DNA of 64,000 nt. Origin: Lama glama (taxonomy: Eukaryota). Both the position numbers and the translations under genes were made by a program. Within the stretch, counting starts at the first letter, position 1, and the number at the start of each line of letters is the position of its first letter. The notes under the pieces were generated by a model that was given only the letters and a program-made list of their open reading frames with translations, ran no database searches and had not been told where the DNA came from. The stretch covers positions 33,666,001-33,730,000 of the forward strand of contig CM052832.1 of NCBI GenBank assembly GCA_028534125.1. The letters run 5' to 3'. Below are positions 1 to 64,000 of this stretch, in pieces.

Positions 1-2905
1 TGGGAGACCGTGTGTCGGAACCGGGGTTCCTGCGCACCCCGTCTTACTGTGAGAACACGTGACCGGCTTTTTCCAAGTTGTTGGGTATCCTAGAAGCCTT
101 AGTTAAAGAAAAAAGGCAAAGCTTTTGTGGCTTCCACTCAGCCCATGCTGAGTGTCAGCATGAGGGGCCACGTCCCTGGGTACCACGACCACGTGCGAGG
201 GGCGTGGTCTCAGGCAGCAGTAGGCATGTGGTTGTGAAGATTAGGTGAGCTGACGTGTGTGGAGTGCAGTGTGTGTCACGGTCACTGCCACGGACATGCC
301 AGCGATCAAGGTGACCTTCTCAGAAGGCAGGTGGCGGTAGCATCCCGGGAGGCATCCTTGCCCCCAGGAGAAACCTAGACACTGAAGAGCTTAAAATCCA
401 GTGGCAGCCATTTTCTGTTTCCTTGACTGTGACCAGCCAGTGTGTTCGTCGGCCCGTCAGCGTGTCTCTGTTCTGCTGCCTAATCTGACTCTAGGGTTTG
501 AAGCCGGTCCAGCTTTGTTCTGACATTGAGAGAGCTTGAAATTTCCTTTCCTCACTTAGTTAAATGGGACATGAGGTTTGTTTGTCAAAGGTACTTCCCT
601 TTAAGACTTCAGTTTTTCAGGATTCTATTTTGTTTTGGAACTGCTACAATTTAATAATGATTTTGACTAGGTTTATGGGGAGCAAATTAACTCATTTATT
701 TTTGCACTTTGGTTTTCTAACTCATTTCTTTTTCTCCAAAAATCCTTATGAAAACAAACAACCCCCCCATCCCTCCTGTAAAGAAAAAGCCTCTAACCTC
801 AAATTCCTAACTAGATCATCCAGTGTGCACACATTTCGGCTCGTCTTAGTGTTTGTTCTCGCCTGCCTCAGAAGTAGACAGACCCAGCCTCCATTGGCTC
901 TTAGAATAATGCTTGCTGTCATGGGTTAAGCATTTGGCAGATGTCTCTTTCCCTGTGCACACATACCAAAAGTTGGGAGTGAGGGGAAATTAAAACGCAG
1001 GTTTTTTTTTTTTTTGGTATTAAAAAAAAAAAAAGACCCCAAAGCTAGTGCCTAATGGTTTTGGTTTTAATTGTGACAGTAGTGTCCTGAGTTATTTGTT
1101 TGAACCGCCTTTGTGTAACTGTGATTTTCCTACTGGATCCATCAATACCACTGAATGATTTAATCAGACCTTTATGTAAAATGTATACGTATATAGCATT
1201 TCTCTTTGGTTTGTGCTGCTGGAGTACGTGACTTACCAAGAAACCAGCAATCAAGAGAAAAAACAGACTAAACCAGATTACTTATTTTATTATCTGTTTT
1301 TAGAACATATAAATCCCTCTCTGTCCAATTAATTAGCAGCCTACATCTGAGAAATCTGTTTTAGAAATGACTTTGGTGCTAAACACCAGTTTTGACATGT
1401 AGAAGTATATACGTGAACTTGAATTTTATTAAACAAAATTTATTAAGTTTATAGAGTAGTTCAGCTTTACAGTTAAGTAACAACTTGAAAAATTGGAGAC
1501 CGTGAATCTGAGTAAATTTTAAGCTTAATGTAAATGTTACTTTCTTTACTTCTAAATTGAGTAACAGATATGTTTACCCGAATCTCAATTTAAATGTTTC
1601 CTAGATTTTACGTTTTGCCCTCCAGAGTGTCAACCAAGTTTGTGATGCTCCCATCTCGAAATGTTGTCACGTTGCCCAGATTTCCCTGGTCTTTTCTTTT
1701 GGAAAATGATGTGGACGAATGCTTTTCTCTTTGGCTGAAGCCACCAGCCAACAGCATGATTAATTGTGGGTGTGTCCTTTGTAGAAGTCAGTTTCTCACT
1801 CTGCTGTGTAGAATGACGGTGACATTTCTTTCTATTCGAAAGAGAGTCTTAAGTGCTTATAATTTCCCCCCGCATTTGGAATATTTGAGTCATGCCAAGG
1901 ATTAATTTTTTGTTTGAAACAGACAGAAAACGATTGCGTTAAAATACAGAAGTGTATTCAGCTGCAAAGAAACTACCCAATGTTGGAAGGGACACTTCTA
2001 AAATAAGAGAAGGATTAAAACTGCCAGCAGTGGAGGTGGCGCTCGGGCAGCTGCTGACCGCGCTGGTGTCGGCGTCGTGGCACAGAGGCAGCAGTCTTGA
2101 CACGGAAGGGAGTGAGGGCGGGTCCTGGACAGTGCCTCTAACGTGTCCGACACAGAACTGCCTTTTCTTCGGTACCAGGCGGGTGTGTGTTCTTGTTCCG
2201 ATGACTTTTTCACTCACACACATCATGGGTAAGCCAAAGATCAAAATTTTTCGCACTTCCCTCTTCAGCTGAGTTTCCTCCATGGCTTCAACCTGGGAGC
2301 ACAGCAGCCTCATCCCTAACCATGGCTGTCGCCCTTCCTTGGCTTCTCCACACGCCTGCGCTGCGGCAGCTGTGCCTGCTGGCACCGTGGGCCCGCGCTG
2401 TGTGCAGGGTGGGTGTGAGATGCAGGGCCCGGGCCCTGGGGGGCGGCGCATCGGCCCCCCCCTCCGCCCCGAGCTCCGAGTGAGAGGCCGGCCAGGGCTG
2501 TTGGGCCGATCTGGCCTCACGTGGTCCGTCTGCGGTTTCAAATGGAAGAGAGATTTTTGTCAGCAGCAGGACCGTAAATGTGTATGTGTTTGGAAAGGAG
2601 ACCTTTCAGTATCTACAACCAAGCACTCACTGTGAAGTCACACAATTATCTAATTACTTTCATCGAGGCTGCAGTAAAGACTCTGGAGGAAGGTGTGGGA
2701 GGGTGCTGGTGGTAGGCGGGCTGGGGCTGGGGGGACCGTCAGCCCTAGGGCGACTTCTCGTAATTTGGAAATAACGTCTACACCTAAGAGTTGCATATTT
2801 TTCCACAAAGCTGGACACGAGCAGAATAACTCCCGAACTGCTCCTCACTCCTCGCTGCACGTTTGTGATTGGTTCTTGTCTTCCCTTCCACGCTGTGAAA
2901 TGCAG

Positions 2906-2993
2906 GTCCACGGAATCGTCCGGCGCTCCAGTTCGTTCAACACGGGCCGGATTGAACACCTGTATAAGAACCCCCAGGCGCATATCGAAGGAA
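2906..2993 (+). CDS. GMDS: GDP-mannose 4,6-dehydratase internal coding exon (exon 3 by human numbering), 88 nt
   Basis: Encodes [29 protein letters not shown] plus 1 nt, matching recalled mammalian GMDS. Acceptor tgcag| at 2901-2905, donor |gtaagt at 2994. Starts in phase 0, ends in phase 1. Confidence 0.97.
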
Positions 2994-4428
2994 GTAAGTC
3001 GTTCTCTCCAGACTCTGTGTAACTTCCTGTTAGCGCTAAGGTATTTTCAAATGTCATTTTTCTCACAGCCTCACGTCGCACGTATTTACCCACAGTTACC
3101 TGCATTGAATGCTGTCTGCACGCTTTGTGAACCCTGCCCTGGGCCTCAGGGTCACCTTGGTTAGGCTGTGGCAGGGGTTCCGGGCAGGACGTGCCGCCCA
3201 GGAGCCCAGAGCAGACCTGCCTCTGATCCCCCTTCTCCCCATGTCCCTGTCCCCGCCAGTGAGGTCAAGTTAAGCAGTCTTTGTACAGACTTGATTTTTC
3301 AAATAGTCTGTGAAGACAGGTCCAAAAACGAATGGCAGTCAAGGTCATTGTCGGTATCTGCGGCTGTCACTTCCGTTAATAAAACTGCCTGCGTGTAGCT
3401 GTGCTGCTGGCACAACACGGTCGTGGCGATTTCTCGTTTATCTTTCCAGCACTTGCTGAGGTTGTGACCGAGACCTTTTTATAGATAGTGGCAGAGAGAG
3501 GCTGTGACTTTATCAGGGCCACACCCCTCGTGAAAGACAGAGCTGGGACGAGGACACTGGCTTTTAGCTCCAGGCTCAGCCTGCTTCGCTCATCCAGGTC
3601 TCCAGCGGGCAGGGCTGACCCCGGCAGCTTGTAAACCATAAGTGAGCTGGTACTCACCTCTGGACCCCGAGTGCTTGAAGGTTCGGGCCACTTGTACAGG
3701 TCGATGACCTCCTGTTGTCCCGAGTAACGCTTTCCAGCATAGTATCTCAGTCATTCAGTGACGCCTCCTTGAACACTGTTACCGCTTTGTGCAGAGTGCA
3801 GAGCCGCGTGACCATTGGATCTAGACGTAGAGCAGGATCACGTGGAAATAATGAGAGTGTCCAGTCAGCAAGCCGCCCGTCTGCCTGTGTCACCTTCTGA
3901 CACTGATGACGCCCGTGGGAGGACCTGTGTAGGCTGAGGGTTGGAAGAGGCTAGTTGTCCTGTAATCAGCTGTGTCCTGCGTCAGGCATTTCGTGGGTGG
4001 CTGAGAACCCATGTTTACGAAGGACCTAAAAATCGCTGGGTGCGAGTATCTGAGTAGAGCCATCCTCTCTGCTGTCGGTGCCACGGAATTCTTGAGAGAA
4101 TGCACACTATTTCCACGTTTTCTTTGTCTGACCCTCACTCTTATGTAACATGTCTTATCACCTAGGAGTGATAAAGCATGTTCACTGTGTAGCATCTGCC
4201 ATGGTATTATGTCTTTTAAAAAAGTTCATCTGAGTTTTTACAAGTTCTTTATAGATGTGGGCGATGGATGTGAATTTCGTTCTACCGTTTAGTTTCTTTA
4301 AAAGTGTCCGTCATAGCCTGCTACCCTGGTTTTCAGACTTTCAGAATATGCATTCCAATTTTGATATTTTAAAAAAATGGGCAGCTGTTGCTTCCTTGTG
4401 TCTGACGGTGTGTTTTTGAATCCTGAAG
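2994..4428 (+). other. GMDS: GMDS intron (1435 nt, GT-AG)
   Basis: gtaagt...gaag between the two in-frame exons. Confidence 0.95.
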
Positions 4429-4538
4429 ACATGAAGCTGCACTATGGTGATCTCACCGACAGCACCTGCCTTGTGAAGATCATCAATGAGGTGAAGCCCA
4501 CAGAGATCTACAACCTGGGGGCCCAGAGCCACGTCAAG
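4429..4538 (+). CDS. GMDS: GDP-mannose 4,6-dehydratase internal coding exon (exon 4 by human numbering), 110 nt
   Basis: A|AC completes an Asn codon across the intron, then [36 protein letters not shown]. Acceptor cctgaag|, donor |gtcagc at 4539. Frame joins exactly with the 2906-2993 exon. Confidence 0.97.
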
Positions 4539-6319
4539 GTCAGCCGCCCGCGTCGCTCTGCTTCCTCTGCTGTTCCTGGGCTGTTCTGGGGTCTGCTTCT
4601 GCCTGTGGCTTCTTGGGACAACAACACAGCCACCACACCCAGTCCTCGAGTCTCACTGTCGATGTTAGTTTGGGTATTAATGAATCCTAGTAGAAATGCC
4701 GATACATTTTTAAAAAGTGCATTCTCTGTTATTGAAAATCTTAATTGCTAACATCAAAACAGCAGTATTCATTCTGGGGGGTTGATCTTAGAGTCACGGA
4801 CCCCACCTGAATGTATTTTCTGCCGTTTCAAACCACATTGTGAATGCAGTGTTTTGTTAAAATATTAAGTCAATGAAACTTCTATTCTAATATTAATTTT
4901 TGGTAGTGATTATATTACTGGCTGAGAAAAAAAGATCTTTGAGTCCCAATATGTTAAATTTAATGGAATTAGCTTTTTATTGTAAGTAGTCGGTTATTGG
5001 AAGAAAAGCTGTTTCTAGCCTCTTGTCTCCTCAGTGTGACGCAGGGCATGTGATTCGTTGCCCTTTATCCAGATTCTCTGGTAGTCTGTCTGCCTCTCCT
5101 GCAGCTTTTCAGTAAACCTGAGAAGCCAATCCCCAGGGCTCTAGCAGTGCGCTCAGTCCGAGGGTTTGTTGCTGTACCCTTGTGCTAACGCAGTGAGTGG
5201 AATTTGAAGCCAGGGATGATATGAGTTGTGTTTGGATACTTACTCCATCAGGATAGTTAGTGGAGCTTAGAAATAAAAACAGATAACTCTAACTTAAAAC
5301 AGCTCCCACCCCCCCAAAAAAGGTCCAGAAAAATCTGTCGGCATTTTTTAGCTGTTTAATGAAGAATTCGGCAGTCTTACCTCAGAAGGGATCTGGAGTG
5401 ATCTGCTGCTCCTCCGTACCCCAGCCCCGGGCAGAGTGGAGCCTCACGCCCGTGTGTAAAGTTGCCAGCAGGTGGAATGAGCAGCCGTGGAGCGCAGGGG
5501 GCGCGGCGAAGGGCTGAGCCTGCGTACGTGGCGGCGGCCAGGTCTCCAGCCTGAGCGTGAGCCGCACGCGCACTTCGCTCCCACGCGAGCCGTGGCCGCG
5601 GCCCCCTGCAGTCGGCAGCCTGCTCTCATCTGTCTGTGCTGTCTCAGGAGCAGCTCTTCCTCTCTTAGCCTCTGAACACTGTTCTGGACCTGGACCCGGA
5701 CCCGAGCCCTGGGCTGGAGAAGGGGTCAGGGCCTCCAGGTCAGAGCGGAGCTGTTTTTGCCAGTGATTCTAATGTAATTTCCACCAAAAGGGTGTCCATG
5801 CCTCCTCTGCCCCGAGAGGTTGCCCTCCTGCCCACGGAGAAGCAGTAGCCCTCAGCCCGCTGGAGGCCGTCGGTGCCCCTTCCCCGTGACCGCCACCCCG
5901 CCGCACGCCGTGCCCCAGATAAAACGGAGTGTTTGGGAACGAGTGCTCTGTGATTCGCTTTCCTTCGGATTAGCCCGTTTCCCTTGTGGTGGACAGTGGG
6001 GTTATCACCTCTGCCAGTCGTAACTGGCGTGGGTCGAAGACGCAGGAAGGTTATAAAGGTTTGTTTATGGGGGCAAGTCCCTGTTACTCTGGTATTAGAT
6101 AAGCCAGTCTTTCCCTCTTTCCCTCTTTCCGGTTCAGAAAGTCTGACACGCTTGCCTTCCCCTAAGTGCCCTTAGTGTCTGTGCCGTGAGCACAGAAGGC
6201 ACGGGGGGCTGAGCTGATTCCCTCTGCGTTGCTCTGTGTGTGAAGTTTACCTGCTTTTCTTCCGTTTTGCTTTTTCTCCTGAAGGCCAGTTAATTGGCAG
6301 AAATGGTGCTTGTTAGTTG

Positions 6320-7200
6320 ACTGTGCACTTTGGCTTGTGAGCCTGTTTGCCCGCAACAATATCGGTGTGCGTGGTGGAGTGGGGGCCTGGGGATGTGTAA
6401 AACCCACCTCTGGGGGGGCTCCGCTCTCTCAGGGGTGACCTGTGACCAGTGACAGGGCTGGCGCTGGTGTCTGTGAGCCTGCAGAGACAGGGGAGCAAGG
6501 GCGTCAGGCTGAGGAGCTGGGGCACGGTGTCGAGGAGGAGATTCAGGAAGGAAGTTTCCAGATGTCCCGATTGGGAACTGGTGGTTGAAACAGAGGTCCT
6601 AACACGAGGCCAAGAGTGAGAGGCAAGAAGACTGGGAACATTCTGCAGCACAATGCACGTTCTGGACTAGTGAGCAGAGAGTCTGGGGGAGAAATGGGAG
6701 GCGGGGTCACTGGGAGGCTGGGCTGGGCTTGGGCACCTGTCCACTTTTGAACAGGAGAGAAGTAGATTTAGAGAGGAGTCTAGAGGTGAGGCTTCAGGGG
6801 AGATGGGAAGCTGCTGGGGGAAGAAGGAGGCAGGGGTGAGTGTGAGGAGGACGGAACAGTAGGCCTGACCCCTCCGCAGGCGAGACGCAGATGAGGAGGA
6901 GGGACCACGGGGCTGTTGGAGTTGGCTGGGGACGTCAGGGGCTCCCTCCTGGGTTCGCTGTGCCGCAGCACCTGCGGGACACTCAGGTGGAGTAAATCGG
7001 GGCATTTAAAACATGCTGTGGGGCTTGGGGGAGATTTGGGGTTCAGGGATGTGAGTTCAGCTCTGGGTTCTTGAGATGGCAAAGAGCAGTGGACAGAAGA
7101 CTGACCCTCGGGGGCACGGGTGCATTTAGAGTTGAGGGAGTCGTCGCGGAGGACGGGACAGTGGGCGATGGAGAGGCAGGAGGGGGTGTCGGGGGCGTGA
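6320..7200 (-). mobile_element. Degraded LINE-2 fragment
   Basis: Purine-rich antisense L2-like segments, e.g. gaagactgaccctcgggggcacgggtgcatttagag and gtagatttagagaggagtctagaggtgag. Boundaries approximate. Confidence 0.55.
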
Positions 7201-10200
7201 GGCCCACGCAGAGGTCAGTGGCCCCTGCAGTTAGGTTGGGGAGGACCTGTGACTTCTAGAAAAAGCATTCCAGGGACAGGACGGAAGAGCCAGCCAGAGG
7301 CAGGGGGTCTGGAGGTTGGGGGTTGTGCGGGCAGCACGCTGGAAGTCCCTGGGCCAGGGGAGCGGGAGCTTGACGGTGAGGCGCCCCTCAGCACCCGCTG
7401 CGGCTGCCGGGCCTCCCCCAGGTTTCCCGTGTGTGAGTGTCCGGGGGAGCCCCGAGCACCCGAGGCTGGGGTGTGTCCCGGTGGTGCTGCTTCTGGTCTG
7501 GGGCGCCACGTTGAGAACCCCTGCTCCGATGTGTCGGGCTCCTCCGTCTGTCCGTGTGCAACACGTGCCCTAGATTCCTTCTTCATAGGCCTTCTTCCTT
7601 CCATGCGTCAGCTGTTGAATTCAATATAAAATCGTCCTGTTCCCTGGCAGCTAAGGACGATGTGAGCTTCTAAGGTCCTCCACATTCAGTCTTTTTCTGA
7701 GCCACATGTGGTCCAGGAGAACGGAGACTTCTTGGGGACTCCTGGTGTCTTAGAGGAACAGTGTGAGCACAGCCCACTGTCAGTGTCTTTTGAAAACCCA
7801 TTTCCACGCCAGTGCTTCTTCTGTGATCTAACGTCAGACTGACTCTTAGTCATGGAAAGAGTGGGTGTGGGGAGGGGCTGGCCTGGTGGCAGCTGGTGAT
7901 GACAGACTGTGGTGGCTGGGGACGTGGCTTTGCCCCCACCGACCACTCCAAGGCTCTGTGCTGGGCTTGGGCCGTCTGCCTGTCCTTCCAGCAGCTTCTT
8001 TTGGGTTAGGAAGGAAAATACATGTTTTCTTCCTTACAAGTAATTTCTCTGTATTAATCAACTTTCTAGGATTTGTTGTATTTGTAGATGATAGTTTTTA
8101 AGCACAAGTTCTTTCTGACATGGGGTGTTTGTAAGAAGTTAATTAGAATACATTCTGAGTGTTTGGTTTGGAGCTCTGTAGAAAGGAGGCTCTAATATTA
8201 GCACACTTTGTGTTGCATCTTGAATCCGTGACTTGTAGACGGAGCGTTGTTTGTGTTGGCTTCTGCTTACACAGAATAACATCTTCTATCGCTCTCACTT
8301 CCAGTTAATTTGATGTGGGCTATGGTATGCTAAAAGTAAGGAAAATAAAATAATAGGAAGTTGGTCTGGTTTCCTGTAGGAAACCAATGAAGATGAAATT
8401 GGTTCTTGGAATAAACCCACAGCAGTCTGGGAAATACTGACTGAAGACATTTTTCTGAATCATAAACAGAAAAATTATGAGTCATGAAGTGCAGGTCATT
8501 CAGAGGCTGATTTGATCTTATGTAGGAGAAAGTGAGCGATGACTGAAATGTACTAGTTATTAAAAGCAGTTAAGCCTAGCCTGCTGACATCACCCGAGCA
8601 GGAACAAGTTAGCCCCCGCGCCGTCAGCCCTGCTTGTTTTCGTGGGGATGTGTGTTAGGAGCCTGCTTTATTGTTCTTTTTAAGTTTTGTACCGTGTAAA
8701 TAATAGTTTTTCAGCACTTTCTGCCTTAAATTCCTTATCTGTTCACCATTAGTCACTGTCCTGGTTTTGGATGTTTCCACCATTCGTCACAGCTTCTTTG
8801 GGAACCTGACTTCATTCTCGAAGTCACACTGCTGGACTAGACCCTTCTGCAGTGACTCTCGCCCGGTGTTACCCTTCTGTTTCACAGTGTTGTGCTGAGA
8901 AATAATTTAATATGACTTTCATTTTACGAGTGGAGTTTCCTGCTCAAAGGCACACCTTTGGTTACTGGCCAGGCCTTGAGACTTTATATTTGACAGTTTA
9001 GAGACCATCCGAGAAAATGATTATCTCTGTTAGTAATGATTCTTACGTAATTACCTCACTTCACGTCCCGTCTCTCCCCGGATACGCAGGCTTCCCCTTA
9101 AGCTTACTCTTCCCCTCATGTCTTCAGTGGAGACAGAACATCATCTCTTTTGACTTCGAGATGCTTTCAGATCCCTCCTCAGGGGTGAAGACCATTATTA
9201 CAACGTCTTCCTTGACTTTCTCTCATTCGAATTGAATGACTCTGTCCATGTCTCTCTGATTATCTTTATTATTTCCTTTTCAACTCTCCGTAAGTCATTT
9301 GTTTGCTGTTTCCTGACAGCTAGGAGGCCTACGTGCCCAGAAGGTAGCCTGGGGCGCGGCCCGCGGAGAGGGAGCAGGATTTCCTTGTCCAGCCATGTGG
9401 GACCGGCGAGCAGATCTGAACTCGGGGCACAGGGGCCGAGTCTCAGTCGTCCTCCGGGCGGGACGTCCGGCCTGGGAAGCCAGGCAGGAAGCAGAGCTGA
9501 CTGGGAGCCAGGACGCTGGAGCCTGGCTGGCCGAGTCAGCCTCCCTCCGAGCCAGGGGAGGCGGGAGGGCCAGTGCAGGGGGTGGAACGGGCGGCCCTGG
9601 GGAGGGACGGAGCAAGCAGGTTAGGCTCCTGAGGGGAAGAACTTCGTCTCCAGTGGTCCCGACCCCACATCACCTCCCGCTCTGCTGGGCTGCGCTGGCA
9701 GGGAGGGGACGGGGCCCTGGGGAGCTGCACGGCCAGGGCAGGTGCCTGGCTGGACGTCTGCTGGGTGCCTGACTAAGCCAGCTCTGAACAAGACAGGGTG
9801 CACGTCCAGGAGGGTCAGGGCGGCCTGGTGAAAAGCCGGGGCAAACTGCGCAGCGGAGGGCTCTCCTGCGCCTTTGCTCATTCATGGGTTTTGGGCCCTG
9901 GGGGCCTGACAGGGAGGTGGGAGGGAGAGGACAGTGAGGAGTAGCAGGGGCACTGCTGCTGGGAAGGGGGCTGTCGCTGTCAGGACACCCCCGGACGTGG
10001 GGGGTTGGGCCCACACCCGCCGCGTTGCAGGTCCCCAGCCCGTCAGGCCAGTGTCCCGGCCACCTCACGCCTTTCACCAGGCCTGTCCGGCTCCCGCTGC
10101 ACCGATGGTGATGAGAGTTGGAGTCAATGGCTGTCACGGGGCGGGGAGGGGGGGGCTGTCCTGAGACCCTGCCACACGCGCGCAAGTTCTCCCGGGGGCC

Positions 10201-13200
10201 CCCAGGACGCGTTCTTAAGCTTCGGCTCCAGACTGGCCCCGAGCGTGTCTCTGGCTTCAGCTCAGACCCACCCGCCGCCGGGAAGTGAGCACCCACCTCG
10301 GCGGGGGTCCAAGGCCGTGCAGAGGGCTACACTCTTGCTAGGTCTTGGCTGCCTCCTTCCCTCACCTGCCCCCAAGCTTCGCTCAGATGTCAGCGTCTCG
10401 GCCAGGCCTCCTGACCCTCCTGTTGGCCGGGGAGTTCCCCGGGGGGCCGGCCTGTCCTGCAGGAGGAGGCTGGCCTGCGGGGTGGGGGAGCAGTGGGAGG
10501 GTGGGACGAGCCATGTGGCACTGTGTCCCCCCCCGTCCTGTCCCAGGAGCGCTCAGCTCCTCGTGCGGCTCAGTGGGTGTCCGGAGAGGAGGACGCCAGG
10601 TGGGCCGCCGGCTCCGGTGCCCCGCGCGGGGCCTGCCCTTGGCCCTGCTCCGACTGGAACCGTGTGCAGAGGGGCTTTCCTCATTCGGAGGCCTGGAGTT
10701 CCTGCCGCGGAAACGTCACTGGTGACGACATGTCATGGGAGGGAAGTGATGTTTGGACCCTTTGTGTTTTATTAAATTGGCCGTGGAATTCCGAGGCGGA
10801 GGAGACCTTGGCGATGAGCCAGCTCGAGCCTGTGTCACAAAGTGCCGCCGGGACGGCGCGTCTGGCCCCACCGCGGTCCCAGGGGCCGGGCATCACTGCG
10901 CTGAGAGGGGAGGACAGCCAGGACCCACCGCGCTGGTCGCTTCCCCCCGCACCACACGTGCAGCAGGTTTGAGTGAAAAACACTGCTTTTCCTCGCGGAG
11001 GGAACTGGTTATAATGATCACCATATGAGTAGTGTTTGCGTAGCTGGGAAGATGCCCAAGTACAGCCATCAAGGTGCGATGTCAGCACAGAAGAGATACG
11101 AGAGTAGAGTCAGTGTGGAGGGAAAGGGGCACCGCAGGGCTGATCAGCAGGAACAGTCACAGTCTTCCTGGTTTGGAGACTTCAGCTCAGCTCAGCTCAG
11201 TATCTGCGTTGAGTGCCTGTGCGTGCTGTGCCTGAGTTTCCCTGAAAGCCGTGGGAGGCTGATGGTATTTGCTACTCACGGAATCAGAAGAATCAGCAGC
11301 TTGATAACCAGAAAGAGTAATCTGTTCCTATTAATGGACTTATTTTTTGAAGAAATTGCCAATTAACCTGTTTTCTAAGATTTAAAAATAAATACTTCTG
11401 GTTTAATTCTGCAGAGACATTTTGGTCCACATTTTGATACACACAAATTACAGCGCTGCCCTGGGTCTCTGAGGATGACTTAGTCTTCTTCGTAGATTAC
11501 AAATTAATACAGGCTCATACATTTTATGAGATTTAAGATTAATGCTTACATTTTCATATGTAATTTTTACATGTGCTCAGAGCAACATAAAATCACTCTA
11601 GTTTGCAAGAAAAGTATTAACATTGGAATTGTGAAGGTCCCTAGTGGGCAGAGGGCTTCCGCTGTGAAGAGCGGTGAGGGAGACTCTGAGGACGTGAGTA
11701 TCGCAGGAGTGTGTCTGCATGCAGACCTGACGTCCACGCACACTGTAGTGTGTTGTCTCTGGAGGAATTAGCTCCCTTCTCGGGGAAGTGAGGAAGGTGA
11801 GTGGATGGATGGATGCTGGATGCTTTCTCCCTCCACAGGCCTGTGGCCTCGGCGACGACAAACCTCTGTGCTCAAGTGAGCCTGCTCTTTTACTTACTCT
11901 GTTCTCCCGTCTTCATTCCTTTCTGATCAGCCCCGCTGTCTGTCGCCTGGGCGGCCCCCGTGACATTCAATAATTTGATAACCGCTTTGGTTTGTTACAA
12001 GGTGAAGTTGCAGTATAAGAAGCCTTTTTCACTGTATAATTTAATGGCTGTGCTTGTCCTAAACTCCACTCCCGTAAGTGGTTAATCAGGGTAGCATTTT
12101 TTATCTTACGTTCACGAGGGCAGCTCGGGGCCGTACTCTGCTGGTGGGTCCCCTTGTGTCATCTGGCTCAAATTCTCCTTGGAAGCTTGTTACGGATTTG
12201 AGCAATTGAATTCAAATCTAAAACCACTTAAATAGTCCTTTATAGTCCATTAAGAGTTTATATGAGAGAGAAAACTCTATGAAAGTTCTCTCCTCCCTGT
12301 TCAAACAGGTTGTTCTGTTTTATTAGATCGAGGTGGTATTGTAATTTTGATAACAGCTAATAACGTTGGGAATTTCTCTTATAATTAGTGGACCACACAA
12401 AGGTATGTTTGTTGGGCTTTGTCGTCTTAATTCACTTGAAATAGAGACTGGGTTACTACGGAAAGTCCAAAGTATTGTTTCAGCTTTGCAACAGTTTAGG
12501 TAAAATTAATGCAGACAGCTAAATGAACACGTGTCTCTTAACGTCAATTTCTGGATACATCTGTAAACACAAAGGGTGAACAAACAGTAAGTCAGTGAAG
12601 GTACCGTGGGTGAAGCTTTTTGGTTTGGACTTTTAACGGTGAATGGAAAACTGTTTTTGGATTCCCAATCAGATCAGAATGCATAATGTGCGCACATTGA
12701 GCTCTAGACATAAATAATGCCTTGTTTAATACCATAGATAATATATTTGCCCCCTTACCCCTCCGGCCCACACAGAACTTGTGTGTAAATTCAAGAATTT
12801 AAACTTAACTGCTGCTCCTTTAAAACCCCAAATAGAGCTTGGTATCAAGTAAGATTTCTACGTTATCCTCTTAGTACAAATGGAGTTTGTAGAATTCTCT
12901 TTGTTAAAGTCGGATCCTTGAAGTTGGTGCAATAAGATAAAATGAAACCTTTCCTGTTTCAAAGAAATTTAACGTGTGACATCTTTTTTGTGTATTTCTA
13001 CTGTAAATCATGAATTAGATACCTTAACAGTGCCAGCAAGAAATAAATTAATATGAAAATTTGTTTAATTTGGATTTCCATGTTTTGAAAAATACCTGGC
13101 ATCAAAGATTAGTAGGTTTCATTATGTTACTCCTTCTGGTAATATTCACATGACGTGTATGTTGCCTGGGGATGTTAGTTTAAACGTCATTCGTGATGAA

Positions 13201-14085
13201 GTCAAATGTGCTTTATTTGTAAGTAACTGTTTAGAAAGGCTTGGTTTGGCTCATTAAGCTACGTTAAGTTCGTCATTAGAATTGCTCGGGCCGAGCGTTC
13301 CTTGGAAGTGTTGAGTTTTAGGTGATGAGCTGCGCTTGCACGTGTGGCAATGATAATGTCGATGATGGAGCTGGGCTGTTCTCCGAGGCCGGCCTGCTGG
13401 TAGCTGCCGCACAGTTCAGGGTGGTGGGGGGGCAAGTCGACGGAGGGAGGCAGCCGTGGCCAGCTTTCCGCTGCGTCAGACTTGTCAGGGTGGAAGTTCT
13501 TCGTGCGTCTCCTTCCCGCACCCACCCGTGCGTTTTACTGATGCCAGTTATTTTAACAGTAAAAATTCTCCTAGAAGTCAGTAGTGTTGACAAAATAAAC
13601 CTTTAGGGAGCATTCTTGAGGACTAGTAACGCATCTTTAGTCCTGATTGGAAATTCCAATCTTTACTTTTACTGTGTGAATTAATTGTTAAGTGGTTTGT
13701 TTTGCTTAAGGGTCTTATGTGGCTCACCCTGGAGTGATCTTCTTCTTTGTGTGTTTTTTTGACACTGACATTTGTCAGGACAGCTCAGAGCCAGCGTATC
13801 AGCCTCCAGGAAGCCCGGGAGGCGCTCTCGGTCTCGAACTGACTTCTCTCTTCCCTGGAAAAGAATTGTTGAGTGTCTGACAGTGATTAGGTGATTATTG
13901 GATCACAGCATTTGAGTTACTGGTAATTGAAATAATATGAGCGGTACTTTTTTATCTGGTTTCTATGCACTCACTTTACCTTAAACGCTACGAGAGCGAT
14001 CATTTCATTGCATCGTTTGGCAAGATACTTAGATTGCAATTTTGCAAAATTAATTAATTTTATTTAAGTGACTTAAAACTTCAAC

Positions 14086-14218
14086 NNNNNNNNNNNNNNN
14101 NNNNNNNNNNNNNNNNNNNNNNNNNNNNNNNNNNNNNNNNNNNNNNNNNNNNNNNNNNNNNNNNNNNNNNNNNNNNNNNNNNNNNNNNNNNNNNNNNNNN
14201 NNNNNNNNNNNNNNNNNN
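14086..14218. other. Assembly gap (133 N)
   Basis: Run of N. Confidence 1.
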
Positions 14219-14813
14219 CTTTTTCAATCATAACCCTGAAGAAGTGGCCGTATTAGCTAAAATCTGTCAACAACAACAATGGAAAAAACTGTTGGTTTGG
14301 GTTTATGTTAAATGATGCATGTTCGGTGCTCTTTCAGTTTTAGGACGCTGCTTCATGGGGAAATAAATAGAAATTCCTGGTAAGCGTCTGCATTTTTGTG
14401 GGGAAGCAAATTATTCCTGAAGCTTCCCTTGTCATCCATCTACATTAGCGAGAGGTGGTTCTTCTGGGAGGGGGGACTTGCTGGGGCAGGAGGCGTGCTG
14501 TGCTTGGCTGTGCACATAGATGGCAGCAGAGAGTCACAGACGGCGGGAGCCAGCTTGTGGTCCGAAGGAAAGATGAGCGGGGTACAAACTGACTTGCCCC
14601 GCGTGGTGCCTGTGTCCGCAGTCAAACAGTGAGAAAGAAAGCCACCGTTGATAACACCCGAGCTAGGAGAGAAGAAGGCTGTGAGGAGCTAGAGTGTACT
14701 GAGCTTCTGGACAAGTCCCAGGGGGGAAGGCTCACTCTCTTAAGGTATGTCCCCCTCTCCTGTAAGACGGTGGAAATCAGCTAGGATAACACGCAGGTCA
14801 AAATGAAGAGACA

Positions 14814-14848
14814 GGGAAGGGGTGGGGAGGGGAGAGGGAGGGGAGGGG
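14814..14848 (+). repeat. G-rich (GGGGA)n-like tract with G-quadruplex potential
   Basis: gggaaggggtggggaggggagaggggagggagggg has seven G-runs of 3 or more. Confidence 0.7.
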
Positions 14849-17800
14849 AATCCGGACAACGGGCTGCAGCGGGAGGGGCGGCCCGCTGCCCGCGTGCTGT
14901 GCTGTGGAGCTTGGCCTGCACGTCTCCTCCTCAGTTAAGCAAGTTACAAAGAGGAAATGTCAGTCCACGAACCAGGCAAACATTCCAGGGGAACATTTGC
15001 TCAAATGTCAGCGTTTCAGAAAACAGAACTGCAGTCTGTTATGGTCTGGTCCCCACGCTGGATTTGCTGTTAAACATGCAAGTTCAAATGTGTTTCTTCA
15101 GAATGCGCTCGCAATTAACAAGTCATTTTGCGTCTTAATGAGCATTCCTCCGTGATGACATAATCACTGCAAAAGGTGACAGTCATCAGTACAATTAATA
15201 TTTAATATGTGTCTGCTTCTGAGAACCTTTCTGTGGCTACCCACAAATTTCCAAGGTAGTTTTCAAGTTTCAGAATTGAATGTGGTGAAATCACAGACTT
15301 GAGGATCGAATGAAGTAAAATCGTGTTAATTAGAAATGTGACATGGAAGCAAGTTACAAAAAAGCGGTGTGTCGCGTGCCCTGAACCAGCGAATCCTGTC
15401 AGTGTCCCTCCCCGTGCGCTTGGCCGGCCCCTCCGTAGCTCCGAGTCGCCATGGCTGTGCTCAGGAAGACGGCTCCCTACCCTGCACTTTCCTCTGCTCT
15501 GATCTCGGGCGATTTAGTACCACAGGCCAACCTCTGTGTCACAGAGTCCCTTCCACAGTGTGTGTAACCACTTGCTCAAACAGCGTCTGGCAAGTCTCTC
15601 TTGTGACAGCAACTTATTTCTCACGTAATTATTTTTTTTAGTAAATTTGATATCTTAACAACCCCTTCCCTCATTTCTGGGTTCAAAAAAATAACACTTA
15701 CTGTAATTTATTTCTCCTCCCTCACGAAGGCTTACTTGACAGCGAGTCTCCGTCCCTCTCCTGAGGCAGTGGGGGGGGGCATACGGTGGCCGGGCCGACA
15801 GGCCTCGCTGCTGTCGGGAGGAAGCCGGAGGTGGATCCCGGCTGCCGCTCATCGCTTACTAGTGATACGTGCTTATGCCCTGTCCCACATCCGTGGACAT
15901 GGAAGATACACGCTTACGCAGTATGTTGTTTTTCTGTTTCAAGCCATCTGTGTGTGGACTTCAGATGCACACAGATGAGTTCGTGTGACTCTCACTGTTT
16001 CGTGCTGTGGGCTGTGTGAACACAAGAAGTGAGACAAATGTAAACTCATCAAAATTTGAATTGGATTCTAAACGTGTAATTCTTTTATTATTTTCTGGGC
16101 TTTCAGTTTAGTTAATTACATGGATTTTTTTTAGAAGATAAACTCTTACCATCACACAGTTCTTAAAATCAAAGTCTGTTGTTTGAATGGGTGGCAGTTA
16201 CATGTCAATTTCTTTATAAATTATTGTCAAAGTAGCAAATGTATTTGTTTCAGATTTAGGTCTGAATGTACATGATTTGTTTTAGATTAACACGTGCTGT
16301 TTGAGAACGACTGTTAGCCAGAATGTAGTGTGTTTTGAAGGTGACATTATACTTTTTCTTTTATGCTTTCTGTCTCTCTTCGGGCCATCATTGAGCTTAG
16401 ACCGTGTGCTTTTTCTTAGTGGGATAGTACCATGCAGATTATTTGTGTGACCTTTCACTGCAGCAGTTTTCCAAAAAAAGGGCAATATTGCAACACCACT
16501 TCCTCCAGCTTCTTGGTTTCAAAGAATCGTGCCTGAAGTAGGCAAATCTAACAGAAGGGCATTGTTTTAAAACTTTTTCTTTTAACCAGTGTATTGGTTT
16601 TCTTAATATTAGCACTGGCACATTAGTGTTCTGTGATAAAACGTTTAAAATATTTTACATAGGTAGATAAATATAGAATAATTAAAACATTTTCAATTTG
16701 TTTACAGCCTTTTAAATGGATTTTAGAAGGGATGCCCTTAATAAATAATTTTTGATGCACTTTTAAGCTAGAAAATCAGATTTTATGTAGCTATAGAGGT
16801 CTTTCAAATTTTTATTGGCAGCTATAACCGATTGTAATTTGTGGTGGCTTTACATTTGTAAAATGAATCTTACAAAATCTTGGCTATTTGAAAATTTGCT
16901 GGTAGCTTATGTAGTGCTTGTCTTGAATATTGCTTTTCTTTGTGTTAACTTCCATGTAATTAATTTGGTAGCAGTCTAGTTGATCAGTAAAAGGGGGCAC
17001 ACCTGATTGTTTAGGAGTATACCCTCGAAATATTTGTGCTTTTAATTCTTAGCTTTTCATCCTCACTATGCCCAAGTTGTGCTTTTTAAAAAAACCTGAT
17101 AAAAATGTTGAATATGCAGATATTTTTAAATTCTTCAAATTGATAGACAAGAGAGACTTATAACCCCAAAGCATAGTTTCTCAGGTGACCATTGCTTTTC
17201 ATGGAGTGTTAATCATCAGTGGAAAAATGGATTAATGTCATATAAATGCCCTGAAGTTCAGTTTTGGCTCCAAATCGATCCTTTTAAACATTCCTTTCTT
17301 CTTTTCCACAGGCTGCGTCTCTGTTTTGGGGCCGAGCACTCGAGCTCGTAATGTGTTCTTTGAGGAGGAACTTCCCATAGGCCTGACGTGCCCTCGCGCG
17401 GGGAGAGGCGCGCGTCCCTGGTGCCGTCTCTGCCCTCCTCTGCGCTACTCTCTCTCTCAGTTTCTCCTGGAGGGTCCGCTGGCGGGGCTGCACATCGTCC
17501 CTGCGCAGCTCTGCTGGCACAGGATCAGAGGCTAATCCGTGAAACACAGTTTAAAAACTCTCCAAGGTGTGAAATATTAGCTTGTCATTTTTTCTCGAGT
17601 TTTCTCTTTTGACAAGATTTGTTGAATTTTCTTCTTTTTTCCATATGTTTTCTGCCGTGCTAATTCTGAAGGAATTTATAGATGTATCATTTGGGAAAAG
17701 ATGTATTTTAACTGACAACATAAATATCCCAGTTACACAGTTATCTGGTCAGAGATTTTAAATCACAAACTAGTGAGAATTTGTTCTTTATAATGTAGCA

Positions 17801-18513
17801 TAAATTACATTTAATGTTTTCAGTAAAAACTTTTCAGTGAAAGTTTGACATGAACACTGTCACTTTTTTTTTAAAAGAAACCTTAATATCAGCTTATACG
17901 CTCATGAAATATTTAATAGAAACATTGCAGGGTAATTTTATCTTCTTTCATAATAGAAGTTTACGAAGCGTTTTGACTCGCCTTGCTCATTTTCCTACGA
18001 AGACCAGTGCAGTTGAGAACTTGCAGTGGCGTCGGTCCTCATGCTGAGTTAGGCTTCTGTGTGTGGAGCACCAGCGACGAGGTGCAGGGGCGGGAGGCTC
18101 ACCTTCACTTCCGAGGGCCCGGTACTTTCTCCGCGTGACCCGAACTCCAGCTGTTAGCCCATGACGTCCGCGTCGTGTTCCAATCACAGGTTTGTCTGAG
18201 GTTTTTTCAGTGTTAGCTGTGTGACCTGATGCTGTTTGCAGCATCACGACCTCTCACTGCTGTGGGCTCTGCTGCTGTCGTTTTCTGTTTATTTGCAATC
18301 CTCCGTCTGTGTTCAACTGAAGACACATGTTTGTTGCCACCTGCCAGACCCCTTACTGAATAATCTGTACTTTATTTAACTTGTGTTGTGACCGTAGACC
18401 TTTATGAGCAGAGCTTCATAAAATTAAATCGTTTGTTGTTTGTACAGATACGTTAGTGAAACATCGCATAATGATGAAAACATTGATTGTCGGAACATTT
18501 AAGACATTAAGAA

Positions 18514-18654
18514 GGGAGGGTAGCTCGGTGTTAGAGTGCGTGCCTAGCATGCACGAGGTCCTGAATTCAACCCCCAGTGCCTCCGTTAAAAATAATAATA
18601 ATAAATAAATGAGCCTCGCTACCTCCCACCACTAAAAAAAAGAAAAAAAAATTA
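18514..18654 (+). mobile_element. tRNA-derived SINE, camelid Vic-1-like
   Basis: gggagggtagctcggtgttagagtgcgtgcctagcatgcacgaggtcctgaattcaacccccagtgcctcc carries an A box and a mutated B box. It is followed by an (AAT)n/AATAAA linker, acctcccacc and an A-rich tail. Target-site duplication aagacattaa(g/a)aag at 18501-18514 and 18655-18668. Confidence 0.88.
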
Positions 18655-18924
18655 AAGACATTAAAAAGACACATTTAAACATCACTAATGTCTGAAAATT
18701 TGTAAGTTGTTTGTCTTTTAGAAGTTTATGATAAATCTGAAAGATAACCATAGTTTAGTATGTTGAAAATTAATAGGTATGTATTTATTTAACCCAGTTT
18801 CAATTATTTAATTATTCTATGATTTAGGCCTCATTGGTCTTACGCCTGTGATCAATATACTGAAATGTAAAACATTCTCAGTACTAGCACAGGGTGTTTT
18901 TTCTTTATGAGGAGAAATAAAAGG

Positions 18925-19105
18925 AATTAGACTAGCCAGAGTCTTTTTAGTCATGTAGAGCAAAACTTCTGAGTTGAGCATATAGCTTCTCTGGACCTCA
19001 GTTTTCTCATCTGTAAAATGGGGGTATGAGGCTTTGTGAAGTAAGGGTTAGGTTAAATGCTCTCTAAGATCTCTTTCAACCCTAACATTCTGTAATTTTA
19101 TGATT
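18925..19105 (+). mobile_element. MIR (MIR3/MIRc-like) SINE
   Basis: Core cctcagttttctcatctgtaaaatgggg and 3' segment ctctaagatctctttcaaccctaacattctg. Confidence 0.8.
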
Positions 19106-22100
19106 TGTTTTAGCAGTCGTGTTATGCTTATCAATATAAATTACATCTTGTCTAATGTAAACGTTAAGTGTTAATAAAAACTAAGGATGAAAAGTTCAAA
19201 CAATCTCTTTTAAAAACCATACTTTTGGGGAAGAATCAATGGACAGATTTTAGTGTATAGTGATTTTCTCAAGAAATGTGTGAAATCCTCTTTTAGAGCA
19301 GACTTGCATCTTTTAGGACATTCACTGTAGGAGAGTGGTAACGAGGTGTTTGCCTTGTAGGATGACGAGTCTGACACGTCAGTACTGGCGACTCTACTGT
19401 ATGTGTGTTAAGTGGGGGCTTACAGTGGGAAGTGTGGTGGTTAAGTATGGACAATGATTTTAGGAAACAAAAAGTGAAAGTTTAAAAGCTTGTCTGTAAA
19501 AGATAACATAATTTTACTAGCACAGCCCAAATCCATCAGCTGGCAGTAAAAAAATAATTAAAAGTTTTAATTCCCAAGATGTTTATTTTTTGTTAATGTT
19601 TTTCTTTGAGTAGGGGATTGTCTATTCCTAGAGTTTATAAAAGTCATAGGAAGTCTATAGCTCATCTTTTCCTCTTAGCTATCGTTGTATTTAAATGCTG
19701 CATTCCCAAGTGAAAGATGCCTGCAGGAAAACTCCGTGGGTTCAATTATTTTTAAGTCATCCAGATTCCTTTCCCACTTAGTGGCATTTCATGCATTCTA
19801 GGTGACAAACCTGTTTTTAGGTTGGTTTCTTAAGCGTACTGTCAGTCTTATTTTAACCCCAATTAGGGCATTCCTTAAATATTTACTCTGAGCTTTTTAT
19901 AAGTTTCCTTATATGATGTGAAAATCTTAAAAGTTTTGTGCAGGGATTGCTGTAAGTGTAATTCAAATAATTATGTAAAAACTTTCCTCGTGTCTTTCTT
20001 CTGTGCAAGTACTATAAGTATTTACGAATTTGTTCCTAAATGAAGTTATAATTTACATATAAATTCTTAGGTAGTTCTTTATCTTTTGCTAACTGCAATA
20101 AAAGCTTAAAATTTTCAAGTAGATTACTTTCTTTGTGACTAAATCTTCATTATTTGAAGAGCGATTATAAAAACAACTTAATGTATAATTTAAAAAAAAT
20201 ATCCTAGCTTCTTTGGTTTTACTACTAAAAGGAAATACTTAACCAGCTTTGCACTGTGTTTGCCATGCTTTGGGTAGCTCACTGACATTTTTTTTTCAGC
20301 TGTGGTACTGAATTTAGAAAATACTTGAAAATTAATTATGGGCTATGATTAGTGGCCACAGCATATCTGTTTGACATTTCTTTTGTTGTCACCATCCTAG
20401 CTGTCTAGACTGGGCCTACCTTGTAATGGCAAGATCCTAGTCCAATTCTTTCAGTTTTTTTTCTTTTTCCTACTAGCTGACTGAATGCCGCAGAAGTTCA
20501 GCTCCTTGCTTGGGGTCGCCCCGGGTCCAGCAGCTCGGGTGTGGGGGCAGAGCGAGGCCTGGAGGTGAGGCTCTCTTGCTCTTTGTCCAGGGCTCAGCCT
20601 TCCCTGCCATTGCCTCTCGCTTGCTTTGTCAAAGGGTGACGTGGATGGATGGCTTGGAATTCTTTCAAAGCCTTTCCTCTGTAATAATGATGGCAAAGAT
20701 GTCAAGCATTTGTCAGGGGCCACTAATACATGTTGTGACAGCAGTTTCGGGGGGGGAAGGTGGATTTATTACTAATAAAACATTAGAACTCTTATGTTTA
20801 AAGCCAGCATGATTTACATTCGGTTCACCCCTCCCTGCTCTGCCTGCCCATTTTGATTTAAGCGGCCCTGCCGGTTCACCGCTGTGCTGGCCACCCCCGC
20901 ACCGCCACCCCGGGCAGATAGCTGGTGGATGGGAGGTGAAAGGGCGTCGACAGGACCAGCTGTTTGCTGGCTCTCAAGAACAGCAGGCCAGGCGCTGTTC
21001 TGTGGGGGTTGTGTGCACACTTACCTAGAATAATAAAATGTGAGAATGCAGAATCTTCAGATTCTGAAAACCCAACGGTCTGGAACAGCCTCTTTTGGAC
21101 TTTCGGGTGTTCGTGCAGTTCTTCTGTTTATTGCCTGGAACTGGCAAACTTGCGTGGTTTATTTTCCCTTTTCCTCTCAAGTAGCGTCATTTTCTGTATA
21201 TTTCACACAGCGTGGCAACCTTAGGATGAAACCTGTTAAGTAGATTCACGTTGCCTGCCAGTATACACACAAAAAAGACGAAACGCTGATTCTTTGCCCT
21301 TGAACACATGGCCAGCCTAAAATACAAGGCCCGTGATCAGTAGCTTAGATGGTCTCGAGACGTGTGTGCACACGACGCAAGAACACGCTGGCGTTGGCTT
21401 TGGGGTTGCGTGACGGGAGAGGGGTTGTCACGAGGGCCCTGCGCCTCAGGACTGTCACCGTCTGCTCTGCTGCGGGAGCCCCCCGCTGGGCAGGGGCCGA
21501 GTAGGCCCTACTGGGCCCAGGCTTGGGGGAACTCTCTTCCCTAAGTCTGTCCTGGAAGTGGGGAGCGGTGTGTGGGCCTCACAGCCTGACAGCCGACTGA
21601 AATACTCTTCAGAGCTAGCCGTACGTTGCTCTTAATGGTTGTCGCTTGCCTCTGACCTCGTGGCAGCTACTACCCTCCGTGCCATTTTCCTCAAAATGGC
21701 AAACCAGTGGTGGAGTGGTTTCCACTCGTCAGTTAACAGAGAGAGTTATTTCTGAAACAGGCACAGTGGATACTTCCCCTTGGATTGTGCTTAGATTGTG
21801 CTCAAGGTTGCAAGTGTATTGTGTTTTCTTAAAACAGAAGCGCATTCTAGTCATAGAAGAAAAGTGAGTTAATATATGTGTTTTTTAAATTTGGAAATCA
21901 TAAAATATGCTTTATTTCTCTGTAGAGCTTTTATGCTGCTTCGAAACAACCTGATGTGTAAACCCTTAATTTAGGAAACAAAGTAGGATGATCATGTTTA
22001 ACTGTAAAATGAGTGTGTACTTTATAGAGGAATTCATCTGGGGCTGCTTTTTAGTACACATTCTGTGTCACTTTCCTGAACGTTAAGACGCGTCCTTTCG

Positions 22101-22139
22101 GCTCGTGGATTAGAAGACAGTTATGTAACATCGGAGCTG

Positions 22140-22480
22140 CGTCTCTGACGACGATGGGGCTGAGCTCCGTGTGGCCACTGGATGTCCGGGCGTTCCTTTC
22201 TGTGAAATGCCTTTTCCTAGTCTTTGTCCGTTCAGTTCTCATGCCATTGTTATTGCTGATTTGTAGGAATTCCTATAAATCTGTTACCAGTTAAATGTTG
22301 CTGTGAATATACTATTCCAGTTTGTCACTTCCGTGCTGACGTTGTGGTGTCCTTCACTGAGCATGAGGCTTAATTTTTGCTTTTTTGTGGTCAAGGCCTT
22401 TTTGGGGTGCTTCGTGGAGTCTGTGTGAGAAGTGCTCTCATGGACAGCGTGCCCTCTCCGGGTCCGCCGCTGTGGGGGCC
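22140..22480 (-). mobile_element. Old L1 (L1M-type) fragment
   Basis: ttcctttctgtgaaatgccttttcctagtctttgtcc...gctgatttgtaggaattcc...gtgaatatactattccagtttgtcactt is typical of antisense L1 ORF2 3' sequence. Confidence 0.7.
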
Positions 22481-25400
22481 CTTTCGGTTCCTTTAGAGGT
22501 TGTCACGCAGTGTGTGTTGTTGGAAGGACTCACGCCCTAGACTGACCCCAAACGACCCCCACGCTTGCTTCAGCCTTGTAATTCCAAGATTCTATCAGAC
22601 AAGGGAGAGCAAAGGGCCGTGCGGTCTGAAGCCCACACCAGGCTTGCGGGAGACCTCCTGCGTGCCCCTGAATGGGAGACGCCGCGGAGTCTCAGGCGCA
22701 CTGTCGTTTTATTTTACGGACCATTGGGAAGCAGTAGGCTTTTCTAACTAGCCTGTGACGCAGTTCTTCCTACCACTTAAAGTTCTTTCGTTTCACACTT
22801 ACTGAAAAGGTCACGTAGACTTAGTAGCATAGATTTGTAGTACGTTTTACTCTTGTGCGCATCCCAAAACAGAACACAAGTGAAAGGAAACGTGGACTTG
22901 CAGACCTTCCTCCCGTGACGGTAGCTGCTTCCGTTAATGTGTCCCACTGGATCCTTCTGGTCCTTCCTGTGTGCGGTGACTTGTTCTCGGCCGGACGAGC
23001 CTGTGGGTGCAGGTGGGGGACAGGTGGTCCTCGCGCCCGGCCCAGCCTAAGGGGCAGCCGATGGTGGAGGTACCACGGTGGGGAAGGTGGCCTCTGCGGG
23101 CTGGCGGCGTCCGTGCCGCGCTGTAAAACTCGATGCCGTTTGTTTAGTGCCCTCTGGTCCACACCAGGGCAACAACCAGCCACCGTCTGGCTCTGAGTGA
23201 GAAAGCCGCGTTGTTTCAGCGTGGGTGAGGGTGAGCCTGTGCGCACCCGCACGGGCTGAGCGAGCGTGGGGTTTCGCGGGGCGGCTCCTCCTGCCTTTTG
23301 CACAGCGGGGCCTTCCCTGCGGCGGCCCCGGCTGAGCACCGATCGCCTGCAGCTTCTTGCCAGGAGGCCCCACGGTCAACCGAAGCTGCTTCTCCCCAGT
23401 CTCCAGGCCACCAGCTTGCTCTCCCCGGACCCCAGGCCGCAGCACAGCTGCCCTCTTCTGTGCTCGCACGGGCCTGCCGTCGGCCCTCTCCCCCCGCGCG
23501 CAGCCCGCGGCGTCCCTCGTGAGGTGCGGGGTTGGCCAGGCCCGTGGCGCCGCCGCGGCCACCATCTTGCCTTCCGTGCAGGCCAGGCCGCTGCTCTGGT
23601 GGCAGCCTGCTCTGCTGCTGGGTGACCGTGAAGAGGCCCACGTCTTTCTCAGGGTTTGGCCACCAGCTGTGTTTGCTTCCACCCTACTTTTATCGTCTAA
23701 TATTTGGGCCTCCTGGAGGGCCTCAGATCTGCCTTTGGGTCGCCATCCCATACGTGGAAGTCAGACATTTCCAGCCTGCAGTGACAGAACAAATTAAAAC
23801 TTTATTCTGGGATGCAGTGTCCAGTGTCACTGCCACCTCTAGCGTGACATTTTCTCGTGCACGCGGGGTGTTTCCTAAGCCTGTCCACCCCCGTGACGTG
23901 GATGTTGGGCCGAGCAGACGGGGCGGAGCCCGTGTTGCCCCCAGCAGGGTGTTCCCGGGGGTCAGTGTCAGCGCTCTGGGCTCCTGCCGGGAGGGTCGTT
24001 CAGACAATTGGAGTCTCCCTGCTTCCTCGCCATCCTCTCCACCAACGTAATGACGAGCTTGATTGAGGCTTGAAGATTGCGGGAATTCGCACAGGATTGT
24101 TTCTGGAGCAATCTGTCTTCTACCTTAAGCACTGTTTTTCCGTTATACCGGCTCTTTTAAAATGTTTTCAATGAAATTTTGTTCCTAAATTACAGAAGTA
24201 ACAAAGCGTCAGAGCAAATTTCGAAAATCACAACTGTTGTCTAAAATCATAACTCTGGCACTGTGTTCTGCTGGGTGTTTTTAATGTTTCTCTTTCCAGT
24301 CTGTTGACTTATGTGGACTCACAACATGCATTCAGCTGTGTGTTTTTTTAAATAAAATTTTTATAAAATAATTCTTTTTAAAATAATAGGCAGCGTTTCA
24401 GTGGCTATATAATCTTACGTGTCTTTTCATTTGAAGAATCACACAGGGTGATTTTTTAACTTTACATTTATTTGAACATGCAAGTTAAAATGCCCTCACA
24501 CATTTTTATTATTTTTCTGGCTCCTCTCCCTGACTGTCGGCAGTGGGTACTGTGACGGGCATCAGCTGCCGCCTCTGGCTAGGGGTTAGTTGAATCTGCT
24601 GACCATCTGCAATGCCTTGGACATTCCTTTTTTTTTTTTTGGACATTACTTTTTAAGACAAATCCATGGTTTTGTTTTCTCATTTTTTCTTATTTTACAA
24701 AAATTAAGAGTATGTAATGCAAACAAAGCCTCAGGTTTTGGGTCTGTTTTTTTTTGTTTTCAGGTGTTTTCTTTGTCTTCTTTTAAATACTGAAGAATAT
24801 TGGTGGTCTTGTAGACGTGTTTTTCTTTTCAAATAGAGATTTCTGAGTGCCCTACAGGACTGGCACAGGCTCCGTGGGTTTGAGCTGAGTTCTCCGTCCA
24901 TTTAGGTCCCCTGGGGAGACTGGTCACGTGGGGAACAGAGCTGGTGGTGAGACCATGGATTTCCTGCTTTGCCCTACTTTTTATAGTTCTGGCATGTTTC
25001 AATGGGCAGGTTCAAAACACAGCCCAGAAAACAGAATAATGAATAATCTTTTTCTATGAATTTGTATAATCGTAACTGTTGGCTTATTACACATACCTCT
25101 GTATTTCCTGACAGCCTTCCAGTATCTTTCCTTAGCCATCAAACGTTCTGCTTTATTTAGAATACCATCCACATTGCCATTAAACTAAAAGTCGTTCTTT
25201 TCTCTGGAATGTCTCAAGCTCTCTGGGTGAGCTTTTGTTTTTACTCCCCAGAGAAATGCACTGACTTCTGAGTCTCTGTTTCATTTTGAGGGAACGTCTG
25301 TAGTGTTTCCTTCTCCCGTGCTCACCGACACGGATGTCAGTGCTGGCACATAGTCTGTGCTCACTGCTAAGAGGTCTTAAGCAAGTCTGCACGTTTCCTA

Positions 25401-28400
25401 GACCTACAGAATCCCAGCGTCTTAGAAAGTCACCCAGCCTGGCTCTGCATCTGGTACTTGACTTTTCTCGGTCCGCGTCTGTTGCCTGCAACCTGGTTGG
25501 CACCTGTCTACAACACAGTAGGTGCTAGAACTGTCCCAGGCGCTGCACGTGTACCCAGAAAATGGAAATAGTTAACGGCAGCCCCTCCTCCTCGAGCAAA
25601 CTTGAATGGAGGTAGTATCGCGGGAGAAGAACAGAGAGGGCCGTGTGACCTTAGATAAGGGGTGTAGCTCTGAGGATGCAGGCGGTTTGGAGGAGAGGTG
25701 GGGTCGGGGGAAACTGCAGAGAGGGGGCTGCGTCAGAGCTGTGCTTTGCGAGATGGTCGGAGAAGGGAGCTGGTTCCGAGAGGACAGTTGGGCCAAGGTG
25801 GGCTTGTGCTGGTGGGGGTGGGGGGGCGCAGCTAGGAGCGCCGCGTCCACCCAGGGAGCCCTGCTGCCCCCCTGCGACCACCCTGACCGGCCGCTCCGCC
25901 CTCAGGCGGTCCTGCTGGAAGACCTCTGTCCCTGTAGCTGGCTCTGCACCCGTGGGGTCTAGCTTTGCCCTTGGGAACCCACGCAAGACAAGTCCAATCA
26001 TTGTGTTACGTTTCTGCTCTTGAGTTTGGGGAAGGTTGCTGCTCCCACGTGTGCGCTCCTCCCGACTTCAGCCCGGCCCCCGCTCCTCCTGGGCGCCCGC
26101 CCTGCTCCCTCCAGGTGTCCCCACCCCCTACCTGCGGATTCAGGGTCCCACGACTCTCCTGCCTCTGGCGTCTGACCCACTGAACTTGGTGTTTGCTCGG
26201 GGTTGCGGCAGACAGCTAATGGTGTTTTGGTGTGTGTTGGTTTCACATCCATCCAAACATCTGGTGAGGACATTTCAGACCACACTGGGCTTTCTATCAA
26301 GATACTTCAAGAGTGAGCAGCTCCAGCTGAACATCGTGACGTCTCCCCTACTATAAACCTAGACGCGATTTAGTTGGCAACTCAGAAGTGGAGCGTGGAA
26401 ACGAAATGAGATACGCTCCCCCGTGGCGGTCGCATTGTACACCCCAAAGGGATCAATGCTGATACTGCGCATAAAGTGTGCTTTCATGAAAGCTTGGAGT
26501 TTCCAAATATTTATCATGGCAGTGTTCTGCACTTAAATCACGTCATGAATGTAGTGTCATTTTCCCTTTTAGTTCCGTTAGGCCGATGGTTTGAACTAGT
26601 AAGTGATGAGACCTTGAAACTTCAGCCGAGTCCTTCTTTGATACTGTAAAGCACATACTCCACTCGGGTTGTGGAGCTGTTCACATTACTTTATGCCATT
26701 ATAAACATAGTAAGAGTTCAAATATTTTAAAGTATTTGTTTTAATTTGAACTAGTATCAGTATAAATCAAAGTTCCATTCCAGAGCTTTCGGGTTTTGTG
26801 CCACCATAATTAAGATTGAGAAACAAGGTTTTTTTCGTTTTGTTGCTCTAGCTTGTGATTTAAATCCCAGATAGCAATGTAAAGCAGGTCATTTTATAAA
26901 CATAGGAGTTTTAAAAACCTGTTCTTGTGTATTCAGGTTGAGTATTGCTTTGAAAACTTCTGAGATTTGTTGGTGTTTGGCCCGCACAGCGTCTGGGGTG
27001 TTCCCTGTGTGTTTGCGGGCGGCTGGCCTAGTGAAGTAATTTGTTTCTAGCAGTAAATAACTTTGTTTATACCTAGCAAGTGAATGTGTCCATCTCAGTT
27101 TGGCAAATACTAATTTTTTTTAAGTGTGGGAATTTCTTTTACATGTTTTCTTTTCTTTTTCTTTTTTTGCCAGGAGATTTTGGACCAGATATTTTCTTAG
27201 TTTACCACGATAGTTTCTGTGTACAGAGATTTGAATTCATTGTTTTGTTCCATATCCAGGGACATTGTAGGCTAGATTATTTGGATCAAATTTTCTATTG
27301 AAAACAACTGAAAATACAGGATAAAAAGTCTGAAATCTCCTTAAAATAACAGAAGAATAAACAAGAGTGCAAGCAGCTCAGGAAGGTGGGGCAGTCAGCC
27401 GCACATTCAGGCTGTTCTAATCCTGACAGCGTATGGGCAGCTGGAATGAGCCTGACCGTCTTGTGCGAGGAGTGAGGCAGAGGTGAAAGGCCAGTGTCCC
27501 TGGGTCTAGGGTGAACTCGGTGTAAACCCAGCTCACCTCCCGGCGGTGCCACTGGAGAGTCACTCTGGTGCTCGGCGGAGTGGAGTGGATGGAGGGAACT
27601 CCCGGGCAGGTGTCCCCCACGCTGCCCTCAGGCGTGTTGCAATCCAGAACCACATCACCTGGTAGCCCAGAGCCTTTTACACCAAGGTTTAGTTTTAGGA
27701 ATTCACAGATTCGTAGAACCCTTAGGCTCCTGACAGAAGCTACCAGGATTCCCCTCCGGAGGAAGTCGGCACGAGGACACCTCCCCAGCGGCTGCACGAG
27801 GGCGCGTGGCGCGCAGTGGGAAGTGACCGGACGCCGGAGAGACGCCGTCTCTGCTGAGCCCCTTCCCTTCCTCCTCGCGCTCCCCTCGCCTCTCCCCCGG
27901 GCTGTCCGCGCTCCTCGGGGCCTGCAGCGGCTCCGGGTCCTCACGGACCGTTAGTTCTCGTTGCTCGTGTGTCGTCTGGTCAGCTTCTTCCTTTCACCTC
28001 ACAGTCTGTTTGCAGAGCCTTCCAGTTGACCTTAGGCTCATTCTTTTCCTTCCCAAATTCAACAGCAAACCAGGCTCAGGCTGATCAGGTCCCTTCCCAG
28101 AGCCCTTCCATCGCTCCCAGGTGAACGTTCTACCTGGTCTGTCTGTGGTCTGGTCACAGCCAGACCCCCCTTCATTACACGGAGGCTGGGCCGAGGCACC
28201 GGGACCTGGGCGACGGTTTAGGGCCGCTCATTCCCGCGGCACGCTGCGTGCCGGGGTGGTAGCCTGCGCGCTCGCCTCGAAGCTCCTGGAAGAATGAGCA
28301 TTCTTTTCTTTTGTTTTACTGTTGGCACTGGCTCTTCATGGAGTGATTTACACGTAGTAATTGTGCAACAGACATTCACCGCGTGAACCAGTGACCAGGA

Positions 28401-30883
28401 GAAAGCAGGTGACAGCTCGGCTGAGAGGACGCGGGAGGTCCAAGGCGGGCGCAGGCCCGTGGGAGGGACTCCGTGCTGACTGGCGCCCTTGGGTTTGCAG
28501 GACGTTTTCTCGAGTCTTCTGATCAGTCTCCGCTTGTCTTCCTGCTGGCCTGTGGTACAGGCAGAGCAGGCGCCTGGTCCTGCCTTTCCACCAGCAGGCT
28601 CACTTCTAGCCGGGCGTTCGAGTCCCTTCTGGAAGCACTGACTACCCCCGACCGTGCGCCCCCTGTTCTGCTCCCGACTGCGGGCTTGTTCTCTGGCCCG
28701 GGCTCCCAGCGCCAATTAGCCTTGTAACCTTGGTAAGACACTTGTCCCTTTTCGCCTGTAGCATTTTCACCTGTAAGATTGATAGTCCTCATCACAGTGT
28801 TTTATCACTGCTTCTCATTCTGACCTCTGTAAGCACCGCTCTTTCCCCCATTCCAGTGAGTGAGCAGATGAGACAGGTAAGTGGGTGAGCACCGAGCTGG
28901 CTGTTGAGCCCAGAGCACCTCTTGCAACTCTTGCGGGGTTAGGAAAACAAAGCCCTTACTTGTGCAAACAGAACATGTCAACAGAGTGTGCACAGTGATG
29001 CCAACAAGCGTCTTGGGACTCAAAACTTGGGCAATGGAGATAATCTACCTTGATTATAGAGGCGTCACTCAATCCAGAATTTTGGCAAAAAATAAAAACT
29101 TCTTTAATGTTGATAATGTTTTAGAACAAAGAGTCAAACTGTGACAGGTCTTGGGACCATTCAGAGTTCAAGGCCCGCAGCTCGCGTCCGGAGCGGGTGC
29201 AGTGGCGCTCAGGGGCACGGGAGCGCGCATGTGGCCCGGTGCTAACGCAGGTGGTTCCGCTGGCGTAGCATTTCGCGGGTGCCTGCAGTTTCCAGGCGTT
29301 GGGGATCAGTATGGCCGTCTGTCCTCTCGTTTGAAAAGTGGAGATGAAATCGTGGGCCCGCATGCGAATTCCGTCTCTTCTGGTGGAAATTCTCCCAGGG
29401 AGATTTCTGCTAAGACTACACTTGGAGAGAATCCATGGGCCCTGGAGGCGTTCCTGCAGCAGTGTCACGCTGACCCCTCCTGTAGGTGGGTGTCCCTCGC
29501 GGCAGCTTGTCTGGTGGCGACGCCGAGTCCTTCGGCTCAAGGAGCGCCTCCTGCAGCCGGGACGAGGGACGGAGCAGCAGCGGCCACTCTTTCATCCACG
29601 AGAAAGGAGAGGTTTCTTCAGGTGGACGCATGAGGCATGTTTCTTCAGGAGGGAGTCGCAGCGTGCTCTTCCTGGCCCCTCCAATCTGTCCGACGGGGTT
29701 TCCGAGGACCCTAGACCGTTCGTCACGGCCTGTGCTTCGTGGTCTGTGCTGTGTGGGACCCGCACCCACTGTACTCGCAGGGCTGGAGAAGCCCGCGTGA
29801 GGCCGAGGTGCTCGGAGCCTCGTGGGTGACACCTGTGGTAGTGACTCTAGTATTTTAGCTCAGCATTTCATCAGGTTTTTATATGTTAATATTTTATTTG
29901 GAGCAGTATTGTGATTTTCCAAGTGATTTCTCTTATGGAAACTCCTGGATCCACGAAGGACACAGGCAGGTATTTGAGAGCTTTCTTCCTGCTCCCGACA
30001 ACAGCTGCCACCAGGGCACAGTAACGTCCTAAGGGGGGACCTGCAGCCCGAGCGCTCCCCGTCAGAGCCCTTCTCCCGTGGCCTTGGCCCTGCGCGGAGG
30101 GCCTGGGGTCACACTGCCACCCCTTCCTCGTGTGGCCCTCTGCCGGCCCACGGCCCAGAGGGAGGGAAGACACCCGATGTGCTCAGGCAGAACGCATCCC
30201 AGCCACAGCTGCCTTCACAGGGGCTGTTGTGTGGACTGACGAGCCTGGCGGTGCGGGGAGCCGTCTTCACTCACCATGGGACAGAGGCCCCGGCCCGAGG
30301 CGGCGGCTGCGGGGAGGCCCGCCCTCTGCTCCCTGGGTCCGCTGTTCTCTCGAGACTTGGGTGGAGCTGCTCCTTGGCCAGTGTGCCTTGGAAGGTCCGG
30401 GCCTCAGTGTGTGGGGTCAGGGGTCAGGGTGACGGGGACCCAGGGTGTGCGCGGTGTGATTTTCCTTTGTACAAGACTACGTGCTTCTCTGGACTGTGTC
30501 CTGGAACAAAAGTAGCGTTGCTTCCAGCAGAGGGTGAAAGCGGGGGAAAGTCAGTTGGCGTTTGCAGGTCCCGCTGCCGCCAGGCTCAGGCGGCAGGCGT
30601 CACCGCCGCCTGCAGGTAAAGGCCCAGCGCCTCAGACTCCGCGTTAGTGGGGTGTTCCTCTGGGTGTCACCTCGGAAGGAAGGAAAGCTCGTGTTGGGGG
30701 CAGTGTCTGTTTTCGCCTGGGTGGGCCGACCACACCCCGTGAGTAGGGAGACCCTGGATTTGAATACAGGTCTGTGTGACGACCAAAATGTCTAAATTTC
30801 ATGGTAGATGCTTTCCTTCTGATGAGACTGATGTGGAAAAGTCAAGTGGAAGTAGGGGCATAAGGGTGCTGGAAACAGGTGCG

Positions 30884-30981
30884 CAGGCAGGTGACTGAAG
30901 GATGATGGTCTTACTTCAGGGTGAAATCTCACCATCATCCCACCTTGAATTAAGACCATCATCGTTTCAGTCATTTGCTTG
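30884..30981 (+). ncRNA. Candidate intronic pre-miRNA-like hairpin (alternatively a palindromic MITE relic)
   Basis: Stem of about 40 bp between 30884-30923 and 30941-30981 with 5 G:U pairs, one C/U mismatch, one bulged G and a 17-nt loop. The inverted repeat is certain; its status as an RNA gene is not. Confidence 0.35.
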
Positions 30982-31889
30982 ACTTTGTGAGCAGGTAAGT
31001 TTGGTTGACTTGTGAAGCGAAAGAGCTGTAGGTGAGAAAAGAGAAATGAGATGTGAGCCACGTTACAGGTGTCTGGGGGGCCGTGTGGAGGGGAGGGAGA
31101 GCCGGGTGGGGTCCGGCAGTGGGGGGGGTGCTCCTAAAGGCTCCTAAGGCAAGAGAAGCCATCCTTGCTTTTTGTTTTTTTTTAAGGAAGAGGGACCGCT
31201 TCCAGGAACCTAAGGACCCCGTGACGCTGGCTAAGCGTTGCTGCAGAAGAGGCGGGCTTCTCCGAGGGCGCACGCGTCAGTTCAGGGTGTTTGCTGGCTT
31301 CCTTGGCTCGCCTGGAAAACTGGCGAAACCTAGCACAGGAGCAGGCTCCTAGGGTTTGCACTGACTGCAGAAGTTGGGTATGGGTTTACGTGACAGTTGC
31401 GCGCTGGTCCCTTCACTTCGGTTGTGTTAGGAAGACCCCGACGCGGGCGACGGCCCGCTCCGGTCTCCTCGGCCTGTCTGTGAGCCAGACTCTTCCTTCT
31501 GGGAAGCTGAAGGCAAGAGTTTTATTGGGATTATTTTATTACAGCTTCTTGCTGCGAAACGAAGGGTAATTGGCTAATCGAGGCTCTGGTAGCAATTTCA
31601 GAGATTGGAAAATTGGTTCCCGTCTGCCACTTGAACAAATAAGCAGCTTCTCAAATGTACAACCAACTAGTTTATTCAAAACGGTGTCTTTACAGGGAGG
31701 CCCCCTGTTCCCTGGTTTATTATGGTCTGTGTGAGTTAGAAGACTTTCCCCCCTCAGCCCCCGAAACCCAGAAATGCAGGTGCGCCTCCGTCACAGGCTT
31801 ACGCGCAGAGCGCCCATGACAACGGGGCAGAGGCTGAGGCTGCCTGGTCAAGGGGGCTTCGTCATCTGACCCGAGACTCGGCGGGAGAA

Positions 31890-31975
31890 GTGAGTTACCA
31901 GCATGTCCCTGGAATGCAGAGTCCAGCGCAGAACTTTACATATAGAGGGTGCTCCATAAAATATTTGTTAATTTG
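31890..31975 (+). mobile_element. LINE-2 3' end fragment
   Basis: catatagagggtgctccataaaatatttgttaa resembles the L2 terminus cacatagtaggtgctcaataaatatttgttga. Confidence 0.55.
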
Positions 31976-34900
31976 CTTCTTTCTACCAGAACTGTCCTTG
32001 AGATGTAGGATTTTAACCACTGACTTATGATTCATTGTATCTTGAATATCGTTTATTTAGCATGAATTTTTCTTTCTCTTCAAGTTGAAATAATTTCTGT
32101 TAATGGGGGACATTAGAATGTCTACCCCCCAGTTAACTGGAAGGTTTTGGTAAAAGCAGACTTGTCAGGAATCACTAGCGAATGGTAAATACACTGTAAT
32201 TTCAGAATTGCTTGATGACGGGCTTGCCCGACACCGTAGTTGCACTGAAGACTCAGGACGCAGGAAGGCGCGCGAGGAAGCTGAGCCCCTGTCGTGAGTC
32301 GAGGCAGACGTGCTTTCCGAGGGCACAGACGCCGCCTTCGACCCCCGACTCTGGCAAAGAGGTTAGAAGCCCCCAGAGCGTCACAGAGGTGGGCGGTCAA
32401 TCCCCCGCGGTGACATCTCGGTGGGAACGTCCCTGATACGACTCTTACGCCTTAAGTAGTTGTTACGCTTCTTGTTTTTCTGCCGTTTTGTACTTTGTAA
32501 CCCACTGGAGTGACTCGGGGGTTTCTGTGGGCTTGCGCTTTCCCAGGGCTGTCAGAGAACACTCTGAGGGTTGGCGGTGACCTGCGGTACTTCAGCTGTT
32601 GTTGTTGGTCGTCCAGTAATAATACGGCCCTGGGGCAGTTAGCTTAGACACTGTGGCAGGTTTCCTCTGGCCTCCGCGACCGGGACTCCGTGTGGCTCCT
32701 GTTGGGAAAGTCAAGGTGTGGCTGAGGACGACCTTGGCCTTCACCAGGTGCGCACCTTCTGTGGAGTCTGCACGTGTTAAGCGTATCTACTCTTGTGCTG
32801 ATTAAAACCCACGGTGTCTGTTTTCAAACCTCAGTCTGATTTTACCCTGAATGCCTGCATTTTGTGTTTCAGACAAATGCTGATGTTTTATGAGCCTTCC
32901 AAAAACGGTGGGTTACAGAAAGTGGAGATGGGTCTTTTAAAAAAGACGTCTTATGAAGAACAGGAAGGCTCGAGTACTTGCCGGGAGCAAGGTGTGTAAC
33001 TGTGGGTACGTCGTTTGGCTGTTTGGGGCTCAGTTTTTATTATCTGTCAAATAAGGGTATTAGGTTAGATTGATGTTTTCAGACTTTCTGCCTCCTGGAA
33101 CCCACAGGAAGAAACACACTTGTGAAGAAGTGTGGTGCCCACGTGTGAGTGTGTCAGAAATGACAGTAGTTCGGAGCGGAGCAGAGCGCTTCCCCTCGAC
33201 GTGCAGTTCGCTCTTCGTGCTGTGTTTTCAGGGAACTTCAGGACCCACAAACGTCACTTCTCGTTTGGAGAGCAGAAGATTAGATGCCCTCGGCCCTATC
33301 AAGTTTAGAATGTAACACTGAACTTTAGGAATCAGTCTTGTAATTTTTTGACAGAAAATATAAGTGAGTTTTTGGCAGTGACAGACTGTAATTCTCACTG
33401 TAGCGTGGTTGGGGGTCCAAGCCCCTGGCTTTGTGGGTGGAGCAGGCAGGTGCCGTGTGGTGCTCCCAGGCTGGGTGGCCACCCGGGCACCACCTGGGCC
33501 AGTAGCAGCGACCCCTGCCCCCGTGTTGTCCTTCGGAGCTGAAGTCACCAGGACTCGGCAACCCAGATTCCAATGGCAGGCTGATCAGACAGAAGAAGAG
33601 GTGTGACATTTACTCGTGTGCCACCTGACTTCCCTGGTTGTGGAAAGGAAATCTCTGCAGTGCGTCGGGGGGCGTGGCACGGGAGCCAAAGCTCTGGTCG
33701 GTGACTTCGAGCAGTGGGGCCTCGGGACGTGTGTGTCTGCTCCGTGTGGGTCTGTGTGTGACTCGAGTGCCCCTCAGGGGACCCTTCCAGTGTCGTGTGT
33801 CTTTGGGTCTTGCTTCTTGTCTTCACTTTGAACGTTACTGCTGTGCGTGTGCTGCTCCGTCCCGGGTGGGATGAGCAGTAGACGTGGTTGTCGAGCACGT
33901 TAGAACGATGAGCTGGTCTCGGGGGGTTTGCAGCCAACCCCCTGCAATGTGTGCCCGTGGTGAGACTGAGCTGGATGTTGGGCTGGTGGTCACACCGCCC
34001 TCTGCTCGCTTGTCCTCCTGGGGACAGAAGCTCTGGGTGTGGGCAGTGTTTCTGGGACCCACCTTTGTGGGTGTCATTTTGCCCAGGGAGGTGGGGGGCG
34101 GTCTCAGGAACAAGCGCATCTACTCAGGACTTCCAAAACCCTCATGAAAGCAGATGGGAATGGGGGTGCTACGTACCCTGGGCTTTCCGGGCGGGTACCC
34201 CTCCTCTAGAAAGGACAAGAGGGCTGCAGTCAAAGCCACTCTTGTCCATCGTGGCATGGGGAGTGCGGAGTGTGCCCGAGACCGTCGTTCGTCTTGTAGA
34301 TAAAAGGCAGATGCGTTTAGGCCCCAAGGTTGGAGGAGTGAGACCGGGTTGGTTGGTAGACCAGATGACTAGGTGGGGGCGGTGGCGGGGGCAGGAGGCC
34401 CAGGATAGCCCAGGGCAGGATGTGGACAGACAGGCCTGCAGGGCCTGGAAGAACTCAGCAGGGAGGTGCTGGGCCACTCTCCTGCCAGGCACCTTGCGGC
34501 GCTGGGGGGAAGCCCGCGGGTGCAGACTGTGTGGTGCGGGGGTTGGAGCACCCGCCCTGCCCTGAGTTCTTGTTCTGTTTGTACTGGCGCTTTCCTTGCG
34601 CCAAGTCATGATTTTATCATGATCCTTTTTTTCTGGCTTCAGAAGTTTAAAATATAGAACAGGGGTTTCTCCCTGAGGCTGACGTCAAACATTAGCTAAT
34701 ATGCTCTATGAACAAAGCTTTAGTGAAAACACAACTGGTCTGTGGTGTTTTCTGCTCTCCCGTACAGCAGGGGATGTTATCTCAGTTTCACTGAAAATCG
34801 AGGCTCCTCTTAGTTGTCATACGAAATTGCCATCTTGAGGCCCCAAATGGTTGACTATCAGCTGTATGAGGTCGTTCAACCTCGTGACTTACCGAAGACC

Positions 34901-35489
34901 AGTCACCTAGAACGTGGCATTTCGACTCACGTCTGATGACCCCAAAGCCTGTCTCCATTTTTTCCTACTGTCCTGTATGGAATTTACCGCATTTAAAACC
35001 TCACCCAGTGCCCAAAGGTGTTGTCCTGCTCCGATGCTGAAGTCCGACACACATTGGAGACTGGCAGCAGAAAGTGGGGCAGGGACGGTCACAGGGGACA
35101 TCTTGTCCACTGTTGTTTGGAGTAAGGGTTTCGGAGGGAGGGGGGCTGCTGGGCTCCCGGTGTAATTACCTCTAAGTCCCTTTATGCACTGAAGGTGAGC
35201 GTGGTTGTGGGGCTGGGGCTGAAGCAGAAGGCCGTTTCTGCGAAGCCCAGTGTGTTCCTTCCCCACGTGCCTCCGAGTGCCTGCTCCCCTCCTGGAGACT
35301 GGGGTGCCCTCCCACGATGCCGGAAGGCGGGGAGTAACTGGATACGCTTAGAAGCGGTGCCTCCCCATCCCGAGCTCTTCCCGAGGTGCTCATGTGCGCT
35401 CTGTGCAGACGTGGCAGGACGTGGCAGGTGGGAGCTGTATTAATTTTCCCTGTGCCCTGACTGTCTAATCTAAACATTCCAACGTTGAA

Positions 35490-35720
35490 AACAAAGCCGA
35501 TAGTTGATATTTCTAGGGAAGGGTCACTGAGCCTCAGATGTGTAAAGAGAACATATGCAGAAAGAAAACAGTATTTGGATGCAGACTATCCGAACCCAAG
35601 ACAGAGAAGGGTCACACGCTCGTCCCTTGCGAGGGGGCAGAAATTCACAGATGTGTTTGTGATTTCGCCAGCTACGGGGATTTCGAATATTGAAATGGCA
35701 CTTGGAACAGGAAGATGGGG
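35490..35720 (+). mobile_element. Old L1 ORF2 3' fragment
   Basis: cctcagatgtgtaaagagaac...gccagctacggggatttcgaatattgaaatggcac resembles degraded L1 C-terminal coding sequence. Confidence 0.4.
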
Positions 35721-37429
35721 TTCAGATCAGAGCACAGCGAGTAACAGAGTGGAAATGTTGTTATTCTAGCAGCTCACAGACGCCTCATTGTGCTTCCTCT
35801 GCTCAGTCCTGGCGAGATGGTCTTGAAAGAGCGATGCCTGTTGTTCTTGGCGTTTATTGATTTTCTTCCATGCAGTGTGCAGGCCCTGCTGCTTGTCCTA
35901 AAATACTGAAATTGAGAGAAGACTGACTTTGGATGACTTCCAGTGTGTCTCCGTCAGAAATGGGCCACTCAGAGACAAAACCGTGACTCCCACAGTCCGC
36001 TCCCTACTGCTATGAACCCGCAATTTATAGTTCATTCGCTTAATTGCTTTGAGAGAATTGGAAATTCCAGCCTGGTTTGGAGCAGAACTACTTCCGTGCT
36101 CCGTCAGCTCTATCACAGAGAAAGGTCAGCAGCCCGAGGCACGCTGGGCGCCCTGCGTTCTGCAGGTGGCGTGGAGACCACCCGTGGGGCTGTGGGGAGC
36201 TGCCGGGTAGAGTGACGGGGCAAAGAGGCTTTCCCCCGCCCCCCCCCCCCGGCTTTGCGGGTTCTGGGGGATCTGGACTGTAGAGGCAAAATGAGCTGTG
36301 TTTTAAGTAAACTCCTGCCGACTTGTGCTATGACGAGTCGTGGAAGGGAGAGTGACCACGCAGGGCGTGTTCAGGGCAGTCCCCCGCCAGCCCGCTGACG
36401 CACGCGCGGTCTCTGCCCTGACGGAGGTGGGTGTGCGAGTGGACGGAGGGCGTTCCCGTTGTTTCTGCTCGTTTTTCCTTTGGGGCCTCTATGCTGGTGT
36501 TTGCACTTAGAGGCTCAGGAAACGAGGCCTGGGTGTATGGTGTGAACCGCCAGGGTCACGTTAGAAGTGGAGAACGTGGGCGCAGATGGCGCACAGGGCC
36601 ATCTCGGGGTCGGGCGGTCGTCACCAAGTCGCTCCCTGTCCTGCCGCCCGGGAAGCTGTCAGTATGGCAGTTGTGGGGGTGAGAGTTTTAGTTCCCTCTG
36701 TCTCTTTGTTTTAAGTAAAGGAGCCCATGTGTCATTGTTTTCCAGCGTTTTAGTCCTTGCTGCTGTTGTGCAGGAATACGGGACGCTTACTCTTGGTTAG
36801 AGACCCAGCCTCTGGCCCGTCTTCAGTCTCCTGTCTTCCCTCCGTTGTCCTGCTCTGGCCCCATTTCGGGAGCTCCTTTCACGTGGGAGGCAGCTGGGGG
36901 GCGAATGAAGGCGCACGGCTTTGTTTTTGTCCTCGGGAAGCTCGTCATGGGGCAGAGGGCTTCGGGGGGGATTCCCAGAGGCCTCAGCCGGCCTGGCGCC
37001 CCCTGCACTCACACTGAAGGAACAAAGGTGTCTGTAAGATTCCTTAGTTCAGTTCACTCGCCAGGCGAGGAGGACGTGCAGGGAGAACAGAGCTGCCGCC
37101 CCCTGAGCACTCGGCCCCGATGTGTCTGCTGTGGACCTCAGACGGCGGTGCAGGAGTTGAGGGCTACGGGTTGAGTTTGGCCCGGTTAACACCTGGACGT
37201 GGGGCTCTGGGGTGCGCTCGCTGGGAAATCCCTCCTGCGGGCAGCCGTGTGGGGTAGGGGAGGCGTCGGGGAGCGTGCGTGACCCCGGCCGTGCTGGGCG
37301 GGCGTCTGTGCCTTGGGGCCGGGGAGTCGTGCACGAGTCACGCTGTGTGGGGTGGGAGTGGTGAGGCGGGCTGTGAGGTCCCCTGATTTCTGTCGTGTGG
37401 TGCCTCCTTCCCTTTGTTACTCGATTTTT

Positions 37430-37700
37430 AAGGGTCCTCAGTATCAATGTCTCTAAACATCTAAAAAATGTGTTTTTGGTTAGTATATTTTATCACCTTT
37501 CCAGCCTCAGCTCTGTGTCTTCCTTCATCAAACTGCTAGATCTTAAATAAAGGACATGTATCACCATGTCCTACGGAACTTGCTTCCTTTGTAATTTTCT
37601 GTGTTTTATTTTGTATCCTTAAATCCATTATTCTGAGACAGCGTCCACAGGTGTTAGATGGCCAGGGGAGGGCCATGGCGTGAAAATGGCACGGGGGCGG
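37430..37700. mobile_element. hAT-Charlie-type DNA transposon fossil
   Basis: ttcctttgtaattttctgtgttttattttgtatccttaaatccattattctgagacagcgtccacagg...gggccatggcgtgaaaatgg matches a recalled Charlie-family MITE end. Subfamily not assigned. Confidence 0.55.
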
Positions 37701-39914
37701 GGCACTGCCCTGCGGCTGGCCTGTGTCCCCCCAGCAGAGGGGCTTCGTGGAAGTCTGAGCGGATGTCTGGTGAAGGAGGAGGGACAGGTGTGTGCTCAGC
37801 ATGGGAGACCCCTTACCTCCAAGGGTCTCAGGTCTCGTCGCAGTCCTGTCCCAGGGGCCCTGGACAGTCTGAGCCGGGCCACCACCGTCCCCACGGCCAC
37901 ACCTTTCTTAACCCCGAGAGCCAGTGTGGAGTCGGGGTGAAAGTGGACCATGTGATTTGAAGCCCACCCTGTACCTTCCGAGATGAGCGTGCAGACGAGA
38001 TGTTTAACGTTTTGGAATTCAGTTTTCTGTGAAATAGCATGATAATAGGAAATAATATAAAAATTGTTCACACGTGATTATGGCATTTGCTTGTGCAAAA
38101 ATAACAGAAGTAAATTAACTGCAAATGCTTGCAGTGGTAAGAATATGTATTGATACTTTTTCTTTACGTCCCATTTCTCTATTATCTTAGCTTTATGACA
38201 TTAAAATATATGTCAGATATAAAAGACCGCCTCTTGTTGAATTGTTGGTAATTTAGAGTTAAAACCATAACTTTCGTGACTGACTTGCTAAGATTCGAGC
38301 TTATTTTGAAGAAGAGTGAGATGGAACCTCGCCTCACTCACCTGTCCTTGTTGAACGTGGATGTAGTTCCCCTCTCATGATCATCTTCCCTCTGCAGAGG
38401 TTATGTGATTGCAAAGGTCAGCACGCGTAACCTCGCTCACCGAGGTCTAGCCAGACCCTCAGGTATCAGTGCCCCAAGAGAGAAGTCCTGCTTTATTTAC
38501 CCCGTGAAAATAGCAATTAAAATACTATGTTGCGATTGTGTATGAACTGTGTATTTAATAAATAGCACGTGAGCTCCTTGTTCCGGGCAGACAGGGTGGA
38601 TAAATTTCTCTCCCTGAAGATTCTTTGGTGCCTGCAGTAAGCGGGGCATGGGTAAGTTCTGAGTGGATGTTTTTATCCGCACTGTTTGCAGGACCTGCTC
38701 TCTACTGTGTGCGCAGCCTGAGGTATTGTTAGTTATTTCTTAGTTTGGAGAAGTTTTGCATGTGTTAAATTTGGGTGGGCACGAGACACTTCCTCATAAG
38801 TCCTAGTTCTGGAGTAACGCAGAATGACTTTCCTCCTTTTTATGTAAATCTTCCTTCCTCTGGAACACAAGACACCCCTCCTCTGTGTGTTCCCCGCTGT
38901 CCTGGAGCCCCACCCAGCGCAGCGCGCTGGCCTCCCTGGCCCGTGAGCACCTCTGCTCGGGCAGTTCGCGTTCTGAGGGCCCAGTGGTGCCGACGCCTCC
39001 CTGATGCGGCCGGTATCCCTCCACTTGCGTGGCTGACACCGTCTTAGCTTTTTTGATTTTTACGCCACTCTGAAAGGCCTAAGTTCTCTGCTCTTCAACA
39101 CATTCCTGGCTTAACTGCTGTCCAATCATGTGTCTCCCTTCCTAGATGGGGAGATTTATGTAACTGTGAATGTCCGATGTTGCAATTTGTCCTCCTAATT
39201 TCGATCCAGAAGCTACTTAAAATTGTTTGTTGGGTTGACTGGTTTCCTGGCTGCTCGGAAACCCAGAGAGGTGGAGCGTCACCATCGCCTTCTCCTCGAG
39301 AGCCTGGCCTGTGCGGGGATGTAGGCTTTTATTTTTGTGCCTGTTTGCTCTCCTGTCTTCCGTTTGTTATGTGATTTGCATCGTAGGGAAGTCAGAACGT
39401 CACCTCCACCCTCTTAGGGCCTCTGGCTGCGCTCGAGATCTAAATCGACACAAGAGAGGGGCACATGGAGTCTCCCCGTGTGGGGCCCAGGGAGGGCAAG
39501 GCCGCAGCGTGCTCCCACCAGGCGTGGAAGGGGCCGCGGGCGCTGAGGGCTGTGCAGCAGGTCGGCTTGGACTGTGTCCTCGGCCCTCATGCCCAGATCT
39601 GTGGCGAGCAGCTCTTTCCTCCTGGGGTCGGAGGCTCCTTCCCGTGGGAGATCTCTGCTGCCAGGGCGGAAGGAGGTCAGGGCACTCTCAGGGCTCCTGC
39701 TGTTTTCCAGGTACCTTTGGCTCAAAATACCCCTTCAGCCAAAGTGGCATGCTTTGCGGTGGCGGGTTCGGCCACCTTTGGGGTGGATCTGTAATTAAAT
39801 ATCCAAGACTTTCGGTAGAAGACTGGCTTGCACCCCAGTCTTTTGGTCATGCTTCCTTACTTGGTTTGCTGCTCACGTGCTCTGACGAGGATTTCAGAGA
39901 AGAGACTTTCAGGG

Positions 39915-40125
39915 CAGCAGTGGGGAGAGGTTGGGAATGTGGGGTCTGGAGCTTGGGGTCTGGGCCCAAACCCTGCCTCTGCTGCTTTCTGGCTTTTGTG
40001 ACTTTGGACAAGACACTTAGTCCTTCTGTGCCCCGTTTCCTTATCTCTGAGATGGATAATAATGGTACTGACGTCATAGGGTTGTTGTGAGGGTAATAGA
40101 GATGTAAGTGGGGTGCTCAGCGTGA
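39915..40125 (+). mobile_element. MIR SINE
   Basis: tgtgactttggacaagacacttagtccttctgtgccccgtttccttatctctgagatggataataatggtac...tcatagggttgttgtgagggt. Confidence 0.85.
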
Positions 40126-41789
40126 CTCCCCCTCCAAAAAAAAAAAAAGCACTGTATCAGTGGAATGTTGTGGGACTCATAACAAATTACCTGATGTGAA
40201 ATCGGCCCACCTCTGGAAGCCGGGGAGGCGGGACCCCTTCTGTCTTCCCACACCAGCTGCACTTACCCGACCAGCCTGGAACCCTCCGCTCCCCCCGGGA
40301 CAGCTAAGTGCAGGCAGCAGGCCTGGGGACCAGAGCCCAGGAGAAGGTGTTGGGGGGCGTGGAGTGGGTGGGGCCGCAGGAAAGGAGGAGGACGTGGACG
40401 GAGCGTGTCTGCTGGCCAGCCTGGGGAGGGCGGCCGGGCGGCTTCCGGCAGGGGGCTCAGTTCCCCCCAACCCCCTACGTTTCTTGTGAACCTCCTCTTG
40501 GGCTTGGGGTCTCTTTTTCTCCTTCCCAGAGCGCTTTGAATTTTGGCAAACTGAAAGGTAGATAATTACCCTTGTACAGTTGTGCTCATTAACACAGTGC
40601 GCTTCTTCAGAACGCAGACTGCTAAAGTAGCTCCCTGCGCTTGCGTCGCCCCCTGCGATCCATGTAATGTGTGCAGACATAATTATGGCGGGCCTGCTCT
40701 TCGGGTGGTGGGGGCCCTGAGATCTGCTCTCTGTGTTCGGAAACCCTCAGGTGAGGCACCGTTTGTTGGGGTTTGACTTGGCATCTTTTCCCGGTGGTCC
40801 GTGATTAGTTCTTCGTTCTTGGCATCTTTATTTGCAGGTCATCCGCTTATGTAACCTGGGTGGTCCGTCACCCGGGCCTGTAGCTCCGCCGGTAACATCT
40901 GTTAGCTCGTGACTGTCTGTGACCAGCGGTGCTGGGGGCGTCAACGGGGTTTACTTACTGCTGTTCGCTCTCACCTGCTCCGGGTGTTTGTGACTTCCAA
41001 GCAGCTTTTCCCGACCGGTTCTTGCCACACGTTCGGCGTGCAACCGAAGTGACTTCTGTCTTGTGACGGAAGTGGGCCCAGCTGTCGGACATCACGACAG
41101 GTGGCGCAGTGTTGAGGGCAGTGGAGACGCCGGCTTCCACACGCCTTGTTCCCTCTGGCCTGGGCTCCGCTTGCGGGTCCCTGGTGGCCCTGTGGCCTGA
41201 GCCTCCTTTGCCGGCTTGGGAACCAGCCCGCGGCGGGCTCGGCTGCAGGGGCAGCGTGGCCGTGGACGCGTTCTGCGTTAGCAGTTACTAAACAGTCCGG
41301 CTTTACTTCTAGTGCTGAGAATCGTTCGTAGCATTTGCCATGGTTTGCTCTTGTTTCTGCGTGGTTTCCCACTCCGTGAAGCTCGGCCGTGGTCCTCGTG
41401 GTTGTGAATACTTGTACTTTTTGGTTCCTTTGCCTTTTACACCTCAAGTATGGACATGTATTTACTTTAAAATTGAAAAAAATACAAGCAGTCTCTGCCA
41501 CTGTAGACAAATGAATTCTTTTAGAAATGAGGCCTTTCTCTTGTTGACTGGGTGTCTTTAATCTTGGAAGTACCAGCGTCTGTTATTAGAGCAGGAACTG
41601 ATGCAAAAGGTTAGCCTCATCCCTACTTCAGGGTTTGTTAAAACACCCTCCCTTCCTTGCAGTCAGAGAAGGTACACAGTCAGCGTTTTAAGTCCCACGC
41701 TTCCCGCTCGTGGGTAACAGCTGTGTCCCCGGCTCCCTGGGACAAACGCCGTGTGTGTAAGCTCTGACCGAGGCAGACTGGTGGCGATG

Positions 41790-41975
41790 ACTGCAGCGTA
41801 CTGGGGGCAGTGGGCTTTGTGGCCCTGTCTACCCCACAAGTGAGGAGGAGCCATGAGTATCTTCATTTCATAGGCAAGGAGACTAAGGCTCGGGAGAACT
41901 GACTGACGCTCTCCAGGACGTCCCAGACCAGCGGGGTCACGTGAGCTGCTGACCGTGCCCGGCCCGGCCACCTTT
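41790..41975 (-). mobile_element. MIR SINE
   Basis: tatcttcatttcataggcaaggagactaaggctcgggagaactgactgacgctctccagg is an antisense MIR core. Confidence 0.65.
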
Positions 41976-44060
41976 CCACGAGGCTTTACACTAATGCTTC
42001 CAGCTTGACGATGAAATCAGTGCGTTCCAATGAACACTTGGCGGCTTGGATCACTAATAAAGTTGTTGTTTTTGTAATTTGATTTTTGGCTGTTAGATGC
42101 ATGAAGGAAGAAGGACTGGCCTTAAAATGTTACCGGACGGGCATTTTTGAACGTGGTTTATGTACATATTCACTGAAGCCAGAGCCCGCTTCCTCTCATG
42201 TCAGCGCAGACTCACACACTTCTGGGCTCCCCCGGTGCCTGCAGTCCCCGTCCTGCGCGTAGGAACCCTTCCCTTAACTTGCTGTAAACAGCACGTGTTC
42301 TGAGCCAACAATGAAAACCACCGACAACGTACTCACAGTTTTTTCCCCGAATTGGACCTACGTGTGCAGTTCTGTGAGATTCCCAGCACACGGGTGATGT
42401 CTCTCGAAGGCAGGAGGTGACCCAGAAGAACGACTGTTGTCACGGCCGTTGGGCCTGTCAGGGCGCCCCTTCTGCGCCGGCCCCTTCAGTGCGTGAACCA
42501 GAGCTGCTTCTGGGTCCTGGGCACACATCCCCGCAACCCCGTGACCGTGCCTCGGGGCCAGCGCAGGGCGTGTTGCTGCAGGACGCTGTCACTGGCTTCT
42601 TGTGCTGATCCGGCGTAGCTGGGGTCAGGAACATGCTGCGTGAATGTCTGTCACCGAGTTCTCGGTCTCGTTCAGCTGGGAGATGATCCAAGCCCACGAC
42701 CTTGCAGTGACTTAGGGCGCCAGGTGTCAAGGTCACAACCCACAGCCAGAGCAACACCAAGAGCTCTTAACGCAGTGAGGGTGGAGGGTGGCCAGTGAGA
42801 CAGCACGTAAGCCAGCAGTGTGCGCCTCTGGCCTCTTGTCCCTCGGGGCTGCTGTGAGCCTCCGGACGGAGCTTCGGGAACGGGTTGGCAGCCGCCTGCG
42901 AAGGTCGTTACTGCTGAGCAACGTGCGGCGTCCTTCTCACCCCCAGAGGGGCAGCGGCCACCCTGGGAGGCGTGGGGGGGCCAGCGGTCCACCGGGAAGT
43001 GGTTCCCTCTGCTTCCAGGGTGCCACGGTCGCTTCTTCCTTGCCGGGCTCTGGACCCGGAGGAGGTGGTCTGGGTGAAGGCTGAGGGTGCGGGCTGAGGG
43101 CCGGGAAGGCTGTGTTCGAGCAGCCATGCCGGCACTGTGAGCTGGGTGGTGAGCACCCGTGACAGCCACTCTTCTTGTGGGCAGACCAGGCCCGGGGCTG
43201 GGGTGTCCAGGGTCCAGGTGGACGTTTGACTTGCAGGACTGTGTGAGGGACGTATTGGCCTCTTCCTGGACGGGGAGCTTGGCGTCCGTGTAACCACCCG
43301 CCCCCCCCAGACCCCTTCCCGGGGCGCCGGCGCTGGTGTAGGAGACGCTCCTCGGGGTCTTGGGTGCCCCCCTGCCTCCAGACAGCCCTGTGTGGACGCC
43401 TTTAGCCTTTACCTCGGAGTAAGACAAAGGTAAACTTCTCTTCCACTCGACTTTTTCCAGACGTGATAATGGTTACTGTGGCGTGTCTTCATTCCAAGTT
43501 AATTCCTCGTGGCCTTTTTCACAGCTTTCCGCGGGCGCGCACCCCCCCCACCCCCATCCACAAAACCTGCACCCCGATAACCCACAGAGCGGGCACGGCA
43601 CGCCGGCCCACGCGGGGAGCGCCCCGCCCGCCCCGCCCCGGGAGCTGCTGCCCGCACGTAGCGCGGACAACTGCGGCCCCTGTGGGCCACTGGGGTCGCC
43701 CTGGGGCCGGGCGAGCTCCGGTTAATTAAAGTCGGCTTTGTTTCCTCTTCCTGCCGGTCCAGCAGTGGGTCTGTGCCACCGTCGTTCTGGCCTCGTGAGC
43801 TTTTTGCTTCTGCTTCCCTGTCCTGGGCCTGGCGTTTTAGTCTCACTGCTCATTTCCCCCGAGTGCGCTGGCAGAGGCCCTGGTGCCCGCGCTTCCGCGC
43901 CTCTTTCAGGGCTGCCCTTCCTCCCAGCTCACTGGCCTCTCTTTCAGCTTTTGTCGCTGACACACTCGATCTCAGGGCTGAATGGGCGGACGGACCAGGC
44001 CGAGGCCGCGGGCAGCACCGGTGCTGGGTCTGAGCTGGGTCAGCACCGCTTGGCCCGCAG

Positions 44061-44232
44061 GCCTGCACTGCCCAGCATGGCGTCTGTGATGGCGATTCAC
44101 ACTTACGTTTAATTAGTTAAAATGAAGTGAAACGAAACCCTTAGTCCCCAGGTTGCCGGAGCCCACGTGTGCTGCCGGGCAGCAGTGGTGCAGGATGCTT
44201 CTGTCACGCAGGACGTTCTCCCGCACGGCGTT
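44061..44232 (-). mobile_element. MER3-like hAT-Charlie MITE
   Basis: ctgcactgcccagcatgg...ttaattagttaaaatgaagtgaaa...cccacgtgtg...ttctgtcacgcaggacgttctcccgcacggcg follows the recalled MER3 layout. Confidence 0.6.
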
Positions 44233-45014
44233 TCTCTACACAGGTGTCGGTCCCTTGGCCATGAAAGAGCAGGAGATGCTGCACATCGTGCGTCCGCGGC
44301 TCCCCTTCTGGTGCCTTGGTTTTACTGTCGCAGGTCCCCACGGTGATGTGGTGGCTTACAGTGGCTTGCATGGTGACCCAGTGTACGTGGGGATCCGGCA
44401 GGTTTTCACAGAAAAGGTGCAGTTTAATTTGTGTTTTGAAGAATGACTGTGATTTGAGAGTAGATGCCAGAGGAATTGCCACTTTCTTGGGGGAAGCTGG
44501 AAATACAGATGGAAATGAGTAATTCAACACGTGGAGGTTAGAGTGTGCGAGGGTTTAAGATGTACCCAGACAAGGAAGAATAAACACACAAACACGAAAT
44601 GAATGCACGCGTGTGTGAAGCACCGCCACAGTGCAAATGTGGACCAGGGGCAGCCCTCAGTGGCTCGCTCGCTCCCTCGCACGTGCCTGTGGGGCCCGGC
44701 GTGGTCCTGGCCCTGACCAGTGTAGGGAGAGCCAGGGTCTCTGCCCCCCAGGGGCTCACGGGTCAGTGGGACACGCAGACGGAAGCAGGTGGCTGTGTGC
44801 TGTGCTTGAGACCAGATGTCCTTGGGAGGAAGGCCACTAGGGTGGGAAGGTTACCCCATCTCTCGAGGTGGCAGTTTGACCAAGACGGCGGCGCCCTGAG
44901 CGCTGGGTGCTGGGGGCTGCTGCGTGTCCGTCACCTCAGCTCACGGGGGCGCCAGCCGTGCTGCCTCCACGCGGACACAGGTTCCCATTCTCAGCCGCCC
45001 CAAAGGCACCGGGA

Positions 45015-45340
45015 ATACAGTCTCATTTAAAACTGTGATGAGGTTAAATTAAGATCCCATGAGCATCAGAAGGCCTTTGGTTGGCGCACAGTCAGCGTGT
45101 TATTACCCGGGGCAGCTCATGGGCAGTGAGAGTCATGCCGCGTGTGGGTGGAGAGCAGGTGACCGGCAGTCGAGTGGACTGGTGCCCCAGGCACGTTAGA
45201 GGCACGTTCTATGTGCAGAGATGGTGCTAAGCATTTAACCTTCATCATGCAGTAATAATAGCAGGGTTTTTTAGGTGATGATTTTGAGGCAGCTAGAAAG
45301 CCACAAAACTTGAAACACGTGTGACTCCAAAGCCCAGCCC
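45015..45340. mobile_element. Two MIR fragments in opposite orientation
   Basis: ctgtgatgaggttaaattaagat (sense) and tatgtgcagagatggtgctaagcatttaac (antisense). Confidence 0.45.
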
Positions 45341-45699
45341 CGAGACCCCCTCCTGCACTGACTGTCGCGTCGTCAGTCCACAGGCCTGTGTGTACTACCT
45401 AGTGCTGGTTGGGGCCTTTGAGGTGACGCGATGAGGAGCCCACGAACTGCGTGGGATCCGAGCTGACGTTCCCAGTCCTTCAGCAGCTTAGTCCTGCCCG
45501 AGGCCGAAGGGCGAGATGGTTGAGAAGGAGGAAATAGCGCGACCATCTTGCGGCAAGATTCTGGGCGGGGCGAGCGCCAGCCACGGCCAGACGTGGCAGC
45601 GTGTGGGCGGGCGGCGGGCGGCACAGAGTCAGCAGTGAGCCGGGGCGGTGAGGCGGTGCCCCCGCATCACTGGTTTGCAGGAGCTGGGCCGGCACGCCT

Positions 45700-46700
45700 G
45701 GGTGTGGTGGTCTTTGTGTTTATCCTGCGTGGTGTTTGCTGAGCTTTATGAATCTGTAACTTAAAGACTTTCACCCTGTTGGGAACATTTATTTGCTCTG
45801 CACTACTGTCTTCTTTCTCTCTGGGAACCTAGTAGTGGAGATGCTTTACTGTCATCCGGAAGGTCCCTGAGGTCTTCTCATTTTGTGCGGTGACGCCCCT
45901 CAGCCCCTCAAGTCCGGAGCTGCGTTTGCTCCGTCTGCAGCGTCGCTGACCTTTCCTTCGTCCTCACCCACCTGCTGCGAAGGCCATTTGCTGCTTAGCA
46001 AAGCCCATTTCATGTCAGTGTGATTTTTTTGGGATCTAGAGTTTTTATTTGGTTCTTTTTTCCAAATAGCTCCTGTTTCTCTAGTGAGATTTCTGTTCAT
46101 TCGTCACGAGTGCATTTTCCTGGATGCCCTTGGTTGGAGTCACCGGCGCTGCTGACCCGACACCCGGACCGTCTCGGCACCAGCCTTTGCTGATTATCTT
46201 GTCTTGTGAGACTGGGTCAGGCTTTCCTTTCTGGATTCTGTTGCATTCCTCCTAATGGTGTTGATTTTTCTCTTTTTTGTTTTTGCAAAAAGATGACTTG
46301 GATGACTGAGACTGCAGGTCCGTGGGAGATTCGGCCGTGTTTACACACAGGCTGTGCATTGAGGCCTCTGTCCCTGCCTCTGCCGGGGCTCCCCGGTGCT
46401 GCCAGCCTCATTTCTGGTAGCTGTGTTTGCCCTAAACGCTACTGTCCTTTGGTTCTTCAAGCCGGTGAAACAGTGGGTTTTCTGTCTCTGCTTGGTACAA
46501 ATGGGAGCCTCCCCTTAGGCTAAAATTCATGAAAAACACAGAAGTCACTTGGAGTTATTCCTTCTTTATCTCTGTTGCAGGTGTCTCCTCCCTCCAGAAT
46601 CTGCTTTTGGATGCTGTCAAATATCTTGGCTGTTGTGTTGTGTTGTGTTGTGTTGTGTTGTGTTGATGTTGCCCAAGGTTTACAGTTATTATCTGCAGAC
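45700..46700 (-). mobile_element. Old L1 5'/ORF1 fragment
   Basis: The antisense ORF 45900-46100 (NLTRETGAIWKKEPNKNSRSQKNHTDMK...GEDEGKVSDAADG) resembles the degraded L1 ORF1p coiled coil. The flank tttgtgtttatcctgcgtggtgtttgctgagc is typical of L1M elements. Confidence 0.7.
46631..46665 (+). repeat. (TGTTG)7 microsatellite
   Basis: Seven perfect pentamer copies. Confidence 0.97.
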
Positions 46701-47989
46701 AGTTCACAAAACAGGCATTTTTTCCTTCCTTTGTAAGAGGATGCTTCTGGACTGCTTACTTTTTAATATTTGCAAGTGTTTTTTTGTGACAGAGACATAT
46801 GTAAAAGTTACATTCTGTGTTGGAAGCAGAGTGAAATTTCCGCACTCCAGCGTGCTGGAGGGGAGGGTTACAGCTCGTGTGTCATTTCCCACGAGAACTG
46901 AATGTACGCCTTTGACACTTGGGTTTCTTTCCTGAGTGTAATTTATTCTGAATTCTGAATGAGCACATTTGTATGTTTCTTGTAGCAATTAGAATGTTTT
47001 CTTTAATATTTTGAAACATTTGATTTGATAATAAGATACTAGCTTTCACGAATCAAGTTTAAAAGCTTTGACTATTCAAGTAATTCCATGGATGGAGGGC
47101 ATAAATATAAGTGACTTACTGTTGAGTAAATTTTTATATAATGATAGAAAAAAATGACTGATTAAAATGGTTTGATAATTGCCCAACTATTTACTTGATT
47201 TACATGATTTTAACCTAATTGGCAATGCATATGCATCAAAGAAATATTTTATGTTAAGTTATTCTGTGATTATAGCACAAAAATCCCGAGTTTTTTGCTT
47301 GATCATATTGAATCTAAAACATTAATTTTCTCAATGTATTTAATCTCTTATTTTACATTATGTGCTGCAAAATTTTAGTCTGTTGAGAACGTGATTGAGT
47401 TAGAAATGTGTGTCTCTGTCTTCTATGATTTTCTCAAATTTGAACTATTTTGATACAGTATTTGATAGGGCAACTAAAAAAAGTTAGTAGGTATGAGCGA
47501 GGATGTGAAAAATCATGCTGAAAGATTAAAAAATATAAAATTTGTTTTTTTATTTGCTAACTTGTTGAAAATCACAGAAAAGCCCACTAGAGCCCAAACT
47601 CACGAGACGCCTCACACCAGCCCACGTCGTGTGAATGTGTGTGTTTGGGGATCTAATTATACTCGTTTTTATGTATTATTTCTGGATTCTTTGGACTTCC
47701 ACTTTATCATGACCAAACATGGGACTTTATTTCCAAACAGTGTACATATAAGACATTAACTTTTTAAGAGTCATAGGATGGTAATATTTTATGATAATGT
47801 TTTAAAATTTAAATTTACTAATATTTTGGACTCACGAATATAGATATGTATGTCTGTTTTGGGGTAAAGTAGCAGATAGATTCTCTTGCAGAGATTGTTC
47901 AGTTTTGGAAATTGACTATCTTTCTCAGCAATCTCTTGTCATTTGAAACTGGGGATAAAAAAAGTCAAGAGGTGGTTTAACAGGATGCG

Positions 47990-48440
47990 TCAGCTGCAGG
48001 GAGCACAAAACCCAACTGAAAGTCCGCCAAACAATGAGAAGGTTTTCAACTTGCATAACAGGAAGTCTGGGCACAGGGCCAGGTCAGTGGTGTCAGCGTG
48101 GACAGAAGCTCCTTCCAAGTTTTTGGCCTGACGGCCTTACCGTATTCGCTTGGTTCTAGGGCTAGTCCCCTCATTGTCACAAAATGGTTGCTATAGCTCC
48201 AGACATCCCGACTGTCTTCCATGAAGGTATTATTAGAGGGGAAAACCTTTTCCTGGTGTTTCCTCATATCTCCTTGGTCAGGGGGATAGAATTATCATAA
48301 TTGGTTTGCCGCAATTATGATTTGCTTTCTCAGTCTAGACCATGTGTTTCCTGACCACACAGCAGAGTGAATACTAGAACAGAATTAGGACTTTGGCTGC
48401 CAGCAAGGAAGGGGTGGGAGGGAGACTGTTGTTCTTACAA
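47990..48440. mobile_element. Old MaLR LTR (MLT1J/K/L-like)
   Basis: cccctcattgtcacaaaatggttgctatagctccagacatc and cagaattaggactttggctgccagcaaggaagggg are characteristic of old MLT1 LTRs. Confidence 0.6.
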
Positions 48441-49289
48441 ACACATTTTAGATAATGAACAACTTTTCATTCAGTTCCTTGAAAGAGCCGTTTTCTCTTG
48501 CTTCTGGGACCTCATTGCTGTCTGGAATTTTCTTCCCCTCCACCTAATAGATTCCTTCTTGTATTTTAACTCTGAGCTTAGATATAATTTCTTTGGGCAA
48601 GTCTTTCTATATATGAGAAAGAAAGAAAAGAAAAGGAGACTTGGAGGCCAAAAGCAGTGCTGCAGATACATATTACCTTTACAATGCTAAAGATTCCGTT
48701 CCCAGGAAGAGGTAACAATTCTAGATTTGTCTGCACTTAACAACCTAGCTTCAAACTGTATAAAGCAGAAATGACCAAACAAGATGGGAAGTAGACAAAC
48801 AGTAACCATAGCAGGTTTTACCATGCTTTCCTTATAACTGCTAGGAGGAGACAGAATGTATATAAATACAGCAAAATGGAACAACGTGATTAACTCACTA
48901 GAGACAGGAAATACATCATGTGGCTTCGTACACACTTGGGGCAGCTTCGCAGCCTCAGTCTCTTCCAGGGATCGTAAAAGGAGCAACACTCCCCAGCTCA
49001 TTTAAGGAAGCAGTATAACTTCGATGGTGTAAGTTAACAAGAACATGAAGAGAAAAAGACACTGCAGACCAGTCTCACTAGTGACCTTTCATACAAAAAT
49101 CTGTACGCAAGGCCAGCAACATACAGTAAGGCTGGCACATTGTTAGCTGAGTGAGTGCATTCCAGGAATGCACATATTTAGCGTTTTGAAGTTAATTTCT
49201 ATTTTATCATGTTACTTATATAAAGGAGAAAAATTATTTATTTTCTCACCAGAAGCAGAAAATTATCTGATAATAATGGAACTTTTAGT

Positions 49290-49863
49290 GTGTACCACAG
49301 TGTGCTGCTTAGTCTCAGGCCGGTGCGGTCACGGACGGTCACAGACGTCACCATCGTCAACATCACCATCACCAGCATCTCATCAAGCTGTCGTGCTGTG
49401 CGCCGGAGGTCAGCAGAGCTCCAGCCTTCTGGAGGCTCGAGGGAGAACATCCTGTCTTCCTGCTTCCGGAGGTGTGCGTGTGCCATCGCTCGTGGCCGCA
49501 CCCCTCTCCACTCTGTCTTCGTGCCATCGTGGCTCGTGGCCTCACTGCCTGCTCTGTCTTCGTGCCGTCGTGGCTCGTGGCCGTACCCCCTGCTCTGTCT
49601 TTGTGCCGTCGTGGCTCCTGGATGCACCCCCTCCCCCGCTCTGTCTTCGTGCCATCTCTGACTGACTTTCTTGCTTCTCTGTTCCTTAAAAGGGCCTCAG
49701 GGATCATACTGGGCCCACCTGGCTAATCCGGGACACTTAACTATTTCATGATCCTGGACTGAAGCACACGTGCAAAGACTTTTTGCTGTGAGACAGGACG
49801 TATTCACGGTTCCTGGCCGGAGGACGTGGACATCTTTGGGGGAGCGTTATTCTGCCTAGCGCA
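49290..49863 (-). mobile_element. MLT1C/D-type MaLR solo LTR
   Basis: Ends ggacgtggacatctttgggggagcgttattctgcctagcgca, the reverse complement of the MLT1D-type start. Contains ctgggcccacctggctaatccggga. Confidence 0.85.
49479..49656 (+). repeat. Minisatellite, about 4 copies of a 41-46 bp unit, inside the MLT1 LTR
   Basis: Unit gtgcc(a/g)tcgtggctcgtggcc...ctctgtctt(c/t) starts at about 49479, 49521, 49562 and 49603, with a partial copy at 49649. Confidence 0.9.
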
Positions 49864-50137
49864 GCGTAGCTGAAGAAAGTGTACAAAGAACATTGTGCGT
49901 AATTACGAAAATCCTGCTGTTGGAATGAGAAGGCTGCCCGCTGACACCATGCTGTTTGACTTTGCGATGGAGGATGTAGCCAGTGCCACTGGGCAAATAG
50001 GAAAACAAAATAATTAAAATTCAGGTTTGAGAAGGAAGAAACCCCCTTATTGTTTGCAGATGAGCATGACTGTGTACAAAGGAAAATCCAGAAGAACCTG
50101 TAGACATATTATTAGAATTAATACATAATTTTAGGAA

Positions 50138-51153
50138 TGGACTTAGCTTGGCCTCTCATGACAAAATACCATAGTCTGGATGTCTGAAACAGACTTCTTC
50201 CTCAAGGCTCTGAAAGCTGGAAGTCCAAGATCCAGGTGCAGCGGGATCAGTGAGGGCTCTGGCTCTGGCTTGTAGACGGCGACTTCCCGCTGTGTCCTCA
50301 CGTGGTGGTGGTGGGGCTTTGTGGCGGGCGCTCTTCGCGGGCCCCCCTCCCGTCATGAGGCCCCTCCTCGCCTGGTCTCGCCTGACCCCGACTAGCTCCC
50401 AGGGCTTCTCCTCCAGATACCGTCTCACTGGGTGTTGGGGCTTCTGCATGTGAATTTGGGGGGGACACACTAACTCCATGGCATTCCACTCCCGATCCGT
50501 CAGAGCTCGAGTCCTTCTTGCATACAAAGTACGTTCATTCCACCTTCCGCGGAAGTCTGGAACGTTTTTTCACCCAAGTTCTTTGCCATTTTATAACAGT
50601 TAGTTGCCTTTCCTCCAGTTTCTGATAAGTGATCCTCGTTCCTGTCCAAGACCGTACCAGACTCATCCTCAGCACCCGTGTTTCCAGTCTACATTTCAGG
50701 TCCCCTCCAGCCCCTGCCCAGTACCCAGGTGAAAAGCTGCGTCCACGTTCCAGGTACCTGTGAGAGCGGCTCAGCTCTCAGTACCGGCACCTGCCTTCTG
50801 CCATGACAGATTCCGTCGCCTGGGGCTTAACCCTCCGAAATCCAATTTCTCGTGGTTCCGGGGGCTGCACGTCGACGGTCTGGCTGACTGGGCCCTGGGC
50901 GAGGGCTCCGTTCCTGGCGGGCGGACGGCTGGCACCTTCCTGCTGTTTCCTCACGTGTCCGGGAGGGAGAGAGGGAGCTCTGGTGTCCCTTCTGACAAGG
51001 GCACCAGTCTCACCTGGAGGGCCCCACACCAGGACCCCTGTGACCTCGTCTGACCCTACTTACCTTGTAAAGGCCCCACCCCCAATGCCATCATGTTAGG
51101 ATTAGGGCTTCGGCATAGACATTTAGGGGGACACAGATATTCAGTCCATAACA
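50138..51153 (-). mobile_element. Two-LTR MaLR (MLT1A-type) provirus with a truncated internal region
   Basis: LTRs at 50138-50483 and about 50792-51153, both ending ...gggggacaca...tccat(g/a)(g/a)ca. The roughly 310-bp internal segment ends cagcccctgcccagtacccagg...cagtacc, as in MLT-int. Confidence 0.8.
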
Positions 51154-53482
51154 GGGTGTTGCCAGATACAAAGTCAATACAGTGAATAAAATCAGTTTTA
51201 TTTCTGTACCACAGCAACAGGCAGAAAACGGAATATTAGAAAGATTGTTTACAGTAGCAGAAAAATGTCAAATGTGGTTAAAAAAAATGTCCGGTATCAC
51301 AACAGGAAAAAGCACTGGGAGGAGTTACAAAAGGCCTAAGCAAAGGAGGTGAAGTGTCGGAAGACGTAGATTCTTTCCCGACACCGCTGTGGGTTCTTTA
51401 TCACAATCCCAACAGGTAGGTGTGCACGTGAGCCGACAGGCTGGTGGTCAAGTGTGTGTGGAAGTGCGGAGGGACGGGGACACCACACCCCGTGGGAGGA
51501 GACAGCTCGGGGCGGCTCAGTTGTTCACGACGATTCGTGTGTAGTCACGGTAGTTAAAGCACTGAGGTGTCGGCCTGACAGCACCAAGGACGGAGGGAGA
51601 GCAGAGGCGCGAGCGCCAGCACGGTGTGTGCGCTGTCCTGCCCGCGGCCGGCCACGTGGAAGAACCTTGCATCACGTGCGACGGCTCCAGGTGGACTATA
51701 GTATAGGTCTGAGTGTTGAAGCAAAGTAAGTCATCTTCTAGGCCATCATTAGCAGAGTGTTTTCATGACTCAATGTAGGGGAAGGTTTTTCATCCAGGAC
51801 GTAAAAATTCACCAGATTAGTTGCTTGGTCTTTGCGGCTGGAATTACTTCCCGCCTGTCGGCCGTCAGGGAGCTGGAGGAGGGAGAAGTCTACACCGGGA
51901 GAGTGAGCACCGAGCTCCTGGGCACTGGCTTTAAGGGTTTTTGCACCTTGCAGTGGTGGTGTTTGTACACAGTGTAGACGCAGTGGTCGAGCATTGAAGG
52001 AACACTGGCCCAGCTTCATCGGGTGGCCTCTGGAGTGGCAGCCCGGTTATCAGACTGATGCCCAGTTTTCTAAAACGAGATGTCATTTGCCATACGGAAT
52101 ATTCCTTATGGGGTGACAATGCTTTTTAAAAATACTCACGATGTATAATTTTACTTTATGAGACTTTAGTCTTAAAAATTATGTGAACGATTTGGATATA
52201 ATTCATTTTAAAAACAACCATGCCAGACAACTTGCTACTTCAGAGGAATTCCACGCCGCGTTTGCTTTACAAAGACAGAGACCCCTCTGGGGCCGGGAAC
52301 TGTGCGTCGCCCCGTGCCTCTGGGCCACTGCTTCCTGGGGTTGTGCACAAGGATGCTTCACTTGCGTACTTTGTGCTCATATCTTAATACAACTCAGACT
52401 GTGCACGGCCATCGACAGAGATGGGTCACTGTGTTCCAGCGGGTAACATCAGACGTCCGCTACGGCGAGCCTGTAACTTAGGGTGTGAGCTGGGTGTTGC
52501 TGTTAGTATGTGTGTGTTCAGGCTGCTTCTGAGTTTTGTGTCTGGAGTTTGTCCAAACATACCTGTGAAGTGACATTTGTACTCAGCACAGTCAGCCTCC
52601 GGTAATCCCCGCATGCATGCGAGCCTGCCTGCGGTCCCAAGAGCGCACGGTGGTGGGTGTTTCTGCTTGGATGTAAGAGTAACTCCGCAGACCGTCCCTT
52701 GCGGCAAGGAGCAGGGTGGACGTGGGGTGGGCGGAGCACTTCTGGTGTCACACCCACTGCCTCTGTTTCTTCATCGCTCCCCCCCGACGGGTTCCTTGCT
52801 TTCTCTCCACGTGGCTCGTTGTGGTGCACTTTCTGCCGTTCACACCGGAAGTTTTTCTGGTAGTCTCCAAATGTGTATGTTCTTACAGGATCATACTTAA
52901 TGCACAGTTGTTGTTTAGAACACGTGTGAAGCGGTGTGTTCACCAGACCCCTGCTCTCCCCCTCCCCCCGTCCCGGGGGCCCCAGCAGGTGAGGGTCTGG
53001 GAGGGACCCGCCGTCTGCAGCGCATGGTGGGGAGGACATCGAGGGTTCAGTGGGCAGGGTGGCCTGGGTGTCCAGAGGGCTCCGTAAAAACGTCCCAGGC
53101 ACGATGGTTTAATTAAATGGCCTCAGATGAGCGTCACGGGGGCTGTTCTCACGACCTGCGGCCTTTTACGTGACACACCACGTTCTCCGGGCAACTGAAA
53201 CGGTCACGCTCCCCTGTGCTTTATTTCTTCGTTTACTGCTTTGTCACAGGGGTGCGCACCGCGGCGCTCTTCTGGGTGTCGTTCCTCCATTCTGTCGCCC
53301 GTTGCAGAAGGCTTTGCGGTCATTAGAGATCCTGCTTCTGCAGGCACCACGTGTGCATGTTGTGTACATGGGTGCACGTGGGCCTCCTGTGGCCTCATGC
53401 TGAGCACTCGCTGGCGCTCACCTTCTCCAGAGACGCCGACTTCCCTACCGCTGGTTCCACTGCACAGTGCCCTTGCAGCTCT

Positions 53483-53646
53483 TTTTTGTGTGTGTGTGTG
53501 TTTCTTTAATTGAGATGTAGTCAGTTTACAATGTTGTGTCAGTCCTGGTGCACAGCACAGCGCTGTGTCACACGTGAACATGCAGACATTTGCTTTCATG
53601 TTCTTTTCCACCACGAGCTGCTGCAGGATACCGCACAGAGCTGCCC
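53483..53646 (-). mobile_element. 5'-truncated L1 3' end (artiodactyl/camelid type)
   Basis: T/(TG)n tail followed by ttaattgagatgtagtcagtttacaatgttgtgtcagtcctggtgcacagca. 16-bp target-site duplication gtgcccttgcagctct (53467-53482) and gtgctctcgcagctct (53647-53662). Confidence 0.85.
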
Positions 53647-56600
53647 GTGCTCTCGCAGCTCTGAGAGCGGATGTGTTTTTCTGTTCAAGTCAGCGTGCCC
53701 TCTGGTAGTAAGGAACACGTGACTCACGGGCGCAGGGGTGGTGTGACGAGCGTGTTCGCTCAAAGCGCCAGCGTTTCAGACAGCAGGTGGGCCAGCAGGT
53801 TGTGTTCCTGTTTCCCGGTGCACATTCTGAATAGTAGCCGCTCTCTGTTTTCAGACACACTGGTTCTGTCTCTAAACTGCCTGCTCACACGATTGCATTT
53901 GCTTCGGTAGGGTTTCGGCCCGGTGGACGGGCTCGCATGACTCGGCGCTGCGCAGGCCGGGGCTCGCCACGGCCCTCCCCTTATGAATGCATTTTCTCTC
54001 CCTCTGTGTGGAGAGATGATTGTGGTCTAGCGGTCCTCTTATTCAGGTGGCGGGGAACCATGTGGGGCTGCGCTCTCGGGGGAGCACTGCAGTGAGGTTC
54101 CCCCTCCCGCTGTGTTCGGTTAGCATCTCCAGGCAGAGGTTCTCAGTAGCTGAGATTCTGAATTGATCACGTTTTTGATCTCAGATGTCATCTTGCTAGT
54201 GGCAGCTGAGAGCAGCTCATGTCCCCGCGGGGCCGAGCCGCCCCCGGTCGGGCGGGCGCGTTTCTGCGGGGCACTTCCTTGCTGCTTGCTTCTCCCAGGC
54301 CTTTGCGTCTGGGAAGCGCCTTTGAGAAAAGCGACCTGGAGCCATGTCTCCTTGCAGGGTTTTTGCTTTTTATCTCTTGTCCCCACACAGCAGGACATGG
54401 CTCTGCCAGTCAGCCTGGTCTCGCTGTGGCGGAGGGGCCGGTGGGGCAGGACAGGACTGGTGCGCAGGGCGCCGAGCACCCAGACCTGCTGTCTTCCCCG
54501 GCCTGCTGGCCTGCTGTCCAGCTTCTGCCCTGAGAGCTCACCTATCAAAACACTTTGTCGGTGGGAGGGATGTGGCGTGACCCTACACTTAGCTCTGCCC
54601 CGACTCCCAGTCTGTCAGCAGACAGCTGCCTTGCACCCACAGGCCTGCGTCCCCACCCTGGGCTGGGGACACTTCCTGGGCTGGGGACAAACCCACATTG
54701 TGTCACTTGGGCGGGAGAGGCAGGGCCCATGACAGGCTCTGCTCCACGAGGGTCTTTGGTGAGCCAGGCCTTCCCCCCTGGATTTCAGGGCTCAAGGTTA
54801 ATGTTAGGTGTGGGGCTTACCGAGTGAGTGGGTGCACTGTAGACACAGGGTGGAGGAGGGGCCGGGGCTCACACCACCTGTGATGGGGGTGCGGTGTCCT
54901 CTCTGCCCTCGCTCTCCTCCGGCCCGTCTGCATTTACTCCTCATCTTTCTGCTTTAGGAACAATGTGCACGTTAGCAACTTTGAGACCCTAGTGATGAGA
55001 AGGCCACTCCAGGGTCTGTAAACACTGGGGAGACCCCGAGACAGGCGGGGAGTCCAGGCTCCCTCATCACAGCCTCGTTTGTAGAAAATGCTTTAAAATG
55101 TGGCTGAACAATGATGCTGTCACAGACGTGCAGTTTTCTTCTGGGCGCAAGGTGGGACCCACCCTCCCCGCCCATTTGATCTCTGACTTTCCTGAGCTGG
55201 TTTCCTTTGCTGCCCTGTGCCCCCGCCCCCCATTGTTCTGGAAGCTCAGCCAGGATGCAGCCTCTTTGTTCCTGGGGGTCCGGGATGAGCGGCCCCACCG
55301 TGCGCGGACCCGTGTGGCAGTGGGAATGTTCTGTTTGAAGTCTCCTGCTCCTGCCACATGGCAGCGCTCTGACCCACTCAGACTGGAAATCAGTCTGCTT
55401 TGCCTTCCTTTTGCACCGTTTGCAAATCTCCACTAAGATTTTCATCTCTCCCCTACTTTCCTTTCTTTTCCTTCTACAAGAAAGAGCATTCAGAAGGGGA
55501 GGGCCGTGGCGAGCCCCGGCCTGCGCAGCGCCAAGCGGACGGTCGGTGCGCCCTTTCTGTTGGGCGCTCTTCAGTGGAGACGCCTCTCACTAGGGGACAT
55601 GGACGCTCGTGACCCTGCCGAGGCTCTTCTGTCTCCTGAGTCCCCGCCGCCACCTCCTTTCTGCCCCCAGAAACGAATCCCAGTGGAGCAGAGGAGACGT
55701 AGAGGCGTGCAGGGGGTGCTTATTGTGAACCCCTCTTCTGACGGTGCGTCCTTCGGCCCAGGTGCCGCAGGAGGACCTGCACCCACACTGACGTGGGGGA
55801 CACCGCCTGCCAGGTTTCAGGACAGCAGCACCGCACAGGCTTGCTGTCCTCTCCATGAAGCAGCTCTGTCTTCGGTTCATTTCCCCTGGAACGCTCTTCA
55901 TGGAGATAACCGCGCACTCTCAGTACGTCCTCTGTTTACATCCTGACATTTACAGGAAGACAATTATCATTAATCAGCATATATGATTCTATTGTTTGAA
56001 GCTGTCTTGGCGCTTTGCCTGGAGCCCTGCTCACTCGGAATAGACAGTGGACAGACACTGCAGTGGACAACCCAGGAGTGTCTGCACAGGCACTGGGGAC
56101 GGCTGAAGCCCGGAGCCGTAGAAGTGCCAAGAGTCCCTGAGACAGACCTTCCCATGAGGACGTCCCTGGGGTTTCCAGGTGCGGCAGCAGACCAACCCGA
56201 TACTCAGCAACAAGACGCCGAAAAGCAGTGATCTTGTTTGCAGTGAGCAAACACGTTGCAGAATCAGCGAGTGAGTTGATTCCTGCGACGTGCGTTTATA
56301 GAAGACAGCGTCGTGATCTGTTTCACTGCTGTGTTTAGATCTTTATCCAGCCAGAACCTAATTTATCAACACCTTGTTATCTCAAATGCTTTCCACAGCA
56401 GGGTCATAAATCCTCCCTAAAAGGGCCTCATTTCACCCTGTAATTAAGTCTCCCTGATCCCCTTCACGGACTTGAGAAGGGAGTTAAGGGTTTGCTGATT
56501 TTCATTACGCGCACAAATGCTTGTGTTAAATCCAAGCAGGCTGGAAGGAGAACGGTGTCCTTGCCAGATTCGAGCTTCACTTAGGACAGCTCCCGTGATG

Positions 56601-57309
56601 TGTATGACGGGGAGGGGGGTGCACAGAAGTGAGTGGGAGAGCCTGGAGGACTCGCGAGACACAGAAAAGAGGAAAACGTGAAAGAGACGGCGTCAAGGCG
56701 GAGGCGGGAGGCGAGAGCAGTGGGTGCCTCTGTGGGAAGTAAAGGAAGACGTGCTGAAGGCTGACTCGTTGCTTGGGTTGGCCCTGAGGATGGAGGAGCT
56801 CTGAGCTTCAGGAGATGAGAGGGGAGACACGGCTCAGAGGTGCGGAGGAGCACGGGGGAAAGGAAGTCTGCCCCGCGGGCGAGCGGGGGACGTGCCCTCG
56901 GCGGTCTGCGGGGAGGCCTGCCTGAGCTGCCCGAGCCTGGACCGGGTTCTGCCTGTGACCCTCAGAGGGGTGTGATGCTGAGAGTCCGGAATCCTGAAAG
57001 GCAGCCTAGGGAACAGTGTTTGCTCAGGTAGTAGGAGGCTTGGAAGCGGGCGACTCGAGGCGGTGTGGCCGGTCGCGGCGCTGTGCGGGCGGCGGGGGCC
57101 CCTGCCGTTCCTCTCGGCCGTCCTCCCTGCACGCCCTTCCACGTGGTCTCTGGGTGGTCGCCTCACTGGGGCAGGGGTTCTCAGGCAACACCGGGAGAAC
57201 TGTCGCTCTGGGAAAATGGCTGCAGGCGTGGCCTGGGGGCCAGACGAGCCCGGAGGTCGGACGGCTGCTGCACTCTGTGACAGCGTCGCTCAGCGGTCGC
57301 TCGCTTCCT

Positions 57310-57550
57310 AGACGGTGCACAGTTCAGTGGTTTTTAGCACATTCACAAAGCTGTGCCACCGTTGTCACAGTTGGCCTTGAACACAGTTGTCGTCACCCCA
57401 GGAAGAAAGCCCTTTCCTGTCACAGTCGCTGGTTGCTTCCAAGACCCTCAACCCGTGGCAGCTCCTCCGCACCCCCCGCCTCTGTGGCTGGGCCTGTTCT
57501 GCACACTTCAGGTAAATGGGTCACATAATACACAGTCTGTTGTAACTGGC
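57310..57550 (-). mobile_element. L1MB-type 3' UTR fragment
   Basis: gtgcacagttcagtggtttttagcacattcacaaagctgtgccacc...tcaccccaggaagaaagccc...gcctgttctgcacacttcaggtaaatgg. Confidence 0.8.
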
Positions 57551-57556
57551 AGTCAC

Positions 57557-57680
57557 TGCATTTTTAAATGGTTGTAGAAGAAAAACAGAAAGAATGCACA
57601 ACAGATTGTGTATGGCCTGCAGAGTTGAAAGCATTCACTGTCCAGCCCTTAACAGAAAGGCCTGCGGACTTGCCATAGGT
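57557..57680 (+). mobile_element. MER58-like hAT-Charlie fragment
   Basis: catttttaaatggttg...gtatggcctgcagagttgaaagcattcactgtccagcccttaacagaaa. Confidence 0.65.
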
Positions 57681-57925
57681 CAGTGTGCGTTTTTGATCAG
57701 AGGGACTTTTGAGCACGTCCCTCCTATATACGTACTACATGCATTTACACAAATACGTGTATTTGTATGTTGTGTGCCCTAGTCCAGTACCATGTATTTT
57801 ATAAATTATTCATTCAAAAATTGAAATGAAAGCGATAAAAACAAATATAAAAGTTTGAGTATTTTTCCATTTCTCTATGAAGGATTCTGTGTGCCTCTCT
57901 ATGGGTGCATGTTCCACTCAGGATC
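57681..57925 (-). mobile_element. MER113-like hAT-Charlie MITE
   Basis: tttttgatc...cttttgagcacgtccctcctatatacg...gataaaaacaaatataaaagtttgagtattttt...gggtgcatgttccact. Subfamily name from memory. Confidence 0.5.
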
Positions 57926-59164
57926 GGTGAGGCCGGAATATTTATTTATAAATAGACGGCATTAGAAACATCTTGGCATTTATCAAGAACACAGGACCCA
58001 GGCCTCAGAGCTCCTGAGAGACTCCGAGTTGAGCCGGAGAACCTGCATCCTGTGAGAACCTGGTGATTCTGACGTCAGTCAGGCCCCCTGCCCTGCCCTC
58101 GGCTCTCGGGTCCCGCATACAGGCCCATGGCAGGGACAGCGCCGGGAACCACAGGCCCAAGAAAGCAAATTTCCAGGAACGTTCATATAATGAGAACATC
58201 CTTTTAAGACATGCATTTCTTCTTAGGAATCAAACATTGCCGCTTTGTCCTTGGGAAGTACCCTGAAGGCGGTTTAAGTTTCAGTGATTAAGTGAAGAGT
58301 TTGGTGGGTGCCTGACCAGTTTCAACACGCGTGTTTTCCAGAATGTCTGTGAGGGCTTCCTTGGGCCCCGGGACAGAAGTGCTGGAAATTCTTCCCCCTG
58401 TCTGCCATCAAACCATGTGGTGCTTCTTGAGGGGGGCGAATGCTGCTCCAGTTAGCGGGTTAGGAGCAGGATAGCCGGACCTTCGGGGGCTTCTCGGAGA
58501 GCCCTCCCTGTTAACTGCACGGTTGGGTTTATGGTTTCTTTAAGCAATTACTATTCATTGGTTAATGAATCATTGAATCATTGACTCGGTGATTTTGCGT
58601 GTATCATCCCGTGGTCATATGGTTTGGCTCAAATGACAAATGAAGAAAACATCCATTTAAAATAATCCAGGAAAGGGAACGACTGGGGTTCCACAGACCT
58701 CGGTCTTTCTCTTCCTGTGGCTGTTCATTCAGCTGGTGCATTCGTTCGGCAAGATTTATATATTCTTTCCTCTGAGTCAGAACCGGTAACTTTGTTCAGC
58801 CACATGTTGCAAGGGCTTTATTTATTTCACTTTCATTTTTGTGACTTTTAATTTGGGGATTTTAAAAATGAAATTTGAAAAATTCCCAACTGTTGTTAAA
58901 GGTTTTCCTTGCACTCCCTCCATCCAGGATTCAGTGAGTTGCCTCGCCAGCCAGTAAGAGCAACTGCTCTGTGTCTGTCGAGATGGGTTGCGCTCCAAGG
59001 ACCGACGCTGTTTTTACTGTGCCCTTTTGGGAGGCGCTTCGGCTAGCAGTTGAATTGGCGGGTTTGCAGTAACGCGTGGAGCTCTGACTACAAGTTACGT
59101 TGCTGGTTAAATCAGACTCCTTGTGAGTAAGTCGCTTTTTCTTGTTTGCCTGCATGTGTATTTT

Positions 59165-59270
59165 TACTTCTGTAAGCGCCACAAGGCCAGGGATCTTTGT
59201 TTTGTTCTCTGGGCTTGCTAGGCGCCTAAAATACTATCTGTCACTCGGTAAATATTTAATGAATGAGTGG
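59165..59270 (+). mobile_element. LINE-2 3' end
   Basis: ctgtaagcgccacaaggccagggatctttgttttgttc...actcggtaaatatttaatgaatgagtg. Confidence 0.75.
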
Positions 59271-60089
59271 ATTCCAGGACTTATTTTGAAAAGGGTTTAA
59301 GGAGTGTTAAGGAGTGCAGTGATATGTCCAATATGCTGAGAGAAAATAGACTTAATATGGCTGAGGAAGAAGCTGAGGCAGTGGGAAAGTGTAGGTGGGA
59401 CAGTACCAGGACCAGATCAGTGTGCAGATCACACGTGTGAAATTTGACCAACTTCCCGCTGAAGGGGTGTAGGTTTGGCTTTGCCATTTCCAGCTGCACA
59501 GGATTCTGTAGAAGGCAGATAAAAGGCAAATTAGATTTACTGTCCCTTCAGCGTCCTTGACCTTGACCTTGACCAGAGCGTCCCTTTCGGACGCTCGATG
59601 TTGATCACAGGGAGACGGGGCGGAGGGTGTCTGTCACCCCCACCAGGAGGGCGGTTCAGTGTGGCCTTGCGGACGCCGGGCCAGCCAGCGCCACCAGTGC
59701 CCCGACGGGGGGCCACGAATGTTCCCTTCCCTTTGATCATCTGCGCTTGTTCCTTGTGGACCTTTGTGTGTCCACACTTTCAGTATTAGTTCTGATTGTA
59801 AAATTACACGCTTTCAACAGAGGTGCAAAGTTTAGAGGAAACGAGGCCATGATAAAACACAAAGTGCTTTTTTCTCAGAAAGCGTTTTATTAAAATGTTC
59901 GTTGTACTTTCAAAGTCTTAAAACTGTAGAGGCCACAAAGTGATAACCGTGAACCTAATGTCTCCTAAAGGTATGGCTGTCTAAAACTCAGAAGAGAACG
60001 TGCGGAGCCTTTAGGGTTTAATGGCCTGCCCGCCTCTTGCCTGCGGTCTCTCCTCGGCCCCCGGCCCCCGACGGCCAGTAACAGGCGGT

Positions 60090-60430
60090 TCTCACAGCCC
60101 CGCTTTGCTCTTTCCCTGGACTCCGCCTGGCTGTCTTCACACGTCTCACGGGCTGTGTTCTCTGTGACACCATTCCTGGTCACCACGTCTAAAACTACAC
60201 GCGTGCGCGCACACACACACGAACACACACAGCGCACACGCGCGCGTGCTCTCTCTGTCCCTCCGTCGCTCTGTCTTCTCCCTGCAGCACCTGCCACCGG
60301 CCGGCACGTTACTTGCCCACCTGGTCGGGCGTCTCTCCGACTGCGTCTTTGTCTGCTGCTCAGGCCTGTGCCTTCGTGCCTGGGGTACCTGGGCCGTAGA
60401 CAAGGTCCCATGTTTGTTGAGCGAATGGGT
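60090..60430 (+). mobile_element. LINE-2 3' fragment with an internal alternating purine/pyrimidine tract
   Basis: ttctctgtgacaccattcctggtcaccacgtctaaaa...cctgggccgtagacaaggtcccatgtttgttgagcgaatg. Confidence 0.6.
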
Positions 60431-63400
60431 TCCCAGCTCCTGCTGAGAAATTGATGAGCACTTAGCCCAGTCAGGTTCCTGTGTGGGGATGGTCATCTGG
60501 GGCCAGGCAGGAGGGGAAAGAGCTGTCCAGTTCACCGCTTCTCTCAGTGGTGGTGGTGTTGGCGGTGCCACCCTGCACGCCCGCATCAGGCCGTGCACGT
60601 CAATACGGTGGTTCCTTTGTGCTCACGGAAGCCTGAGGGGCGCGGCACGGGGTCCCCTGGCGGCGCGTTTACATCACACGCTTGCCCTGTGGGCGCTTGG
60701 CTCTGTGACCCCGACATGGACTCGTATGACCGTTGTCATGGGAGAGCGCTGTCAGTGTCGTGATTGGCCCTGTTTGTGAGAAGGGCCCTGGAGGAGAGCC
60801 TTGTTACTGTACTGGTGTTGAGCCACGTCCTGGGCTTTTCACATTTTAGCGAAACGTGGGCTGTGCGTCGCGGTTTCCAGGCAGAACGTGTTGGCCTGGG
60901 GACGCCCGCATCTGGCGAAGCCCTTCCAGCCGTCTGACTGTGTGTGCTCAGCGTGCTTGGTGCGCGCTGCCTTGTTTGGAGAAGTGCGCGTATTGGTAAG
61001 TGTGCTGCTTCTAAAAACAATCCATTGCTTTCCCCATCAGAAAGCGGCAGCTCCAAAGGAGCTGCTACAGCAAGTCTGAAGCGTTCTCTGCTCGCATCTC
61101 GCTGATCCCTGGAGGGGCTGGAGCCTTTGAGACACACTGTGGTCGAGTCTGTTGTGCCAACTCCGCTTGCTGCAAATCCCTGGGGAAATTTCAGATAAGA
61201 AAGCATTTTGTGTGGTCCATGCAAAAACACATCGGGGCGACACTGAAAGTTGTGGCTCCCTCCTTAACCTCTCCCTACAAATTCTCAGGTGCTGAGAGAA
61301 AGACAGCCCAGGGTCCTTCTTTACAGGCAGCAGAGGAAGTTTGCCTTGGTCCACTGCTTCTTGGCTTTCCCGCTTCACAAATTTGACGCAGGTTTTCTTG
61401 TCTCCCATCCCTAGAGGTACTTCAAGGAAGTGTGGGTAGAAATTTAATCTTGTTCACTCTTTACTTTGAAATCAGCTTTAAAAGAGTCCAGAGCAAGGGC
61501 TCAGGCTCTGGCGGGACCGGCGGTCGCCGGCCGTGGGGGAGCGCCGGCGGCCGTGCAGGGTGGGCTGACAGGCGGGGGCGTCCCTGGCAGGCACCCATTT
61601 TCCTCGCCTTCAACCCGGCCACCTGTCTGGATTGTCTGTAAGCAGCTCACTCTCCCCTGGGAAGAAGCACAGCTCAACAGGTAGATAGCATGCGTGTCTG
61701 TCCCACGGTCATGACTTGATCAGGACTAGTTCAAAATCCTGAGGGACCCAGAGAAAGGAAAATCATCTCTCTTGCCGCCTCTTCCACACCCAGTGTGTGA
61801 TTCAGAGTGACACAGAATTTAAATTCATGCTTAAATTAACATAGCTTCTTTGAAATATTTCCTTGAAATAGTTCGATGTCAAAATTCTAGATAACTTTGT
61901 TACAGGCAAACTGTTTCTCTTTTGGGGTGACCCGTGGCACCTCAAACACATGCTTCTTCAGCCTGTGATGTGGTCCAGGAGGAGGTCAGCCCCCGAGCCC
62001 GTCGGAACGCAGTGCGAGAGTATTCCCTGTGGAACGAGCATGTGTGTCCCGGCCGTGTGAAACGTGCCGCTCACGTCGTGGGGAGACGGCGGGCTGGACG
62101 GGAGGCGCAGTTTGTGGTCTGGGCTGCCTTCCACGTGCCCATGCCTTGGACAAAGTGTAATGAGGTTTTGCTAGGTAGCTAATTTATCTGCTTTTGCATA
62201 CCTCTTAGCTGAGGCTCTAAGAAATAGCAAAATGCCCCAAGGACTCTCGGCCGATGGTGAGGAGGAAGATGCGGGGTCAGGGGCAGGGCATGTTGACAAT
62301 TGGACAGTCATCAGCCGAGTCATTAAATAAGGGTTGTAATTTATTTTACTGTAGTTGAAAAATATCTGATGAGGGTGTGTGTGAGACAGAAAGGGTGGGG
62401 AGGACACAGGGAGAGGGCGATGGGAGGCTGAAAGTGGTGGCGGGAATCGAGTTCAAGTTAATGCTTGCCAGGACGTTGACTGGGCTCGTTTTTCTGTCTT
62501 GAAGGAGCTCAGACTTTAACACAAGGCTTTGCATTTCTTAAACACACACAATATATGTTTTTTACTTTATGGTGAAGCTCTTAGGAAATCTCCACCTCCT
62601 CATTCCCTCTGGTTAGAAAAAAACTCCACGGCCAAGCCATCTATCTTGTGTAATTATCCTCATAAACCTCCGAAGTACGCTCCTCTCCCGACGCGGCGCT
62701 GGCGTGGGTCCGGGCACAGTCCCCAGCGCGGTAATCACAGGTCCTAAGAGGAGTGCCGCCGTCAGGATTTACCGCCTCTGCTGCGGACGCATAAATCATC
62801 CCGCGGAGCGGTGAGTGGACGGCCGCGCGGCCCTTTGTTTGCGTTGGGCGTTCTCTGCAGCTTCTCCGCGTGAGGGCTAGGGCATCCGAGGCCCTTTGTA
62901 GAGGGTGCTTATCGTTAATAGAAAGCAGCATGTGTGCGTCCTGCAGGCCCGCTTCCTTATTTAAAGTGGGCATCCTTCCTCCCCTGCGATGTGTTTCCTC
63001 TCTGGTTGCAGGACCGAGGGCCAGGCCTTTGTAAGCCCTTAAAGGCACATCCCTTCCAGATGACCTTTTGTCCTGAGCGGCTGAGATGTATTGTTCAGTC
63101 TGCTCAGAATTACACGGGGTGTCCTAGGAATTTTTGCTTTGGTTAATTAAATTTGGAAACGTGTCATTTTTTCCTATTATAAAGCATAAATGAAAGTGCA
63201 GTCAAATTGATTTTGGAGCTCTGGTAGATGAGATAATTGCAAGCGGGTAAATGATTTAGGATTTGAAAATACGTGTGCCTTTTCTCTGCTGAGAGAAACT
63301 TGAAACATACTTAACTCCACTTAAATTATCTCCTCGTCTGGGCCCCTTTCCACTCATAAAGGTGTTACGTCCATGTTATGCTGAGCAAACTCATCCTGAC

Positions 63401-64000
63401 CAGTGGTACCAAACAGAGGGAGACTCCGCTTGAATAAAGCATTCTTTTTACACTTAAAGATGACACAGGACCCACAGCCGAGCTTACGAAAAGCCACAAG
63501 ATGCTGTGTGTGTAAGACCTCGTCAGGCCCTCATATAGTCGATATCGCTAAGGTTCCTCTTTTGCCACGAAGTTTTTGTTTCTCTGTAACTATTCAAAGT
63601 TTTTTTTAAAACCTTTGTTCAAAGAACTGTAGACACTGAAATTCTTTTTAGTCGGAGAGCAAGAAGAAAGGTCTGTGCAGGGATGGTAAGTTGATTAGTT
63701 CTAGAACTATAGAAAGCCGGTTCGATTATGCAGATAATTTCCTGAAGTTTTTAGTTTTCGTTTATCATATATTTTTAATAAAAGAATTTGGCGTCAACTT
63801 TATGAAACCTAAATTTATGACTTCTTCTTAAGTCTGTATCGTGACACGCCACTCCGCCTTCCCTTCCAGTAACTGCAACGTGCTCTGTGGTCCTCTGGTT
63901 ACCTGCGACCTGCTTCTGGAAGCGTCTTCTCTCTTATTTGCTATTCACACATCAGTAAATTCTGCTGTTTCAGCTGACTCGCCAAATCTGCTGTCCCTGC

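Follow-up and report, generated by a model that had tools for sequence, protein, structure and literature searches.

It is not immediately clear why a large intron of GMDS should contain a nearly perfect inverted repeat of microRNA size. The sequence-only reading had proposed that this hairpin is an unannotated intronic microRNA, an ADAR substrate, or a structural switch, and had named a palindromic MITE and transcription-associated mutation as caveats. Our analysis leads to a different answer. The hairpin is probably a single-copy inverted repeat that was formed by a fold-back template switch during replication or repair, and that is now drifting, likely without a selected function.

Host Intron and Fold of the Hairpin

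The orientation of GMDS was determined from nine collinear matches to TIGR01472 (gmd), all of them on the + strand, in agreement with the sense strand that had been claimed earlier. The exon matches and exon borders place a GMDS exon of 110 nt at positions 4429–4538 (+ strand) of the window, which is the whole stretch of 64,000 nucleotides that was analysed. This exon is followed by a phase 0 intron of about 97 kb that begins at 4539 and continues past the end of the window at 64000. The hairpin is located 26 kb into this intron, on the sense strand of GMDS, and the next exon lies about 38 kb past the end of the window. Since the hairpin is intronic and on the sense strand, it would be transcribed and would fold. 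Contigs from RNA libraries cover the locus, and this coverage is not proof of transcription.

The 5' arm (30884–30923, + strand, 40 nt) is separated from the 3' arm (30941–30981, 41 nt) by a loop of 17 nt (30924–30940). The stem was found to contain 39 pairs, 34 of which are Watson–Crick and 5 of which are G:U, with no A:C pair. It is interrupted by a C:U mismatch (30914/30950) and by a bulged G at 30964. The pairing of the arms had been described with one mismatch, one bulge, and a 17-nt loop, and the computed fold is the same.

Both strands of the segment 30870–31000 were folded, as had been recommended, and were compared with 200 shuffled sequences. The minimum free energies were determined to be −61.5 kcal/mol (z = −8.19) for the + strand and −49.7 kcal/mol (z = −5.93) for the − strand. 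None of the 200 shuffles folded as well as the hairpin on either strand, and the hairpin is thus significant on both strands and stronger on the + strand. In energy per GC it is the best of all 100-nt windows in the 64 kb. Apart from AT-rich low-complexity DNA, it is also the top-ranked short inverted repeat in 694 kb, composed of 63 loci of 10 kb and the window. One such inverted repeat per ~0.7 Mb, from a sample of one, means that the genome could hold thousands.

The surrounding intronic DNA is unusually rich in CpG. The observed/expected ratio is 0.56–0.75 over about 170 kb of GMDS (the window plus loci L032–L042), compared with 0.23 as the median of 52 scattered loci. This DNA is about 1 Mb from the contig end and has strong strand skews of 0.117 (T over A) and 0.058 (G over C). 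Elsewhere in the intron, positions 18514–18660 give a weak tRNA match (29.7 bits) that is followed by an A-rich tail, and this segment is likely a tRNA-derived SINE.

Divergence between Two Species

The hairpin was compared with four contig sets from RNA libraries, out of a total of 24 runs, none of which carries a small-RNA label. Three of these sets (X3, X12, and X14, from three studies, one of them from a library presumed to be RNA) represent a second species, and the fourth (X19) carries the species label of the window. X19 differs from the window at 5 letters in 801, none of which are in the hairpin. The second-species contigs share about 94% identity with the window, and all of the hairpin differences recur in each of X3, X12, and X14. 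We infer that the second species belongs to the other camelid tribe; the split of the tribes is dated to 11–25 million years in the portion of PMC4884201 available to us.

Four substitutions are found in the stem of the second species, one in the 5' arm and three in the 3' arm. The changes A>C at 30913 and C>G at 30963 break an A:U and a G:C pair, respectively, and T>C at 30980 converts A:U to A:C, which also breaks the pair. The fourth change, A>G at 30958, converts U:A to U:G. Three of the four changes thus break a pair, and there are no two-sided compensatory changes. The loop of the second species carries A>G at 30934 and is shorter by 6 nt, the letters being left out at 30925. With the three broken positions forced to be unpaired, the fold still has an energy of −55.0, and the hairpin therefore persists in a weaker form.

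Between these two species, the hairpin stem is changing at the neutral rate of its flanks. Using X3, 4 substitutions were counted in about 80 nt of stem and 39 in the 721 nt around it (Fisher p = 1.0). At least four stem changes would be observed with a probability of 0.011 if the rate were one-fifth of neutral and 0.17 if it were half of neutral. Half the neutral rate is therefore compatible with these data, in which four changes of unassigned polarity come from a single pair of species and from contigs of RNA libraries. A conserved microRNA does not fit a stem that changes at the rate of its flanks, mostly by losing pairs and with no compensatory changes in the second species. The segment 30884–30912 has no differences, and neither do the seeds of the most probable 5p and 3p products.

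If the state of the window is ancestral, no pair has been lost in the window lineage after the two species separated. If instead the ancestor had the CpG dinucleotides that the second species carries at 30958 and 30980, the two changes in the window lineage each restored a Watson–Crick pair. With either polarity, no pair was lost at 30958/30980 in the window lineage. This is the strongest argument for constraint there, and it leaves room for constraint in that lineage only. Of the 36 differences that were classified, 9 are transitions where the second species has a CpG and 3 are transitions where the window has one. The attempt to polarise the changes by CpG decay was given up, since the observed/expected CpG ratio is 0.6 across the gene. 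The direct copies at 30931–30940 and 30955–30963 have an identical change relative to the second species at corresponding positions (30934 and 30958). This parallel change may reflect CpG decay, conversion between the copies, or re-templating.

Bias toward G:U Pairs

In all five of the G:U pairs the G is in the 5' arm, and two of the pairs are adjacent. All five are common to both species and are therefore old. The + strand bias that had been claimed is present, in that 5 of 5 transition-type differences give G:U and none give A:C, but it is statistically weak (p = 0.03–0.1). The one-sided probability is p = 0.031, or 0.06 if the adjacent pairs are counted as one event, for a hairpin that was picked for folding well on one strand. 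In the second species, 6 of the 7 transition-type pairs are G:U (p = 0.06). Transcription-associated mutation explains little of the bias. With the strand skews of the intron, the expected P(G:U) is ~0.54, and the probabilities become 0.047 for 5 of 5, 0.087 with the adjacent pairs merged, and 0.096 for 6 of 7. The G:U bias is at most a hint, and its direction is the one expected if the sense-strand RNA were under selection.

Copy Number

DNA searches with queries of 181 and 98 nt returned nothing beyond the locus itself and its reverse match, and no further match to the hairpin was found at E < 0.1 in 753 kb. A 22-nt arm pattern with up to three mismatches gave 29 matches, versus 13 for the reversed control, an enrichment of about twofold. 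None of the 28 non-self matches extended into the flanks, where 2–12 of 30 letters were identical. A two-arm pattern matched one other, unrelated locus, versus three per strand for the control. By these four genome searches, the hairpin is single copy.

These DNA, arm-pattern, and two-arm searches, none of which returned a second copy, give no support to the palindromic MITE that had been raised as a caveat. In this alternative, an old non-autonomous DNA transposon of the MER/MITE type, palindromic in structure, would have left the hairpin as its relic, and the arms would be its terminal inverted repeats. The divergence of the arms permits an age that falls within the period of mammalian DNA-transposon activity, the modest enrichment of the arm pattern is in its favor, and very old or low-copy families would be missed by such searches. 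However, a comparable pattern search did recover a genuine old repeat family (57 matches versus 0 for the control), whereas the near matches to the hairpin neither extend nor include a second copy. In addition, no target-site duplication, either TA or 8 bp, is visible at the ends of the arms, although one may have decayed. A transposon origin is unlikely. Palindromic MITE-derived hairpins are exemplified by the MADE1/hsa-mir-548 type. The hairpin shares with them the short, near-perfect inverted arms around a short spacer, and differs from them in having no dispersed copies and no visible target-site duplication.

The old family recovered by the pattern search is dispersed over loci L095–L126 and is unrelated to the hairpin by profile. 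Its translation resembles what we take to be the end of LINE-2 ORF2. A LINE-2 relic in the flanks of the hairpin was also considered and is unsupported, though not disproved. A window-derived pattern matched six other loci, versus two for the control. LINE-2-like profiles of 29 and 36 members matched eight loci at E < 0.01 in 753 kb, versus none for the reversed control. At the hairpin locus the profiles matched only over the 18-nt selection seed (−0.7 bits), with no match over the hairpin or downstream of it.

Probable Origin by Template Switching

A fold-back template switch is the origin that we prefer for the hairpin. The hairpin is a single-copy, local reverse-complement duplication with a short spacer. 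Template switching creates hairpins of this kind in one step, and cases with multiple switches exist, according to PMC10710096. The only comparison species has both arms, and a template-switch origin is what the sequence of the locus suggests.

The loop contains a third copy of a 10-nt arm segment. This copy (30931–30940, + strand) is an inverted match to 30900–30909, as had been noted earlier, and a 9-nt direct match to 30955–30963. It is beyond chance, given that 3 of up to 5000 random 17-mers matched the arms equally well. The loop reads as the complement of 30920–30924 joined, via a shared 3-nt word, to the complement of 30900–30906. A fold-back with one slip, preceding the copying of the arm, would be expected to produce this composition. 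The upper end of the 5' arm has a quasi-palindrome of 5 bp with a 4-nt loop (30920–30933, + strand), which may have served as the fold-back primer; in the second species, the 6-nt indel disrupts it.

In the proposed mechanism, the nascent strand would have folded back at the short palindrome at 30920–30933 and slipped once on a 3-nt microhomology, leaving the 10-nt copy in the loop. Re-priming would then have allowed about 40 nt of the 5' arm to be copied as the 3' arm. The two arms would have matched perfectly when they were formed and would have drifted subsequently. At present, the pre-mRNA would fold the hairpin co-transcriptionally, and the hairpin would be degraded with the intron; stray action of Drosha or ADAR on it is possible. 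The arms differ at 7 of 40 positions, which is 3.3 times the divergence of the two species (95% range 1.4–6.1), and the event would therefore be tens of millions of years older than the separation of the species.

The closest known system is the set of template-switch hairpins and microRNAs (including hsa-mir-4713, hsa-mir-576, and mmu-mir-3086) described by Monttinen, Frilander, and Löytynoja in 2023 (PMC10710096, available in part). The hairpin in GMDS resembles these in being a single-copy, microRNA-sized, sense-intronic inverted repeat that has no family, has acquired later point changes in the stem, and shows signs of more than one switch. It differs in that the published hairpins were traced against outgroups that lack the arms, and the annotated ones have read stacks, whereas here the origin is deduced and the stem changes at the rate of its flanks. 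From the same portion of that work, there are 6,054 microRNA-sized template-switch hairpins in human genic regions, of which 57 (0.9%) are annotated microRNAs. With thousands of such hairpins on record in primate genes, and roughly one in a hundred annotated as a microRNA, the significance of this one is small. The hairpin is ordinary and is probably another example of the known template-switch class. Its value is as a clean example of a locus where a persuasive shape and biased G:U pairing are not accompanied by conservation.

Evaluation as a microRNA

The proposal of an unannotated intronic microRNA was correct as to the pri-miRNA-like shape and the location in a sense-strand intron. The functional readings were not supported, and the pairing is not conserved. 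Any microRNA would have to be a young and weakly constrained camelid proto-miRNA, a candidate Drosha and Dicer product of the GMDS intron that is loaded into Argonaute in some tissue, and we consider this to be quite unlikely.

The shape is favorable. The 39 pairs are at the top of the optimal range of 33–39 reported for pri-miRNA stems in the part of PMC5340965 available to us, the loop of 17 nt is above the lower bound of at least 10 nt, and the folding z score is that given above. A sense-strand intronic position is found for 81 of the 99 intragenic template-switch microRNAs (PMC10710096, same portion). If the 5p product starts near 30900, a GUG is present at the apical junction, and the candidate seeds are those that are identical in both species. 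These features are offset by several others. CNNC is missing within 25 nt of all nine candidate cuts, and a basal UG fits only the register with an 80-nt precursor. The bulge at 30964 is 17–18 nt from the base, within the zone that is depleted of bulges (PMC5340965, in part), and the stem variant of 39 nt described there retained ~22% processing, which we count against a microRNA. Three of the interspecies differences are inside the likely duplex, and the published prior (PMC10710096, in part) is 0.9%. The CNNC, UG, and GUG motifs are optional features, and the differences at 30980 and 30986 would, as assigned by hand, create CNNC words in the second species.

The arms are absent from the 87 novel alpaca-skin microRNAs of one study (PMC3508611; supplement 3 as a whole, with files 1–3 and 5 searched). 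By eye, the "novel miRNAs" 36, 38, 59, and 80 of that set resemble the starts of tRNA-derived SINEs. Six words from the arms gave no hit in the literature, and there was no arm match in the camel supplements PMC8972041, PMC12467276, and PMC9933125, which is a weak test in part because the file of PMC12467276 lists names without sequences. As judged by titles and the starts of abstracts, the literature on microRNA hairpins in GMDS introns contained nothing on this hairpin. No Rfam family matched the hairpin at its gathering score; the best local match, a match of shape to a plant family, was 23.3 bits versus a cut-off of 73. A snoRNA was rejected, as all eight of the weak local Rfam matches, including SNORD81 and SNORD44, were far below the cut-off.

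Compared with a canonical intronic pri-miRNA, the hairpin is alike in its highly paired 39-bp stem, a loop of more than 10 nt, the apical GUG, and a sense-strand intron. It differs in lacking CNNC, a basal UG that suits a usable register, conserved pairing, and an Rfam family, and in having a bulge in the depleted zone; it is known here as a sequence. The most specific version would be a camelid-specific microRNA that arose by a multi-step template switch, with the loop as the trace of an aborted first fold-back, made from the GMDS intron, kept paired by selection in the window lineage and decaying in the sister tribe, and this we regard as a long shot. If the hairpin were processed, it would be a datable de novo microRNA outside primates and rodents; its loop would record how it was born, and its orthologue would be a natural weakened variant for comparison.

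Splicing, Editing, and Switching

A perfect CAG|GTAAGT is present at 30992–31000 on the + strand, just as the sequence-only reading had stated. The only other perfect donor 9-mer on the + strand of the 64-kb window is at 28874–28882, which is 2.1 kb farther upstream. The stem could therefore be imagined to hide an acceptor-like site and thereby keep a poison exon out of the GMDS mRNA. The acceptor-like site at 30919/30920 and the donor at 30994/30995 would define a pseudoexon of 75 nt with an in-frame stop at 30980–30982. The 5' arm does contain a pyrimidine-rich AG, the host intron is in phase 0, and the frame is kept despite the 6-nt indel. However, the site has only a short pyrimidine tract, no constraint is seen on the stem between species, and the second species has changed both the stop codon and the +6 position of the donor, which is the last letter of the 9-mer. 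No joint or loose end was found at either site in three RNA-library contig sets, although contigs drop rare forms. Two of the contig sets stop near 31030–31041, where the third continues, and one loose end is adapter-like; we attach no weight to these ends. Such a splicing element is very improbable.

The structural switch that had been claimed fails on energetic grounds: the alternative stem formed with the loop copy, when forced, has an energy of −41.1 versus −61.5 kcal/mol, which is 20 kcal/mol worse, with a pair probability of 3e-14. Only in transcripts that end at 30940–30955 is it the most favorable fold, and it is displaced once position 30960 is reached. The copy in the loop is better read as DNA history than as an RNA switch.

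A duplex of 39 bp is long enough for the binding of ADAR, and two A-to-G differences in the second species, seen in RNA-library contigs, could in principle be editing. Both of these sites are CpA/CpG pairs, one of them is in the loop, T-to-C differences (11) are as frequent in the stretch as A-to-G (8), as genomic divergence predicts, and there is no exon within 26 kb to recode. A functional ADAR substrate or a two-state RNA switch is the least credible of the readings.

The complementarity between 30838–30846 (+ strand) and 30978–30986 that had been pointed out is present over 9 nt and is unremarkable, since 24 of up to 1500 random flank pairs did as well. In the second species it is reduced to 7 of 9 by the differences at 30980 and 30986. 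This outer complement is likely due to chance.

A second inverted repeat is found within the window. Its two copies of 57 nt (53941–53997 and 55479–55535) are complementary at 53 of 57 positions. They are separated by 1481 nt, end sharply, and do not extend further. This repeat could mark an inversion or template-switch junction, or could form a long-range duplex in the pre-mRNA.
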